DNA from: Candidatus Latescibacterota bacterium
Lineage (GTDB): Bacteria > Latescibacterota > UBA2968 > UBA8231
Length of the DNA stretch: 64,000 nucleotides
Assembly: GCA_965243025.1 (NCBI GenBank)
Contig: CBDETY010000003.1
Span: forward strand, 5,568,001-5,632,000
Direction: 5' to 3'
A program made the position numbers and the translations under genes. Of the stretch, positions 1-64,000 are shown one piece after another (positions within the stretch are counted from its first letter, which is position 1; each line of letters begins with the position of its first letter). The notes under the pieces are model-generated. The model saw only the letters and a list, made by a program, of their open reading frames with translations. It had not been told where the DNA came from and ran no database searches.

Positions 1-2
1 TC

Positions 3-521
3 GGAGCCCAGCGCGTGGGGTACTACACCAAGTATTTCAACGCCGCCCTGCGCTTCGCCCAGAACTGGGACGACCCGGATCAGGTGGCCCTGGCGCCGCT
101 GCCGAAGTTCCCCGGGGGAGAGGGCTCCACCGTCTTCTGGACGACGGGATGCGCCCTGCTCCGTCACGGCGGCAACAAGGAGAAGGCGGCCGAGTACATC
201 CGCTCCCTCACCTACGACCGGCAGCTTTGGAGGGACTCCCTGGCCGGCACCGAGACCGGCCGTCCCGGCCAGCTGCCTCCGTACCGGTCGATCTACTCCG
301 ATTGGAATGCGAAGCGGCCGGACTGGCTGCCTGACTTCGTCGCCCTGGTGCGCGGCCAGCTCGACCGGGCTCGCGCCATCCGCACGCACCTGTTCGGCCT
401 GCAGCAGTTCTTCATCGGCCAGCCGCTCTGGGAGACCTACCTCAAGGGAGAGGAGGCGGATCCCCGGACGGCGCTGGCCAACGCCGCGGCCGCGGTACGT
501 GCCGAGGTCGAGCGCGGGTGA
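3..521 (+). CDS. ABC transporter substrate-binding protein, 5'-truncated by window edge
   Basis: Frame open from position 3. About 93% aa identical (12 differences in 167 aa by eye) to the C-terminus of the next gene. Confidence 0.85.
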   Translation, partial: GAQRVGYYTKYFNAALRFAQNWDDPDQVALAPLPKFPGGEGSTVFWTTGCALLRHGGNKEKAAEYIRSLTYDRQLWRDSLAGTETGRPGQLPPYRSIYSDWNAKRPDWLPDFVALVRGQLDRARAIRTHLFGLQQFFIGQPLWETYLKGEEADPRTALANAAAAVRAEVERG

Positions 522-725
522 CGAGGACGGTAGTATTGCAGGGTGTCGAGGTCCCGGCCCTCGCTGATGCCGCCCCGGCGGCTTCAATTTTCGAGCATTC
601 ACAGTCTGGATTCCTTTGAAAAACCAGCCAACACGCACAACATCACCCGTATGGATTCGGCCGGACCCGTCGAAGGCCGGCCGCCGAACCGGCAGGGGCC
701 GCGAGTGGGGCCACAGGAAACGCAA

Positions 726-2090
726 ATGACTCACGGCACGGCGGGGGAAAACCCGCCCCGGTCCCTTCGGGAACAGCTTCTGGCGGGACAAATCGACCGC
801 CGCGGGTTCCTGTTCCGGTCCCTGATGGCCGGACTCGGGCTGGCCGGCGTCGGCGTCGCCGGACGTCTCCCAGCTGCCGGAGAGGATCGTCCCCTGACGC
901 CGACCTTCTATCAGTGGATCGAGGACCTGCACCCGGGCCTTCCCCGGGTCAACGCCCGCTTTCCCGGCATCGAGTACCGGATCGCGCCGGTGGAAGCTGC
1001 CGGCATCGAGCGCTTCGTCGCCGAGGCCAAGAAAGGCCGCAGCACCTGGGACGTGTACGTCGGCCAGACCCCGTTCGCCGAAATGACGGCGATGATCGAG
1101 GCAGGCGTCATCGAGCCCTGGGACGGCTACATTCCTCAAGAGGTGATCGACGACATCATCCCTGCGATCCGCGAGGAATGCACGGTCGACGGCAAGCTCT
1201 ACAGCTGGCCCTTCCTGCTCGACGTCATCGGCATGGGCTGGCACTCGGGGATCACGGCGCGCGCGGGAATCACCGGTCCGCCCCCCGGGATCTGGGAGCA
1301 GTACCTGGAAAATTCCCACGCCGTCGTCGACTCCGGGGCGGCTCCCTTCGGGGCGACCTTCGACGCCCACGGCTGGCGTTCGCTGGCGCCGTTCGCCCAC
1401 AGCCTGACCACCGACGTCTACACCCCGGAAGGACTGTTCGATTTCACCCACGACGCCGCGGTCGAGGCGCTGGTGCTGATGAAGAAGATCATGGCGGTCT
1501 CCCATCCCAACGTCCTGCTCGCCGGGGCCACCGACGGCGGCGTCAACAGCACCCCGGACGAGGATGCATTCGCCAAGCAGAGCGTCGGCTACTACACCAA
1601 GTACTTCAACGCCGCCCTGCGTTTCGCCCAGTACTGGGACGACCCGGAGGAGGTCGCCCTGGCGCCGCTTCCCAAGTTCGCCGGGGGAGAGGGCTCCACT
1701 GTCTTCTGGACGACCGGCTGCGCCCTGCTCCGGCACGGCGGCAACAAGGAGAAGGCGGCCGAGTACATCCGCTCCCTCACCTACGACCGCGAGCTGTGGA
1801 GGGAATCCCTGGCCGGCACCGAGACCGGCCGTCCCGGCCATCTGCCTCCGTACCGGTCGATCTACGCCGGGTGGAACGCGAACCGGCCGGACTGGCTGCC
1901 CGGCTTCGTCGCCCTGGTGCGCGGCCAGCTCGACCGGGCTCGCGCCATCCGCACGCACCTGTTCGGCCTGCAGCAGTTCTTCATCGGCCAGCCGCTCTGG
2001 GAGACCTACCTGAAGGGCGAGGAGGCGGACCCGCGGGCGGCGCTGGCCAACGCCGCCGCTGCGGTCCGTGCCGAGGTCGAGCGCGGGTGA
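726..2090 (+). CDS. Carbohydrate ABC transporter substrate-binding protein with Tat signal
   Basis: ATG at 726 after CAGGAAA. DRRGFL twin-arginine motif, DGKLYSWP motif typical of sugar SBPs, two permeases downstream. Confidence 0.85.
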   Translation: MTHGTAGENPPRSLREQLLAGQIDRRGFLFRSLMAGLGLAGVGVAGRLPAAGEDRPLTPTFYQWIEDLHPGLPRVNARFPGIEYRIAPVEAAGIERFVAEAKKGRSTWDVYVGQTPFAEMTAMIEAGVIEPWDGYIPQEVIDDIIPAIREECTVDGKLYSWPFLLDVIGMGWHSGITARAGITGPPPGIWEQYLENSHAVVDSGAAPFGATFDAHGWRSLAPFAHSLTTDVYTPEGLFDFTHDAAVEALVLMKKIMAVSHPNVLLAGATDGGVNSTPDEDAFAKQSVGYYTKYFNAALRFAQYWDDPEEVALAPLPKFAGGEGSTVFWTTGCALLRHGGNKEKAAEYIRSLTYDRELWRESLAGTETGRPGHLPPYRSIYAGWNANRPDWLPGFVALVRGQLDRARAIRTHLFGLQQFFIGQPLWETYLKGEEADPRAALANAAAAVRAEVERG

Positions 2091-2248
2091 TACCGGCGGT
2101 GGCACGGCGGGAAGCAGATGGGGAACGGGGCCGGCAACCGGCTGATGAAGTTGCTCCGCGGGGGGCCGCAGTTCGGAGGGGCTGTTCACGCGGCTGCCGC
2201 GTTCGCTTTCCCGCCGGCCGCATGAGCCGGCCGGGGATCTCCTGAGAC

Positions 2249-3169
2249 GTGGCTGCCGCCGGGCCCCATCCGGGGCGGATGCTCGCGGGCCGCTTCAGCA
2301 CCTGGTTTTTCCTGCTTCCCGCCCTGCTGTTCTTCGCCGGCTACCAGGTCTACCCGATCCTGCGGGTGACCTGGATCAGCTTCACCGACTTCGAGTACCT
2401 CGGCGGCGACCCGGCCGCCTGGGTCGGGCTCGGCAACTACGCCGAGGCGCTGCGGGACCCGCTGCTGTGGGCGGGGCTGGGCAGGGCTGCCTGGTTCACC
2501 CTGATGTTCCTGCCGGGCACCATCGTCTTCCCGCTGCTGCTGGCGATTCTCGTCGACCGCGTCGGCAACCGCACCGCCGCCACCGTGTACCGCGTGGTGC
2601 TGCTGATTCCCGCGGTGATCCCCAGCACCCTGGTCTTCGTCCTCTGGAAGTGGATGTACAACTACCAGATCGGGCCGATCAACCACTTCCTGGTCGAGGT
2701 CGCCGGCCTCTTCACCTACCACGACGCCCCGCAGTGGCTGGGGGGCACCTCGCTGACCCTGCCGGCGATCGCCGTCATGGAGATCTGGTGGGGCCTGGGG
2801 TACCACACCGTCTTCTTCCTCGCCGGCCTGGCGGCGATCCCGCGCGATCTCGTCGAGGCGGCGCGCGCCGACGGCGCCAACGAGTGGCAGCTGTTCCGGC
2901 ACGTCACCCTGCCGCGGCTGCAGCCGATCATGATGATCCTCGTCGTCCTGAGGTTCGGCTCGGCCATGGCCGTCATCGACGAGTACCTGATCTTCGGCGG
3001 CTTCAACCGCGCCTCGCCGACCTACACCTGGACCGTTTTCATGTACGACCAGGCCTTCAAGACCGGCCTCTGGCGCCAGGGGTTCGCCGCGGCCATCGGC
3101 ATGGTCGGGGCTCTGTTCATGATGGCGGTGGTCGCCGGCCTCGTCTACCTCTTCCGGTCGCGCGACTGA
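2249..3169 (+). CDS. Carbohydrate ABC transporter permease
   Basis: WVGLGNY and EAARADGA (EAA) motifs, multiple TM segments. Confidence 0.9.
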   Translation: MAAAGPHPGRMLAGRFSTWFFLLPALLFFAGYQVYPILRVTWISFTDFEYLGGDPAAWVGLGNYAEALRDPLLWAGLGRAAWFTLMFLPGTIVFPLLLAILVDRVGNRTAATVYRVVLLIPAVIPSTLVFVLWKWMYNYQIGPINHFLVEVAGLFTYHDAPQWLGGTSLTLPAIAVMEIWWGLGYHTVFFLAGLAAIPRDLVEAARADGANEWQLFRHVTLPRLQPIMMILVVLRFGSAMAVIDEYLIFGGFNRASPTYTWTVFMYDQAFKTGLWRQGFAAAIGMVGALFMMAVVAGLVYLFRSRD

Positions 3170-4011
3170 TGCGCCCGGCAGCGAAATGGCGCTGGGGGGC
3201 GATCGGCCGCCACGCCGCCATCAACTTCTTCGCCCTGGTGATCCTCCTGCCCCTGGCCTGGGTGCTGCTGCTGTCGGTGAAATCGCTGCCCGACTCGATG
3301 CGCGGAGCCCTGTGGCCGCGGCGCTTCGACTTCTCCCACTACGCTTACGTCTTCGACAAGATCGACACGCTGCCGGTCAACCTGTTCAACAGCGTGTACG
3401 TGACCGCGGCGACGGTGGCGATCACCGCGGCCTGCGCCGTCCTCGCCGGGTACGCCCTCGTGCACCTGAAGTTCCGCGGGGCGCCGGCGATCGTCACCCT
3501 GCTGCTCGCCTCGCTCTATTTCCCGACCCGCGTGGTCGCCATCATCACCATCTACGAAATCCAGGACTGGCTCGAGCTGATCAACAGCACCAGCGGCCTG
3601 ATCCTGCCCTACGTCACCCTCAACCTCGCGGTCAGCGTGCTGATCATGAGGAGCGTGTTCCAGCTGGTGCCGGCCGAGCTCATGGCCGCGGCGCGGATCG
3701 ACGGCGCCGGCCCCTGGCGCACCCTCTGGGTGGTCGGGCTGCCGCTGGCGAGGAACGGCATCGCCGTGGTCCTCATCGTCAACTTCGTGACCGCCTGGGG
3801 GGAGTACCTGCTCTGCTCGACGCTTACCAACGACCAGACGGCGCGCACCATGCCGGTTGTGCTCGCCTCGGCCCAGGGAGGGATGGGGCAGTGGGCGTGG
3901 CCGCGCATCGCCGCGGTCTACGCGCTCGTGGTGACCCCGGGGATCCTCGCCTTCGCCGCGGCGCAGAGGCTGTTCTTCAGGGGGCTGATGGAGGGGGCGC
4001 TGAAGGCCTGA
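3169..4011 (+). CDS. Carbohydrate ABC transporter permease
   Basis: TGATG overlap with upstream permease. AARIDGAG EAA-like motif. Real start lies inside track ORF 2467..4011. Confidence 0.9.
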   Translation: MRPAAKWRWGAIGRHAAINFFALVILLPLAWVLLLSVKSLPDSMRGALWPRRFDFSHYAYVFDKIDTLPVNLFNSVYVTAATVAITAACAVLAGYALVHLKFRGAPAIVTLLLASLYFPTRVVAIITIYEIQDWLELINSTSGLILPYVTLNLAVSVLIMRSVFQLVPAELMAAARIDGAGPWRTLWVVGLPLARNGIAVVLIVNFVTAWGEYLLCSTLTNDQTARTMPVVLASAQGGMGQWAWPRIAAVYALVVTPGILAFAAAQRLFFRGLMEGALKA

Positions 4012-4012
4012 G

Positions 4013-4070
4013 CGGCCCTCGCTCGCCGTACGCCCTCGGTACGGCTGGCTCAGGCGCCTTGCGAACCGGG
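4013..4070. repeat. Palindromic REP/MITE-like intergenic element
   Basis: GCCGTAC-N7-GTACGGC hairpin followed by GCTCAGGCGCCTTGCG. A related copy lies at about 36372-36494. Confidence 0.45.
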
Positions 4071-4120
4071 CACGGCCGCGAAAGGACGCAGTCGGTCCTC
4101 GCGCTCGTCGGTATGCCTTC

Positions 4121-4498
4121 TCAGGGGCGCAACGGCTGGACTTCCACGAAGACGCGGCCGTCCCGCAGAAACGCCGGGTAGGAGCGCACGCGCTCCCTGC
4201 CGGGGTCGGTGAGGGAGCGGCCGGTGGCGAGGTCGAACTCCCAGCCGTGCCAGGGGCAGCGGACGATCTCTCCCCGGCGGCCGTAGCGGATCTCCTCGCC
4301 CGGCTTGCAGGGCAGCGCCGTGCCGGTCAGGACGCCGTCGGAAAGGCGGGCACCCCGGTGGGAGCAGATGTCGCGCAGGGCGAAGACGCGCTCCCCGTCG
4401 CGCACGACCACGAGCGCCCGCCCGCCGGCCTCGACCCTTTTCAGCACCCCCGGCTCGAAGTCCCCGGCGGCGCCGACGTCAAGCGCGGTGGAAGTCAT
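4121..4498 (-). CDS. Rieske [2Fe-2S] ferredoxin
   Basis: CSH and CPWH Rieske ligands, GWEFDLATG. Confidence 0.92.
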   Translation of the reverse strand: MTSTALDVGAAGDFEPGVLKRVEAGGRALVVVRDGERVFALRDICSHRGARLSDGVLTGTALPCKPGEEIRYGRRGEIVRCPWHGWEFDLATGRSLTDPGRERVRSYPAFLRDGRVFVEVQPLRP

Positions 4499-5594
4499 AG
4501 AACCTCGAGGCGTTGCCGGCCATGATCCGCTGCCTGAGAGCGTCGGGGAAGGCCGCCGGCAGGGTGCGGTCCGGGGGGTCGAAGTCCCAGTGCGGGTAAT
4601 CGGTGGCGAACATCAGGAACTCGTCGCTGCCGATCATGTCCAGCAGCTGCAGCAGGTGCTTCGGGTTCGCCGGTTCTTCCATCGGCTGCGTCGTCGCCCG
4701 GAAGTGCTCGACGATGTACTCGCTGGGCGGCTTCGTCAGCCACGGCACCTCGTCGCGCAGGCCGCGGTAGTTCTTGTCGAGCCGCCACATAAGCCCCGGC
4801 AGCCAGGCGAAGCCCCCCTCGACCAGGGCGACCCGCAGCGACGGGAACTTTTCGAACGTCCCCTCGCAGACTAGGCTCAGCACCTGGGCCTCGAATGCCT
4901 GCGACATCGCGGTGTGGTCCTCGATGTAGTACGAGGGCCAGCCGCAGGCGGTTATCGGGTTGTCGCCGCCGCGGCCTCCGAAGTGGATCCCGGCCGGCAG
5001 GCCGGCGTCGCAGCAGGCCTCGAAGATCGGCAGGAACTCGCGCCTGCCGTAGGGGGCGTGAGAGCGCACCAGCAGCAGCACCTGGACGAAGCGCGGGTCG
5101 GCGGCGGCGCGGCGGATCTCGTCGGCGGCGGCCTGCGGGTCGCTGGTGTTGGCGACGATGGAACCGCGCCAGCGCTCGTCCGCTTCGAGCCAGACGGCCG
5201 CCGTCCACTCGTTCACCGCCCGCGCCAGGGCGTTGGCGAAGTCGAGGTTGTGCACCGCGGCCATGCCGTAGAGCGGGTTGAGAACCGCGGCCTCGATCCC
5301 CCAGCGGTCGAGCAGCTGCTCGCGCGCGAAGTCCGGGTCGCTGCCCGGAGGTCCGCCGTCCGGGGGCCAGGCGTCCCGGCGCGCGGCGTTCGAGAATCCT
5401 TTGGGATAGGTGGGTCCCGGGGGGCCGCTGAACCCCGACTGTGCGATGTAGGCTTTCCAGCGCTCCGACAGGTACGGGAGCAGGTCGGTGATCGATCGGG
5501 GGGAGTTGTGGACGTCGCAGTCGATCAGCGACAGCGAGGCTCCGTTGCCGCCGATGGCCGCGGCCGCGGGGGCGGTATCAGTCATTTCCGGCAC
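4479..5594 (-). CDS. Amidohydrolase-fold metalloenzyme (possibly dinuclear oxygenase)
   Basis: DCDVH and ATDYPHWD motifs. Overlaps the Rieske gene. Confidence 0.85.
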   Translation of the reverse strand: MPEMTDTAPAAAAIGGNGASLSLIDCDVHNSPRSITDLLPYLSERWKAYIAQSGFSGPPGPTYPKGFSNAARRDAWPPDGGPPGSDPDFAREQLLDRWGIEAAVLNPLYGMAAVHNLDFANALARAVNEWTAAVWLEADERWRGSIVANTSDPQAAADEIRRAAADPRFVQVLLLVRSHAPYGRREFLPIFEACCDAGLPAGIHFGGRGGDNPITACGWPSYYIEDHTAMSQAFEAQVLSLVCEGTFEKFPSLRVALVEGGFAWLPGLMWRLDKNYRGLRDEVPWLTKPPSEYIVEHFRATTQPMEEPANPKHLLQLLDMIGSDEFLMFATDYPHWDFDPPDRTLPAAFPDALRQRIMAGNASRFYDFHRA

Positions 5595-6072
5595 CGTTCC
5601 GGTGAAGGCGTGCGTAGTTGCCGCCGTAGAAGATCAACGGCTGACCCCCGCGGGAATCGGCGGCCAGCAGCTCGCCGACGAACATGTCGTGATCGCCGCC
5701 CGGGAGAACCTCGACGACCTTGCAATCTGCGAAGGCGAGGGCGTCGTCGAGGATCGGCGAGCCGGTCTCCTCCACCGTGCAGCTCAAATCGGAAAAATCC
5801 TTGGGTCCCTTTCGGGCGAAACGACGCGACAGGGACTCGTGCTCCTGCTTGAGGACGTTGACCGCGAAGCAGCGGCTTTCGAGCAGGGCGCCGTGCATGT
5901 GAGCGGTCTTTTCCACCGATACGACGATGAGGGGCGGGTCGAGGGAAAGGGACATCACCGCGTTGGCGGTCATGCCGCACATCTCGTCCCCGGCGCGGGT
6001 GGTCACCACGGTCACCCCGGTGGCGAAGCGGCCCATCACATGGCGCTGAAGCATCGGGTCGACTGCCATCAT
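5578..6072 (-). CDS. Flavin reductase family protein
   Basis: RFATGVTVVT, SLSLDPP and GGDH motifs. Confidence 0.92.
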   Translation of the reverse strand: MMAVDPMLQRHVMGRFATGVTVVTTRAGDEMCGMTANAVMSLSLDPPLIVVSVEKTAHMHGALLESRCFAVNVLKQEHESLSRRFARKGPKDFSDLSCTVEETGSPILDDALAFADCKVVEVLPGGDHDMFVGELLAADSRGGQPLIFYGGNYARLHRNGAGND

Positions 6073-6150
6073 CTGCTCCCGTTACGGCGTTCCGGCGGAC
6101 CGGGCGGTAACATCGAGGGTTCGCCGCGCCCGTCAAGCATCTACAGGTGC

Positions 6151-7092
6151 TCAGTTCCCCGAGCGCATCTGCCGGGTCTGCTTCGAAACCGCCTCGAGCT
6201 GCTCCTCGTCCCACTCCTCCCGCTGCTGCATGGCGTAGAGGGAGGTGTAGCCACCCGACCAGTCGGGGGGCACCAGGCAGGGCCGCCCGTCGTGGTGCGC
6301 CCAAAGCGCCGGGCGGCCGCGCACGATCTCCCCTTCGTAGCGGCTCGGCAGCGGGTTGGCGGTGTAGGTGAAGGCGTCGGCCGAGGAGTAGACGTTGAGC
6401 AGCAGCGGCCGGCCCTGGTCGGACAGGTTCGGCCGCGAACCGTGGATGAGCCGGCAGTTGTGGATGGTCACCGACCCGGCAGGCCCGGTGAGGTACTCGA
6501 CGCTGCCGGTGTCGACGCCGGCGGCGTCCTTCTCGCTCAGGCAGCCGACCCAGCTGCCGTTGGAGTACTGGTTGTAGAGCGGGCCGTCGTGGCTGCCCGC
6601 GATCGCCCCGAGCGGCCCCTGGTCGTCGCCGACGTCGTGCAGGTAGGTGCCGATCGTCAGGGGGGTGTAGTTGGTGTGCGGCCAGTAGGTGATGTCCTGG
6701 TGCCACTTCACCTCCTCGCCGCCGCGCGCCCATTTGAAATTCAGCTTCGAGTGGTGAAACTTGACGTCGGGGCCGACGAGATCGGCGGCGATGTCGGCGA
6801 TGACCGACTGCGAGGCGAACTCCCAGTAGGCGGGGTGGTGCTCGACCGGGCTGGTCAGGCGGCGCAGGCGCGGGTCTTCGGCGGTGTGGCCCGGCTCGAG
6901 GTCGAAGATGGCGTCCGACTGCGTCAGGGAGCGGCTGCGGTCGACCATCTCCCCGGTAACGGCGATGAGGCGCTCGACCCATTCGTCGGGCACGATGCTT
7001 TCGACGAGCAGGTAGCCGTTGTCGAAGTAGAAGCGGCGCTGCTCGTCGCTGAGAACGGTGGGCGGGTGCGAGAGGATCTCTTCAGGAGTCAT
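6151..7092 (-). CDS. Phytanoyl-CoA dioxygenase (PhyH) family protein
   Basis: WHQD and distal HGS iron ligands. Start at MTPEEIL after a GAGGAG RBS. Confidence 0.9.
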   Translation of the reverse strand: MTPEEILSHPPTVLSDEQRRFYFDNGYLLVESIVPDEWVERLIAVTGEMVDRSRSLTQSDAIFDLEPGHTAEDPRLRRLTSPVEHHPAYWEFASQSVIADIAADLVGPDVKFHHSKLNFKWARGGEEVKWHQDITYWPHTNYTPLTIGTYLHDVGDDQGPLGAIAGSHDGPLYNQYSNGSWVGCLSEKDAAGVDTGSVEYLTGPAGSVTIHNCRLIHGSRPNLSDQGRPLLLNVYSSADAFTYTANPLPSRYEGEIVRGRPALWAHHDGRPCLVPPDWSGGYTSLYAMQQREEWDEEQLEAVSKQTRQMRSGN

Positions 7093-7221
7093 GGTCGTTC
7101 TCCTCGTCTGGCCGGCAAGGTGACCGAGGCGTCCGGCCAAAGGCGGCAGTGATCTTCAACCGGCTTGCCCGCGGCGGTCTGACCGGAATGCTTTCGATAG
7201 AATTTTCCCCGTTTCCCCGGC

Positions 7222-8145
7222 TCAGGGGACGTACTCGTGCAGGTCGTGGATCCACTTGAACCCCCCGCCGGGAAGCGAGTAGGCGCCGCCCATGGCGAAA
7301 AGCCTGTCGCCGGCGGTGCAGGCGTCGAGCCAGGCCTTGCCGACCGGCATCGGCTCGGCGGCGGTCCAGGAGTCGCGGGCGAAGTCGTAGATCTCGTTGG
7401 AAGCGGTGTAGCTCGGATTCCGCCCCCCGAAGGTGTACATGCAGCCGTCGAGGAGGGCGACCCCCTGCGACTCGCGCCCGGTCGGCTGCGGGGCGAGCCG
7501 CTCCCACTTCCCCACCGCCGGATCGAGGACGTACTGCTCGCCGCGGAACTGGTTGTCGGGGTCCTTGTCGGTGCAGCCCCCGAAGACGTGGATCCTGCCC
7601 TCGTGGGCCGTCACCCCGGGCCCCTGCAGCGGCCGCGGCAGGGAGGGGCCGTCCGACCATTCCGCCGCCCGCGGGTCGTAGACCTCGACGCGGTCGACGA
7701 TGCGCGGGTCGGCCGGGTCCATGGTGTTGCCCCCGATCACCCAGATCTTCCCGGCGCAGGCGACGACGGAGACGCCGGCGCGGTGGCCCCCCGGCATCGG
7801 CTCGAGGACCGACCACTGCTGGGTGCGGACGTCGAGAACTTCGAGGCAGGCGCGCGAGATGAAGTGGTAGTCGAGGCCGGTGCGGACGCGCATTTCCCCG
7901 GTCTGTATGGTCTTGCCGCCGGCGACGTAGATCTTTCCGTCGAGCAGGTCGGCGCCGAGCCAGCCGCGGGCGGTCGGAATCGGCGGTCCCTTTATCCAGA
8001 CGTCGTTGGCGACGTCGTACACCTCGACCACGTGCAGGGTGAGGTCGTCGGCCCCGGAGATCGCGTAGATCGATCCGTTGACGGCGACGGATTGCAGGTC
8101 GTGCCGCGGCGTCGGCATCGACCGTCGTTCAAGCCACTGTCCCAT
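7222..8145 (-). CDS. Kelch-repeat beta-propeller protein
   Basis: About six repeats of R-x-G-x-I[YW]VxGG...VEVYD...W. Confidence 0.88.
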   Translation of the reverse strand: MGQWLERRSMPTPRHDLQSVAVNGSIYAISGADDLTLHVVEVYDVANDVWIKGPPIPTARGWLGADLLDGKIYVAGGKTIQTGEMRVRTGLDYHFISRACLEVLDVRTQQWSVLEPMPGGHRAGVSVVACAGKIWVIGGNTMDPADPRIVDRVEVYDPRAAEWSDGPSLPRPLQGPGVTAHEGRIHVFGGCTDKDPDNQFRGEQYVLDPAVGKWERLAPQPTGRESQGVALLDGCMYTFGGRNPSYTASNEIYDFARDSWTAAEPMPVGKAWLDACTAGDRLFAMGGAYSLPGGGFKWIHDLHEYVP

Positions 8146-8224
8146 CGGTTTCGTCCTTCGGTTGTTATTGAGGTTTCAGACCAGGTGTCTCGGGCGGGAA
8201 ATAAACGCAATGTTCGGGAGGGCG

Positions 8225-9112
8225 TCACCATTCGGAGGGGGTGCGGGTGATCTCCAGTGAGGCTTTGATCCGGGCCCAGGAGACCGACTCGACGACCGAG
8301 CCGCCGCCCGCGTCAAGCAGAAGGCCGTCGCCGAATCCGTTCGGGGTAAAATCCGTAGGCCAGAAAAGGTTATTAAACTCTCCCCAATCCTCTGGTTCGG
8401 TATCCAGATCGTTGACCCCGATATTGAAGCCAACTGTCATCCCGGGGCTGAGATTGGAAGCGACACTTGCCTCTGGATCGTCCCCGAGCATCAAGTCAAA
8501 GGGGGTGATCGCGAACTCCACGACCCATACGGTGGGGTTCTCGCCTCGAGCGGCACCGCCACCCTCGGCATATGGGGGCTGGTCCATCCAGTCAGCACCG
8601 TCGTAGGCCCCCAAACCGACATGCAACCCCGCTGGGGCCTCGGGAACCGCACTATAGGACTGAACCTGCTCATAGTCCCTGCTAGCCCTGGCAGCTCCCC
8701 CGCTGTGGTCGCCGTCGATATTCAATGCGATGCAGTCATATCCGGATCGATCAATCTCGCCGCCTTCAAACCCACCGACAAACCGGTCGTCGCTAACCTG
8801 GGCACCGACATACAGCCTACCTGTGCCCCGATGCCAACCTAGCCAGACCCGAACGTCCCAATCGCCGGGTTCCCTTGGGGCGATGGTCAAGCCCTGGCGT
8901 GGAACCAATTCCAAACGGGTAAAACCCAGAAGATTCAAGGTGGGTTCACCGAGCACAGTTTCCCAATCCTCGATCGAGCCGTCTGTCAGGTCCATCATCT
9001 CCAGCATTTCATCGGTGATCTCGATGAATGGATAGACGACGTCCCCGACGTGGGCATGCACTCTCAGGCTGGCCCCCATGATACACAGCGCAACGATTAC
9101 CGGACGACTCAA
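8225..9112 (-). CDS. Secreted CBM9-like protein with C-terminal SWARIKA motif (paralog 1)
   Basis: Signal peptide ending VHA then H. DGSIEDW, DGDHSGG, GENP, GDGLLL and VESVSWARIKA motifs. Lower GC than flanks. Confidence 0.75.
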   Translation of the reverse strand: MSRPVIVALCIMGASLRVHAHVGDVVYPFIEITDEMLEMMDLTDGSIEDWETVLGEPTLNLLGFTRLELVPRQGLTIAPREPGDWDVRVWLGWHRGTGRLYVGAQVSDDRFVGGFEGGEIDRSGYDCIALNIDGDHSGGAARASRDYEQVQSYSAVPEAPAGLHVGLGAYDGADWMDQPPYAEGGGAARGENPTVWVVEFAITPFDLMLGDDPEASVASNLSPGMTVGFNIGVNDLDTEPEDWGEFNNLFWPTDFTPNGFGDGLLLDAGGGSVVESVSWARIKASLEITRTPSEW

Positions 9113-9263
9113 TGAAATGCCAAGGAGTTCTGTTCTGTTTGCATGGCTAATTATCCCTGAAAATACGAAAGCTCTTTTTCAACAGATTAATGGGTCATGT
9201 CCTGACGGAAAGGGACGAGGTCGAAGTCGTCCTCGTTGGGGAAGACAGCACTGCAGTTCCATC

Positions 9264-10184
9264 TCAGTCCTGTAGAGCTGCCTTGATCCGCGCCCACGTG
9301 ATCGACTCAACGACCGAGTCGTCCCCCGTTTCTCCGTCCGCCGGGAGCAGAAGACCATCGCCGAATCCGTCAGCTGTGGGATCGAATTCCGGAGCCCAAA
9401 CCAATCTATAGTACCCATCTAAATTTCCAGGCTTTGTGTCCGTATCTGTGAGTACCAAATCGAACCCGATTACTTTTCCTGCGCTGAGGTCTGAAGCTAC
9501 ACTTTCTTCGCTGTCGTTCCACAGCAGCCGGTCGAACGGCGTAACTGCAAACTCCACCACGTATACGACAGGGTTCTCGCCCTGGGCTATTCCTCCGCTC
9601 TCCGCATATGGAGGCTTCACCATCCAATCAGCCAAGTTACTCGTTGTCCACAAACCAAGGTGGTCCCCTTCGCGTGCCTCGGGGACGACAAGGTATATCT
9701 GGGCTTGCCGATTCCTTTGCAAATCGTTCCCCGAAAAGAACTCACCTCCACTATGATCCCCGTCGACCACAAGTCCAATGTTATCGTAATTCCCCCGAAA
9801 GTCATTGTCTCTGTTCTTAAACCCACCGATGTACACGTCGTCAATGACCTGAACCCCAAACCACAGCCGTCCCGTTTCCCCGTGCCAGCCTAACCAGACC
9901 TGAAGGTCCAGATCGCCGGGATCCCTTTCGGGGGTGTCGACAAAACGTGTATCGGCAGTGAAATCGAGAAGAGTCAGAGTCGGTTCACCCACGACAATCT
10001 CCCAGTCCTCTATCGAGCCATCCGTGAGGTCCATCATCTCCAGCATGTCGTCGGTGATCTCGGTGAACGGATAGACGACGTCCCGGACGTGGGCATGAAC
10101 TCTCATGGTTGCCGGCCCGACAGCCAGCGTCAAGGTCAACAGCCAAACCCGGGAAATCCCGACCGAGTCCTTTTCAATTCGCAT
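9264..10184 (-). CDS. Secreted CBM9-like protein with C-terminal TWARIKA motif (paralog 2)
   Basis: Last 306 aa of track ORF 9264..12200, aligns end to end with paralog 1. Start at MRIEKD. Confidence 0.75.
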   Translation of the reverse strand: MRIEKDSVGISRVWLLTLTLAVGPATMRVHAHVRDVVYPFTEITDDMLEMMDLTDGSIEDWEIVVGEPTLTLLDFTADTRFVDTPERDPGDLDLQVWLGWHGETGRLWFGVQVIDDVYIGGFKNRDNDFRGNYDNIGLVVDGDHSGGEFFSGNDLQRNRQAQIYLVVPEAREGDHLGLWTTSNLADWMVKPPYAESGGIAQGENPVVYVVEFAVTPFDRLLWNDSEESVASDLSAGKVIGFDLVLTDTDTKPGNLDGYYRLVWAPEFDPTADGFGDGLLLPADGETGDDSVVESITWARIKAALQD

Positions 10185-10324
10185 GACCAATCCCCTGAAA
10201 TTGACGACCTCCTTGATATCTCGCGGCGAACGAAAGATAAAAAAAGGTTCCCAGGAGGTAGGGGTTCCACTTCTATGGCGAGGCGGCGTTTGCACCGGTG
10301 GGCAAGCCGTCCCGGGAACCACCC

Positions 10325-12250
10325 CTACATGGTGGACAGGATCCTGCCGTTTTCGACGGTGAGCGCGTAGACGACCGCCCACCCGCCCCCGGTCAGCACC
10401 TCCCCGAGGATCAGCCCGAGGAAGAAGGGCTTGAGCGTCTGGAACAGCTTGCCGCCGCCGACGTGGAGGATGATGGCCTTGAGGATCCAGGCGATCAGCG
10501 CGGAGAACCAGATGGAGCTGGTCAGCCAGCCGAAGGCGATGGTGAAGCCGATCGGGTGCAGGGGCCACCAGTACCAGCGGTGCTGTCCCCACATCAGCAG
10601 GAACTCGAAGGCCCCCCCGATCCCCTTGAACAGCCAGCCGCGCATGTTGGCCCCGGGCATCTCTGTCGAGGTGGGGCCGATGTAGGGCCAGCCGTGGGCA
10701 CCGGCCCACTGCAGCAGGTACAGGTTGATGGCGCCGTTGCTGTAGGCGAGCTCGAGGGTGGTCCACAGCGACGCCAGCAGGCTGGCTACCAGGGCGATCA
10801 TCAGGCCCCAGAACAGCCGCTTTTTCGATCCCTTCACCGACTCGGCGAGCTTGAGGCCGTTGGAGGCGGCGACCATCGGCGAGGTGCGCGATTCCCCCTG
10901 CCAGATGAAGGTGTAGGTGAGGGCGACCAGGCCCTTGGTCCCGAGCAACGATGTACCGAACCCGGAGATGATGAAGTAGGCGGGAACGATCGGGCTGCGC
11001 GCCGTGGGAACCCCCGCGGTGGCGACGACGCGGGCAACCAGGGCGAAGAAGATGACGCTGACGACGAGCAGGATCGGGACGTACAGCCCCGGCACCCCGG
11101 AGCGCCACAGCCAGAAGCCGATGGCGGCGAAGCTGGCGACAAAGCCGACGACGGCGGTGCGGTAGCGCAGCACCTCCTCGCTGTCGTCGACCCCGTTGCG
11201 CGGGTTCCAGACGGTGCGCATCACGTCCCTGAGGTGGGCGCGGGCGCTCCACAGGCCGAAGAGGATGAAGACGATCACCGCCCCGGTCTGCTGGTGCGTG
11301 AGGTCGGCGGCGGGAGGGTACGACTCGTAGGCGCTCAGGCGCTCGGTGCTGGCGATGCCGAAGACGTTGAAGATCCCCTCCTGGATCTTGCAGAAGACGT
11401 AGAAGAACCAGACGCTGAAGGTGAGGTCGAGGCTGGCGAGGTAGAAGAAGCCGATGTAGGCGAACACGACCCTCATCGGCAGGTTGACGGTTCCCCGGAA
11501 CATCGGGAAGCTGGCGCCGAGGTCGGGGTCGGGCAGGAAGGGGAAGTGGAAGTTGAGCCCCTTCATGGTCAGGTAGATGAAGGGCAGGGAGAACCCCACC
11601 CACATGACCGGGTTGCGGAACAGGGGCGGGACCTTCGACACCGCCCCCTCCTCGCCGGCGAGCATTCCCTGCGGCAGCTGCATCATCGGGTAGGCGAGGC
11701 GCTCGTGGGTCGACCACTGGCGGTGCAGGATGCCGCTGAGACAGATGAGCATGAACCCCATGACCACCACCAGCCCGAGCCACCAGGCCATCGGCTCTAC
11801 CCACACCTCCCAGGGGATCGGGGTCCCTTTGGGCAGACCCTCGTAGTATCCCTTGATGGCCTCGGGGTCCTGGGGCACCATCCACTGCGGAATGTAGTCG
11901 AAGAAGAGCTCTTCGAAGCGGTTTTCGGGGGTAGCGTAGTAGAAGGGGTAGACGATGGTGCCGATCAGAAAGAACATCAGCCCCCAGGTCGGCACGGTCA
12001 CCGCCATCAGCAGCATGCAGTAGATGAGGACTAGGTCGGGTTTCGACAGGGCGAGCCGGCGGCCGAGGAAGGCGACGACGATGTTGGCGAAGATGACGCA
12101 GGCGAAGAAGAGCAGGGCCCCGGGCGAGGAGGGGTTGAACCCGATCCAGTGGTACTGGAAGACGGTGACGTACGGGGCGACGACCCCGATCGCCAGGCAC
12201 AGGAGCGTGCCGATGCCGAGTCCCTTCAGGCTGAAGGGGGATTTGCTCAC
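10325..12250 (-). CDS. Large polytopic membrane protein, DUF6785/DUF6784-like putative transporter (copy A)
   Basis: About 640 aa, many TMs. ERLAYP, WWPLHPIG and PFFLGLILG motifs. GTG start matches paralog B. Confidence 0.75.
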   Translation of the reverse strand: MSKSPFSLKGLGIGTLLCLAIGVVAPYVTVFQYHWIGFNPSSPGALLFFACVIFANIVVAFLGRRLALSKPDLVLIYCMLLMAVTVPTWGLMFFLIGTIVYPFYYATPENRFEELFFDYIPQWMVPQDPEAIKGYYEGLPKGTPIPWEVWVEPMAWWLGLVVVMGFMLICLSGILHRQWSTHERLAYPMMQLPQGMLAGEEGAVSKVPPLFRNPVMWVGFSLPFIYLTMKGLNFHFPFLPDPDLGASFPMFRGTVNLPMRVVFAYIGFFYLASLDLTFSVWFFYVFCKIQEGIFNVFGIASTERLSAYESYPPAADLTHQQTGAVIVFILFGLWSARAHLRDVMRTVWNPRNGVDDSEEVLRYRTAVVGFVASFAAIGFWLWRSGVPGLYVPILLVVSVIFFALVARVVATAGVPTARSPIVPAYFIISGFGTSLLGTKGLVALTYTFIWQGESRTSPMVAASNGLKLAESVKGSKKRLFWGLMIALVASLLASLWTTLELAYSNGAINLYLLQWAGAHGWPYIGPTSTEMPGANMRGWLFKGIGGAFEFLLMWGQHRWYWWPLHPIGFTIAFGWLTSSIWFSALIAWILKAIILHVGGGKLFQTLKPFFLGLILGEVLTGGGWAVVYALTVENGRILSTM

Positions 12251-12431
12251 GTCGCTGTTTTCACCGGTTGACTGCGGATTATGAGGCGGGCGGTTCGCGC
12301 TTACGATAGTGGACCGTTGCGCCCGATTGTGCAAAACCGGGGGCAGGGCGGCCGGGTGCCCTGGCAACTACCGGGCGCCGGGCTGCCCGGCCCGTCCGCG
12401 ATGGACGCCTGACTACCCTCGCATGCCCGGT

Positions 12432-14354
12432 CTACATGATGGACAGCACCCTGCCGTACTCGACCGTCAGGGAGTAGACGACCACCCACCCCCCGGCGGT
12501 CAGCACCTCTCCGAGGATCAGCCCGAGGAAGAAGGGCTTGAGCGTCTGGAACAGCTTGCCGCCGCCGACGTGGAGGATGACGGCCTTGAGGACCCAGGCG
12601 ATCAGCGCCGAGAACCAGACGGAGCTGGTCAGCCAGCCGAAGGCGACGGCGAAGCCGATCGGGTGCAGGGGCCACCAGTGCCAGCGGTGCTGTCCCCACA
12701 TCAGCAGGAACTCGAAGGCCCCCCCGATTCCCCTGAACAGCCAGCCGCGCATGTTGGCCTCCGGCATGGCGTTCGCGGTCCCGCCAATCTGGGGCCAGCA
12801 GTGGCCCCCGGCCAGTTGCAGAAGGGGGAGGTTGACGGCGCCGTTGCTGTAGGCGAGCTCGAGGGTGGTCCAGAGCGACGCCAGCAGGCTGGCGGCCAGG
12901 GCGATCATCAGGCCCCAGAACAGCCGCTTTTTCGATCCCTTCACCGACTCGGCGAGCTTGAGGCCGTTGGAGGCGGCGACCATCGGCGAGGTGCGCGACT
13001 CCCCCTGCCAGATGAAGGTGAAAGTCAGCGCCACCAGGCCCTTGGTTCCCAGCATCGAGGTGCCGAACCCGGAGATGACGAAGTAGGCGGGAACGATCGG
13101 GCTGCGCGTCGTCGGGACGCCCGCGGTGGCGACGACGCGGGCCACCAGGACGAAGAAGACGATGCTGACGACGAGCAGGACCGGGACGTACAGCCCCGGA
13201 ACCCCGGAGCGCCACAGCCAGAAGCCGATGGCGGCGAAGCTGGCGAGAAAGCCGAAGACGGCAGTGCGGTAGCGCAGCAGCTCCTCGCTGTCGTCGACCC
13301 CTTTGCGGGGGTTCCAGGCGCTGCGCATGACGTCCCGCAGGTGGGCGCGTGCGCTCCACAGGCCGAAGAGGATGAAGACGATCGCCGCCCCGGTCTGCTG
13401 ATGCACGAGGTCGGCGATGGGAGGCCACTCGTAGCCGCTGAGGCGCTCGGTGCTGGCGACGCCGAAGACGTTGAAGATCCCCTCCTGGACCTTGTAGAAG
13501 AGGAAGAAGAACCAGACGCTGAAGGTCAGGTCGAGGCTGGCGAGGTAGAAGAAGCCGATGTAGGCGAACACGACCCTTATCGGCAGGTACACGCTGCCCC
13601 GGAGCACCCAGGGGTCGGAGTCGAGGTCGGGGTCGGGAAGGAAGGGGAAGTGGAAGTTGAGCCCCTTCATGGTCAGGTAGACGAAGGGCAGGGAGAACCC
13701 CACCCACATGACCGGGTTGCGGAACAGGGGCGCGATTTTCGACCCGGCCCCCTCTTCGCCGTCGAGCATTCCCTGCGGCAGCTGCATCATCGGGTAGGCG
13801 AGGCGCTCGTGGGTCGACCACTGGCGATGGAGGATGCCGCTGAGGCAGATGAGCATGAACCCCATGACCACCACCAGCCCGAGCCACCAGGCCATCGGCT
13901 CTATCCACACCTCCCATGGGATCGGCGTCCCCCTGGGCAGGCCCTCGTAGTATCCCTTGATGGCCTCCGGGTCCCGGGGCACCATCCACTGCGGGATGTA
14001 GTCGAAGAACAGGTCTTCGAAGCGGTTTTCGGGGGTGGCGAAGTAGAAGGGGTATACGATGGTGCCGATCAGGAAGAACATCAGCCCCCAGGTCGGCACG
14101 GTCACCGCCATCAGCAGCATGCAGTAGATGAGGACGAGGTCGGGCTTGGACAGGGCGAGCCGGCGGCCGAGGAAGGCGACGGCGATGTTGGCGAAGATGA
14201 CGCAGGCGAAGAAGAACAGCGCCCCGGGAGAGGAGGGGTTGAAGCCGATCCGGTGGTAGGAGAAGACCGCCGCGTACGGGGCGACGACCCCGATCGCCAG
14301 GCACAGGAGCGTGCCGATGCCGAGTCCCTTCAGGCTGAAGGGGGATTTGCCCAC
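12432..14354 (-). CDS. Large polytopic membrane protein, DUF6785/DUF6784-like (copy B)
   Basis: Tandem paralog of copy A, nearly identical outside a few segments. Confidence 0.75.
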   Translation of the reverse strand: MGKSPFSLKGLGIGTLLCLAIGVVAPYAAVFSYHRIGFNPSSPGALFFFACVIFANIAVAFLGRRLALSKPDLVLIYCMLLMAVTVPTWGLMFFLIGTIVYPFYFATPENRFEDLFFDYIPQWMVPRDPEAIKGYYEGLPRGTPIPWEVWIEPMAWWLGLVVVMGFMLICLSGILHRQWSTHERLAYPMMQLPQGMLDGEEGAGSKIAPLFRNPVMWVGFSLPFVYLTMKGLNFHFPFLPDPDLDSDPWVLRGSVYLPIRVVFAYIGFFYLASLDLTFSVWFFFLFYKVQEGIFNVFGVASTERLSGYEWPPIADLVHQQTGAAIVFILFGLWSARAHLRDVMRSAWNPRKGVDDSEELLRYRTAVFGFLASFAAIGFWLWRSGVPGLYVPVLLVVSIVFFVLVARVVATAGVPTTRSPIVPAYFVISGFGTSMLGTKGLVALTFTFIWQGESRTSPMVAASNGLKLAESVKGSKKRLFWGLMIALAASLLASLWTTLELAYSNGAVNLPLLQLAGGHCWPQIGGTANAMPEANMRGWLFRGIGGAFEFLLMWGQHRWHWWPLHPIGFAVAFGWLTSSVWFSALIAWVLKAVILHVGGGKLFQTLKPFFLGLILGEVLTAGGWVVVYSLTVEYGRVLSIM

Positions 14355-14461
14355 GTCGTCGGTTTTACCTGTTGCCCGCGGGTGATGTGTCGGGCGGTTC
14401 CCACATGCGACAGGCGGCCCCTGCCCCTTGTCCGCTTCCGATCCCGGGACTGCCGCCGTCC

Positions 14462-15304
14462 CTATGGGTGAAGGGAAAGCTCCCGGGCTGCGGCGTACGT
14501 GATCCGCGCCAGCTCGGCCGGCGACTCTCCCCGCCGGGGGTTGGCCACCTCGAAAGTCCAGAAACCGCGGTAGCCGGCCTCGAGCAGGGCCTGCCGGATC
14601 CCCCTCCAGTCGAGGTCCCCCTGCAGCGGGGCCCAGTGGTTGTCCTGCGGGTCCTCGCCGTCGACGTCCTGCAGATGGGTGCCCCAGAGGCGCTCGCCCG
14701 CGGTCCTGATTTCTGAGGCCGGGTCGTTCCCCGAGGTCCAGGCGTGGCCGGTGTCGACGACCAGCCCCACCGCCTCCTCCGGGTAGTCGTCGACGAGGCC
14801 GCGCAGCCCGGTCATGTTCAGGAACGGGTAGTGGGAGCGGTAGGGCAGGTTCTCCAGCAGAATCCGCACCCCGGACTCAAGCGCCACCGGCGCCAGGTCG
14901 TCGAGGGAGCGCCGCGCCGCTGCGGACATGATCCCGGTCAGCTCCGGGCGTTCCGGATCCTCGACGAACCTCGGGTTCGGCACCGGGTGGATGACCATGC
15001 CGCCGGCGCCGAGGGCGCCCGACATGCGCAGGTATTCCGCGAGCAGGGCGGCCTTCTCACGCCGCCAGCCCTCCTCCGGGGCGCCGAGCACGTTGCGCAT
15101 CATCGGCGCGTGCACGGTTCCGGCGCGCAGACCGGACTCCTCGATCCGCGACCGCAGCTGCCCGAGCTCGCGGCCGGTGAAGATCCGGTCGAGGTGCCCC
15201 TCCTGCGAGGAAAGCTCGATGTGGGAATACCCGGCGGCGGCGATCCCGTCGAGGGCCTCCTGGAGCTGGTCCTTGAATCCCGCTGTGGCGTAGCTGATCT
15301 GCAT
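14462..15304 (-). CDS. Sugar phosphate isomerase/epimerase (xylose isomerase-like TIM barrel)
   Basis: LLEN, DTGH, HLQD and TFE metal motifs. Confidence 0.85.
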   Translation of the reverse strand: MQISYATAGFKDQLQEALDGIAAAGYSHIELSSQEGHLDRIFTGRELGQLRSRIEESGLRAGTVHAPMMRNVLGAPEEGWRREKAALLAEYLRMSGALGAGGMVIHPVPNPRFVEDPERPELTGIMSAAARRSLDDLAPVALESGVRILLENLPYRSHYPFLNMTGLRGLVDDYPEEAVGLVVDTGHAWTSGNDPASEIRTAGERLWGTHLQDVDGEDPQDNHWAPLQGDLDWRGIRQALLEAGYRGFWTFEVANPRRGESPAELARITYAAARELSLHP

Positions 15305-15338
15305 CGGTCCGGTCCTCCTGAGGGAAATCGGTTTTCGG

Positions 15339-16238
15339 TTACTTGATGAACAGGTGCTCGATCTCGGCGAGGGCGACATCCAGCTCCCGCAGGTCGGCGT
15401 CGTCGAGCGCCGCGGCTCCGGGCTGGCGCATCAGCGCGGACCGCAACAGGCCCCGGCGCACCAGCACTTCCTTTACGAACGGGAGCCCGAGGTTGAAGGT
15501 GAGGTGGATGAAGGGGGCGACCTGGTTGAAGACCGCCCGCGCCCCGGCCCTGTCACCGGCCTGGAAGGCGTTCCAGATCTTCACGTGGATGTCGACGATC
15601 TCCACCGAGGGCATGAAGCCGTGCGCGCCGCGCTCGAGCTCGGAGGGCATCCAGCGGCACCAGCCGCCCCCGATCACCCCCAGGCAGCCCGGAAGGTCGG
15701 CCTCTAGGAGGCCGCTGATGTTGTGGGCGCTCGGTTCCATCTCCTCCTTGATGTAGCGCACGTGCTCGACCTCGGTGAGCAGCCGCTTCAGGAAGGCGAG
15801 GTCGACCCCCGGCCCCTGCGGGGCGTGCTGAATGAACACCGGGAGCTGCGCCGCATCCGCTATGGCGCGGTAGTACTCGAAGATCTCCCGGGGGGTGGCG
15901 ACGGCGATGTAGGGCGGCATGGCGATCACCGCGGCCGCCCCGATGCGGCGGGCGAACCCGGCGTGCTCCGCCGCCACCTTCCAGGAGGGACCGGCGACGC
16001 CGGCGATGACGGGGATCTCCCCGGCCGCGGCGGAGACGACGGCTTCGAGCAGGCGCCGCCGCTCCCCGTCGGACAGGAACTGGAACTCGCTGCCCAGCAC
16101 CGGGTAGACGAGGCCGTGGGCGCCCGCCTCGATGCAGAAGGAGACCTGCCGTTCCATGCTCTCCATGTCGAGCTCGCCGCCGGCAGCCAGCGCCGTCTGC
16201 ACCACCGGCAGAATCCCCCGAATCCGCTCCTCGCTCAT
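15339..16238 (-). CDS. Dihydrodipicolinate synthase family aldolase/dehydratase
   Basis: GSEFQFLSDGER, AMPPY and YIKEE motifs. Confidence 0.88.
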   Translation of the reverse strand: MSEERIRGILPVVQTALAAGGELDMESMERQVSFCIEAGAHGLVYPVLGSEFQFLSDGERRRLLEAVVSAAAGEIPVIAGVAGPSWKVAAEHAGFARRIGAAAVIAMPPYIAVATPREIFEYYRAIADAAQLPVFIQHAPQGPGVDLAFLKRLLTEVEHVRYIKEEMEPSAHNISGLLEADLPGCLGVIGGGWCRWMPSELERGAHGFMPSVEIVDIHVKIWNAFQAGDRAGARAVFNQVAPFIHLTFNLGLPFVKEVLVRRGLLRSALMRQPGAAALDDADLRELDVALAEIEHLFIK

Positions 16239-16478
16239 TGTCGGTGCTCCCCCCGGCGCCGCTGCGCCAGCTTTTTTTCGTGAAAAATGCGCCTGTTCCC
16301 CGGCGCCGGATCCGGCGGCCGGTCCTGTCCGTCGCTGACCCCGGGGGGGTTCCACAACAAAGCACCCCCGCACCGCAACGACAAGCCGGGTCCTCCCCTT
16401 GCCGCCGGAGCCCCCGGGGCCGTTTATCCTTCGCTTCGTGTAACCGTCCACCGCTCCTGCAACTCAGAAGACTCCGAA

Positions 16479-17243
16479 ATGAAACCTGCGCGCCGAATTC
16501 TCGACCGCATCGCCGGCGGCCGGCTGACCACCGGGGTGCTCGTCACCGAGCAGCTGTTCCCGCAGATGGTCGACTACTTCAAGACCGTCGGCCTCGACTA
16601 CATGATCGTCGACCGCGAGCACGGCGCTTTCGACGACGGGCTCGTCGCCGACGTGTGCACCCTCGGGCGCATGACGGACTTCGCCGTGCTCCTGCGTCCC
16701 ATCGACTGCCAGTACTCGACCATCCGCCGCGCCATCGACCGCGGGCCGTGCGGTTTCCTGCTCCCCTCGGTGGAATCGGCCGCCGACCTCGACCGCGTGC
16801 GCGACGCCATCTACATGCCCCCCCGGGGCGGGCGCCGGCCGGGCGGCCTCGGCAACTACTGGGTGCGGGACTACTCGGCCGAAACCTGGAGGGCCGAGGT
16901 CGAGGACGACTTCATCGTGCTGCCCCAGATCGAGACCGTCGAGGGCCTGGAGAACGCCGATGAAATCGCCGCCCACGAGCTCACCACGGCGATCGCCATC
17001 GGGCCCTACGACCTGTCGCATGCCATCGGCGTCAACGCGCAGATGGACCACCCGGACTTCCTGCGGGCGGTGGCGCGCATCCGCGAGGCGGGGGAGAAGG
17101 CGGGCAGGACCATGTGGGAGATCGGCGACGCCAGCCTCGTCGCCCGCGGCTGCCGTTTCATCTGCCTCGGCGAGGCGATGGCCCATCTCAGGGGATCGCT
17201 GTCGCGGGGAATCGAGGAAGCGAGAAAGGAGGCCGGAGAATGA
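16479..17243 (+). CDS. HpcH/HpaI aldolase family protein
   Basis: DREHG, QIET and IGPYDLS motifs. Confidence 0.88.
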   Translation: MKPARRILDRIAGGRLTTGVLVTEQLFPQMVDYFKTVGLDYMIVDREHGAFDDGLVADVCTLGRMTDFAVLLRPIDCQYSTIRRAIDRGPCGFLLPSVESAADLDRVRDAIYMPPRGGRRPGGLGNYWVRDYSAETWRAEVEDDFIVLPQIETVEGLENADEIAAHELTTAIAIGPYDLSHAIGVNAQMDHPDFLRAVARIREAGEKAGRTMWEIGDASLVARGCRFICLGEAMAHLRGSLSRGIEEARKEAGE

Positions 17244-18223
17244 GCAGGTTCGCCGACTACGAGAAGGAGTTCTTCGCCAGCCAGCTCGACTCCTTCCTGC
17301 CGGGCCGCGTCTTCGACGCGCACAGCCACCTGTGGCGCGGGGAGTTCGTCGAGTGGTCGGTCCCCGGCGGGCCGGCGGACGTCGGCTACCCCGAGTACCG
17401 GGAGCTGATGGAGGACCTCCACCCCGGCCGCCACACCGCCGGGCTGTTCCTGCCCTCGGTGGCCCCCGGCGAGGACGGCAGCTTCACCAGGCAGAACGAG
17501 TGGGTCGCCGCCGCCGTCGCCGCGGCCCCGGACTGCCGCGGCATGTTCTTCGTCAGGCCCGGGGACGACCCGGAGTGGGTGCGCGAGGAGGTCAGACGGC
17601 TGGGGCTGCACGGCCTCAAGTGCTACCACACGATGGCCCCGGTCACGCCGACCTGGGAGGCGGAGATCCCCGACTACCTGCCGGAGCCTTTGGTGAAGGT
17701 CGCCGGCGAGGAGGGCTGGGCGATCACCCTGCACATGGTGAAGTCGCGGGCCGCCGCCGACCCGGGCAACATCCACTGGATCCGGCACTACTGCGAGACC
17801 TACCCGGACATGCGCCTGATCCTCGCCCACTCGGCGCGCGGGTTCCAGCCGGGGCACAACCTCGAGGGCCTGCCGCAGCTGGCCGGCCTCGACAACCTCT
17901 ACTGCGACACCAGCGTCAACTGCGAGCCGGTCGCCCACCAGGCGATCATCCGCTTCCTCGGGCACGACAAGCTGATGTACGGGACCGACCTGCCGGTCTG
18001 CCACGGACGCGGCCGCTCGGTGGGGGTGGCCGACGCGTTCCTCTGGCTCGGAGAGGAGACGCCGGTCTGGGAGGAGAAGCACCAGACCATAGAGCCGCTG
18101 GCGATCGGCCTTGAGCACCTGCGCTCGATCAAGTGGGCCTGCTGGGGGGAGCGCCTCGGGGACGCCGAGGTCGAGGACATCTTCTGGAACAACGCGGCGC
18201 GGCTTTTCGGCATCGAGGACTGA
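17240..18223 (+). CDS. Amidohydrolase family protein
   Basis: DAHSH, LAH, YGTD and NAARL motifs. ATGA overlap and AAGGAGG RBS. Confidence 0.85.
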   Translation: MSRFADYEKEFFASQLDSFLPGRVFDAHSHLWRGEFVEWSVPGGPADVGYPEYRELMEDLHPGRHTAGLFLPSVAPGEDGSFTRQNEWVAAAVAAAPDCRGMFFVRPGDDPEWVREEVRRLGLHGLKCYHTMAPVTPTWEAEIPDYLPEPLVKVAGEEGWAITLHMVKSRAAADPGNIHWIRHYCETYPDMRLILAHSARGFQPGHNLEGLPQLAGLDNLYCDTSVNCEPVAHQAIIRFLGHDKLMYGTDLPVCHGRGRSVGVADAFLWLGEETPVWEEKHQTIEPLAIGLEHLRSIKWACWGERLGDAEVEDIFWNNAARLFGIED

Positions 18224-18365
18224 CCGGAAGCCGCTGTACGTGGCCGCAGCTGTTGCGAGGCCACAGGAGATGCCGGCAGATCTGAAGGGAGCAGCAAACC
18301 CCGCCGAGTGACGGGAAGCAGAAACCCCGGCGCAGGAGGAGAAACCCCGGAAAGAGAGGACCTCG

Positions 18366-19565
18366 ATGGCCCTGGAGAAATTCACCATCTCGCGTGACGA
18401 CGGCGTGTACGAGTGCTTCCCGCACCTGTGCCTGACCCGCAGCGGCCGCATCCTCCTGGCGTACCGGGAGAGCAACGGCCACGTCGCCAGCGACTTCTGC
18501 CGCCTCGTCCTGCGCCGCAGCGACGACGCCGGCCGCACCTGGTCGGAACGCTTCGTGCTCCGCGACGAGGTCTACGAGAACGGCGTCCTCACCAAGTGGA
18601 ACTGCCCGAAGATCCAGCAGCTGGCCGACGGCCGCGTCCTGCTTCTGTGCGACCGCATCGACTTCCCGCCCGGCGAGTGGAACGCCACCGCCGGCAACGC
18701 CCGCATCGTGTTCTGGTTCAGCGACGACGACGGGGCGTCCTGGTCCGACGGGTTCGCGACCAGCGTCAACGGCATCTGCCCCGACGTCGTCACCGAGCTC
18801 GCGGACGGCACCTGGCTGCTGCCGGCCAACACCTACGCCGACGGCATGGAGCGGGTCGTCCAGAACGTCTCGGCGAGCGCCGACCAGGGGCGGACCTGGG
18901 GGCCTCCGCTCGACATCTGCCCGGACCCGGACTACCGCCTCGCCGAAGCCAGCGTCGTCGCCTGCCCCGACGGGGAGCTCGTCGTCTACCTGAGGGAGGA
19001 GTCCGGGCGTGGCCGGCCGCTGCAGAAGATGATTTCCCGGGACCGCGGCCGCTCCTGGGAGGGCCCTTTCGACACCCTCAACCCGGCCGCGCACGGCATG
19101 CCGGTATCCGGGGTGACCCGGGACGGGCTGGTGCTGACCCTCGGCCGCTTCAACCTGCGCTCGGGATGGCGCGTCGACATGAGTGAGGAGACCGTGCGCC
19201 GGCGCCTGGAGAGGCGTTCCATCGTCGTCCCCAACGTGCCGGAGAACGCCCCATTCCGGAGCCGCCTGAAACCGGGGCCCGGCACCCAGATCGACGAGCA
19301 CGAAATCGTCATCGCCGGGGGCGGCACTCCTCCTCACACCTTCGCCTTCCTCGAGCCCCTGGCCAGCGCCCTCGAAGCCGATCTCGACAGGCAGGTCGGC
19401 CTGCTGCTGCACCTGGACCACGACCGCAACAACATAAGCTGCGACAGCGGCTATACCGGCTGGGTCGAGTACGAGCGCGGCTGTTTCCTCGCCGCCAACT
19501 ACATCAACGACGACGCCCCCATGGCCCAGATCAGGGGTTACCGCTTCTCGGTCGAGGATTTCTAG
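18366..19565 (+). CDS. BNR/Asp-box repeat sialidase-like protein
   Basis: Four Asp-boxes: SDDAGRTW, SDDDGASW, SADQGRTW, SRDRGRSW. Confidence 0.85.
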   Translation: MALEKFTISRDDGVYECFPHLCLTRSGRILLAYRESNGHVASDFCRLVLRRSDDAGRTWSERFVLRDEVYENGVLTKWNCPKIQQLADGRVLLLCDRIDFPPGEWNATAGNARIVFWFSDDDGASWSDGFATSVNGICPDVVTELADGTWLLPANTYADGMERVVQNVSASADQGRTWGPPLDICPDPDYRLAEASVVACPDGELVVYLREESGRGRPLQKMISRDRGRSWEGPFDTLNPAAHGMPVSGVTRDGLVLTLGRFNLRSGWRVDMSEETVRRRLERRSIVVPNVPENAPFRSRLKPGPGTQIDEHEIVIAGGGTPPHTFAFLEPLASALEADLDRQVGLLLHLDHDRNNISCDSGYTGWVEYERGCFLAANYINDDAPMAQIRGYRFSVEDF

Positions 19566-19566
19566 G

Positions 19567-22181
19567 GTGCCTTCGCGCGCCGGGCCGGGAAGGAAACCGG
19601 GACGGGAGGGGGTGCGGCCGCGCCGGGATGCGGGCAAGGGGAGGCGGGGACCGGACTCTTTCAGCCAGGCAGGGAACCTGAAGCTCTACGCCACAGGCGG
19701 CGGCCTGGGTCTGCTCGCACTGCTGCTGTTCGTCCACCAGTACACGACCATGGCCCGGTTCGCGGTCATACCCCCCGGCTTGCGGTTCACCAGTTTTTCG
19801 AAATACCTGTCGATCATCTTCGAAAGAATCGAGTTCGCCCCGCTGGACTACGCCCTGCTCGCCGCGACAGCCGGCCTGTTCCTGGCGCTGTTGGTCGCCG
19901 AACACCGCGGCGGCTGCCTGAGCGCCCTGCTGCGCTCGGTCTTCACCAGGGAAGGCAGGACCATCGCCCTGCTCGGGGCCGCCGGTTTCGTTGCGGTCCG
20001 GTTTTACCTCGGCTCCGGTCATTTCCCGTGGGGGGGAGATCAGCCGCAGCACATTTGCTTCTCTCACATGGCCTCCCGCTCGATTGCGGAGGGGGAGCTG
20101 CCGATCTGGACGAACTACCTCGGCACGGGTACGCCGTACCTGCAGTTCTACGGCTTCCTGTTCTTCTATCTGACAGGGCTCGTCGATCAGCTCTGGACCG
20201 ACATTTTCGCCTCGTTGAAAGCGGTGATGGCGGTCCTGCACGCTGCTTCCGGTTTGGCGATGTACCTGCTCGCGCGCACCGTGACCGGCTCGCGGGTGGC
20301 CGGCTTTATCGCCGGCCTGGCCTACGTGCTGAGCTTCTGGCATACCCAGCAGGTCATCATCATGGGCCGCTTTCCGCTGTCGCTCTTCTACGCCCTGCTG
20401 CCCCTGCCCTTCTACTTCTTCGAGCGCCTGTCGAGCCCCGGTCTCGCGGGGCACAGGGAGAGACTGGCGAGCAGTCTGGCAGGCGGAATCTGCCTGGGAG
20501 CCCTGGCCCTGACTCACCCGGGCTACGCCTTCTGGGCAACCGTGCTGCTGGGCCTGTACATCGGCTTGCGGCTGGTGCTGGAGACCCCGGCCGGCGAGCG
20601 TCCCGGGTTGGCCGGATGGTCCGCGGTTCTCCTTGCCGGCGGCCTGGTATTCGGGGGGTACCTGACTCTGCCGATGTGGCTCGAGCGCGACCATACGGGA
20701 CTCTACCGAGGCCTGGATCTCTCGGGGATACCGGCACCGACCTGGCAGCACGTGCTGGCCTGGTCGAACTACCGCTTCTGGGCGATTCTCCCGCCCGGCC
20801 TCGTCAAGGGCAACTGGTACGGCGGGTACCTCGGACTGACGCTGGTAATCGTCGTCGCGGCCGGGGCGGCCGTCTCCTTCCTCAGCCGCTCCCGCAAGCT
20901 GATTCTGCGCTCCTTGCCGGCCCTCTGCTGTCTCGTTCTGACGGTCCTCATCGTCTTCGGATACCACTGGCCGCTTTTCGAGTCCATTCCCATCGTGAAG
21001 ATGATGGGGGCGGGCCGCTACCTGTTGTTCACCGTTTTCTTTCTCGCCCTTGCCTCCGGGCCGGCGGCACAGGCTCTGATGGTCCTTCTGCGGCCCAGGC
21101 GCTGGAGGGTTCCGGTTTCGACGCTGATCCTGTGCGGAATCGCGGTCGACCTCGGGCCGGCGACGTTTCAGCAAGTGTATTTTGCCGGAGACCTGGGAGC
21201 CGGCATGTTCCCGCAAATCCGCGCGCAGGCCGACTCCCTGGATGCCCGCGGACAGTTGCCGAACTTCCGGGTCCTCTGGAACGGCTCAAAACGGGGCGAG
21301 AACTTGCTGAAAGGGCAACTGTATTTCGACACGCGTGCCCGAGGCCGGGTTCGTTCCACCCCGGGAGATCCAGGCCAGCGGTCGACTTCGTAAAACCGGT
21401 CGACCGATACCTGTCGAAGCTGGTCGAGATGGGTTATTTCGCGATTGACGACAGCATCGATGCCGCCCTGCAGGGACAGTTCCCCGAAACCCTTTTCGGG
21501 CGCAACCACGGGGGTATCGTTCTGGCAGGGCTCACCATGATGGATGTCAGGTATCACATTCTGTCAAATCGCGACGAGCAGGTAAGCATCGGTGACCTGG
21601 GCGCAACCGGGTCCCATGGCCCGGTGCTGGTGTCTTCGAAGATCGAGCCGTTTCCCCGCCGGGGGCTCGACCAGCTCGTCGCCAGCGGCGAACCATTCAG
21701 CGCCATGGAGTCCGAGGGAGTCGACTCCGGTTTCACGAAGATGCTCACCGATTCCTACCACGCCCTGTTCCTGGTGGCCAACACAGGTGTCGATCCTGCA
21801 ACCCGGGTGTGCGAGCGGATCTACGTGCCCGGATCCGAGGGCCGGGAGCTGGGGACCAACCCGGCCGTCGAGGTCCTCGAGCACACGGTGCGCATGCAGC
21901 GGGTCGACCTGAAACTGCGGGTCAGCGAGGCCTGCTTCGCCCGCCTGGCCTACTCGTACTTTCCGCATCTGCGCGTCACCGTCGACGGCCGCGAGGCCGC
22001 CCCCCTGCGCACGGCAGGGGGATTCATGGCGGTGCAACTGGAAGCCGGGGAGCACGACCTGACCCTGGAGGCGGAGCTGTCGCCGCTGCGGCGCGGCCTG
22101 CTCGCCGTCAACCTGCTCTACATGGCGGCAACGGCGTGCCTGTTCGTCGACAACAGGCGGAGGAAGCGGCAACTCCGATAA
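19567..22181 (+). pseudogene. YfhO-like/GT-C-type membrane protein, frameshifted near 21340 (possibly a sequencing error)
   Basis: WTNYLGTGTPYLQFY and GYLG motifs in ORF 19567..21393. Continuation in the 20028..22181 frame carries a YfhO-type tail (AYSYFPHLRVTVDG...GFMAV). Start uncertain. Confidence 0.65.
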
Positions 22182-22245
22182 AACCGTGGGCGGACCCGGG
22201 ACTGCGGAAGAGCATCCTCCCGGCCGCGGCTTCTGAAGCGAGGCC

Positions 22246-24212
22246 CTACCAGTCGTGGACCCGGTGGCCCTCTACCGGAAACCAGATGACGTCGACCACC
22301 CCTGAAAGCACCACCGCCGCCACGTAGCCGATCCCCATGCGTAGAAGAACGGCTTGCCGGCGCGGTAGGCGCGCACGCCGCCGTAGCGGAGCAGGAGGAG
22401 CTTGGCGATCCAGACGAGAAAGAGGCTGAACCAGTAGATGCTGGTTCCGGCGGTGTGCTGGAACGCCAGCCCCATCGGGTGCAGCGGGAACCAGTAGTAG
22501 CGGGCGCGCAGGAAGGCGAGCGCCCCCGCCTCGAAGAAGCCGGTGAGCCAGATGCCCCACTTGCCGGGATCGAACACCCGCGGGTTCTGGATCAGGTGGG
22601 TGGTCTGGTCGTAGATCATCTTGAAGGCGAGCATCAGGTGGGTGGTGCCGCCGTGCTCGTAGGCGGTCTCGAGGCTGGCCCAGACCGCGACCAGGAAGCC
22701 GGTGGGAAAGGCGACGAGCACCGCGGCGATCACCCGGCCCGGCTGCTCCCGCAGCGGGAAGATCCGGAAGTGGTGGGGCAGGGCCGGCCACGCCGGCAGG
22801 CGGATGTTCCCGAAGAAGGCGTTACCCGTGAACATCTTGAAGGCCACCACCTGCTGCGGCGAGAGCCGCGACGACCCGATCAGGTCGGTTATCAGGGACT
22901 CTCCCTTGGCGTGCGCCCAGTTCGGCATCAGGTAGGGAAACCCGGTGGCCGCTATCAGCTTGACGATCACGAAGAAGGAGACCGCCATGGCGCAGAAGGC
23001 GATCACGGCCACCGGCAGGCTGGCGCCGAGGTGGACCCCCCAGGCGACGACGGCGGCTCCCGAAAGCACCAGCCCGGCCGCGGCGACGCGGTAGCGCCGC
23101 ACGTCGGCCCGGTCCCCCTCGCCGCGGCGCACCTGGCCCCACACCTCCTTCAGGTGCCGGCGCGCCACCCAGACGGACCAGACGGCGACGAAGACCATGG
23201 CGCCGTAGCTCTCCATCGACAGGATCTCCGCCCCGCGCATCTGCTGGCCCGACTCCCCGATCTCGAAGCCGACGGCGTCGAGGGCTCCCAGCTTGACGAC
23301 CGACAGCAGGTAGAACAGCACGAGGCTGCCGAGTATGTCGAGCGGGCACAGGTAGGTCACCGCGAGAACGAACGGCAGAACGCGGAAGCTCAGTCCCGGG
23401 AACGGCTGCGGCAGGGTTATACCCATCTGCCGGGTGTAGAGGATGAACTCCGGCAGGCCGAAGAAGAAGAAGGTGGCGACGTTGTAGAGCAGCGGCAGGA
23501 AGACGAGGCCGAACCCTCCCCAGAAGAGCCGGGAGCGGAACAGGTCCGGCATGCGCCCGGGGCCGTCGAACCCCCGGGTCATGTCCAGCGGCATCTGCGC
23601 CAGCGGAAAGCTCAGTTTCTCCGCATCTACCCACTGGCGCTGGAAGAGGATCACGAGGCAGATGCCGAACAGCAGCATGGCCCCCGAGGCCGCCAGCCAC
23701 TGCGCCGTCACCGAGATCCACCCGTCCCAGGGCAGCGGGGCCCCCTGGGGCAGCCCCATCCAGAAGTTGCCGATAACCCGGGGAGTCGCCTCCGGCAGGG
23801 CGTGCCAGGGCAGGTAGGGCAGCAGCAGGTCCGCCCACTGGTTCTCGGGGGTGGCCATGTAACCGGGGGCGGCGACGATGGCGATCCAGTAGTCGCTCCA
23901 GCCCCACTGCGGCAGCGCCCCGACGATCCAGAGCATGCTGAAGACGGTCAGCAGTTCCCCCCGGGTCAGGGCGAGGCGGGGCCACAGGCGCTTGAGGAGG
24001 ACGTTGACGAACAGCCACATCACGAACGGCATCAGCGCCACCATCGGGAACTGCGAGCGCACGTAGCTGCCCGAGCCCGAGGTGTGCCCCACCATCAGGA
24101 TGAGATAGGTGAACTGGCCGGCGATGGTCAGGGCGCCGACGAGGATGCCGCGCAGGGTGATGCGCAGGCTGGCCTTCTCGTCGGCGTCCCGCGGGCGGGT
24201 CTCTTCAGTCAC
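22246..24212 (-). CDS. DUF6785/DUF6784-like membrane protein (copy C), frameshift near 22340
   Basis: EKLSFP and WFPLHPMG motifs. One added G restores KPFFYGMGIGYVAA, with stop at 22246. Confidence 0.7.
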
Positions 24213-24338
24213 GGGACAAGTGCAATCGAGGGTCTCGTTGCATAGATTGGCGGGCCGCCCCGGTACCGGGTGCGGGCGGGAGCGGGTTCCGTTTCCGTCC
24301 CGGCGGTCCCGATGGGCAGATACATGACCGGAGGATGC

Positions 24339-25448
24339 ATGCCGAAGAATACAGTACTTGAACCGGGGGTTCCCGCTGAAGCCGGCCTCTCCGCCGGGGG
24401 CCTGGAGCGGGCCGCCGGCCTGCTGCAGTCCGCCCTGGAGGAGAAGGCGGTCACGGCCGCGGCGATCGCGGTCGCAAGAAAGGGAAAGCTGGTGCTTTCG
24501 CAGGGGTTCGGCCACCTGCAGCCGCGCGCGGGCTCCCCGGAGGTGCAGCCGGATTCGATCTTCCTGCTCGCCTCGATCAGCAAGCCGGTGGCGGCCTGCA
24601 GCGTCATGCAGGTCGTCGACCGCGGCCTCGTCTCCCTCGACGACCCCGTCAATCTCCACATCCCCGAGTTCATCGGCTGGGAGCGGGCCAAGGTCCGCGT
24701 CTCCCACCTGCTGTCCCATGTCTCGGGGATGCCGGACATGCTCCCGGAGAACGTCCCCCTGCGGCGGGCGCACGCGCCGCTGAGCGCCTTCGTCGAGGGG
24801 GCGATTCGGACGCGGCTGCTCTACGAGCCGGGGACCTCGTTCCGCTACCAGAGCAAGGGGATCCTGCTGGCCGCCGAGATCGTCGAGCGCGTCACCGGCG
24901 AGCGCCTGCGCGATTTCCAGGAGCGCGAGCTGTTCGCGCCGCTCGGGATGAAGCGCAGCGCCCTCGGGCTCGGCGGCTTCGCCATCCCCGACACGGTCTG
25001 GTGCGGCACCACCATGGAGGAGGGGGACGAGGCGAAGAGCTGGGGGCAGAACAGCCCCTACTGGCGCGACCAGGGCCACCCCTGGGGCGGCATGCACAGC
25101 TCGGGGACCGACCTCGCGGTCCTGCTCCAGACCGTCCTCAACGGCGGCTCCTGCGGCGGCGCCGAGGTCTTCAGCCCGGCCGCCTGCGCGGCGATGACCG
25201 CGGACCGGAACGGGCATCTCGACGCCCCCTGGGGCCTCGGCTGGGCGCTGCGCGACTCACACGTCTGGAGCTTCTTCGGCGAGGTGGTGTCGGAGCGCAC
25301 CTTCGGGCACGTCGGCGCCACCGGGACCGTGGCTTGGGCCGATCCGGAGCGCGACCTCATCTGCGTCGTGCTGACCAACCAGATGGTGGCCGGCGGCAGC
25401 CTGCTGAGGCGGGTGTCGAACGCGGTCGCGGCGGCCGTGGTCGACTGA
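24339..25448 (+). CDS. Serine hydrolase, beta-lactamase class C-like family
   Basis: SISK (SxxK), LLSHVSG, FRYQS and FGHVG motifs. Confidence 0.9.
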   Translation: MPKNTVLEPGVPAEAGLSAGGLERAAGLLQSALEEKAVTAAAIAVARKGKLVLSQGFGHLQPRAGSPEVQPDSIFLLASISKPVAACSVMQVVDRGLVSLDDPVNLHIPEFIGWERAKVRVSHLLSHVSGMPDMLPENVPLRRAHAPLSAFVEGAIRTRLLYEPGTSFRYQSKGILLAAEIVERVTGERLRDFQERELFAPLGMKRSALGLGGFAIPDTVWCGTTMEEGDEAKSWGQNSPYWRDQGHPWGGMHSSGTDLAVLLQTVLNGGSCGGAEVFSPAACAAMTADRNGHLDAPWGLGWALRDSHVWSFFGEVVSERTFGHVGATGTVAWADPERDLICVVLTNQMVAGGSLLRRVSNAVAAAVVD

Positions 25449-26422
25449 TGTCCGCGGCCCTTCCCGAGTGCACCCTCGGGTCCACCGGTATCACCACCAC
25501 GGCCCTGGGAATCGGCGGTTACATCGGCGAGCTCGAGCATCCCGGCGCCACCGCGGCCGAGCGCCGGGACGCCGCCGTCGCCGCGGTGCAGAGGGCCGCC
25601 GGGCTCGGCATCCGCTACTTCGACACCTCCCCGGCGTACGGGTCCGACGGCGGGGCCCAGAAACTGCTCGGCCTCGGGCTGCGCAGCCTGACTCAAGAAC
25701 AGCGGGCAGGGGTCACCCTGTCGACCAAGGCCGGCACCCATCCCGAACGCCATCACCGCTACGACCGCGACTCCATCCTCTGGTCGGTCGACGAGAGCTT
25801 CCGGCTGCTGTTCCGCGACCACGTCGAGGTTTTGCTGGTGCACGACCCGGACGGCCACGAGCACATGGACGAGGCGCTCGCGTCCGGGGGAGCCGTCGAG
25901 GCCCTCGAGGAGCTCAAGGAGCAGGGGGCAATCAGGGCCATCGGGCTGGGGGTGCAGAGCCACGCCCTGCAGCGGCGCGCCATCGACAGCGGCCGCTTCG
26001 ACGTCATCCTGCCTTCGTACGACTACCACCTGACCCGCACCAGCGCCGCCCCCCTGCTGCGGGAGGCGGCCGCCAGGGGGATCGGCGTCATCAACGCCTC
26101 CCCCTACAACTCCGGCATTCTCGCCGGGCTGCACCCGTCGGAATCGGCGAAACGCCGCGGCGGGTCCCCCACCGACCTCGAGGCCGCCGCCAGGGTCTGG
26201 GACTGGTGCCGCGAGCGCGAGGTCGACATCGGCGCCCTCGCCGTGCAGTTCAGCTTCCGCTGCCCCGACGTCGACGCCACCCTCGTCGGCCCGCGCACCG
26301 CCGCCGAGGTCGAGGAGAACGTGCGCCACGCGACCGCGGAGATCCCCGCGGAAGTCTGGGAGGAGTTCGAGCCTTTCCAGGCGACCCTGCCCGGAATGCA
26401 GCAGGCAGGGCGGACGCCCTGA
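25448..26422 (+). CDS. Aldo/keto reductase
   Basis: FDTSPAYG, STKAG and VHDP motifs. TGATG coupling. Confidence 0.9.
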   Translation: MSAALPECTLGSTGITTTALGIGGYIGELEHPGATAAERRDAAVAAVQRAAGLGIRYFDTSPAYGSDGGAQKLLGLGLRSLTQEQRAGVTLSTKAGTHPERHHRYDRDSILWSVDESFRLLFRDHVEVLLVHDPDGHEHMDEALASGGAVEALEELKEQGAIRAIGLGVQSHALQRRAIDSGRFDVILPSYDYHLTRTSAAPLLREAAARGIGVINASPYNSGILAGLHPSESAKRRGGSPTDLEAAARVWDWCREREVDIGALAVQFSFRCPDVDATLVGPRTAAEVEENVRHATAEIPAEVWEEFEPFQATLPGMQQAGRTP

Positions 26423-26550
26423 TCCTCGCCGTGTCCCCTTTGTCCGGGGACGGCGCCCGCCCTGCGGCGCGCCAGGCAGGGATGAGCGGGGACCCAAATG
26501 CATGAGAACCGCCCGGACGGGCCGGGAGGTCTGGCGCCGGAGCTTGTGGA

Positions 26551-27645
26551 ATGAGAATCACCGGCTTCGACATCCACGAGGTCGCCGTCGACGGGCGCCA
26601 GAGCTGGGTCTTCGTGCAGGTGCACGCCGGCGACGGAATAAGCGGCCTGGGGGAGATGAACCCATCGGCGCCGCGGCGGGCCTGCCTCGACGCGGTGCGG
26701 GAGATCGGGGAAGCGCTGCAGGGCCGCGACCCGCGGCGGATAGCGGAGATCGCCGCCTTCCTCGAGCCGGAGAAGCTCGACCGCCCCGGGATGCACGCCT
26801 TCAGCGCCGTCGAGCAGGCCCTCTGGGACATTCTCGGCAAGAGCCTGGGAAAACCGGTTCACGCCCTCTTCGGGGAGCGCATTCACCGGGAGATCCCGGT
26901 GTACGCCAACATCACCCGGGGCACCCGGGAGCTGACCCCCCAGGCGTTCGCGCGCAGCGCCGCCGGGGCCGCGGCGGACGGCTTCGCGGCGATGAAGCTG
27001 GCCCCGTTCGGAGGGGAGCCGATGAAGCGGGACCGGGCCGCGGCCGTCGCCAACGGCATCGAGTGCGCCCGGGCGGTGCGCGCAGCCATCGGCCCGGACG
27101 CCGACCTGATGCTCGACTGCTACGGGATCTTCAGCGCCGGCGAGGCCCTCCAGATCGCCCGCGGGGTCGCCGACCTCGGCCTCTACTGGCTCGAGGAGCC
27201 GGTGGCCGAGGACGACGTCGAGGGGTACCGCCGGGTAAAGGGGGAGACCGGCCTGCGGCTCGCCGGGGGGGAGCGCTTCATGTTCCGCCGGGGGTTCCGC
27301 CCGGCCCTGGATGCGGAGCTGTTCGACGTGGCGATGCCGGACGCGACCATAGCCGGTGGGGCCGGCGAGCTGTGGGAGGTGGCCGGCATGGCCGCGGACC
27401 GGGGGATGGCCACGGCGCCGCACGGACCGTTCGGGCCGGTGCTGACCGCGGTGCAGGCCCAGGTGATGGCGGCGCAGCCGTCTTTCCTGGTCCTCGAGCA
27501 CGCCTGGGGGCAGGTGCCGTGGCGGGAGGACCTGGTGCACCCGCGCGAAACCGTTCGGGACGGCCGGCTGCTGCTGCCCGGTGGGCCCGGTTACGGCATC
27601 GAGCTGAACCTCGAGGAGGTGTCGGCGCGCGTTCTGCGCGCCTGA
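26551..27645 (+). CDS. Mandelate racemase/muconate lactonizing enzyme family protein
   Basis: ALWDILGK, WLEEP, GGE and PGYGIE motifs. Confidence 0.9.
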   Translation: MRITGFDIHEVAVDGRQSWVFVQVHAGDGISGLGEMNPSAPRRACLDAVREIGEALQGRDPRRIAEIAAFLEPEKLDRPGMHAFSAVEQALWDILGKSLGKPVHALFGERIHREIPVYANITRGTRELTPQAFARSAAGAAADGFAAMKLAPFGGEPMKRDRAAAVANGIECARAVRAAIGPDADLMLDCYGIFSAGEALQIARGVADLGLYWLEEPVAEDDVEGYRRVKGETGLRLAGGERFMFRRGFRPALDAELFDVAMPDATIAGGAGELWEVAGMAADRGMATAPHGPFGPVLTAVQAQVMAAQPSFLVLEHAWGQVPWREDLVHPRETVRDGRLLLPGGPGYGIELNLEEVSARVLRA

Positions 27646-27736
27646 TCGCCAGCGGATTGCCCGGCCCCGGCTTCGGGGCGAGTTTCACCGCTGCCAGCCA
27701 GTGCGGATTTCCCAATACACCGAACAAGGAGACGAC

Positions 27737-28360
27737 ATGAAGGTAGTAGCAGTCGGATGCGAGTACTCCGGGGTGAGCACCCTGATCGACCGCATCTACG
27801 CCTGGGGCCGGGAGCGGGGGATCAACCACCACCTCGACGACCACTTCACCATCCCGGACCCCTTCCATCTCGACGAGGAAGAGCAGCGGGCCATGCTCGA
27901 CATGCTTCCCGGGATCAAGGAGCGCTTCCAGCGCTTCCAGATCGTCTATCACATACGCCTGCTGTACCGCTACGAGCACATCCTGATGGGGGGCTTCCAC
28001 ATCGAGGAGGCGGTCTACGGACCGCGCTACTACTACCCCGGGACCAACGTCGAGGTCCGCGAGTACGAGCCCGACATGCCCGACGACGTGATCCTCGTGC
28101 ACCTGCACGCGCGCCCCGAGGTGATCCGCGGCCGCGGCGAGAGCGATCCCCACCCGCACCAGATGGTGCCGGCCGCCGACGTCGAGGAGGTGCTCGAGCA
28201 GTTCCGCAGCGAGTTCGGGCAGTCCTGGATCCGCCGCAAGTTCTCCATCGACACCTCCGACCTGACCCCGGACGAGCTGCTCGAGCAGTTCCTCGAGCGC
28301 TCGATCCCCCACCTGAACCCCACCGACGCCCTCACCCGGGTACAACTCGGAGGGAGCTGA
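27737..28360 (+). CDS. Hypothetical NMP-kinase-fold protein with degenerate P-loop
   Basis: AAGGAG RBS. GCEYSGVST at N-terminus, LHARPEVI and IDTS motifs. Confidence 0.65.
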   Translation: MKVVAVGCEYSGVSTLIDRIYAWGRERGINHHLDDHFTIPDPFHLDEEEQRAMLDMLPGIKERFQRFQIVYHIRLLYRYEHILMGGFHIEEAVYGPRYYYPGTNVEVREYEPDMPDDVILVHLHARPEVIRGRGESDPHPHQMVPAADVEEVLEQFRSEFGQSWIRRKFSIDTSDLTPDELLEQFLERSIPHLNPTDALTRVQLGGS

Positions 28361-28361
28361 A

Positions 28362-29504
28362 ATGAAGATCGTCGACATCGGAGCCGTCCTCCTGCAACCG
28401 ATGCCCTGGGTGCTGGTCAAGGTGCGCACCGACGAGGGGATCACCGGCATCGGCGAGGCCTACCACGGGGCCGGCGTCCACCACATCGCCGTCGACGAGC
28501 GCCTCACGCAGCGCGCCCTCATCGGCCAGGATCCGCGCAACGTCGACAGGCTCTTCCGCGACATGAAGAGCTCGATGTCGGCATCGGGGTATTACCAGGG
28601 GGCGGTGATGAGCGCCATCAGCGGCATCGAGATGGCCCTGTGGGACATCGCCGGGCAGGCCCTCGGCGTTCCGATCTGGCAACTGCTCGGGGGGGCCTGG
28701 CGCGACTCCATCCGTGTCTACAACGACTGCCACGCCGGTGACGAGGACGACAATCCCGAATCCTGGGCAGCCAAGGCCAGGGCCGTGGAGGCGCGCGGCT
28801 TCGACGCCATCAAGTTCGACATCGACCCGCGCCCCGACCGGCGCGACCGCTACAACCGCACCATGAGCAACCGCGACATCGCCTTCCACATCGAGGTGGT
28901 CACGGCGATCCGCGAGGCGCTCGATCCGAACACGGACCTGCTGATCGACGCCCACTGGGCCTACGCCCCCCACGACATCCTCAAGGTCGCCTACGCCTTC
29001 GAGGAGCTGGACCTGATGTGGCTGGAAGACCCGATTCCCGCCGAGAACGTCGCCGCCCTGAAGGAAGTGAAGGCGGCTACGCGGGTGCCGATCTGCACCG
29101 GCGAGAACCTGTACACGCGGCACGGGTTCCGCGAGCTGGTCGAGACCCAGGCGACCGACATCATCTCCCCCGACCTCGCCAAGGCGGGCGGGCTGTCGGA
29201 AGGGCGGCGCATCGCCGACCTCGCCGACATCTACTACATGCCGATCTCCCCCCACAACATCTGCGGGCCGATCGGCACGATGGCCATGGCCCACGCCTGC
29301 GCCGCTTCCCCCAACTTCCAGGTCCTCGAGTTCCACCACCTCGACAACGAGGTCTGGAACAGCCTGACGGTGGAGCGCGACCTGATCGTCGACGGGCACA
29401 TCCCCCTGCCGCGCGCTCCCGGTCTCGGCGTCACCCTCGACGAGGAGGCGGCGCGCCGCGCGGCGCGCGAGGACCTGGGGTTCTTCGATGAGGAGGGCGG
29501 GTAG
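28362..29504 (+). CDS. Mandelate racemase family (galactonate dehydratase-like)
   Basis: SGIEMALWD, KFD, WLEDP, TGEN and PHN motifs. Confidence 0.9.
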   Translation: MKIVDIGAVLLQPMPWVLVKVRTDEGITGIGEAYHGAGVHHIAVDERLTQRALIGQDPRNVDRLFRDMKSSMSASGYYQGAVMSAISGIEMALWDIAGQALGVPIWQLLGGAWRDSIRVYNDCHAGDEDDNPESWAAKARAVEARGFDAIKFDIDPRPDRRDRYNRTMSNRDIAFHIEVVTAIREALDPNTDLLIDAHWAYAPHDILKVAYAFEELDLMWLEDPIPAENVAALKEVKAATRVPICTGENLYTRHGFRELVETQATDIISPDLAKAGGLSEGRRIADLADIYYMPISPHNICGPIGTMAMAHACAASPNFQVLEFHHLDNEVWNSLTVERDLIVDGHIPLPRAPGLGVTLDEEAARRAAREDLGFFDEEGG

Positions 29505-29571
29505 GGAGAGGCTGGTGCCCGCCTTCGAGTTGGCTGGAAATCACTCCGCCGGGGGGCTGCCGCCCCTGAAT

Positions 29572-29608
29572 GAAAAGGGCCGGTCCCGCAGATTGACCGG
29601 CCCTTTTC
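29572..29608. terminator. Bidirectional intrinsic terminator
   Basis: GAAAAGGGCCGGTC-N9-GACCGGCCCTTTTC, a 14-bp stem between convergent genes. Confidence 0.75.
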
Positions 29609-29691
29609 CATGCCCTGACCCTGATCCTGCGTAGTACTCACGGGTTCGGTAATTCAGTGAAGGGACTCAAGCCAGGGAGTCCGCTTCGAGC

Positions 29692-30603
29692 TCATGGAAC
29701 CGTGGGGCTCCGCGGAGACTCCTCCACTTCCCGGGCATCCCGCCCCAAGGGGTACGGCTTCCCGGGGGAAGGAGACACGGGGAAGCGGACCATCAGGCCG
29801 CCGTTCGCGAACAGGCCACCGAGCTGGAATTCCCGGGAAATCCCCGAGGTAGTCCAGGACTTGTCGAGGTGACGGTAACGGAACTCTCCGAAGAGAACGG
29901 CATTTCGGTCCTCCCGAAGGGAGAAAAAGGCCGGAAAGTTGGCGCGCACCCCGAGGGAGAGCGGGAAGGCGGATCTGCCGTCGAGATGGCTGGAGCGCAG
30001 AGCACCCGTCGAATTGCGGCGGCGAAGCTCGCCGCCGACGCGGGCGAAACCTGCCCCGGCCACCAGTTCAAGGCGCAAGCCGGGCTGGGAGAAGAGGAGG
30101 CGGTGGCCGGTCAGCTCCAGGGCCGTGACGGAGTGGCGGGCGCCGTCGGCGAGATCTCCGAACCGGGACTCGACCTCGAAGGCGACCACCGACAGACCGG
30201 CGCGGCGGCTGTCGGAGAGGCGGTGCACGAAACCGATTTCCCCAAGGCGGAAGCCGCCGAGTTTCCGAGCCCACCCGGCGCTCGACCGCAGATGGAGGCT
30301 GCGCGTCCAGTGAAACCAGGTTTTGTTTTGCAGGCGGCGCAGATGTTGAAGGAGAAGGCCTTCGGAGGGGCTTTGGGGCGGGTAGCGAAGAGGGTGCGGC
30401 AGGGGATTTACTTCGGTGGCCGGAAGGGTGAACGGCCCTTCTCCGGGAGCGGGCGCTTCAGGCGCCTGGCGCTCGACGGAATCCTGAACAGCAACAATGC
30501 TGTCCTGCTTCAGCGACCGGGAGGTCTGCTATTCAGAGGAAAATCCGGCAGCTTCGATCTGAAAAGCCGCGAGCAGCAGGGGGATGAAGAGGAACCGGAT
30601 CAT
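29692..30603 (-). pseudogene. Putative secreted outer-membrane beta-barrel protein with in-frame TAG at 30529-30531
   Basis: MIRFLFIPLLLAAF signal peptide, TAG at codon 25, then an open frame continuous with ORF 29692..30228 carrying amphipathic beta strands. Confidence 0.55.
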
Positions 30604-30634
30604 GCCCTTGGCGGGATCCCGCACCAGGTGAGGC

Positions 30635-31597
30635 TCAGTCCCTGTCGGCAAAAGAACCATTCCCGGGAAAACCTGTTTCCAGGGAAGCCTTGATGCGTCC
30701 CCAGGAGACGGATTGAACCGCGGAGTCGCCAGGCTTCCCGCCGGGGCCCAGCAGCAGCCCATCGGCAAAGAAGTCCGCTCCTTCCCCTCCAGTACCTTCA
30801 TCATTCTGATCAGACAGAAAGAACCGGGCATTTCGCGTCGAGTCCCTGTCCCAGTCATTCACTAAAAAATCGAACCCGATCACGCTGCCTTCGGAAAACC
30901 GGGATACGACACTGTCCCCGGGGTTCAACGCGTCCAACTGGTCGAAGCAGGTCGCAAAGAATTCGATCACCCAGAATGTGGGGTTCTCGCCGACAACTCC
31001 ACCACCTCCAAAGGCGAACGGCGGCTCCAATATCCAGGCAGCATCCACGAACTGTGATACAAAAGGCAGATCAACCAGAGGTCCGCTTGCCACCCGAGAA
31101 ATCGCCTCGTAATGCTGCGCCTGCCTGTTGTTGTTTGGGTTGAGCTCAGGAGTCTCATTCGGTCCGTGAGCATTGATGAATTCGTATGGCCCCCCGGAAT
31201 GATCGCCATCCACAAGCAGTGCGATGCTGTCGGCAAAATAGAAAATGGGAGGGTCGTCATTGCGATACACGTCGTCGGCGAATTCGGTAGCGGCATGGAT
31301 CTTCCCCTCCTTCGTCCATCCCAGCCAGATGCGGAAATCGAGGTTGGAAGGATCGTACTGGTCGTAGGAGATCAGCGATGGATGCGACATCAGAGTGAAG
31401 TCCAAAGGCGACAGCGTCGGCTCGCCCAGGGCATCGACCCAATCCTCAACGTGGCCGTCCAGTTCAATGTCCGCCAGAGTTTCCGGCGACAGGTAGGCAA
31501 TTGGAAACAGACGGTCCCCCATGTGGGCGCCGGAAGGGAGGGAATTGGCCAGAACTGCACAAAGCACCAAGCTGAAAACCGGACGGTTGCAGGTCAT
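30635..31597 (-). CDS. Secreted CBM9-like protein with C-terminal SWGRIKA motif (paralog 3)
   Basis: SGA then HMG after the signal peptide. DGDHSGG, GENP, ADGLLL and VQSVSWGRIKA motifs. Confidence 0.75.
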   Translation of the reverse strand: MTCNRPVFSLVLCAVLANSLPSGAHMGDRLFPIAYLSPETLADIELDGHVEDWVDALGEPTLSPLDFTLMSHPSLISYDQYDPSNLDFRIWLGWTKEGKIHAATEFADDVYRNDDPPIFYFADSIALLVDGDHSGGPYEFINAHGPNETPELNPNNNRQAQHYEAISRVASGPLVDLPFVSQFVDAAWILEPPFAFGGGGVVGENPTFWVIEFFATCFDQLDALNPGDSVVSRFSEGSVIGFDFLVNDWDRDSTRNARFFLSDQNDEGTGGEGADFFADGLLLGPGGKPGDSAVQSVSWGRIKASLETGFPGNGSFADRD

Positions 31598-31678
31598 GAA
31601 TGACTCCCAATCTCCGTTCAGTATGGTTCTCGTTCGAGCGGAAAAACGCAACCCTTTTTGAACACTCTCCTGCTAGAC

Positions 31679-32677
31679 TCAGGGCCGCACGGCCGCGCCG
31701 CTCTCGATCGACGCGAACACCGCGTCGATGACCCGCATCTGCCCCAGGCTGTTCTGCGGGGAGATGCGGTACTCGCCGCCGCGCTCCAGGCAATCGCGCA
31801 GGTGCTGCAGCTGCAGGGCGAACTGGTAGACCGGGGGGAAGTCGAAGCGGGCGTTGCCGCCGGCGAACACCGCGTCGATGGCGGTCGGCTGGTTCTCGTT
31901 GTTCCAGGCCAAGTCGGCGCGCAGCCGCCCTCCGGTCCCGTGGATCTCGACGTACTGCGTGGCGTAATAGGTGTATCCGACGGCGATCTCCGCAGTTCCG
32001 CCGCCGGGAAACTCCAGGAGAATGGTGGTCTCTTCGTCGATCCCGGTGTGGCCGCGGCGGCTGACGGCGAACACCGTTTCCGGCTCTGCTCCGTAGATGA
32101 AGCGGGCGTGGTGGATGCAGTAGCAGGCGAGGTCGTAGACGGCGCCGCCGCCGCGGTCGGGATCCCAGCGCCAGTTGAGCTCCCTGCGGATCTGTTCGGC
32201 CTGGACGCTGGTCGCGAAACTGCTCCGGATGGTGCGCACTTCGCCGCCGACGCCCGCGTCGACGAGCTCCTTGAGCTTCAGGTGCATGGGGTGGTGGCGG
32301 AACTTGAAAGCCTCGGCCAGGAGCACGCCGTGGGCTTCGGCGGCCTCGACCATGCGGGCGCACTCGGCCGCGGTTGAGGAGATCGGCTTCTCGACCAGGA
32401 TGGCCCGCACATTTCCCGATTCGGCCGCCCGCACTGCGACCTCGGCGTGGCTGTCACCCCAGGTGCAGACCGACAGGGTGTCGAGGTTCTCCTGCTCGAG
32501 CATCCGCTCGAGATCGGTGTAGCGGGCGGCGACCCCGGTCTGGTCGCCGAAGCGCTGCAGGGCCTCCCCGGAGACGTCGCACAGGGCGACGAGGTCGACT
32601 CCGCTCACCTGGCCCGCGGCGCGGGCGTGTGCGCCGGCGATGCCTCCGGCGCCGATGATCCCCATTCGGATGGCCAT
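31679..32677 (-). CDS. Gfo/Idh/MocA family oxidoreductase
   Basis: GAGGIA, EKP and GGGAVYD motifs. Confidence 0.9.
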   Translation of the reverse strand: MAIRMGIIGAGGIAGAHARAAGQVSGVDLVALCDVSGEALQRFGDQTGVAARYTDLERMLEQENLDTLSVCTWGDSHAEVAVRAAESGNVRAILVEKPISSTAAECARMVEAAEAHGVLLAEAFKFRHHPMHLKLKELVDAGVGGEVRTIRSSFATSVQAEQIRRELNWRWDPDRGGGAVYDLACYCIHHARFIYGAEPETVFAVSRRGHTGIDEETTILLEFPGGGTAEIAVGYTYYATQYVEIHGTGGRLRADLAWNNENQPTAIDAVFAGGNARFDFPPVYQFALQLQHLRDCLERGGEYRISPQNSLGQMRVIDAVFASIESGAAVRP

Positions 32678-33068
32678 TCCCACCCCCCTCCTTCGGTTTT
32701 CGCCGGCAATGTACGCCAGGGAACGCCGGGGTTGAATGCCCCGGGCATCCCGGCGGACCCGGCCGGCCGGCGGGAAGGATCCAGGGCAGGATGCCGGTTT
32801 CCTTTCGTACCCGATCCGGCCCCATCCGGCCGTTGACAAGGATCGTAGCGGCGAAGCTTTGCGGGACAAAGAGGAGCTGGTCCGCCCTTTGTTGGCGCCC
32901 GCAACGGGCAATTCTATATTGCCTGCCCTCTGACCGGAGAGCATGTCCAGGCTCACTTTCGGTTGGTGGCCGGCGGCCGCCGCGGTCAGGTTTCGCCTCG
33001 AAGCGGGAACCTCGGACAGGCACCGGCGGCATTTCGACAACTCTCGCGACAAAGGGAGCTGAAACGAC

Positions 33069-34091
33069 ATGGCAACGGCGATTGCAACCCGGAAGGTCGG
33101 CTCGACGGAGGTCGCCGTCTCCGAGTTCGGGCTCGGCACCGCTCCTCTCGGGGACCTGTTCGCGACGCTGACCGAGGAGGAGGCGCAGGCCGTCCTGCGG
33201 GCGGCCTGGGACAGCGGCGTGCGCTACTATGACACCGCCCCGTTCTACGGGCACACCAAGAGCGAGCACCGCACCGGCTGGTTCCTGCGCCAGCAGGAGC
33301 GCGGCGACTTCGTCCTCTCCACCAAGGTCGGCCGCATCTTCAAGGCGGTTTCGCCCGAGCGCTTCAGCCCGGAGTTCTGGAGCGCCCCGATGCCGTTCGA
33401 CCTCCACTTCGACTACAGCTACGACGGCGTCATGCGCTCCTGGGAGGACAGCCTGCAGCGGATGGGGCTCGAGCGCGTCGACATGCTGCTGATCCACGAT
33501 CTCGACCTCTGGTTCAACCAGACCGAGCAGCGCGTCCACTACTGGCTGGGCCAGCTCTACACCAGCGGCTGGCGCGCCCTCGCCGAGCTCAAGGCGAGCG
33601 GCCGCATCGGGGCGATCGGCGCCGGCATCAACGAGAACGGCATGATCCGGCGGTTTCTCGAAACCGTGCCCCTCGACTTCTTCATCGTCGCCCTGCCGTA
33701 CACCCTCCTCGACCAGGACGTGCTCGACGACGAGTTCCCGCTCTGCGGGAAGCACGGGGCCGGCGTCGTCATCGGCGCCCCGTTCGCCTCGGGCATCCTC
33801 GCGACCGGGCCCGTCGAAGGGGCCAACTACAAGTACGCCGCCGCTACCCCGGAGATCCTCGAGAAGACGCGGGCAATCGAGTCGGTCTGCGACTCCCACG
33901 GGGTGCCGCTGCGCGCCGCGGCCCTGCAGTTCCCGCTCGCCAATCCGCTCGTGGCCGCGATCATTCCCGGGGCGATCCGCCCGGAGCACGTGACCTCCAA
34001 CGTCGCCGACTACCGCCGCGACATACCGGCGGAGATGTGGGCGGAGCTGAAGTCGGCGGGGCTCATCCGCGAAGATGCCCCCACTCCCTGA
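33069..34091 (+). CDS. Aldo/keto reductase (D-threo-aldose dehydrogenase-like)
   Basis: YYDTAPFYG, STKVGR, FDYSYDG and IHD motifs. Confidence 0.9.
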   Translation: MATAIATRKVGSTEVAVSEFGLGTAPLGDLFATLTEEEAQAVLRAAWDSGVRYYDTAPFYGHTKSEHRTGWFLRQQERGDFVLSTKVGRIFKAVSPERFSPEFWSAPMPFDLHFDYSYDGVMRSWEDSLQRMGLERVDMLLIHDLDLWFNQTEQRVHYWLGQLYTSGWRALAELKASGRIGAIGAGINENGMIRRFLETVPLDFFIVALPYTLLDQDVLDDEFPLCGKHGAGVVIGAPFASGILATGPVEGANYKYAAATPEILEKTRAIESVCDSHGVPLRAAALQFPLANPLVAAIIPGAIRPEHVTSNVADYRRDIPAEMWAELKSAGLIREDAPTP

Positions 34092-34866
34092 GGCGCCGGC
34101 GGGCGCCGGAACGCGGCAGCTGCGGCAGCAGCTCGAGCTCTACGAGGCCAACGGCTACCTCGTGGTCCCCGGGGCCCTGGACAGGGAGGAGGTGGCCGCC
34201 CTCAACGAGGCGGTCGACTCCGACCTGGCGGCCAACCCCACCCTGTGGCAGAACCGGGGCAACGCCCGCGTCGCCGTGCACGTCCTGATGGCCCACCCGG
34301 TCATGGACGGCACCATGAGGCCTGCCCGCCTGCTGCCCCTCCTCGAGGCGATCATGGGGCCGGAGCTGTGCGCCGAGGAGCACTCGGTCCGCATCCGCGT
34401 CCCCAACCCCGACGGCGAGCCCGAGTGCCACTGGCACCGGGACGCGCAGCGCCCCGACGCCGGCGTCCCCTACCGGACCCGCTACCTGTCGGTGGTCTAC
34501 TACCTTTCCGACGTCGACGCCGGCACCCACACCTTCAGCGTCATCCCCGGGTCGGGGCAGGGTGAGGAGCTGCCCCCGGTCGAGGAGTACGACCTCGGCG
34601 CCGCCCACCACATCGAGGGCCCCGCCGGCACCGCGGTGCTGTTCAACGCCGCGACCATCCACGCCGGCAACGTGCGCCGCACCGACCGGGAGCGCCGCAC
34701 CATTCACATCTACTGCGGCCGCTCGAGCGACCGCCACCTGAGCAACTACACCATCTTTCCCGGGCGGCTGCTCTACGCCGGGGAGGAAGCGGTGCGGCGC
34801 TACTACGGCCGCCCCAACGCCATCACCCGCCTGGTGCAGGACCACTTCGAAGGAGGAAGGGCATGA
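34075..34866 (+). CDS. PhyH family dioxygenase
   Basis: NGYLVV, WHRD, IPGS and HAG motifs. Start uncertain. Confidence 0.85.
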   Translation: MPPLPEAPAGAGTRQLRQQLELYEANGYLVVPGALDREEVAALNEAVDSDLAANPTLWQNRGNARVAVHVLMAHPVMDGTMRPARLLPLLEAIMGPELCAEEHSVRIRVPNPDGEPECHWHRDAQRPDAGVPYRTRYLSVVYYLSDVDAGTHTFSVIPGSGQGEELPPVEEYDLGAAHHIEGPAGTAVLFNAATIHAGNVRRTDRERRTIHIYCGRSSDRHLSNYTIFPGRLLYAGEEAVRRYYGRPNAITRLVQDHFEGGRA

Positions 34867-35642
34867 GACTGGAGAACCGGATTGCCATCGTCACCGGGGC
34901 CGCCGGGGGCATCGGGGCGGCGAGCGTGCGGCGCTTCGCGGAGGAAGGGGCGAAGGTGACCGCCGTCGACATCGACGGCGAGCGGCTCGAACGGACGGTT
35001 GCCGAGGTCAACGCCGGGATCCCCGGCTCGACCACGGCGCACGCCGCCGACGTCGGCAAGGCGGCGGAGGTAGAAGCCCTGGTCGCCGCAACCGTGGCGC
35101 AGCGCGGCCGCCTCGACGTCGTCTTCAGCAACGCCGGCATCATGAGGGACGGCTCGGTCGTCGACCTGCCGGAAAGCGACTGGGACCAGCTGTTCTCCGT
35201 CAACGTCAAGGGGACCTTCCTGCTCGGCAAGTACGGGGTGCCGGCCATGCGCGCGGGAGGGGGCGGCGCCTTCGTCGTCACCGCCTCGGCCAACAGCTTC
35301 TACGCCGAGTCGGACATCGCCGGGTACTGCGCCACCAAGGGGGCGGTGATCCAGCTCACCCGCGCCATGGCCATCGACCACGGCCCCGAGAACATCCGCG
35401 TTAACTGCATCTGCCCCGGCTGGATCGAGACGCCGATGTCGCAGCCCTTCCTCGAAGAGAACCCCGAGGGCCGCAGGTTCGCCGGCACCATAGCCCCCCT
35501 CGGCCGCATCGGGCAGCCGGAGGAGGTCGCCGAGGTCGCGGTATTCCTCGCCAGCGACGAGGCGCGCTTCGTCACCGCTTCCGCCTTCAACTGCGACGGC
35601 GGCTGGACCGCGGGCATGACCAAGGCCCTCGCCCTGATCTAG
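34863..35642 (+). CDS. Short-chain dehydrogenase/reductase
   Basis: TGAAGGIG, NAG and YCATK motifs. Confidence 0.93.
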   Translation: MRLENRIAIVTGAAGGIGAASVRRFAEEGAKVTAVDIDGERLERTVAEVNAGIPGSTTAHAADVGKAAEVEALVAATVAQRGRLDVVFSNAGIMRDGSVVDLPESDWDQLFSVNVKGTFLLGKYGVPAMRAGGGGAFVVTASANSFYAESDIAGYCATKGAVIQLTRAMAIDHGPENIRVNCICPGWIETPMSQPFLEENPEGRRFAGTIAPLGRIGQPEEVAEVAVFLASDEARFVTASAFNCDGGWTAGMTKALALI

Positions 35643-35694
35643 TGGAGCGCCGGAGGCCGCCATCCGTCTCTTCAAGCCGAATCTGCCGCAGCTG

Positions 35695-36276
35695 GTGATG
35701 GAGCGGCCTTCGCTCGCCGGGCTGCCGCCGGCCGAGGTCCCGGAAGGGTACTGCCTGCGGCACTTCCGCCCCGGCGACGAGGAGGGCTGGAACCGCCTGA
35801 TGGACGCCGCCTTCGAGCGGGCTGCCGGCACCACCGATTTCGCCGAGTCGATGGCGGCGGATCCGGTGTACCGGGCGGAGCGGGTCAAGCTGGTGGTGAG
35901 CGCCGGCGGGGAGATCGCCGCCACCGCCTCGGCCTGGACGCATCCGCCCGTGGGCTCCCGCCGGGGGATGCTGCACTGGGTAGGCACCGACCCCGGCCAC
36001 GCCGGGAAGAAGCTGGGGACAGCGGTCTCCATCGCCGCCATGGAGCACTCGCGGGAGGAGGGGCGCATTGCCATGGCCCTGCTGACCGACGATTTCCGCA
36101 CCGCGGCCCAGAAGACCTACCTGCGGCTGGGGTTCGAGCCCCGCTGCACCCACAAGAGCCATCCCGAACGCTGGAGGCGGATTCTGGCGGACCTCCGCTG
36201 GCCGGAGAACTTCGAACAGATACTTCAGGGACCGCTGGTACGGCTCGACGACGAAGGGCAGGCAGGGGAAGGATGA
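35695..36276 (+). CDS. GNAT family N-acetyltransferase
   Basis: VGTDPGHAGKKLG and AQKTYLRLGF motifs. Start uncertain. Confidence 0.85.
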   Translation: MMERPSLAGLPPAEVPEGYCLRHFRPGDEEGWNRLMDAAFERAAGTTDFAESMAADPVYRAERVKLVVSAGGEIAATASAWTHPPVGSRRGMLHWVGTDPGHAGKKLGTAVSIAAMEHSREEGRIAMALLTDDFRTAAQKTYLRLGFEPRCTHKSHPERWRRILADLRWPENFEQILQGPLVRLDDEGQAGEG

Positions 36277-36371
36277 GACGCTGGATTCCGCCGGAGCCGG
36301 GCTGACGGCATTGGACCGGGGCCCAACAACCGGCCGGCCGACAAACGAGGGTCCGGGTCCCCGTAGATATC

Positions 36372-36494
36372 CCGCCCTGCTGGCCATACACCCTCGGGTA
36401 CGACTCGCTGCCTGCCTCGCGACGGCCTGTCTGACGCCCGCTTGGCTTGCGGACAGGGACAGGCAGGCACGGCTCAGACGCCTGGCGTGCCGGG
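36372..36494. repeat. Palindromic intergenic element with nested inverted-repeat insert
   Basis: Resembles 4013-4070 but is interrupted by a segment bounded by TGCCTGCCT (36409-36417) and AGGCAGGCA (36461-36469). Confidence 0.45.
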
Positions 36495-36565
36495 GTGCCC
36501 CGGCGGCGGGATTTATGCAAACTTTTTCGGGGCAGGACACAGAAGACTGAAAGGAGAACACCGAG

Positions 36566-37666
36566 TTGACAGCCGAACTTGAGGACCGAGGATCGCAGAT
36601 CCGGGTGACGTCGCTGACCGCATACCCGATGGACCCGAAGGCCTACGTCAAGATCGAGACCAGCATGGGGGTGACCGGCTGGGGGGAGATCAACAACATG
36701 GAGTCCGGGGTCGCCTGCGCCCTGGCGCGGTCGCTGTCGGAGATCGTCATAGGGGAGAACCCGACGCGGATGGAGCACCTGTGGCAGCGGATGTTCCGGG
36801 CGCACCGCAACATCCGCGGCGGCGGCCTGATGGTGCACACCATCTCGGGGATCGACATGGCGCTGTGGGACATCGCCGGCAAGCTCTACGGAGTGCCGGT
36901 CTACCGCCTTCTCGGGGGGCCAGTGCGCGACAAGATCTGGAAATACCCAAGCTCCAAGGCGGTCAAGGTGGGGCCGCCCGGGTCGCAGTACCACGCCGGG
37001 ACGCCGGCGGAGATCGACGTGCTCGTGCAGAGGGTGCGGGAGGCGCGGGCCAAGGTCGGCCACGACGGCGCCGTGATGTTCGACGCCCACAGCATGCTGC
37101 CGCCCCCGATCGTCAAACAGTTCGCGGCGCAGCTCAAGCCGGACGACCTGCTGTTCCTCGAGGAGGCCTGGGTGCCGGGCAACATCGAGGTGATGGCGAA
37201 GCTGCGGCCGTCGGTGCCGGTGCCGCTGGCGACCGGCGAGCGCGACCGCACCATCTGGGAGGTGCGCGAGATTCTCGAGGCGCAGGTGATCGACATCCTG
37301 CAGCCGGACTGCGGCCACGGCGGCGGCATCAGCCAGATGCGCAAGGTCGCCGCCCTCGCCGAGGCCCACCACGTGCCGATCGCCCCGCACTGCACCATGT
37401 CCCACCTCGGGCTGACGGCGAGCCTGCAGGTGTCGGCCGCGGTGCCGTTCTTCCTGATCCACGAGGGGTACGAGGGGGTGCTGCCGGACGGCGTCGCCCG
37501 CAAGCACTGGGAGATGGACGAGGCGGGGTACGTGTCGCTTCCCGAGGGCCCCGGACTCGGGGTCGAGGTCGACGAGGCCAAGGTCGTCGAGCTGGCCTCG
37601 GACCGGTCGCGGAAGTTCAGCTGGCCGAACGCCCGTCTGCGCGACGGCTCGGTCGCCGACTACTGA
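36566..37666 (+). CDS. Mandelate racemase family enzyme
   Basis: SGIDMALWDIAGK, FDAH, ATGER and APH motifs. TTG start after AAAGGAG. Confidence 0.9.
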   Translation: MTAELEDRGSQIRVTSLTAYPMDPKAYVKIETSMGVTGWGEINNMESGVACALARSLSEIVIGENPTRMEHLWQRMFRAHRNIRGGGLMVHTISGIDMALWDIAGKLYGVPVYRLLGGPVRDKIWKYPSSKAVKVGPPGSQYHAGTPAEIDVLVQRVREARAKVGHDGAVMFDAHSMLPPPIVKQFAAQLKPDDLLFLEEAWVPGNIEVMAKLRPSVPVPLATGERDRTIWEVREILEAQVIDILQPDCGHGGGISQMRKVAALAEAHHVPIAPHCTMSHLGLTASLQVSAAVPFFLIHEGYEGVLPDGVARKHWEMDEAGYVSLPEGPGLGVEVDEAKVVELASDRSRKFSWPNARLRDGSVADY

Positions 37667-37721
37667 GCGTGCTGGTCGCCGGGGCGCCGGGGGCCCGGGG
37701 CGCGCCTGGCATTCCGGGAAT

Positions 37722-37820
37722 CTCCGGGTCCGCCAATCAGGAAGGCTTCACGCCGCCCGGCCTGGGTGCGGGACGGGCAATCCGGAGTTCTCGCCGGGCT
37801 CCGGGTCCGCCAATCAGGAA
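37722..37820. repeat. 22-nt exact direct repeat, two copies
   Basis: CTCCGGGTCCGCCAATCAGGAA at 37722-37743 and 37799-37820. Confidence 0.8.
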
Positions 37821-37907
37821 CGTTGCACGCTGCCCGCCGCCCTTTGATCCACCGGGGTCGACCGGGACCGATGCGAAACTGCTGAGGCACCGAAGAAAGG
37901 AGCCGCC

Positions 37908-39260
37908 GTGAGCACTGCGGACTGCGACAGTCTGTTCCACCGCGACCTCAACCAGGAGTACCCGGTCATGGTCCGCGGCGAGGGGATCTACCTCTTCGAC
38001 GACGCGGGCCGGCGCTACATCGACGGCCACTCCGGTGCCGGCAACGTCATCCTCGGCCACGGCAACAAGCGCATCGCCGCGGCCATGGCCGAGCAGGCCG
38101 GGACCCTGGCGTACTGCTTCTCCGCCTTCCACACCAACCAGCCGGCGCGCGAGCTGTCGCAGCGGATCGCCGCCCTGGCCCCGGGCGACCTCGACTGCGT
38201 CTACTTCGTCAGCGGCGGCTCGGAGGGGATCGAGACGGCGCTCAAGATCGCGCGGCAGTACCACCTGCAGCAGGGGAACAGGCAGAAGTTCCGGGTGATC
38301 GCCCGCTGGCGCGGCTACCACGGGGCCACCCTCGGGGCGCTGTCGGCCACCGGCATGCCGGCGATCCGGGAGCCGTTCTCCCCGTGGCTGCTGCCGTTCC
38401 ACCACATCGCCCCCTGCTACCCCTACCGCTGCTCCTTCGCCGGCTGCGACAGCCGCTGCAACTACAGCTGCGCCAACGAGCTCGAGAAGGCGATCCTGCA
38501 GCTCGGGCCCGACAACGTCGCCGCCTTCGTCGCCGAGCCGGTGGTCCAGGGGGGCATCGCCGCCGGCGTCCCGCCGGAGGAGTACTACGGAATCGTGCGC
38601 GAGACCTGCGACAAGTACGGCGTGCTCTTCATCGCCGACGAGATCATAACCGGCTTCGGCCGCACCGGGAAGCCGTTCGCCATCGAGCACTGGGGCGTGG
38701 TGCCGGACATGATCGTCTTCGGCAAGGCGGCGAGCGCGGGGTACTGTCCGCTGAGCGGGGTTATAATGCGCGGCGGGATCCGCGACAGCTTCCGTGCCAG
38801 CGGCGACAGCTTCGCCCACGTCTTCACCTACGTCGACAACCCGGTCGCCATGCGCGTCGGCCTGACGGTGCAGGACATTCTCGAGGAGGAGCAGGTGATT
38901 GCCGGGGCCGCGGCGACCGGGGTTTACCTGCACGAGCAGGCACGGCAGCGGCTCGAGCGCCATCCCATCGTCGGCGAGATCCGCGGCAGGGGGATGCTGC
39001 TGGGGATCGAGTTGGTCAGGGACCGCGGCACCCGCGAGCCGTTCCCGGCCTCGGAGAACGTCCACAAGCGGATGGTCGAGCTGATGTTCGAGCGCGGACT
39101 GTCAGCCTCTGGGACGGGCGGCTGCGCCGACTGGAAGAACGGCGACGACGTGCGCTTCTACCCGCCGCTGATCACCACCCCGGACCAGGTCGACGAGGGG
39201 CTGGGGATCATCGACGAGGCGCTCGGCCGGATCGAGGGAGAGCTCGGTGTCGCAGGCTGA
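37908..39260 (+). CDS. Class III PLP-dependent aminotransferase
   Basis: SGGSE, YHGAT, FIADEIITGFGRTG and FGK motifs. Confidence 0.93.
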   Translation: MSTADCDSLFHRDLNQEYPVMVRGEGIYLFDDAGRRYIDGHSGAGNVILGHGNKRIAAAMAEQAGTLAYCFSAFHTNQPARELSQRIAALAPGDLDCVYFVSGGSEGIETALKIARQYHLQQGNRQKFRVIARWRGYHGATLGALSATGMPAIREPFSPWLLPFHHIAPCYPYRCSFAGCDSRCNYSCANELEKAILQLGPDNVAAFVAEPVVQGGIAAGVPPEEYYGIVRETCDKYGVLFIADEIITGFGRTGKPFAIEHWGVVPDMIVFGKAASAGYCPLSGVIMRGGIRDSFRASGDSFAHVFTYVDNPVAMRVGLTVQDILEEEQVIAGAAATGVYLHEQARQRLERHPIVGEIRGRGMLLGIELVRDRGTREPFPASENVHKRMVELMFERGLSASGTGGCADWKNGDDVRFYPPLITTPDQVDEGLGIIDEALGRIEGELGVAG

Positions 39261-39405
39261 AACCGCGGGGGCGCGGCGTGAGTTGATGCGGTTGCGGCTC
39301 CGCTACCTGTAGCGGAAGGGCGAGGGACCGGGCAGGGCTATCCCGTTTTCAAGTGGGGCCGCACCTCGCGGTCCAGACGGTCGGAGTCGCTGCGCAGCCA
39401 GCGGC

Positions 39406-40050
39406 TCAGGACGTGATCAGGAAGGTCGCGAACATCGCGACCCAGACTCCCTCCAGGAAATGCCAGTAGGTCGCGCAGCCGCGCACGGTGGGCAGGTGCT
39501 CCAGCCCGAGGCGCCCGTAGGCCGCGCGCCAGGCGAGTGAGCCCAGAGGCACCAGGCCGCCGAGCACGTGGGCGGCGTGGATGGCGATCAGGCAGAAGGT
39601 CACCCCCTCCATGCCGAGACCCGGCGTGGTCAGGGAGAGCTCGTGCTCGTGGAAGAGGCGGACGACCGCGTGCGACTGCACCGCGACGAAGGCGATGCTG
39701 GTGAAGAAGGTGACCTTCACCCAGCGCCGCACCCCGTCGACGCGTGCCCGGCGGGCGTTCCAGGCGGCGCCCTCGATAGCCATTCCCGCGAGCAGCAGGA
39801 TGGCCGTCGACAGCCACATCGCCACCGGCGGAGGCTTGCTGACCGGCGGATACTCCGGGGGACGCGACAGGTCTGTCAGGACGAACACCAGCAGGGACGC
39901 CGCGAAGAAGAGGCCGAGCGATATCAGGAACAGGCGCATCCCCATGCGGCGGACCGAGCCGGCGTCCGGCAGCGGCGCCCTGTGCGGGGGTTCGCCGGGA
40001 GGGGGTCCCTCTTCGGGAAGCTCGGGGAACTGTTCGGGGGGGCGTGCCAA
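39406..40050 (-). CDS. Heme-copper oxidase subunit III family protein
   Basis: HAAHVLGG and YWHF motifs, about five TMs. Confidence 0.8.
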   Translation of the reverse strand: MARPPEQFPELPEEGPPPGEPPHRAPLPDAGSVRRMGMRLFLISLGLFFAASLLVFVLTDLSRPPEYPPVSKPPPVAMWLSTAILLLAGMAIEGAAWNARRARVDGVRRWVKVTFFTSIAFVAVQSHAVVRLFHEHELSLTTPGLGMEGVTFCLIAIHAAHVLGGLVPLGSLAWRAAYGRLGLEHLPTVRGCATYWHFLEGVWVAMFATFLITS

Positions 40051-40117
40051 GGGGTTTTTCGGGTGCGGTTGGGTAGCGGCGATCCGGTATATTAAGGGAA
40101 ATTGGCGGGGTCGTTGC

Positions 40118-40240
40118 CGGCGCTTTGCGACCGGTCTCGAGAAGTTTCAGAAAACCTACCGCCATACCGTCAACTTCTGGCAGTGGTTCGACAACAGCGG
40201 CCGCGTTCCCAAATTGATTGACAAGGGAGAAAACTTGTGA
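40118..40240 (+). pseudogene. C-terminal remnant of a zeta-toxin-like/AAA ATPase gene
   Basis: RRFATGLEKFQKTYRHTVNFWQWFDNSGRVPKLIDKGENL resembles the C-terminus of that family. No start or P-loop upstream. Confidence 0.55.
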
Positions 40241-40440
40241 CTGAACGAAACCGGGAGACCCCTGCCTCGCAACATGGCGACAAGGAAACGCAGGATGTCC
40301 TTAAGGCGCTGCACCGGGCCGCCAGACGGGCACACAGGACCGCGCACCAACACAAGACCGGGGTCGTGGTTATGGAAAATGGCAAGGTCGTAGAAATCGA
40401 GCCGGATCCCGAGATGTACGGCGACTATCCGGAGAAATAG
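40237..40440 (+). CDS. Small hypothetical protein, likely partner of the zeta-like ATPase
   Basis: GTGA overlap with the remnant. ALHRAARRA...GVVVMENGKVV pattern. Confidence 0.6.
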   Translation: MTERNRETPASQHGDKETQDVLKALHRAARRAHRTAHQHKTGVVVMENGKVVEIEPDPEMYGDYPEK

Positions 40441-41213
40441 TGCAGCAGGTTGCAGCACAATTGAACGAGGCGCCCCCCTACCGGATCACCCCGGAGATAC
40501 TTTCCCTGGTGGAGCGGATCGGGGAGGCCATCGGGCGGGCGGAGGCTTCCGGCGTCCCGCAGGATCTGCGGCTGCGGCGTATCAACCGCATCCGCACCAT
40601 ACAGGGATCGCTGGCGATCGAGGGGAACACCCTGACCGAGGGACAGATATCGACGCTGTTGGACGGCAAACCGGTCGCCGGACCCCTGCGGGAAATCCAG
40701 GAAGCCCGCAACGCCATCAAGGCGTACGACGTGTACGAGGCGTGGGATCCGGCCAACGAGGCCGACCTCCTGGAGGCGCACCGAATCCTGATGGCCGGCC
40801 TGCTGGACAGGCCGGGGAGTTACCGCCGCGGCCGGGTGATGGTCGGAGGACCTGGCGGGGTCCACCACGTCGGCCCGCCCCCGGCCCGGGTGCCGGAGCA
40901 GATGGGGAAGCTGCTTGGGTGGGTGGGAAGTGCCGGGGAGCATCCGCTGATCGCCGGTTCGGTCTTTCATTACGAGTTCGAGTTCATCCATCCCTTCGAG
41001 GACGGCAACGGCCGCATGGGGCGGCTGTGGCAGACGCTGATTCTGACGCGCTGGCGGGACCTGTTCGCTCATCTTCCGGTCGAGAGCCTCGTGCACGCCC
41101 GCCAGAGCGACTACTACGCCGCCATCCGCGAGAGCACGGCCGCCGGGGAGAGCACGCCCTTCATCCTGTTCATGCTGGAAATCATCCGGCTTGCGGTTGA
41201 GGAGCAGACCTGA
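40440..41213 (+). CDS. Fic family protein
   Basis: Canonical HPFEDGNGRMGR motif and SLAIEGN inhibitory motif. Confidence 0.93.
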   Translation: MQQVAAQLNEAPPYRITPEILSLVERIGEAIGRAEASGVPQDLRLRRINRIRTIQGSLAIEGNTLTEGQISTLLDGKPVAGPLREIQEARNAIKAYDVYEAWDPANEADLLEAHRILMAGLLDRPGSYRRGRVMVGGPGGVHHVGPPPARVPEQMGKLLGWVGSAGEHPLIAGSVFHYEFEFIHPFEDGNGRMGRLWQTLILTRWRDLFAHLPVESLVHARQSDYYAAIRESTAAGESTPFILFMLEIIRLAVEEQT

Positions 41214-41464
41214 GCGGGGATGCCAGGCCTGGGGCAACCTGGCCTGGCATGCATCAATTGTCCTTCTGTTTGAGCGAGCGGCGTGAACTTCCGCGGCCCT
41301 CGAGAGGTCCCTGCCCGGGGTTGATTTTTCGGGGCCCGCGGCCAAAGTTCCCCTTCAGTTGACCGTTGCGAGAGCTGCCGGCCGGTACCGTCCCGGCAGC
41401 GGCGGCTGCTGAAAACGCCGACCGGAAGCGCATCTCGTTCCGCGATAGCGGCAAAGGATTCCAA

Positions 41465-41932
41465 ATGACTGAAAAAGCGATGTTCGGAGCTGGCTGTTTC
41501 TGGGGGGTGGAGGCCGCCTTCCTCGAGGTTCCCGGGGTGGCCGACGTCGCCTCGGGCTATTCCGGAGGCCGCACCGACAACCCGACCTACCGGCAGGTGT
41601 GCAGCGACACCACCGGCCACGCCGAGGTGGTCGAGATCGACTTCGACCCTGGGAAGGTCTCCTACGAGCGGCTCGTCGAGATCTTCTTCGGCATCCACGA
41701 TCCCACCACCCTGAACCGGCAGGGGCCGGACTTCGGCTCGCAGTACCGCTCCGCCATCTTCTACCGCACCCCGGAGCAGCGGGAGGCGGCCGAACGGGTG
41801 AAGGCGGAGCAGGAGGCTTCCGGCCGGCACGGCCGCCCCATCGTCACCGAGGTGACCGCGGCAGGCCAGTTCTTCCGCGCCGAGGAGTACCACCAGCGCT
41901 ACTTCCAGCGGCGCGGGATCGCCCACCATTAG
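41465..41932 (+). CDS. msrA: Peptide-methionine (S)-S-oxide reductase
   Basis: GCFWG, GHAE, QYRSAIF and AEEYHQRY motifs. Confidence 0.96.
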   Translation: MTEKAMFGAGCFWGVEAAFLEVPGVADVASGYSGGRTDNPTYRQVCSDTTGHAEVVEIDFDPGKVSYERLVEIFFGIHDPTTLNRQGPDFGSQYRSAIFYRTPEQREAAERVKAEQEASGRHGRPIVTEVTAAGQFFRAEEYHQRYFQRRGIAHH

Positions 41933-41972
41933 AAAACAGCTGGACCGCCATTTCCATCAGATCGGAGCGGCA

Positions 41973-43256
41973 GTGAACGACAAATCCAGGGCGCTGTACG
42001 AACGCGCGACCAGCCTGATCCCGGGCGGCGTAAACAGCCCGGTGCGGGCTTTCAAGGCGGTCGGCGGAGATCCCCTCTTCATCCGCGAGGCGGACGGCCC
42101 GTACGTCGTCGACGCCGACGGCAGGCGCTACATCGACTACGTCGGCTCCTGGGGGCCGATGATCCTCGGGCACCGGCCGCCGGCCGTCATCGAGGCGCTC
42201 GGGGAGGTGCTCGGGCGCGGCACCAGCTTCGGGGCCCCGACCGACATCGAGGTGGAGCTGGCCGCCCTGATCGCCGGGGTGGTGCCGTCGGTGGAGAAGG
42301 TGCGCATGGTCAACTCCGGCACCGAGGCATGCATGACGGCCGTCCGCCTCGCCCGCGGCTTCACCGGGCGCGACGCGGTGCTGAAGTTCAACGGCTGCTA
42401 CCACGGCCACTCCGACAGCCTGCTGGTCGACGCCGGCAGCGGGGTCGCCACCTTCGGCATCGCCGGCAGCCCCGGAGTCCCGTCCGATATCGCCCGCCTC
42501 ACCGCCAGCATCGAGTTCAACGACCTCGACCTCCTGGCGAAATCGATCGCAAGCCTCGGCCCCGGCAACGTCGCCGCGGTGATCCTCGAGCCGGTGCCGG
42601 GAAACATGGGACTGGTGCTGCCGCGGCCCGGCTTCCTGCGGGGGGTGCGCGACCTGTGCAGCGAGCACGGCATCCTGCTGATCTTCGACGAGGTGATGAC
42701 GGGGTTCCGCGTCGGACTGGGCGGCGCCCAGGAGCGCTTCGGGGTCATGCCCGACCTGTGCACTTTTTCCAAGGTCATCGGGGGCGGCCTGCCGGTCGGC
42801 GCCTTCGGGGGCAGGGCCGACATCATGGACGCGCTGGCCCCTGCAGGCCCGGTGTATCAGGCCGGCACCCTGTCGGGGAATCCCCTCGCCATGACCGCGG
42901 GGCTGGCGACCTTGCGCTGCCTGCGCGACGAGGACCCCTACCCCGAGCTGGAGGAGCGCGGCGCCCAGTGGGTCGCCGGCATGAGGGAAGCGGCGGCCGC
43001 CGCCGGCGTCGAGGCCGTGGTCGATCACTGCGGCTCGATGGTCGGCCTGTTCTTCACCCCGGGCCCGGTCGTCAACTACGCCGACGTCCAGCGCGCCGAC
43101 ACCGGGCTGTTCCAGCGCTGGTTCCGCGGCATGCTGGAGGAGGGGATCTACATCGCCCCCTCCGCCTTCGAGGTCGGGTTCATATCGACGACACACACCT
43201 CCGAGCTGGTGGAGGAAACCGTCGCCGCGGCCGGCCGCGTGCTGTCGCGGCTGTAG
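41973..43256 (+). CDS. hemL: Glutamate-1-semialdehyde 2,1-aminomutase
   Basis: GGVNSPVRAF, SGTEA, FDEVMTGFR, KVIGGG and AGTLSGNP motifs. Confidence 0.96.
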   Translation: MNDKSRALYERATSLIPGGVNSPVRAFKAVGGDPLFIREADGPYVVDADGRRYIDYVGSWGPMILGHRPPAVIEALGEVLGRGTSFGAPTDIEVELAALIAGVVPSVEKVRMVNSGTEACMTAVRLARGFTGRDAVLKFNGCYHGHSDSLLVDAGSGVATFGIAGSPGVPSDIARLTASIEFNDLDLLAKSIASLGPGNVAAVILEPVPGNMGLVLPRPGFLRGVRDLCSEHGILLIFDEVMTGFRVGLGGAQERFGVMPDLCTFSKVIGGGLPVGAFGGRADIMDALAPAGPVYQAGTLSGNPLAMTAGLATLRCLRDEDPYPELEERGAQWVAGMREAAAAAGVEAVVDHCGSMVGLFFTPGPVVNYADVQRADTGLFQRWFRGMLEEGIYIAPSAFEVGFISTTHTSELVEETVAAAGRVLSRL

Positions 43257-43260
43257 CCGG
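43219..43260 (+). repeat. 42-bp direct repeat, left copy (hemL 3' end)
   Basis: 40/42 identical to 44043-44084. Confidence 0.85.
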
Positions 43261-43341
43261 TACTCAACAAGCCTTCTGCGCCAGGGTTCTACGACATAGG
43301 GAAACCAGAGGTTGCCCTATGCTCCGGTGGAGAAAGACCGC

Positions 43342-43396
43342 TGGGGATTATTTCCTGACAGGAAATTACCCCATTGACGTTAATTATCTAATAGAT
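43342..43396 (+). promoter_or_regulatory. Putative TA promoter/operator
   Basis: Inverted repeat with core ATTTCCTG-A-CAGGAAAT (43342-43373), TTGACG at 43374 and ATCTA-A-TAGAT palindrome (43386-43396) in an AT-rich leader. Confidence 0.5.
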
Positions 43397-43407
43397 GATT
43401 TTTCTTC

Positions 43408-43665
43408 ATGTTCAAAGTCATGATCACCAAAGAAGCAAGGCGGCGACTACGAGCGATTCCTTCCAACTTGGAGAGAACCATAATCGACAAAATCAGTAAC
43501 CTTGCAGCGGATCCTTTCGCTCCAAACAACAACATTACCGCTTTGAAGGGCACCGCTGGCTACAGGCTGAGAGTGGGCGATTGGCGGGTGCTTTACACAC
43601 TCGATGCAGCAGCCCGAACGATGACAGTTGCGGCTATCCTACCCCGAGGAGAAGCATACCGATGA
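43408..43665 (+). CDS. RelE/ParE family type II toxin
   Basis: 85 aa with YRLRVGDWRVLY and PRGEAY motifs. Confidence 0.9.
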   Translation: MFKVMITKEARRRLRAIPSNLERTIIDKISNLAADPFAPNNNITALKGTAGYRLRVGDWRVLYTLDAAARTMTVAAILPRGEAYR

Positions 43666-44033
43666 CCCGTGCCACAATTCAGACCCTCTCTCTGGCAGGT
43701 GAAGAGTTCGCCGTTGTCCCGCTTGCAGAGTACGAGGCATTGAGAAATCTCGCTGAGGAGGATGCCGTGGATTCCGCCATTATTCAGCGCATTCTCGAAG
43801 ATCCCGATCAGGAACTCGTGCCCTTCGAGTTGTCCAAGCGCCTCGCGGACGGCGAACATCCGGTTCGCGTATGGCGGGAACACCGCGGCTTGAAGGCCAG
43901 CGAGCTTGCCGCCAGCGCTGGCGTGCCGGCCTCCTATCTGTCGGATATCGAGAAGGGGAAGAAACCCGGTTCGGTCAATGCACTGAAGCGCTTGGCTGCC
44001 GCGCTCAACGTGACTGTGGATGACCTGATCTGA
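43662..44033 (+). CDS. XRE-family HTH antitoxin
   Basis: ATGA overlap with toxin. HPVRVWRE...YLSDIEKGKK HTH. Confidence 0.88.
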   Translation: MTRATIQTLSLAGEEFAVVPLAEYEALRNLAEEDAVDSAIIQRILEDPDQELVPFELSKRLADGEHPVRVWREHRGLKASELAASAGVPASYLSDIEKGKKPGSVNALKRLAAALNVTVDDLI

Positions 44034-44042
44034 TGGTGAACC

Positions 44043-44084
44043 CCGTCGCCGCGGCCCGCCGCGTGATGTCGCGGCTGTAGCCGG
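44043..44084 (+). repeat. 42-bp direct repeat, right copy
   Basis: Degenerate copy of the last hemL codons including the stop. Confidence 0.85.
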
Positions 44085-44364
44085 GTTCCACCCGCGGCGT
44101 GCGAGCCCCCTTTGCGCTTCGGAACCTGTCAACCGCTCGCCAGTCAAAGGGGCAGCGCGGCGGTTGGTCCGTGAACGGGCGACGCGGCCTGCGATTTGCC
44201 TGACCAGCGCCGCGGCCATACGTTTCCACACAGCTTCAAAGCTCACCTGCCCAATCCTTCCGCGATTTCCAGCGTCACCTCTCGGCTTCAATCCTGCCTG
44301 CTTTGGTGGTATCACCCGAGGTTGCGTCGCCGTTTATCCCGGGTCCACTGAAACAGGAGTCATC

Positions 44365-45612
44365 ATGCATTCCCATCAGTTCGAAGAGCTCTCACTGAGC
44401 AAGCCCATTCTCCGCGCTCTCACGGAGGAGGGGTATGAACAACCCACCCCCATTCAGCGCGCCGCCATACCGGAAGTGCTCGACGGCAACGACGTTCTCG
44501 CCGCCGCCCAGACCGGCACCGGAAAAACCGCCGCCTTCACGCTGCCGATGCTCCAGCGGCTGCAGGCGCGGATGAACGGCAACAGGCCGGTCCGCGGCCT
44601 GATCCTGACGCCGACGCGAGAGCTGGCCCTTCAGGTCGCCGGGAGTCTGAGCGACTACGGCCGCCATCTGCCGCTGCGCGCAACCGTCCTGCTCGGCGGC
44701 GTCTCCGCCGGACCGCAGATTGCCGCCCTGCGCAAGAGACCCGACATCGTCGTCGCGACGCCGGGACGGCTGCTCGATCTGTACCGGCAGCGCGAGGTCA
44801 AGCTCGATGCAGTGGAAGTTCTCGTCCTCGACGAGGCGGACCGCATGCTCGACATGGGGTTTGCGCCCGACGTCCGCCGCATTGTCTCGGCGACGCCGCG
44901 AAAGCGCCAGACGCTGCTTTTTTCGGCGACCCTGTCCGCGGAGATCGCCAAGCTCTCCGGCGACATGATGCGCGATCCGTCCCGCATCGAAGTCACCCCG
45001 GCCGCTTCGGTTCCGGAGCTGATCGATCAGAAGGTTTTCTTCGTTGCCCAGGAGCACAAGCGCAACCTGCTGACCGCGGTTCTCAAGGACGAGAAGACAG
45101 AACGGGCCCTGGTTTTTACGCGCACGAAACACCGCGCCAACCGCCTGACCAGGCAGCTGCGCAATGGGGGCATCGGAGTCGAGGTCATGCACTCGAACAA
45201 GGGCCAAGGGGCCCGGCAGGCGGCGCTCGAGGCGTTCGACCGCGGCCGGGTCAAGGTTCTGGTCGCAACCGACATCGCCGCCCGCGGGATCGACGTAGAG
45301 GCCATTTCGCACGTGATCAACTACGAGATGCCCGTCGACCCGGAAAGTTATGTGCACCGCATCGGCCGCACCGCCCGCGCCGGGTGCATCGGGATGGCGA
45401 TGTCGTTCTGCAACGCCGAAGAGGTCGGCCTGATCAAGGGCATCGAACGGCTTACCCGCTCCCGGCTGGTTGCGGAAAACGACCACCCCTTTCACTCTGC
45501 CGCTATTGCTGCGCTGCGGCCCGGCACGGCGCCTGAACCGGCGCGGACCGAACGACCGGAACCCCCCAGGCAATTCGGCCGCCGCGCCAGGAAAGCTACC
45601 CCCCGCCGGTAG
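44365..45612 (+). CDS. DEAD-box RNA helicase (RhlE-like)
   Basis: Q motif, AQTGTGKT, PTREL, DEAD, SAT and HRIGRTAR motifs. Confidence 0.95.
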   Translation: MHSHQFEELSLSKPILRALTEEGYEQPTPIQRAAIPEVLDGNDVLAAAQTGTGKTAAFTLPMLQRLQARMNGNRPVRGLILTPTRELALQVAGSLSDYGRHLPLRATVLLGGVSAGPQIAALRKRPDIVVATPGRLLDLYRQREVKLDAVEVLVLDEADRMLDMGFAPDVRRIVSATPRKRQTLLFSATLSAEIAKLSGDMMRDPSRIEVTPAASVPELIDQKVFFVAQEHKRNLLTAVLKDEKTERALVFTRTKHRANRLTRQLRNGGIGVEVMHSNKGQGARQAALEAFDRGRVKVLVATDIAARGIDVEAISHVINYEMPVDPESYVHRIGRTARAGCIGMAMSFCNAEEVGLIKGIERLTRSRLVAENDHPFHSAAIAALRPGTAPEPARTERPEPPRQFGRRARKATPRR

Positions 45613-45761
45613 GCGGTCTCCGGATTGCCCGACGATGAACCGTTCCCGCCTGCGCCGCATCTGGCCGGACCGCACCATGGGTTCTGCCGGCTGCACTCTC
45701 GGCAGGTGATTCTTCTACTGGATACATCCACATCTCAGACATCTCGGAAAGGACTGAACCG

Positions 45762-46319
45762 ATGAAGAAAACAGCACTTGCCCTGCTCGCCGCCCTCGCT
45801 CTCGCCGTGTCCGCCGAGGAGGGCGGCAAGATGCCGGACGAGGCAGAAGGCCAGATGCATCCCCCGTCCTACGTCGGCTCGCCGGAGCTCGAGCGCATGA
45901 AGGGGCTCGCCGGCAGCTGGGTGGTGACCGGAGGCATGCCGACGGGCAAGGGAGCCGAAGGAGAGGGGGAGATGACGGTCGGCACCGAGTACCGCGTCGC
46001 CGCCAACGGCAGCGTCGTCGTCGAGCGCAACTTCCCGGACACGCCGAAGGAGATGATCTCCGTGTACCACGACCGCGGCGGCAAGCTGTCGATGACCCAC
46101 TACTGCGCCATGGGCAACCAGCCGCAGATGACCCTCACCGGCTCGGAGGACGGGGTGCTGACCTTCGAGATGGTCAAGGGCTCCATCGAGTCGGAGGAGA
46201 TGCCGCACATGAACTCCCTGTCGATCGCCTTCGACGGGGACGAGATGTCCCAGTCCTGGACGATGTTCGACGGCAGCGGGCAGAAGACGCACACCATGAC
46301 CTTCCGCCGCGCCAGGTAG
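45762..46319 (+). CDS. Secreted hypothetical protein
   Basis: MKKTALALLAALALAVSA signal peptide, THYCAMGNQP motif. Confidence 0.75.
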   Translation: MKKTALALLAALALAVSAEEGGKMPDEAEGQMHPPSYVGSPELERMKGLAGSWVVTGGMPTGKGAEGEGEMTVGTEYRVAANGSVVVERNFPDTPKEMISVYHDRGGKLSMTHYCAMGNQPQMTLTGSEDGVLTFEMVKGSIESEEMPHMNSLSIAFDGDEMSQSWTMFDGSGQKTHTMTFRRAR

Positions 46320-46344
46320 ATCGGTGTAGCCCCGTTTAGATTGC

Positions 46345-46383
46345 ACCCGCCGCGACCGAAGCTTGCGTCGCGGCGGGTTTTTT
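46345..46383 (+). terminator. Intrinsic terminator
   Basis: ACCCGCCGCGAC-N10-GTCGCGGCGGGT followed by a T tract. Confidence 0.75.
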
Positions 46384-46398
46384 CATGTAATGCCCGTC

Positions 46399-47841
46399 AT
46401 GCCAGAGCGTCCGAACATCATCCTGATCATGACCGACCAGCAGCGCGGAGACTGCGTCGCCCGCGACCCGCATTCTCCCGCCCCGCTGCAGACGCCGAAC
46501 CTCGACTGGCTGGCGCGCTCGGGAGCGCACTTCCTGCACGCCTACGCCGAGTGCCCGAGCTGCATCCCGGCGCGGCGCTCGCTGATGTCGGGGATGGCCC
46601 CGGCCGCCAACGGCATGGTCGGCTTCCAGGTCGCCGAGTGGAACCCTCCCCACACCCTGGCCGGGGAGCTGTCGAAAGCAGGCTACCAGACCGAGATGAT
46701 CGGCAAGGCCCACCTCTTCCCGGCGCGCCGCCGCTACGGCTTCGACCGCATGCAGCTCGCCGACGCCACCAGGGGCCGCGAGAACGACTACGTCGACTGG
46801 CTGCGCGAGCGCCACGGCCGCTTCGAGGTCGACCCCGGCATGGCGCACGGCGTCTCCTCCAACGGCTGGGTCGGGCGGCCCCACCACCTGCCCGAGGAGC
46901 AGATGCACACCTTCTGGGTCATCGACCGCGCCATGGAGTTCCTGAAGAAGCGGGACCCGACGGCGCCCTTCTTCCTCAACCTCTCCTTCATCGATCCGCA
47001 TCCGCCGCTGACGCCGCCTGCGTTCCACTACCAGCGCTACATCGAGCGGGAGATCCCGGAGCCGGTTGTCGGGGACTGGGCCCCGCGGTTCGACGGGCCG
47101 CAGAGCGGGCTCGACCCCAACGCCTGGGAGATCCGTCTCGACGAGCAGCAGATGCGCTGTTCCCGGGCCGCCTACTACGGCATGGTCAACTTCATCGACG
47201 ACCAGATCGGCCGCCTCATCCAGTACACCAAGGGCCTCGACGACTGTCTCGTTATCTTCACCTCCGACCACGGCGAGATGCTTGGGGACCACAACCTCTT
47301 CCGCAAGACCTGGCCCTACGAGGCTTCGGCGCGGGTGCCGTTCATCCTCCGCGCCCCGGCTTCGTGGGAACTGCCCGGCGGGATTACTACCTCATCCCCG
47401 GTCGGCCTCCAGGACGTCATGCCGACCCTGCTCGACGCCGCCGGCCTGGAGGTTCCCTGCAACTGCACCGGCCGCAGCCTGCTGCCGGTGATCCGGGGGG
47501 AGGAGACCTCGGTGCGCGAGGTCCTTCACGGAGAGCACGCCGGCTGCTACGACTACGCCCACGGCAACCACTTCCTCACCGACGGCGGCCACAAGTACGT
47601 CTGGTACTCGCAGAGCGGGCGCGAGCACCTTTTCGATCTCGACGCCGACCCGCAGGAGGAGCGGGACCTGGCGCTTCTGCCCGACCGCGAGAGCCGGCTC
47701 GCCCCCTGGCGGACGCGGCTCGCCAAGGTTCTGCGGGACCGGCCGGAGGGGTTCGTCGAGGGAGGCCGCCTGGTTGCCGGGCGGCCGCACACGCACCTGA
47801 TTCCGGGGTACGACCCGGGAGAGACGCACGATTTCCTGTGA
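46399..47841 (+). CDS. Sulfatase (formylglycine-dependent)
   Basis: PNIILIMTDQ, CIPAR (CxPxR), GKAH and SDHG motifs. Confidence 0.93.
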   Translation: MPERPNIILIMTDQQRGDCVARDPHSPAPLQTPNLDWLARSGAHFLHAYAECPSCIPARRSLMSGMAPAANGMVGFQVAEWNPPHTLAGELSKAGYQTEMIGKAHLFPARRRYGFDRMQLADATRGRENDYVDWLRERHGRFEVDPGMAHGVSSNGWVGRPHHLPEEQMHTFWVIDRAMEFLKKRDPTAPFFLNLSFIDPHPPLTPPAFHYQRYIEREIPEPVVGDWAPRFDGPQSGLDPNAWEIRLDEQQMRCSRAAYYGMVNFIDDQIGRLIQYTKGLDDCLVIFTSDHGEMLGDHNLFRKTWPYEASARVPFILRAPASWELPGGITTSSPVGLQDVMPTLLDAAGLEVPCNCTGRSLLPVIRGEETSVREVLHGEHAGCYDYAHGNHFLTDGGHKYVWYSQSGREHLFDLDADPQEERDLALLPDRESRLAPWRTRLAKVLRDRPEGFVEGGRLVAGRPHTHLIPGYDPGETHDFL

Positions 47842-47920
47842 GCCGGCGCCGGGCCCGTTGGGGCAAACTGATTACAAGCTGGCTGAGGCCGAACGGGCAA
47901 CCTGAAGGGACGGGAACCGA

Positions 47921-49396
47921 ATGAGAGCGGTAATGGTGATGTTCGACTCGCTGAACCGGCACATGCTGCCGCCCTACGGCTGCGACTGGACGCATGCGCC
48001 GAACTTCCGGCGGCTCGCCGAGCGCACCGTCACCTTCGACAACAGCTGGATCTGCTCGATGCCCTGCATGCCGGCGCGGCGCGACCTGCACACCGGGCGC
48101 CCCAACTTCCTGCACCGCGCCTGGGGCCCGCTGGAGCCGTTCGACGACTCGGTGCCGCGGCTGCTGCGCGAAAACGGCGTCTCGTCGCACCTCGTCAGCG
48201 ACCACTACCACTACTGGGAAACCGGGGGCGCCACCTACCACACGCAGTACTCGACCTGGCAGTTCTTCCGCGGCCAGGAGGGGGACCCGTGGATGGGGCA
48301 GGCGGCCCCGGCTCCTCCAGGCACGGCCGCCGGCCAGAACGCCTCGGAGAGCGACTGGCACCGCCAGGACCGGGTAAACCGCGCCTTCATGCGCCGCGAG
48401 CAGGACCAGCCGCAGTCGCGGACCTTCGCCGCCGGCATCGACTTCCTGCGCCGCAACAGCGGCGACGACGACTGGTTCCTCCAGATCGAGACCTTCGACC
48501 CGCACGAGCCGTTCTTCACGCAGCGGCACTACCGCGACCTCTACCCCGAGCTGATCGGCGACCGCAAGGCGCCGCTGTTCGACTGGCCGAAGTACGGCCC
48601 GGTGACCGAGTCCCGGGAGCTGGTCGACCAGTGCCGGGGGCGCTACGCGGCGCTGCTGAGCATGTGCGACGCCCGCCTCGGGGACGTGCTCGACGAGATG
48701 GACCGCCTCGGGATGTGGGAGGACACCATGCTCGTCGTCTGGACCGACCACGGCTTTCTCCTGGGGGAGCGCGACCTCTGGGCCAAGGGGCAGATGCCGT
48801 GGTACCGCGAGCACGCCAACACCCCGTTCTTCGTCTGGGACCCCCGGTGCGGAAGGAGCGGCGAGCGCCGCTCGTCGCTGGTGCAGCCGTCGATAGACCT
48901 GGGGCCGACCCTGCTCGACCTGTTCGGCCTCGAGCCCACCCCCGACATGCTCGGGCGGCCGCTTGCCGGCGTCGTCGACGGCGACCGCCCGGTCAGGGAG
49001 GCCGCCCTCTTCGGGGTTCACGGCGGGCATGTCAACGTCACCGACGGCCGCCGCGTGTACATGCGCGCCGCCGCCACCGATGACAACGGCCCGCTCTTCA
49101 ACTACACCCTGATGCCCGCCCACATGCGCGACATGTTCCCGGTGGAAGAGCTCGCCGGTGTGGACCTGGCGCCCCCGTTCTCCTTCACCAAGGGATGCCG
49201 GCCGATGCGCACCCCCTGCCTGAAGCCGCCCCCGTCGATCAGCTTCGAGACGCTGCTCTTCGACCTCGAAAGCGACGAGTGGCAGCGGCGGCCCCTCACC
49301 GATGCCGGGATGGAGGATCGCATGTCCGGCCTGATGCGGGAGCTGATGCGGGAATGCGACGCGCCGGGCGAGCAGTACGAACGCCTCGGGCTGTAG
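47921..49396 (+). CDS. Sulfatase
   Basis: CMPAR, FDPHEP and TDHG motifs. Confidence 0.93.
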   Translation: MRAVMVMFDSLNRHMLPPYGCDWTHAPNFRRLAERTVTFDNSWICSMPCMPARRDLHTGRPNFLHRAWGPLEPFDDSVPRLLRENGVSSHLVSDHYHYWETGGATYHTQYSTWQFFRGQEGDPWMGQAAPAPPGTAAGQNASESDWHRQDRVNRAFMRREQDQPQSRTFAAGIDFLRRNSGDDDWFLQIETFDPHEPFFTQRHYRDLYPELIGDRKAPLFDWPKYGPVTESRELVDQCRGRYAALLSMCDARLGDVLDEMDRLGMWEDTMLVVWTDHGFLLGERDLWAKGQMPWYREHANTPFFVWDPRCGRSGERRSSLVQPSIDLGPTLLDLFGLEPTPDMLGRPLAGVVDGDRPVREAALFGVHGGHVNVTDGRRVYMRAAATDDNGPLFNYTLMPAHMRDMFPVEELAGVDLAPPFSFTKGCRPMRTPCLKPPPSISFETLLFDLESDEWQRRPLTDAGMEDRMSGLMRELMRECDAPGEQYERLGL

Positions 49397-49411
49397 GGTC
49401 CCCGTTTTCCC

Positions 49412-49603
49412 GTGATCGACACTCTCGTCAGCTACATCGAGCGCCTGACGCGCAGCGACGCCTTCGAGATCGTCGCCGCCGTCGCCGTGCTCCTCGTCTG
49501 GTGGTTCGCCACCAGGGTGCGGCGCGCCCTGCGCCTGCTCGAAGGCGAGGACCCTTCCGGCCCGAAGGAGCCGCGCCCGCGCCGGCGCCTGCCCCTCTCC
49601 TGA
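49412..49603 (+). CDS. Small single-TM hypothetical protein
   Basis: Fills the intergenic gap, one hydrophobic helix, host-like codon usage. Confidence 0.55.
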   Translation: MIDTLVSYIERLTRSDAFEIVAAVAVLLVWWFATRVRRALRLLEGEDPSGPKEPRPRRRLPLS

Positions 49604-49621
49604 AACCCGCGGGTTCCCCGA

Positions 49622-50842
49622 ATGGAACAGGACCGGATTCGCGAGCGCCTGGAGGCGATGTCGGACCGCGAGCTGCTTCTCGCCGCGACCCTGCGCCGCG
49701 GGGAGAACAGCCCCCGGTTCCAAGAGGAGGCGCTGCGCCATCTCGAGCGCCGCGGCATCGACCTCGCCGAGATCACCGGCCGCGCCCGCGTCCGCGCCGA
49801 CGACGGCGAGGCCCAGACCCTCCCGGCCGGGAAGGCGGTCGAACTCCTCGGCCACGCCGAACCCTGGCAGACCCTGTCGTTCGCCAGCTGCATCGGCGAC
49901 AGCCTGCTGGTGCAGCGCGAGCCGCGGCAGTGGTGGTGCCACTTCTACGAGGGAGACACCTACCGCGGCTCCTTCCGCCGCGGCGACGCCGGGGGGGTCG
50001 CCGGGGTCCTCGCCCCCTTCCTGAGCCTCGAGCCCTGGGAGGGTGAAGCCGGCGAGCTGCACCGGCTCGACGACTGGCGTCTGCTCATCGATTCCGACGC
50101 CGTCGATTTCATCGAGTCGATCGCCCTCGACCTCGGCGAGGCCGGGATCCCGCACACCGTGAGGACGCCGCTGTTCGCCGGAGGAGGGGGGGGTAAAGAT
50201 GTAGAAGAAGAGGAGGAGGAGGTGTACGCCGTCCTGGTGCCCCGGCAGCATTTCGGCGAGGCCTGCGACGCCATCGAGGAGGTGGAGGAGACCGTCGTCG
50301 ACCTCTACGCCGAGGCGGAGGAGCTGGCGGCACGGGGAAACCTCGCCGCCGAACTGGAGGTGTACGACCAACTCGTCGAGACCGACCCGGAGAACCACGC
50401 GGTGTTCTACAACCGCGGCCACATCCTCCTCGAGCTCGGGCGCCGGGAGGAGGCGGCCGCGGCCCTGATCGAGGCGGTCTCCCTCGGCATGCAACAGGTC
50501 GACAAGTCGCTGCAGCCGGAAGAGAGGGGAGCGGCTGGAATCGGCGGTCTGGCCGGGCTGCTGGCGTTCCTGCTGCGCCGCGAGGTCGCCGCCCCGTCGG
50601 CGCCCGGCTATCCCGACTTCATCGACGACAGCGAGATGCTGCTGGAGCGCCTGCTGGAGAGGCTTCCCGACAGCGTCGAGATCCTGCACTGCCTGGCCTC
50701 GATCGCCCGCCTCAAGAACCGCAGGGAGGCTGCCGAGGCCTGCTACCGGCGGGTCCTGGAGATCGATCCGGACGACAAGGTCGCCTGGTTCAACCTCGGC
50801 TACATGCACTCGGAAAAGGGAGGGGACGCGACCCCGGGCTGA
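49622..50842 (+). CDS. TPR-repeat protein
   Basis: DPENHAVFYNRG and DPDDKVAWFNLG TPR signatures. Confidence 0.8.
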   Translation: MEQDRIRERLEAMSDRELLLAATLRRGENSPRFQEEALRHLERRGIDLAEITGRARVRADDGEAQTLPAGKAVELLGHAEPWQTLSFASCIGDSLLVQREPRQWWCHFYEGDTYRGSFRRGDAGGVAGVLAPFLSLEPWEGEAGELHRLDDWRLLIDSDAVDFIESIALDLGEAGIPHTVRTPLFAGGGGGKDVEEEEEEVYAVLVPRQHFGEACDAIEEVEETVVDLYAEAEELAARGNLAAELEVYDQLVETDPENHAVFYNRGHILLELGRREEAAAALIEAVSLGMQQVDKSLQPEERGAAGIGGLAGLLAFLLRREVAAPSAPGYPDFIDDSEMLLERLLERLPDSVEILHCLASIARLKNRREAAEACYRRVLEIDPDDKVAWFNLGYMHSEKGGDATPG

Positions 50843-50976
50843 TGTTGCCGCCCGTCGCGGCGGGCCGTACCGTTAGCAGCCCGTTGATCGGGCTGCCCTG
50901 CAGGCGAGGTTGCCCATGGCAGCCGCGGCCCGGATGGGCTGTTTCAACGGGCTGTCGACCCGGGAGGAATCCAGAC

Positions 50977-51738
50977 ATGGCGGGTATCGCGCAATCGATC
51001 TGTTTCGGCTGCTTTGCCGGCCGCGGGCTGTCCGACGAGGAGGTGATCGCCGAAGCCGCCCGCATCGGTTACCGCTCCGTCGAGATGCTCCCGGAGGACC
51101 TGTGGCCGCGGGTGCGCCGGCACGGCATGGAGATCGCCGCGGTGAGCGGCCATGCCTCCCTTCCGGACGGGCTCAACAAGAGCGGGAACCACGAACGCAT
51201 CGAGGCCGAGCTGCTCGCGAGCATCGACGCGGCCGCCGACAACGGAATCGCCTCCCTGATCTGCTTCTCCGGGAACCGCGAGGGCAAGTCGGAGGAGGAG
51301 GGTCTCGCCAACACCGCGGCCGGCCTGCAACGGGTCGCCGCCGCCGCAGAGAGGAAGGGGATCTCCCTGGTCCTCGAGCTGCTCAACAGCAAGGTCAACC
51401 ACCCCGACTACCAGTGCGACCGCACCTCCTGGGGCGTCGAGGTCTGCCGGCGCGTCGGCTCCGAGAGGGTCAGGCTGCTCTACGACATCTACCACATGCA
51501 GATCATGGAGGGGGACCTGATCCGCACGATCACCGACAACATCGGCTTCATCGCCCACTTCCACACCGCCGGCAACCCGGGCCGCAACGACCTCGACGAA
51601 GAGCAGGAGATCCTCTACCCGCCGATCATGCGGGCCATCGCCGCCACCGGGTACGGCGGCTTCGTCGGCCACGAGTTCGGTCCGAAAGGGGATGTCGCCG
51701 AGGCCATGCGGGCGGCCTTCGAGACCTGCGACGTATGA
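50977..51738 (+). CDS. Hydroxypyruvate isomerase family protein
   Basis: ELLN, YDIYHMQIMEG, AGNPGR and GHEF motifs. GGAGG RBS. Confidence 0.9.
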   Translation: MAGIAQSICFGCFAGRGLSDEEVIAEAARIGYRSVEMLPEDLWPRVRRHGMEIAAVSGHASLPDGLNKSGNHERIEAELLASIDAAADNGIASLICFSGNREGKSEEEGLANTAAGLQRVAAAAERKGISLVLELLNSKVNHPDYQCDRTSWGVEVCRRVGSERVRLLYDIYHMQIMEGDLIRTITDNIGFIAHFHTAGNPGRNDLDEEQEILYPPIMRAIAATGYGGFVGHEFGPKGDVAEAMRAAFETCDV

Positions 51739-51925
51739 TGCTCCTCCGGCGCTGTCCTCGACGCGAGAGCCGGCAGCGGACCGGATCGAGTGTGCCAGCT
51801 GCCGGGAAAGGTCCCCGGCGGCGGCGGTTGCGCCCGTAGCGGGGCGGAATGCTTTCCCGCCCTGAAATCCAGCCATCATCCGTGCGGAGAAGAATGGTTC
51901 CGCAAATTACCCCGGAAAAACCAAG

Positions 51926-53029
51926 ATGACCGATCCGACCCCGTTCCTCGATTCCACCGCCGTCGCCGCCGACGGCCCCGAGCTGAGCCGGCGCATGCAG
52001 CGCGACGGCTACCTGTTCGTGCGCGGCCTGCTGCCGCCCGAACCCCTCGAAACGCTGCGGCTGAAATTCCTCGCGATCGCCCGCGACGCCGGCTGGGTGT
52101 CGCGCGGCGAGCCGCTCGCCGAGGCGGTCGCCGACCTCGACGGCTTCTGCGTCGAGCCGCAGCCGGACTACATGGGGGTCTACGCCGAGATGTACAAGCT
52201 GCAGGAGTTCCACGCCCTCCAGCACCACCCGGCCATCCTCGGCCTGCTCGAGCGCATGTGCGGAGATGGCGAACGTCCGAAGCGCGTTTCAGGGGAATCG
52301 CAACGCGATTCCCGGCAACGCGATTCCCATAGAAGACTTCGCGAAGCGAAGCCTTCCGTGATTCCGCATCCGCGCATCATCGGGCGCACCATCTTCCCGC
52401 AGCAGGAAGCCTACACCACCCCGGCGCACCAGGACTTCGTGCCGATCCAGGGGACCGCCGACACCTGGACGGCCTGGTTCCCCCTGCACGACCTGTCGCC
52501 GGAGATGGGCGGCCTCCAGGTCGCCGAAGGGTCGCATACTTCCGGGGTGTACGAGTTCCGCCCCGCCCTCGGAGCGGGTGGGCTGGAGGTGACCGACCCG
52601 CTCGAGGGGCGCTGGCGCAGCAGCCTCATGAAACAGGGGGACGTGCTGTTCTTTCACAGCCTGTGCGTGCACAAGGGCGTGTCCAACACCGGGCGCACCC
52701 TGAGGCAGTCCATCGACGCGCGCTTCCAGCGGCCCGGCGACCCGATCGAGGAGAAGAGCCTGCTGCCCCACGTCAATCCGGTGACCTGGGAGGAGATCTA
52801 CGCCGGCTGGCCGAACCGGGACTACCAGTACTACTGGAAGGAATGGGACCTGAATTTCATCGAGTACGACTACAGCTATCTCGAGGAGCGGGACCGGCTC
52901 GCCTTCGTGATGGCCGCCGACGGCGACGAGCGCGCCCGTTCCGCCCTGCAGCGCATAATCGCCCGCGACGCGGATCCGGAAAAGCGTCAGCGGGCCGAGG
53001 CGGCACTTGTATCCCTGGACGCCTCCTAG
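51926..53029 (+). CDS. PhyH family dioxygenase with in-frame insertion
   Basis: DGYLFVRG, HQD, GSH and HKG motifs. Aberrant segment of about 29 codons at 52268-52354. Confidence 0.88.
   Translation: MTDPTPFLDSTAVAADGPELSRRMQRDGYLFVRGLLPPEPLETLRLKFLAIARDAGWVSRGEPLAEAVADLDGFCVEPQPDYMGVYAEMYKLQEFHALQHHPAILGLLERMCGDGERPKRVSGESQRDSRQRDSHRRLREAKPSVIPHPRIIGRTIFPQQEAYTTPAHQDFVPIQGTADTWTAWFPLHDLSPEMGGLQVAEGSHTSGVYEFRPALGAGGLEVTDPLEGRWRSSLMKQGDVLFFHSLCVHKGVSNTGRTLRQSIDARFQRPGDPIEEKSLLPHVNPVTWEEIYAGWPNRDYQYYWKEWDLNFIEYDYSYLEERDRLAFVMAADGDERARSALQRIIARDADPEKRQRAEAALVSLDAS
52268..52354. repeat. Palindromic element inserted in frame (boundaries approximate)
   Basis: GGGAATCGC-AAC-GCGATTCCC hairpin, duplicated 14-mer GCAACGCGATTCCC, CTTCGC-GAA-GCGAAG hairpin. 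Confidence 0.7.
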
Positions 53030-53073
53030 CCTTTTCGGGCGGTTATCCGTCGAGATTGCAAGGAGGGACGGAT

Positions 53074-53376
53074 ATGAGCCCTGAAGCTGTAGCCATAGCC
53101 GGTGTCGGCGTCACCCTGCTGGCGGTCATGGTACCGCTGCAGCTGTCCGTAGCGCGGCGAATCGATCGCGTGGAGGATCGCCGTAACGAACGCATGGACC
53201 GTATGGACGGCCGTATGGACCGTATGGACGGCCGGATGGAGCGCCTCGAGGCACGGATCGAGGAACTGGCGCGCGACCTGCGCGCCATGGCTGAGCGGGT
53301 TGCCCGTATCGAGGGCGCGGTGTGCGGACCCTGGCGGCCCCCCGAGCCGGACCCGCCCCAGGGGAATCCGGCATGA
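53074..53376 (+). CDS. Small N-terminally anchored coiled-coil protein (copy 1)
   Basis: AAGGAGG RBS, TM helix, RMDRMDG heptad repeats, C-terminal ERVARIEGAVCGPWRPPEPDP. Confidence 0.8.
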   Translation: MSPEAVAIAGVGVTLLAVMVPLQLSVARRIDRVEDRRNERMDRMDGRMDRMDGRMERLEARIEELARDLRAMAERVARIEGAVCGPWRPPEPDPPQGNPA

Positions 53377-53645
53377 GCCCCGAAGCTGTAGCCATAGTCG
53401 GTGTCGGCGTCACCCTGCTGGCCGTGCTGGTGCCCCTGCAGCTGTCGATAGGTCGGCGCATCGACCGGCGGATCGATCGTCTGGAGGACCGTCTGAACGG
53501 CCGCATGGACCGCCTCGAGAGCAGGATCGAGGAGCTGGCGCGGGATCTGGGCGCCCTTGCCGAGCGGGTGGCCCGCATCGAAGGCGCGGTGTGCGGGCCC
53601 TGGCGGCCCCCCGAACCGGACCCGTCGCAGGGGAACCCGGCATGA
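53373..53645 (+). CDS. Small N-terminally anchored coiled-coil protein (copy 2)
   Basis: ATGA overlap, paralog of copy 1. Confidence 0.8.
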   Translation: MSPEAVAIVGVGVTLLAVLVPLQLSIGRRIDRRIDRLEDRLNGRMDRLESRIEELARDLGALAERVARIEGAVCGPWRPPEPDPSQGNPA

Positions 53646-54043
53646 CCCCTGAAACCCTGACCGTAGTCGGGTGCAGTGTCGCCATCCTGGCCGTCATGGT
53701 TACGCTGCACGTTCGCCTTACGGCCGACGTGGCCGAACTGCGGCGCGAGTTGCGCGGCGAGGTGGCCGGAGTGCGCGGCGAGGTGGCCGGAGTGCGCGGC
53801 GAGGTGGCCGGAGTGCGGAGCGAGTTGCGCGGCGATATGGCCGAACTGCGGACCGAGTTGCGCGGCGATATGGCCGAACTGCGGACCGAGTTGCGCGGCG
53901 ACCTGGCGGAAGTGCGCGGGGACCTGGCGGCCTTGAGCCGGGACGTAGCCAGTCAGGGCGAGCGGCTCGCGCGCATCGAAGGGGCCGTGTTGGGACCGTG
54001 GCGCCCCCCGGAACCGGACCCCGCAGGAGAGAAACCTGCGTGA
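53642..54043 (+). CDS. Small N-terminally anchored coiled-coil protein (copy 3)
   Basis: ATGA overlap. 21-nt (VRGEVAG) and 33-nt (ELRGDMAELRT) tandem repeats, similar C-terminus. Confidence 0.8.
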   Translation: MTPETLTVVGCSVAILAVMVTLHVRLTADVAELRRELRGEVAGVRGEVAGVRGEVAGVRSELRGDMAELRTELRGDMAELRTELRGDLAEVRGDLAALSRDVASQGERLARIEGAVLGPWRPPEPDPAGEKPA

Positions 54044-54089
54044 GCGGCTGCGGCTTTCTCCGGGGTGGCGGCAGGCAGGAGCGAAACAA

Positions 54090-54815
54090 ATGAAACTCGA
54101 AGGCAAGGTGGTTCTGATAACGGGAGGCGGCTCCGGCGCCGGCGCCGGGATCGCCGAGGTATGCGCCCGCGAAGGGGCCCGGGTGGTGATCACCGGGCGC
54201 ACCCCGGAGAAGCTCGAGGCGGTCTGCGCGGAGATCGGCCGGGGCTGCGCCGGCTTCGCCGCCGACGTGGTGGACCGGGAGCGCGTCGCCGAGCTCGTCG
54301 ACCGGGTGGTGTCGCAATGGGGCCGGGTCGACGTGCTCGTCAACAACGCCGGCGTCAACGTGACCGAGCGCAAGCTCGCGGAAATGACCCTCGACAGCTG
54401 GGATTTCGTCCTCGACACCAACGCCACCGGGGCCTACAACCTCGTGCACGCGGTGCTGCCCCACATGCGCGCCCGCGGCGAGGGGCACATCGTCAGCATC
54501 TGCTCGACGGCCGGCACCTACGCCAGCCCGATCGCCGGCATGGCCTACAGCGCCTCGAAGCACGCCATGGCGGTGATGACCAAGTTCATCGACTACGAGG
54601 AGACCGCCAACGGGGTCCGGGCCACGGTCATCTCCCCCGGGGAGATCAACACCCCCATCCTCGACACGCGGCGGGTCAAGGTCAGCGACGAGCACAAGGC
54701 CCGCATCCTGCAGCCCAGGGACATCGGCGAGGCCGTCCTCTACGCGGTGACCCAGCCCCCCAACGTCTGCGTCACCGAGATGGTCATCAAGCCCCGCGGA
54801 CAGGGTCTTATATAG
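54090..54815 (+). CDS. Short-chain dehydrogenase/reductase
   Basis: TGGGSGAG, NNAG and YSASK motifs. Confidence 0.93.
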   Translation: MKLEGKVVLITGGGSGAGAGIAEVCAREGARVVITGRTPEKLEAVCAEIGRGCAGFAADVVDRERVAELVDRVVSQWGRVDVLVNNAGVNVTERKLAEMTLDSWDFVLDTNATGAYNLVHAVLPHMRARGEGHIVSICSTAGTYASPIAGMAYSASKHAMAVMTKFIDYEETANGVRATVISPGEINTPILDTRRVKVSDEHKARILQPRDIGEAVLYAVTQPPNVCVTEMVIKPRGQGLI

Positions 54816-54900
54816 TGCCTGTGCGCGTAATTGAGCGTACGAACGAGGGCGACCGAATTCACGCGGAATTGCGCAGACAGGCACTCACCCGGAAAACCGG

Positions 54901-55422
54901 ATGAAGCAGCTCCGCGGCAAGCCGCTGCGCGACTTTCTCCGCCGCACCCGCCGCCCCGGCGTCGAGCTGGCATTCCTCCTTCAGGACATCGAGGACCCGG
55001 TCAACGTCGGCTCCGCCTTCCGCATCGCCGACGCCTGCGGGGTCGCCGAGATGATCCTCACCGGGATCAGCGCCCGTCCGCCGCACCCGCTGATCGCCAA
55101 GGTCGGCCGCGGCCGCGACCGCCGGGTTCCCTGGCGCTGCGTCGAAACCGCGGCCGAGGCCATCGCCCCGTACCGCGACGACGGCTGGGAAGTCTGCGCC
55201 CTCGAGATCACCGCCGAGTCGGAACCCTACTGCGAGACCGGGTACGGCGACCGCGTGCTGCTGGTCGCCGGTCACGAGGACCACGGGGTCACCAACCGCA
55301 CCCTGGCCGCCTGCGACCGCGCCGTCTACATCCCGATGTACGGGAAGGGCTCCTCCCTCAACGTCGGCGTCTCCCTGGCGATCGCCGCCTCCCACATCCT
55401 GCACGGCGGCGGCCGGCGATGA
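54901..55422 (+). CDS. SpoU/TrmH family RNA methyltransferase
   Basis: DPVNVGSAFR, GHEDHG and IPMYGKGSSLNV motifs. Confidence 0.9.
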   Translation: MKQLRGKPLRDFLRRTRRPGVELAFLLQDIEDPVNVGSAFRIADACGVAEMILTGISARPPHPLIAKVGRGRDRRVPWRCVETAAEAIAPYRDDGWEVCALEITAESEPYCETGYGDRVLLVAGHEDHGVTNRTLAACDRAVYIPMYGKGSSLNVGVSLAIAASHILHGGGRR

Positions 55423-58400
55423 CCGCGGCCGAGGGAGGCCCGGGACCGCGCAACGGTTCCTCCGAAACGGCCGCACCGGCCTCCACCGACGGGCTCGAGC
55501 TGTTCCACCCGCTGGTGGCGGGCTGGTTCCGCGAGCGTCTCGGCGCGCCGACCGACGTCCAGCAGCGGTCCTGGCCGCGCATCGCCGCCGGCGAGCATCT
55601 GCTGATCACGGCGCCGACCGGCAGCGGCAAGACCGTGACCGCATTCCTGTGGGCCCTCGACCGCCTGGTCCGCGGCGAGTGGCAGACCGGGGCCACCCGC
55701 GTCCTCTACGTGTCGCCTCTCAAAGCGCTCAACAACGACATCCGCCGCAACCTGCTGCGCCCGCTCGGCGAGCTGCGCGAGACCTTCGCCGCGGCCGCGG
55801 CCCCGTTTCCCGGGATCCGGGTGCAGACCCGCAGCGGCGACACCCCGCAGCACGAGCGCCGCGCCATGCTGCGCCGGCCCCCCGAGATCCTGATCACCAC
55901 CCCGGAGAGCCTCAACCTGCTGCTGAGCTCGCGGGGCGGGCTCGGCCTGATCGGCAACGTCGCCACCGTCATCCTCGACGAGGTGCACTCCGTGGTCGGC
56001 AACAAGCGGGGGGTGCACGCGATCACCGCGGTCGAGCGGCTGGTGCCGCTGTGCGGGGAGTTCCAGCGCATCGCCCTGTCGGCGACGGTGAAGCCGCTGG
56101 ATACGGTGGCGGAGTTCGTCGGCGGTCTGCGCGCCGAAGGAGAGGCAGAAGGGGAGCCGCGGCTGCGGCCGCGCCCCGTCGGCATCGTGCAGTCGACCGA
56201 TGTCAAGCAGTACGACGTCCGCGTCCGCTTCCCGCGCACCGCCGCCGACCAGCAGGGGGCGGACGCGGAGTCGGTGTGGCCGCCGCTGGTCGAGGAGTTC
56301 TCACGCATCGTCGCCGGCAACCGGTCGACCCTGCTGTTCACCAACAACCGCCGCCTGTGCGAGAAGCTGACCCTGCTGATCAACGGCGGCGGCGAGCGCC
56401 CCCTCGCATACGCCCACCACGGCTCCCTGTCGCGGGAGATCCGCGAGACCGTCGAGGGCAAGCTCAAGGACGGGGAGCTGCGGGCGATCGTCGCCACCGC
56501 CTCGCTCGAGCTCGGGATCGACATCGGCGCCCTCGACGAAGTCGTCCTCGTGCAGTCCCCCCACTCGATCGCCTCGGGGATCCAGCGCATCGGCCGCGCC
56601 GGCCACGACGTCGGCGAGGTCAGCCGCGGCACCCTTTTCCCGACCTACTCCTCCGACTTCATAGAGTCCGCGGTGATGGCCGCCGGAGTGCTGAACGGGG
56701 ATATCGAGGAGGCGCGGCCGGTCGAGGCCCCCCTCGACGTGCTCGCCCAGGTCGTGGTTTCGATGGCCGCCCTCGAGCCCCGTGACCTCGACGAGATATA
56801 CCGGGTGGTGCGCTCTTCGTATCCGTACCGGAACCTCGGCCGCGGGCAGTTCGCTCTCGTCGTCGACATGCTGGCGGGCCGCTACGCCCACACCCGCATC
56901 CGGGAGCTGCAGCCGAAGCTCTCCGTCGACCGCCTCGACAACACCGCGGCCGCCCGCAGGGGGGCGGTGCAGGATCTCTACTTCTCGGGGGGGACCATCC
57001 CCGACCGCGGCTACTTCCACCTGCGCGTCGAGGAGTCGAACGCCCGCATCGGCGAGCTCGACGAGGAGTTCGTGTGGGAGTGCTCCGAGGGGCAGACCTT
57101 CACGATGGGCTCGCAGAGCTGGACGATCCGGCGCATCACCCACAACGACGTGTTCGTGACCCCGTCGCCGCCGAAGGCGGCCGACCTGCCGTTCTGGAAG
57201 GCGGACGGCGGCGGCCGCGAGTTCCACTTCTCCGAGCGCATAGGGGAGTTCCTCGAGGCCGCCGACGGTCGCCTCGACGACCCGCGCTTCCGGCAGCGGC
57301 TGCAGCGGGACCACGCCATGGACGAAACCGCGGCGGACCAGCTGCTCGACCTGCTGCGGCGGCAGAGGAAGGAGACCCGCTGCCCTCTGCCGCACCGGCG
57401 CCACGTCGTCGTCGAGTACGCCGGCTCCGCCCCGCTCGGACACGAGGGGAACCAGGTGGTGCTCCACACCTTCTGGGGGGAGCGCGTCAACCGGCCGTTC
57501 GCCCTCGCTCTCGACGCCGCATGGGAGGAGAGGTTCGGCCAGCGGCTGGAGATCTACCCTGCCAACGACTGCATCGCCATGATGCTGCCGCACGAGATCG
57601 AGGCGGAGGAGCTGCTCTCCCTGGTGCCGCCGGTCCGGCTCGAGGACCACCTGCGCCGGCGCCTGGAAAGTTCCGGCTACTTCGGGGCGCGCTTCCGGGA
57701 GTGCTGCGGCCGCGCCCTGCTTCTCGGGCGAAGGCGCATGAACGAGCGCCTGCCGCTGTGGCTGACGCGGCTGCGTTCCCAGAAGCTGCTCGACGCGGTG
57801 CGGCGCTTCGACGACTTCCCGCTCCTGATCGAGGCCTGGCGCTCCTGTCTCCAGGACGAGTTCGACATGCCGGCCCTGCAGCAGCTGCTGACCGAGCTGG
57901 AGTCCGGCGGCATCTCCTGGTCGGCGGCCCATACCGAACAGCCGAGCAGCTTCGCCCGGGCCATCTCCTGGCGGCAGGTCGACAACTACATGTACCGGGG
58001 GGACGAGCCGGCCGCGTCCGAGCCGTCGCGGCTGCGCGGCGACCTGCTGCGCGAGGTCCTGTTCAGCCCCGACCTGCGCCCGGCGGTGCCGGCCGCGGTG
58101 GTGCGCGGCTTCGTCGAGAAGCGGCAGCGCCTCGCTCCCGGGTACGCCCCCCGGAGCGCCCGCGAGCTCGTCGACTGGGTGGTGGAGCGCCTGCTGATCC
58201 CGGAGGGGGAGTGGGAGGAGCTGCTCGCCGCCATCGACCGCGACAGGGGGATCGACCCGGATTCCGGAGAGGCCGCCGCCGACCTGGTCGCCGCCGCCGG
58301 GGACCGCCTGGTGCGCGTCGATGCCGGGGGCGCCGTGCTGGTAGCGGCCCGCGAGCAGCTGCCCTGGCTCGGCAGGGCCTGGAGCAGGCTGCCCGGAAGC

Positions 58401-59993
58401 GGCAGCCGCGTCGAGGTCCTCGCCGACGGCAGTGCCGCCGCCGTTCCGGTTGAAGCGGGTGGGGCGGACGGGGAGGATGAGGCCGAAGGCGGCGGCCCGG
58501 CCGGACTGATCGGGCGCTGGCTCCAGTTCTACGGCCCCTTGTCTGCCGCGGAGATCGAGGAGATGCTCGGCATCGAACCCGCCCTGCTGCGGCAGGCTCT
58601 CGACGACCTCGTCGACTCGGAGGCCGCGGTCCGGGGGCTGCTGGTCGCCGGGGCCGGGACGGAGACCTGGTGCGACGCCGAGAACCTCGAAATCCTGCTG
58701 CGCCTGGCGCGCGCCGGGGCGGTGCCGGCCTTTCGGCCGCTGCCGCTTTCGCGGCTGCCGCTCTTTCTCGCCGACTGGCAGGGACTGACCGACGCCGGGG
58801 GGGGTGCCGGGGACCTGCCGCGGCGGCTCGAGCAGCTGCTCTGCTACGAGGCCCCGGCCGCGGCCTGGGAGGGGGAGTTCCTTCCCGCCCGCCTGCCCGG
58901 GTACTCGGGCTCCTGGATCGACGCCTGCATGCAGGAGAGCTCCCTGCGCTGGGTCGGCCGCCGCAGCGAGAGGATCGCCCTCTGTTTCGACGCCGACCTC
59001 GATCTGCTCCGGGGCCCGGACGGGTCCGTTGAAGAAGGGGACGGCGAGCCTGCCGCGGAGGATGCGGCCGCGGCGGCCGGGCTGTTTCCCGACCCGGCGG
59101 GGCGCTACGACTTCGCCACCCTGCTGCGCCTGACCGGGATCTCCGCCTCCGAGCTGTCGCGTCGGCTCTGGTCCGGGGCCTGGGCGGGCAGGGTCACCAA
59201 CGACAGCTTCGGCGCCCTGCGCAAGGGGATCGAGACGCGCTTCGAGGTCCCGGAAACGGGGCCGACGGCCGGGCGCCGCCCCGGGGCCGGGGGGCGCGGG
59301 GGTTTTTCCCGCTGGAAGGGGTCGCTGCCGTTCGCCGGCAACTGGCTCCTGCTGCCGGAGGCGGAGCCGGCCGCCGACCCCCTGGAAAGCGAGGAGCGCT
59401 GCAAGGAGCGCGTGCGCCTGCTGCTCGACCGCTACGGCCTGCTGTTCCGCGAGCTGCTGCAGCGGGAATCCGCTCCCTTCCGCTGGCCCGCCCTGTTCCG
59501 CTCGCTGCGCCTGATGGAGCTGTCGGGCGAAATCCTTTCCGGCTGCTTCTTCGAGGGCATCCCGGGGCCGCAGTTCATATCGCACCGGGCCTTCCGCAGG
59601 CTGCAGCGGGACCTGCCGGAGAAGCAGGTCTTCTGGATCAACGCCGCCGATCCGGCCTCACCCTGCGGCCTGCCGCTCGAGGAGCTGCGCGCCTCCCTGC
59701 CGAGACGCGTCGCCGGCACCCACCTCGTCTACCACGGCCCCGACCTCGTCGTCGTCTCCGCGCGCCGCGGGAAGGCGCTGACCTTCCGGGTGGATGCGGA
59801 CAGCGGCGACCTGCCGCGCTACTTCGGCTTTCTCCACCATCTGCTGACGGCGCCGTTCCGCTCGTCGCGGCGCGTGGTGGTCGAAACCATCGACGGAAGT
59901 CCGGCGTCGGGAAGTCCCTACCTCGACGCCCTGCGCACCTGCTTCGAGGTCCTGCCCGACTACAACGAGGTGGTGATCATGGGCGGCAGGTAG
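55419..59993 (+). CDS. lhr: Lhr family SF2 helicase (long form)
   Basis: APTGSGKT, SPLKAL, TTPESL, DEVH, SAT, LELGID and QRIGRAGH motifs plus extended C-terminus. About 1524 aa. Confidence 0.92.
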   Translation: MTAAEGGPGPRNGSSETAAPASTDGLELFHPLVAGWFRERLGAPTDVQQRSWPRIAAGEHLLITAPTGSGKTVTAFLWALDRLVRGEWQTGATRVLYVSPLKALNNDIRRNLLRPLGELRETFAAAAAPFPGIRVQTRSGDTPQHERRAMLRRPPEILITTPESLNLLLSSRGGLGLIGNVATVILDEVHSVVGNKRGVHAITAVERLVPLCGEFQRIALSATVKPLDTVAEFVGGLRAEGEAEGEPRLRPRPVGIVQSTDVKQYDVRVRFPRTAADQQGADAESVWPPLVEEFSRIVAGNRSTLLFTNNRRLCEKLTLLINGGGERPLAYAHHGSLSREIRETVEGKLKDGELRAIVATASLELGIDIGALDEVVLVQSPHSIASGIQRIGRAGHDVGEVSRGTLFPTYSSDFIESAVMAAGVLNGDIEEARPVEAPLDVLAQVVVSMAALEPRDLDEIYRVVRSSYPYRNLGRGQFALVVDMLAGRYAHTRIRELQPKLSVDRLDNTAAARRGAVQDLYFSGGTIPDRGYFHLRVEESNARIGELDEEFVWECSEGQTFTMGSQSWTIRRITHNDVFVTPSPPKAADLPFWKADGGGREFHFSERIGEFLEAADGRLDDPRFRQRLQRDHAMDETAADQLLDLLRRQRKETRCPLPHRRHVVVEYAGSAPLGHEGNQVVLHTFWGERVNRPFALALDAAWEERFGQRLEIYPANDCIAMMLPHEIEAEELLSLVPPVRLEDHLRRRLESSGYFGARFRECCGRALLLGRRRMNERLPLWLTRLRSQKLLDAVRRFDDFPLLIEAWRSCLQDEFDMPALQQLLTELESGGISWSAAHTEQPSSFARAISWRQVDNYMYRGDEPAASEPSRLRGDLLREVLFSPDLRPAVPAAVVRGFVEKRQRLAPGYAPRSARELVDWVVERLLIPEGEWEELLAAIDRDRGIDPDSGEAAADLVAAAGDRLVRVDAGGAVLVAAREQLPWLGRAWSRLPGSGSRVEVLADGSAAAVPVEAGGADGEDEAEGGGPAGLIGRWLQFYGPLSAAEIEEMLGIEPALLRQALDDLVDSEAAVRGLLVAGAGTETWCDAENLEILLRLARAGAVPAFRPLPLSRLPLFLADWQGLTDAGGGAGDLPRRLEQLLCYEAPAAAWEGEFLPARLPGYSGSWIDACMQESSLRWVGRRSERIALCFDADLDLLRGPDGSVEEGDGEPAAEDAAAAAGLFPDPAGRYDFATLLRLTGISASELSRRLWSGAWAGRVTNDSFGALRKGIETRFEVPETGPTAGRRPGAGGRGGFSRWKGSLPFAGNWLLLPEAEPAADPLESEERCKERVRLLLDRYGLLFRELLQRESAPFRWPALFRSLRLMELSGEILSGCFFEGIPGPQFISHRAFRRLQRDLPEKQVFWINAADPASPCGLPLEELRASLPRRVAGTHLVYHGPDLVVVSARRGKALTFRVDADSGDLPRYFGFLHHLLTAPFRSSRRVVVETIDGSPASGSPYLDALRTCFEVLPDYNEVVIMGGR

Positions 59994-60144
59994 CGGGAAC
60001 GGCCGCCCGTGGGAGGCCGTTCCGGCAGGCAGAAGGGCCGGGCGGCTCGGCACGCGCTTCCGGTTGGATCGAGGGAACCGGGAAGCTACGTTATGGGCGG
60101 ATGGTGACGCAGCGCGATTCGCCCTTTATCGAAAGGATGGAGCC

Positions 60145-60612
60145 ATGACCGACCAGGTGACGGCAGAGGACATTCTGGCAGTGAAGGGAGGGGACCTCCT
60201 CAGCGTTCAGGAGGACGCGACCATCGGGGAAGCGCTCGAGGTCATGGTCGGCGGCAAGGTGGGATCCATTCTGGTCAGGGAGGGCAGCCGCATAGTCGGC
60301 ATCTACACCGAACGGGATCTCATGCGCAACTCCATCGACACCGGTTTCGACCCGAGGAGGGAGCGCATCGGGGATCACATGACCCGCGGCCTCAAGTTCG
60401 CCCCCCACACCGACACCGCCTACGAGCTGATGGACAAGTTCCTCGGCCTGCGCATCAGGCACCTCCTGATCGACAAGCACGACCGGTTCATCGGCATGCT
60501 TTCGGTCGGAGACGTCATCAAGGCCGCCCTGCAGGCGCGCACCGACGAGCTGGAGGAGCTCGAGGCGATCGCCAAGTGGGAGTACTACGAGGAGTGGAAG
60601 CCCCGCCGCTGA
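60145..60612 (+). CDS. CBS domain protein
   Basis: VGIYTERD and GMLSVGD CBS pair. Confidence 0.88.
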   Translation: MTDQVTAEDILAVKGGDLLSVQEDATIGEALEVMVGGKVGSILVREGSRIVGIYTERDLMRNSIDTGFDPRRERIGDHMTRGLKFAPHTDTAYELMDKFLGLRIRHLLIDKHDRFIGMLSVGDVIKAALQARTDELEELEAIAKWEYYEEWKPRR

Positions 60613-60627
60613 GGCCGGGGCAGCGCC

Positions 60628-61230
60628 ATGCCGAGAATACAGGTAATCCCGGTGGAGCGTGCGACCGGCGCCCTCAAGGCCGAGTACGACAAGGCGACCG
60701 GCCGCGCCGGGCGGGTGTGGAACATCGTCAGCGTCATGAGCTGCAATCCCCCGGTCCTGCGGGATGCGATCCGGTTCTACGGCAGCGTGATGCACGGGCC
60801 GTCGCCGCTGACCCGCAGGCAGCGGGAGATGCTCGCCGTCGTCGTCTCCGCCCGCAACCACTGCGTCTACTGAACCCGTTCCCACGCCCACGATCTCCGG
60901 GAAGAGATCGCCGCATCCGGTGACATGAGCGCCGCCGAGGCCGACGCCTTCGTCCACGCGGTCGCGCGCGACTGGCGAAGCGCCCCGCTCGACGGGCAGG
61001 ACCGCGAGCTGTGCGAGTTCGCCGAGCGGCTCACCGGCGATTCGGAGGCCGTGGACGAGGGAGGCATAGACGCCCTGCGCCGCTGCGGCCTCGACGACCG
61101 CGCCATTCACGACGCCACGCAGGTGGTGGCGTTCTTCAACTACATCAACCGCGTCGCCTCCGCCCTCGGGGTGGAGCAGGAGACCTTCGTCCGCGCCTGG
61201 GAGCAGGCGGCCGCGCCCTCCTCCCGGTAG
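60628..61230 (+). CDS. AhpD/CMD-like peroxidase-related selenoprotein (UGA = Sec at 60871-60873)
   Basis: REMLAVVVSARNHCVY-UGA-TRSH continues in frame into ORF 60925..61230 (FFNYINR). CxxU replaces CxxC. Confidence 0.85.
60891..60910 (+). promoter_or_regulatory. Candidate bacterial SECIS hairpin
   Basis: CGATCTC-CGGGAA-GAGATCG, G-rich apical loop about 24 nt after the UGA. Confidence 0.65.
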
Positions 61231-61478
61231 AATTCAAGCATCGCAACAGCGCCGTGAAATCTCTACCTGTCCAGCCAACCGCTGAACCATCGGCTCAGCC
61301 GGTCGAGAAACGGTTCCGGCCGGTTGGAGACAACAGAGTGGCAGGAGTAGTATGAGTTTAACGAGCGATCCCGGCATGGGGTAAGCAGAAGGGTGAGGTG
61401 ATGGACGGAGAGCAGATTTTCAGGTAAGGACGCCTTCAAAAGCGTTGACGGCAGCGCGAAAGATGGCCGGCACGCCGG

Positions 61479-62447
61479 TTACTCCATCTCCAGGGCGGCC
61501 TTGATCCGGCCCCAGGAAACCGACTCGACCGCGGTGCCTTCCGGTTCGGCGTCGGCGGACAGCAGCAGCCCGTCGAGAAAGACATCTGCTTGAATTCTAA
61601 ATACGGCTAAGGTCGCTTCCCATGTCCCGTCAGACATGGCTTCGGGTATCCAGTACAACCTCCCTCCCTCTTCCTCATTATTATCATCCCCGTCAACCAC
61701 TGTAATCCCGAAGCCGATCACTTTTCCCGCCTCCAGATCGCTGACCTCGTTTTTTCCGGCGCTGTCCCTTCCTCCGCCCCAATGGTCGAACGGGGTGACG
61801 TACAGCTCGATCACGCTGATGGTCGGGTTTTCCCCGGCAACGCCACCGCCTCCCTCTCCGTAGGGAGGCAGGGCATTCCAGGCGAACTTTTCTGTCCTCA
61901 CTCTGGTTGAAAAGTCATCCAGAGTCGGGCCGCCTACGGTGCGGGCAATCGCCTCGTAGCTCTGAGTTTGCCCCAGAAGCATCTCCCACTCTTCCACTGT
62001 CGTACTGTTGACAGCGCCTGCACCGCCGCTGTGGTCCCCGTCGATGGCCAGGGAGATACTGTCATATGCCCGCATAGGCCAACCCACGCTGTAGTCGTGG
62101 TTGTTCATGTACAGGTCGTCGCTGCCAATGAAGGCCACATAGAAACGGGCAGGGTCGTCGTGCCAGGCAAGCCAGATGCGGAAGTCCAGGTCGGACGGAT
62201 CGGGGCTCACTCCACCTATGAAATCCAGCAGGGTCATTGCCGGCTCGCCGATCAGGTCATACCACTCGTCCACCGACCCGTCGTCGAGCCGGATCTGTTC
62301 CAGCATCTCGCCGGTGAGTTCCGGAATCGGGTACACGCGGCCGCCGGAATGGGCGTCTGCCCGAGTAGACAGCCAGGCGGAGATGGGGAGCGAGAGGAGC
62401 AGTAAGAGGGTGGTGAACCATTGTTTCCTGACCGAGGTAAGAATCAT
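61479..62447 (-). CDS. Secreted CBM9-like protein with C-terminal SWGRIKA motif (paralog 4)
   Basis: ADA then HSG after the signal peptide, DGDHSGG and TAVESVSWGRIKA motifs. Leader AAGGCTGGAGACTC-ATG shared with paralog 5. Confidence 0.78.
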   Translation of the reverse strand: MILTSVRKQWFTTLLLLLSLPISAWLSTRADAHSGGRVYPIPELTGEMLEQIRLDDGSVDEWYDLIGEPAMTLLDFIGGVSPDPSDLDFRIWLAWHDDPARFYVAFIGSDDLYMNNHDYSVGWPMRAYDSISLAIDGDHSGGAGAVNSTTVEEWEMLLGQTQSYEAIARTVGGPTLDDFSTRVRTEKFAWNALPPYGEGGGGVAGENPTISVIELYVTPFDHWGGGRDSAGKNEVSDLEAGKVIGFGITVVDGDDNNEEEGGRLYWIPEAMSDGTWEATLAVFRIQADVFLDGLLLSADAEPEGTAVESVSWGRIKAALEME

Positions 62448-62610
62448 GAGTCTCCAGCCTTTCTCAACGCTGAACATCGCCAGACCGATCTTCGGCTACT
62501 ATCCAAATTTCCTCTGCAACAGTTATCCAAACCTCCCGCTGAAAAAGGATGACCAAGCTGTCGATGCCCGTCGAAATAAACGGAGGCGTCAGGTATGACC
62601 GAGGCACCGG

Positions 62611-63573
62611 CTACTTCATCTCCAGGGCGGCCTTGATCCGGCCCCAGGAAACCGACTCGACCGCGGTGCCTTCCGGTTCGGCGTCGGCGGACAGCAGCAG
62701 CCCGTCGAGAAAGACATCCGCTCGGATTTTATCTATGGCCCTGTCCGCGTCCTTTCCGTCAGACATGGCTTCTGGTATCCAATACAGGCTCCCCCCGTCC
62801 TCTTCAAAATCCACCTCAACCACCGAAATCCCAAAGCCGATGACCTGCCTCGCGGTCAGATCGCTGGGCAGGATCTCCCCGGGCATGTGAAATCCCTCCC
62901 AGCGGTCGAACGGGGTGACGTACAGCTCGATCACGCTGATGGTCGGGTTTTCCCCGGCGGCGCCGCCGCCCGATTCACCCCAGGGAGGCAGGGCCGTCCA
63001 GGCCAACGCTTCCGTTTGGTGCCTGGTGGCGGAGTCGTCCAGGTTCGGACCGCCGGCGGTGCGCGCAATAGCCTGGTATACCTGTGTTTGCCCCAGAAGC
63101 GTCTCCCACTCTTCCAATGTCGTACTGTTGACAGCGCCCCCACCGCCGCTGTGGTCCCCGTCGATGGCCAACACGATACTGTCATTGGCACCCATATGAT
63201 CTCGGATAGAAGTCCACCAATCCACGCTGTAGTCGTGGGTGTTCTTGTATTGATCGTCGCTGGCAATGAAGGCCACATAGAAACGGGCCGGGTCTTCGTG
63301 CCAGGCAAGCCAGATGCGGAAGTCCAGGTCGGACGGATCGGGGTTCAGGACCCCTCCCCCTTTGAAATCCAGCAAAGTCATGGCCGGCTCGCCGATCAGG
63401 TCATACCACTCGTCCACCGACCCGTCGTCGAGACGGATCTGTTCCAGCATCTCGCCGGTGAGTTCCGGAATCGGGTACACGCGGCCGCCGGAATGGGCGT
63501 TGGCCGAGATGGGGAGCGAAAGGAGCAGCAAGAGGGTGGTGTACCATTGTTTCCGAACCAATGTAGGAGTCAT
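62611..63573 (-). CDS. Secreted CBM9-like protein with C-terminal SWGRIKA motif (paralog 5)
   Basis: Tandem paralog of 61479..62447. Confidence 0.78.
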   Translation of the reverse strand: MTPTLVRKQWYTTLLLLLSLPISANAHSGGRVYPIPELTGEMLEQIRLDDGSVDEWYDLIGEPAMTLLDFKGGGVLNPDPSDLDFRIWLAWHEDPARFYVAFIASDDQYKNTHDYSVDWWTSIRDHMGANDSIVLAIDGDHSGGGGAVNSTTLEEWETLLGQTQVYQAIARTAGGPNLDDSATRHQTEALAWTALPPWGESGGGAAGENPTISVIELYVTPFDRWEGFHMPGEILPSDLTARQVIGFGISVVEVDFEEDGGSLYWIPEAMSDGKDADRAIDKIRADVFLDGLLLSADAEPEGTAVESVSWGRIKAALEMK

Positions 63574-63789
63574 GAGTCTCCAGCCTTAGGAAAAAAAACG
63601 GACGAGCGCCCGCCCCGGGCGTGAAAGGGTGTGGTTCACCCAAAGGAGACGCAAAAGGCATGCCTGTACATGGGCGGGGCTCAATCAGTTTGTGCCTGTT
63701 GTGCGTAACCTGTTGTTTATCATTGGGGTTATTTAAATTTCATTTTTCTCGCCTTCGTCCTTGTCGCCATCGGCTCCCCCTTGGTCTCG

Positions 63790-63846
63790 CCGTATATGAT
63801 ACGGTTTTCCGTATATGATACGGTTTGCCGTATATGTTACGGTTTC
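63790..63846. repeat. Three tandem 19-nt palindromic units
   Basis: CCGTATATGATACGGTTTT, CCGTATATGATACGGTTTG, CCGTATATGTTACGGTTTC. Confidence 0.85.
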
Positions 63847-64000
63847 GCAGATGGGCCGCGGCCCTCCAGCCGTTCCTGCTTCAAGCCGGCTTCCCACGAC
63901 AGCGGCCTTTCCGTGCACGGCGGAAAGGGTGCCGGAGGAGGGCGGGCGGTTTGCTCCCCGCTTTCTCTACACTATATCAATGATGGCTAGACGAGTTAAT

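Follow-up and report, generated by a model that had tools for sequence, protein, structure and literature searches.

The stretch of DNA analysed here, a window of 64,000 nucleotides, contains two neighbouring paralogous genes on the minus strand, par4 (61479..62447) and par5 (62611..63573), which encode predicted secreted proteins of 322 and 320 aa, respectively. They are arranged head-to-tail with a spacing of 1.1 kb, and the genes around the pair are ordinary metabolic ones. The two proteins are identical at 249 of 330 positions (75%) with 18 gap positions, and the aligned coding DNA has 149 differences over 936 sites (84.1% identity). A longer reading of par4 opens at an in-frame upstream ATG at 62477 (ORF 61479-62477, 332 aa); the ATG at 62447 is the likely start, as it aligns with the start of par5 and both follow AAGGCTGGAGACTC (GGAG). 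The predicted signal peptide of par4 (62352..62447, minus strand) ends in ...RADA before His33, a position kept in 60 of the 71 paralogs of the same genome, and the predicted signal peptide of par5 (63496..63573, minus strand) ends in ...SANA before His27. The GG-N10-GC motif GGCATGCCTTTTGC (63651..63664, minus strand), which precedes the start of par5 by about 90 nt, resembles a sigma-54 promoter and is noted as a mere lead. Similar motifs scoring at least 8 of 11 precede 13/71 family genes and occur in 140/2000 random 250-nt stretches (5/71 and 22/2000 for scores of at least 9), a weak enrichment. The same strand of the window also carries a second tandem pair, par1 (8225..9112, 295 aa) and par2 (9264..10184), more similar to each other in their 5' block, and par3 (30635..31651, 338 aa), a solitary member.

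These genes belong to a family of about 71-106 copies, which accounts for ~1% of a Latescibacterota genome of 6.8 Mb detected in sponge metagenomes and is also present in related Latescibacterota. The family has no name and no Pfam or NCBIfam model: the NCBIfam search returned 0 families for four paralogs, and in Pfam the carbohydrate-binding module family CBM9 (PF06452) was not matched by par4 or par5, while 3 of 52 relatives matched it below the cut-off (best E 0.033). The AlphaFold2 model of par4 (pLDDT 75.7) was aligned by VIA-align with the CBM9 beta-sandwiches 7nwn of Caldicellulosiruptor and 1i82_A of Thermotoga maritima Xyn10A over 186 of 195 and 186 of 189 residues (Z 18.8/18.2, rmsd 2.5 A), Foldseek matched it to CBM9 with E 5e-9, and PF06452 is assigned to 13-100% of members of the nearest ESM-Atlas clusters. 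A weak Pfam WW_2 match below the cut-off (E 0.027) and the sole match from a profile search of PDB sequences, 9h8i_A (E 0.0094 over 86 residues), were both taken as chance. The family proteins are probably extracytoplasmic ligand binders, with glycans as the likely ligands, and loop insertions on the constant CBM9 sandwich would determine their specificity. The published full texts searched describe neither the family nor a CBM9/DOMON fold that bears a histidine brace; in the part of PMC12993501 that was accessible, the words 'paralog' and 'expanded' have 0 occurrences. Eight CBM9-annotated proteins of a sponge metaproteome are assigned to other genera in the accessible part of the respective report (PMC6081418).

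A preliminary description of this DNA had pointed to an antibody-like architecture, in which blocks of par4 and par5 identical even at silent sites alternate with short segments that barely align. Recounting confirmed the blocks themselves. The 3' block of par4 (61485..61586, minus strand), which encodes ADVFLDGLLLSADAEPEGTAVESVSWGRIKAALEM, is identical to its par5 partner (62617..62718, minus strand) at 102 of 102 nt, and the tail of the genes has a pS of 0.00. The 5' block of par4 (62239..62356, minus strand) agrees with that of par5 (63383..63500, minus strand) at 117 of 118 nt, in exact runs of 50 and 67 nt, and low silent divergence in this region extends across codons 1-160. Between the two ends lies a divergent core, comprising codons 161-287 of par4 (61587..61967, minus strand) by max-chi-square partition and codons 163-285 of par5 (62719..63087, minus strand). 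The three pairs of peptides proposed as hypervariable loops were all found in the core, in indel-bearing stretches between predicted strands (in par4 at 61746-61781, 61656-61694 and 61590-61628); all six variable segments fall between strands of the AlphaFold2 model, and the indels between the genes are of 3-18 nt. The variable segments had also been called AT-richer, which holds only in part, with GC contents of 0.46-0.71 (n=10) and 0.67-0.68 in the blocks, but fails for one par5 segment, whose 0.71 exceeds that of the blocks.

Silent divergence along the pair is strongly heterogeneous. The uniform dS that would have spoken against the preliminary description was not seen: pS varies from 0.00 to 0.66 between windows. 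The third-position difference is 0.39 inside codons 161-287 and 0.10 outside, and in home-made permutation analogues of the breakpoint and fragment tests the best two-breakpoint partition was matched by 0/300 permutations and the 102-nt identical run attained in 0/500 shuffles of differences. Since a simple shuffle is blind to codon position, permutations of third positions were added. Over the 304 third positions at which 32 other members of the subfamily vary, par4 and par5 agree for up to 34 positions in a row (P = 0.0077, 20,000 permutations), and the pair differs at 21/185 such positions in the flanks and 46/119 in the centre (Fisher 3.6e-8, with boundaries picked post hoc after inspection of the data). 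In the centre, par4 and par5 are separated by a third-position distance of 0.39, close to the minimum of 0.42 to an unrelated subfamily member, whereas in the flanks the corresponding values are 0.11 and 0.32. Part of the contrast between the ends and the core reflects constraint, because the N- and C-terminal parts are the most conserved ones family-wide and third-position identity is raised there in non-adjacent family pairs as well (0.63/0.68 at the ends vs 0.46-0.55).

The phylogenetic trees of the two regions conflict with each other. For aa 33-118, par4 and par5 are sisters with moderate support (87/79), as are the protein clusters P0003 and P0006 from other assemblies (94/93). For aa 119-290, par5 is the sister of P0006 (100/99), P0003-P0005 form one clade (94/96), and par4 is nearest to the latter. 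A par4+par5 clade, fixed ahead of viewing the tree, was rejected for the centre by the AU test (lnL difference 47.2, p 0.0013). In agreement with these trees, par5 and P0006 have 83% identity over the variable core, and both have the loop EGFHMPGEILP; the core of par4 resembles P0003-P0005 and a tandem copy in a genome of the same genus (locus L011 of genome G001), the latter with nucleotide identity of 0.79-0.93. The repeated sisterhood of P0003 and P0006 at the N-terminus, compared as protein between clusters whose longest contigs differ, is suggestive of a second instance of concerted evolution. Of 168 pattern matches to par4 in JGI metagenome contigs, 0 were confirmed as relatives.

At the DNA level, the tracts could be compared with one other genome, in which the G001 locus holds a tandem pair of its own. 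In the 5' third, par4 is closer to par5 (nucleotide identity 0.87-0.99) than to G001 copy 2 (0.56-0.83), and the two G001 copies are likewise similar to each other (0.79-0.91). In codons ~94-264 the corresponding values are 0.79-0.93 for par4 and G001 copy 2 and 0.66-0.90 for par4 and par5; the contrast is clearest in codons ~167 to 244, where the orthologue is the closer one (0.83-0.91 vs 0.66-0.83). The loops have a pS of 0.47 between par4 and par5 and of 0.23 between par4 and G001 copy 2, and the order is reversed in the N-terminal non-loop codons (0.12 and 0.30). Frameshifts and a ~240-nt extra stretch at the G001 locus, which come from long-read errors or decay, inflate pN in this comparison.

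Mosaics of the same kind are seen elsewhere. The similar 5' block that the preliminary description saw in par1 and par2 is present, with nucleotide identity of 0.88 over codons 25-60; beyond it, in windows that begin at columns 61-265 of the alignment, identity falls to 0.47-0.69, and the longest exact run of the pair is only 20 nt. Other tandem neighbours in the genome have identical runs of 386, 350, 157, 135 and 122 nt, each reached in at most 1/500 shuffles, and the third-position identity of the pair g503926-g505000 is end-heavy along the gene (0.83/0.75/0.68/0.49/0.46/0.40/1.00). Homogenisation on the scale of the whole family was not found in N-terminal and core trees of 34 of the 71 members of this genome and 34 members of a sister species (from 39 ORF hits in 20 fetched regions, a part of the matches in that genome). 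The members of the two species interleave, with 19 label changes in the N-terminal tree and 20 in the core tree; thus, the repertoire is old and inherited and not quickly regenerated. Homogenisation is local to tandem neighbours.

The above analysis points to interlocus gene conversion, by which the ends of the neighbouring genes par4 and par5 would have been made alike, a reading to which we assign a probability of roughly 0.8. Heterogeneous silent divergence, conflict between the trees of different regions, and tracts in which copies of one genome are more alike than copies of different genomes were all observed. Under this explanation, par4 and par5 would be two old and distinct members of a large secreted family with the CBM9 fold, between which non-reciprocal homologous recombination, the mechanism we infer, repeatedly copies the 5' part (~codons 1-160, most recently ~codons 31-70) and the last ~100 nt from gene to gene. 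The core, codons 161-287, would stay outside conversion and retain the ancient divergence of both lineages, and its divergence and indels may themselves limit the spread of the tracts. The orthologues in other genomes suggest that the flanks were overwritten rather than the core replaced. The DNA identical at silent sites would therefore represent young conversion tracts, and the barely alignable loops old, stable, lineage-specific sequence, since the orthologues retain them. Of the mechanisms named in the preliminary description gene conversion thus stands, but in a role opposite to diversification, as it homogenises the ends of old divergent neighbours.

The mosaic by itself is silent on which part moved, so that par4 and par5 could instead be young duplicates in one or both of which the central segment was replaced by one from other members, in a diversifying shuffle of loops. 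The genome offers ~100 potential donors, and in several windows of the centre a third paralog is no more distant from par4 or par5 than these two are from one another (0.71 vs 0.65 in one of them). However, a recent import would leave near-identity, and across the central windows nucleotide identity to the closest other paralog is no more than 0.52-0.87; a search of the same genome found no donor cassette with a core nearly identical to that of par4 or par5. Moreover, both core types have orthologues elsewhere with different flanks (P0006 for par5; P0003-P0005 and G001 copy 2 for par4), and therefore the cores predate the split of the species and the identity of the flanks postdates it. With the G001 pair repeating the similarity in the flanks only, exchange of cassettes seems to us unlikely. 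The antibody-like reading shares with it the assumption of young duplicates, whose recent origin would explain the identical framework, and adds surface loops driven apart by strong positive selection or by targeted hypermutation. It accounts for the clustering of differences in indel-bearing segments between strands and for a pN peak of 0.44 in the window from column 231 of the par4/par5 alignment (~par4 codon 223). Selection at the protein level is nevertheless disfavoured, because synonymous divergence in the loops climbs together with the non-synonymous one (pS 0.47, pN 0.26), and the ratio of 0.56 is not above 1. In addition, the loops are conserved in orthologues, the AU test rejects the sisterhood of par4 and par5 in the core, and the family trees of the two species are interleaved. 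Polymorphism in the loops, proposed as a check in the preliminary description, was sought on contigs of three other sponge-metagenome runs, where strain differences are not focused on the named loops (1/18 listed positions in par4 and 1/12 in par5), although contigs drop rare variants. Targeted hypermutation of the type driven by diversity-generating retroelements (DGRs) would leave a reverse transcriptase near the variable gene, a template repeat and adenine-specific change, a signature that was not found in the genome. Adenine accounts for 43/143 differing sites in par4 and 33/143 in par5, without bias; indels are present, and neither a reverse transcriptase nor a template repeat accompanies the pair. 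The one reverse transcriptase (PF00078) match in the genome (C3:1032098-1032790) is ~4.6 Mb away, and blastn detected no similarity to family genes in its 9.7-kb surroundings. On these grounds, hypervariable loops under positive selection are very improbable in par4 and par5, while it is still plausible that the family at large forms an extensive repertoire of ligand binders built on one constant scaffold.

Two further explanations concern the identical blocks alone. Selection on the nucleotide sequence, through mRNA structure, a regulatory element or extreme codon preference, would fit the location of the blocks at gene ends, the site of translation-initiation and termination signals, and the somewhat raised third-position identity there in non-adjacent paralogs. 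It is contradicted by the identity of only 0.56-0.83 between par4 and G001 copy 2 over the 5' third and by the 0.53-0.91 of the best other paralog of the same genome over the flank windows: the blocks vary freely between genomes and non-neighbouring paralogs, and therefore no fixed nucleotide sequence is needed, which makes this selection an extremely improbable cause. Collapse or polishing of the assembly across paralogs could also produce identical blocks, and the short-read contigs of all four runs examined in Logan do break at the shared blocks, with none of the records listed spanning the whole par4-par5 stretch. The blocks, however, are just 102-118 nt long and lie within a 6.78-Mb contig, and the spikes of depth at them match expectation, as their words are common to many paralogs. 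In run X15, which may be the source sample, 8/8 listed pieces have 0 differences, and in runs X1, X2 and X5 most listed pieces have few differences, with 4-6 in some short ones. An independent genome has the same mosaic. We give an artefact of assembly next to no credence.

In 60/71 paralogs of the genome and 106/128 scorable representatives, the amino-acid sequence predicts a mature N-terminal His after A or G at position -1 (A, V or S at -3), and this residue may form a metal site together with His139. His139 covaries with His33: the combinations HH, H-nonH, nonH-H and nonH-nonH occur in 60/0/5/6 paralogs of the genome and in 105/1/12/10 representatives, although Fisher P values are overstated because the rows are related to each other. 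In a far-reaching and rather doubtful extension, the family would consist not of passive lectins but of secreted carbohydrate-active proteins of a new class, which depend on a metal and may be redox-active. The mature N-terminal His and His139 of the DGDHSGG loop would form a pair on a CBM9/DOMON sandwich, either in the manner of a histidine brace or as ligands of haem, in a family expanded to ~100 copies in sponge-symbiont Latescibacterota; gene conversion between tandem neighbours would then keep intact both the metal-site module at the N-terminus and the SWGRIKASLE tail at the C-terminus, and the core loops would be a stable inherited repertoire of substrate specificities for glycans of the host matrix. 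The conserved N-terminal His and the unique C-terminal tail mark the family as one that may recognise glycans of the host, or act on them chemically, within the sponge holobiont.

Histidine-brace copper proteins include LPMOs, CopC and YcnI, according to the abstract of PMC10952591. The par4-type proteins are similar to them as predicted secreted beta-sandwiches with a putative mature His right after an AxA signal-peptidase site and a second conserved His that appears to be lost along with the first, but differ in their CBM9/DOMON-like fold, which is not that of LPMO, CopC or YcnI, and in that their metal site is putative. They share the modelled beta-sandwich with CBM9 (PF06452); unlike CBM9 domains, they are stand-alone and secreted rather than modules of glycoside hydrolases, have loops ~75 residues longer in total, a family-specific C-terminal tail ...SVSWGRIKASLE, and a His conserved as the predicted first residue of the mature chain, and occur in ~100 copies per genome.

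The targets of DGRs, such as variable proteins of the Bordetella phage Mtd type, resemble the putative ligand binders par4 and par5 in that only local segments vary on an otherwise constant scaffold, but the par4/par5 pair lacks the reverse transcriptase, template repeat and adenine-specific pattern, contains indels, and keeps its segments stable among orthologues. In Neisseria pilE/pilS and Borrelia vlsE, conversion brings variable cassettes into an expression site. Conversion within a multigene family and a conserved framework with variable segments are common to these systems, to antibody or VLR frameworks and to par4/par5, in which, unlike in pilE/pilS and vlsE, conversion overwrites the conserved ends, the variable core is orthologous across genomes, and a search of the same genome revealed no silent cassettes whose cores match. 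The closest parallel is the concerted evolution of bacterial genes by interlocus gene conversion, known for tufA/tufB in Salmonella and for rRNA operons. As in those cases, copies of the same genome are closer to each other than to their orthologues in defined tracts, with silent identity, tree conflict and copies close together; in par4/par5, however, conversion is confined to the gene ends and spares a core of 127 codons, the copies retain distinct functions, and only neighbours are homogenised, not the family at large. What resembled programmed diversification is instead a clean small-scale case of partial concerted evolution, in which an identical framework with unalignable loops can come from homogenisation of the ends without hypervariability.

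The tandem genes par4 (61479-62477 as the longest ORF) and par5 (ORF 62611-63573) are arranged head-to-tail on the minus strand. The likely start of par4 is the ATG at 62447, which is aligned with the par5 start, and AAGGCTGGAGACTC is found upstream of both. The proteins are identical in 249 of 330 positions (75%, 18 gap positions), and the aligned coding DNA has 149 differences over 936 sites (84.1% identity). The shared blocks claimed in the preliminary description were recovered, with 102/102 identical nucleotides in the 3' block (61485-61586 versus 62617-62718) and 117/118 in the 5' block (62239-62356 versus 63383-63500), as were the three peptide pairs quoted there, which fall within indel-bearing stretches. 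The variable segments are only in part AT-richer, as the GC content is 0.67-0.68 in the blocks and between 0.46 and 0.71 in ten variable segments. The surrounding genes are ordinary (a CBS-domain protein, a CMD-family protein, PhyH, 2-hydroxyacid dehydrogenase, and E1 dehydrogenase subunits), and, in line with the earlier remark that no recombinase is visible, these neighbors include neither a recombinase nor a mobile element. A CMD/AhpD-like gene is apparently split into ORFs 60628-60873 and 60925-61230 (plus strand), of which only the first matches Pfam CMD and the second has no family; either a frameshift or the presence of two small genes could explain the split.

Shuffling the par4/par5 differences 500 times never produced an identical run of 102 nt. 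Since such shuffling is blind to codon position, the test was redone on third codon positions, using 304 sites variable among the other 32 members of a 34-member subfamily; with 67 differences between par4 and par5, the longest identical run is 34 (P = 0.0077, 20,000 permutations). A max-chi-square scan with two breakpoints over 312 shared third positions delimited a divergent segment at par4 codons 161-287, where the third-position difference is 0.39 versus 0.10 outside, a partition reached by none of 300 permutations. Over the entire gene, Nei-Gojobori estimates give pS 0.27, pN 0.12, and omega 0.37. The sliding-window check proposed earlier gave pS from 0.00 to 0.66 in 20-codon windows, and together with the above partition it demonstrates that dS along the pair is far from uniform.

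Three observations discriminate between recently duplicated genes with fast-evolving loops and old paralogs whose ends have been homogenised. First, in the divergent core the third-position difference between par4 and par5 (0.39) is barely below the minimum to other family members (0.42), whereas in the shared flanks the pair is far closer (0.11 versus a minimum of 0.32). Second, the par5 loops, e.g. RWEG-FHMPGEILPSDLTA, are common to P0006, and the par4 versions are common to P0003-P0005, all of them related protein clusters from other assemblies. Trees built separately for the two regions are in conflict: residues 33-118 pair par4 with par5 (support 87/79) and P0003 with P0006 (94/93), and residues 119-290 group par5 with P0006 (100/99) and P0003 to P0005 together (94/96); for the core, a par4+par5 clade is rejected by the AU test (p 0.0013). 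Finally, a tandem pair in G001, a same-genus Latescibacterota MAG (locus L011), has the par4 orthologue as its second copy. In the 5' third, nucleotide identity is 0.87-0.99 between par4 and par5, 0.56-0.83 between par4 and its orthologue, and 0.79-0.91 between the two G001 neighbors. The order is reversed mid-gene, most clearly at about codons 167-244, where par4 is 0.83-0.91 identical to its orthologue versus 0.66-0.83 to par5. In agreement with this, synonymous divergence in the loops is 0.47 for par4/par5 versus 0.23 for par4 and the orthologue, and in N-terminal non-loop codons it is 0.12 versus 0.30; the G001 copies are frameshifted, so their pN is unreliable. The G001 pair (L011, G001:C10:892384-899504) is interrupted at 1963-4121 by several frameshifts, one stop, and a ~240-nt extra stretch, which are either long-read assembly errors or signs of decaying copies.

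End-heavy identity is seen in many of the 37 family gene pairs within 5 kb of each other in the same genome. In particular, last-bin third-position identity is 1.00 in all six pairs of a four-gene array (494935-499073), the pair g503926/g505000 has identities of 0.83, 0.75, 0.68, 0.49, 0.46, 0.40, and 1.00 by bin, and other tandem pairs contain identical runs of 386, 350, 157, 135, and 122 nt. The block noted earlier as similar in par1 and par2 belongs to a mosaic that is an older version of the par4/par5 pattern. The homogenisation is local. In trees of 34 subfamily members from this genome and 34 from a sister species, switches of genome label number 19 (N-terminal region) and 20 (core). This means that orthologues exist for most paralogs and that the repertoire has been passed down by descent instead of being generated anew. 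A 3.07-kb inverted segmental duplication (G000:C3:3344797-3347862 versus 6065302-6068367), its copies 99.7% identical and 2.7 Mb apart, carries a family gene that is 100% identical in both (g3346565 and g6065643).

Searching the genome with a profile of four paralogs from the window yielded 106 ORFs of at least 120 aa. We retained 71 as clean full-length models (score >=150, profile coverage from <=30 to >=310, start codon upstream, the last rule removing par1); they total 68,595 nt, or 1.0% of the chromosome, and 44 have a family neighbor within 5 kb. Their mean GC content is 0.58 (range 0.48-0.65) versus 0.654 for the genome, and the GC dips in the window at 8-10, 30-32, and 62-64 kb are family genes. 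With par4 as a query, matches were found in 18 of 41 related genomes, with at least 54 in each of the two same-genus genomes and 31 and 13 in two other genera. Of 24 genomes of the same family 17 have a match, and all 16 genomes sampled from three further families in the class lack one. A word-seeded search of public databases gave 779 matching proteins, the best 120 of which carry no Pfam domain or name; representatives at 50% identity number 986 (E <=1e-3), 709 (E <=1e-10), and 335 (E <=1e-30). The window proteins have no Pfam or NCBIfam match, CBM9_1 is touched by 3 of 52 relatives (best E 0.033), and no paper describing the family turned up in full-text literature searches.

The AlphaFold2 model of par4 (pLDDT 75.7, pTM 0.77, tail from residue 307 on below 50) matched the CBM9 structure 1i82_A in Foldseek (E 5e-9), and VIA-align placed it on 7nwn (Z 18.8) and 1i82_A (Z 18.2), in each case with 186 aligned residues at an rmsd of 2.5 A. 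Farther matches are the haem-binding DOMON-like subunits NxrC and ethylbenzene dehydrogenase gamma (each Z 10.3), and the nearest ESM-Atlas clusters, from Latescibacterota, Gemmatimonadota, and Poribacteria, carry PF06452. Since 186 of 263 modelled residues are aligned, the surplus length lies in loops, and all six par4/par5-variable segments are between predicted strands. As the family is below the Pfam sequence threshold, we call it CBM9-fold rather than a CBM9 family member; judging by the model, it is an uncharacterised stand-alone branch of this fold. The C-terminal tail ...AVESVSWGRIKASLE (61479-61530 in par4, 62611-62662 in par5; pLDDT ~34), preceded by a Gly/Pro/Asp/Glu-rich linker, has 92 motif matches in the genome, 81 in family ORFs and 11 outside, 7 of which resemble diverged members or fragments. 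By its occurrence the tail is essentially family-specific, and it may serve in sorting or docking.

His directly follows A/G (-1) and A/V/S (-3) in 60 of 71 paralogs and 106 of 128 scorable representatives (149 in all), after a median of 23 residues, so the mature protein is predicted to start with His: His33 in par4 (62352-62354) and His27 in par5 (63493-63495). Among the 71 paralogs this predicted N-terminus is His in 60 and Gln in 9. This His covaries with His139 in the invariant DGDHSGG loop, and the two are lost together: both, only the first, only the second, and neither are His in 60/0/5/6 paralogs and 105/1/12/10 representatives, though the Fisher P of 3e-8 is overstated because the rows are related. 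Asp136, Asp138, Glu214, Trp62, and Trp95 show little or no variation. The copper histidine brace, as outlined in PMC10952591, consists of an N-terminal His and a second His. We hypothesize that His33 and His139 form a putative histidine-brace-type pair, and the conservation of these and the invariant residues suggests a metal or cofactor site on the CBM9 fold.

A sigma-54-like GG-N10-GC motif, GGCATGCCTTTTGC (63651-63664, minus strand), is located ~90 nt upstream of par5; such motifs scoring at least 9/11 precede 5 of 71 family genes versus 22 of 2000 random stretches, a weak enrichment. One family gene (L034, G000:C3:3343500-3348500) is flanked by a NarL/LuxR-type response-regulator gene (Response_reg and GerE, L034 1439-2239) and a GerE-only fragment (4016-4486). 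Several other family arrays (near C3:421514, 457515, 466333, 2332326, 3285828, and 4337511) are accompanied by copies of the ~1-kb regulator sequence with 84-93% identity, and thus some arrays seem to travel with their own regulator. Elsewhere in the window, a 21-nt-phased repeat present in about ten overlapping copies (53704-53950, inside the plus-strand ORF 53300-54043) encodes a series of ELRGEVAGVRG-like heptad-type units. Direct repeats of 89-93% identity occur at 9-308 and 1578-1877 (1.6-kb spacing) and at 10325-11607 and 12432-13711 (2.1 kb); the latter, in and beside a 680-aa membrane-protein ORF (10325-12367, minus strand), suggest another tandem gene duplication.

Identical blocks may also arise by assembly collapse. 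The shared blocks are ~100-120 nt long and lie within a 6.78-Mb contig, and contigs from sponge-metagenome runs break at them, with depth spikes there. Runs of several studies contain this stretch or that of a closely related strain, and contigs of four runs were aligned to it: X15, possibly the source sample, has 0 differences in all 8 listed pieces, and X1, X2, and X5 have few in most, with 4-6 in some short ones. The read-level check of loop polymorphism, carried out here on contigs, found 1 of 18 listed variant positions inside the three named loops of par4 and 1 of 12 in par5, about as expected from loop length. Because contigs lose rare variants and none covers the whole locus, these data argue weakly against collapse and, likewise, against hypervariability of the loops. 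Strong positive selection on the loops, suggested at the outset, is not borne out, as pN/pS there is 0.56, which gives no sign of it by this crude measure. A diversity-generating retroelement can be excluded: the genome has a single reverse transcriptase match, ~4.6 Mb away, whose surroundings share no sequence with family genes, adenine occupies 43 and 33 of 143 differing par4/par5 sites (no bias), and indels are among the differences.

The contrast of flanks and core in the trees, at silent sites, and in comparison with the same-genus genome argues for gene conversion among the options first offered. Interlocus conversion has probably overwritten the ends of par4 and par5 once the two lineages, and also the species, had diverged, and the cores are old and orthologous across genomes. 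The mechanism is standard, partial concerted evolution of tandem paralogs. The antibody-like diversification of the preliminary description is not supported; conversion here acts in the opposite sense, the reverse of both cassette-type variation and antibody-like diversification.
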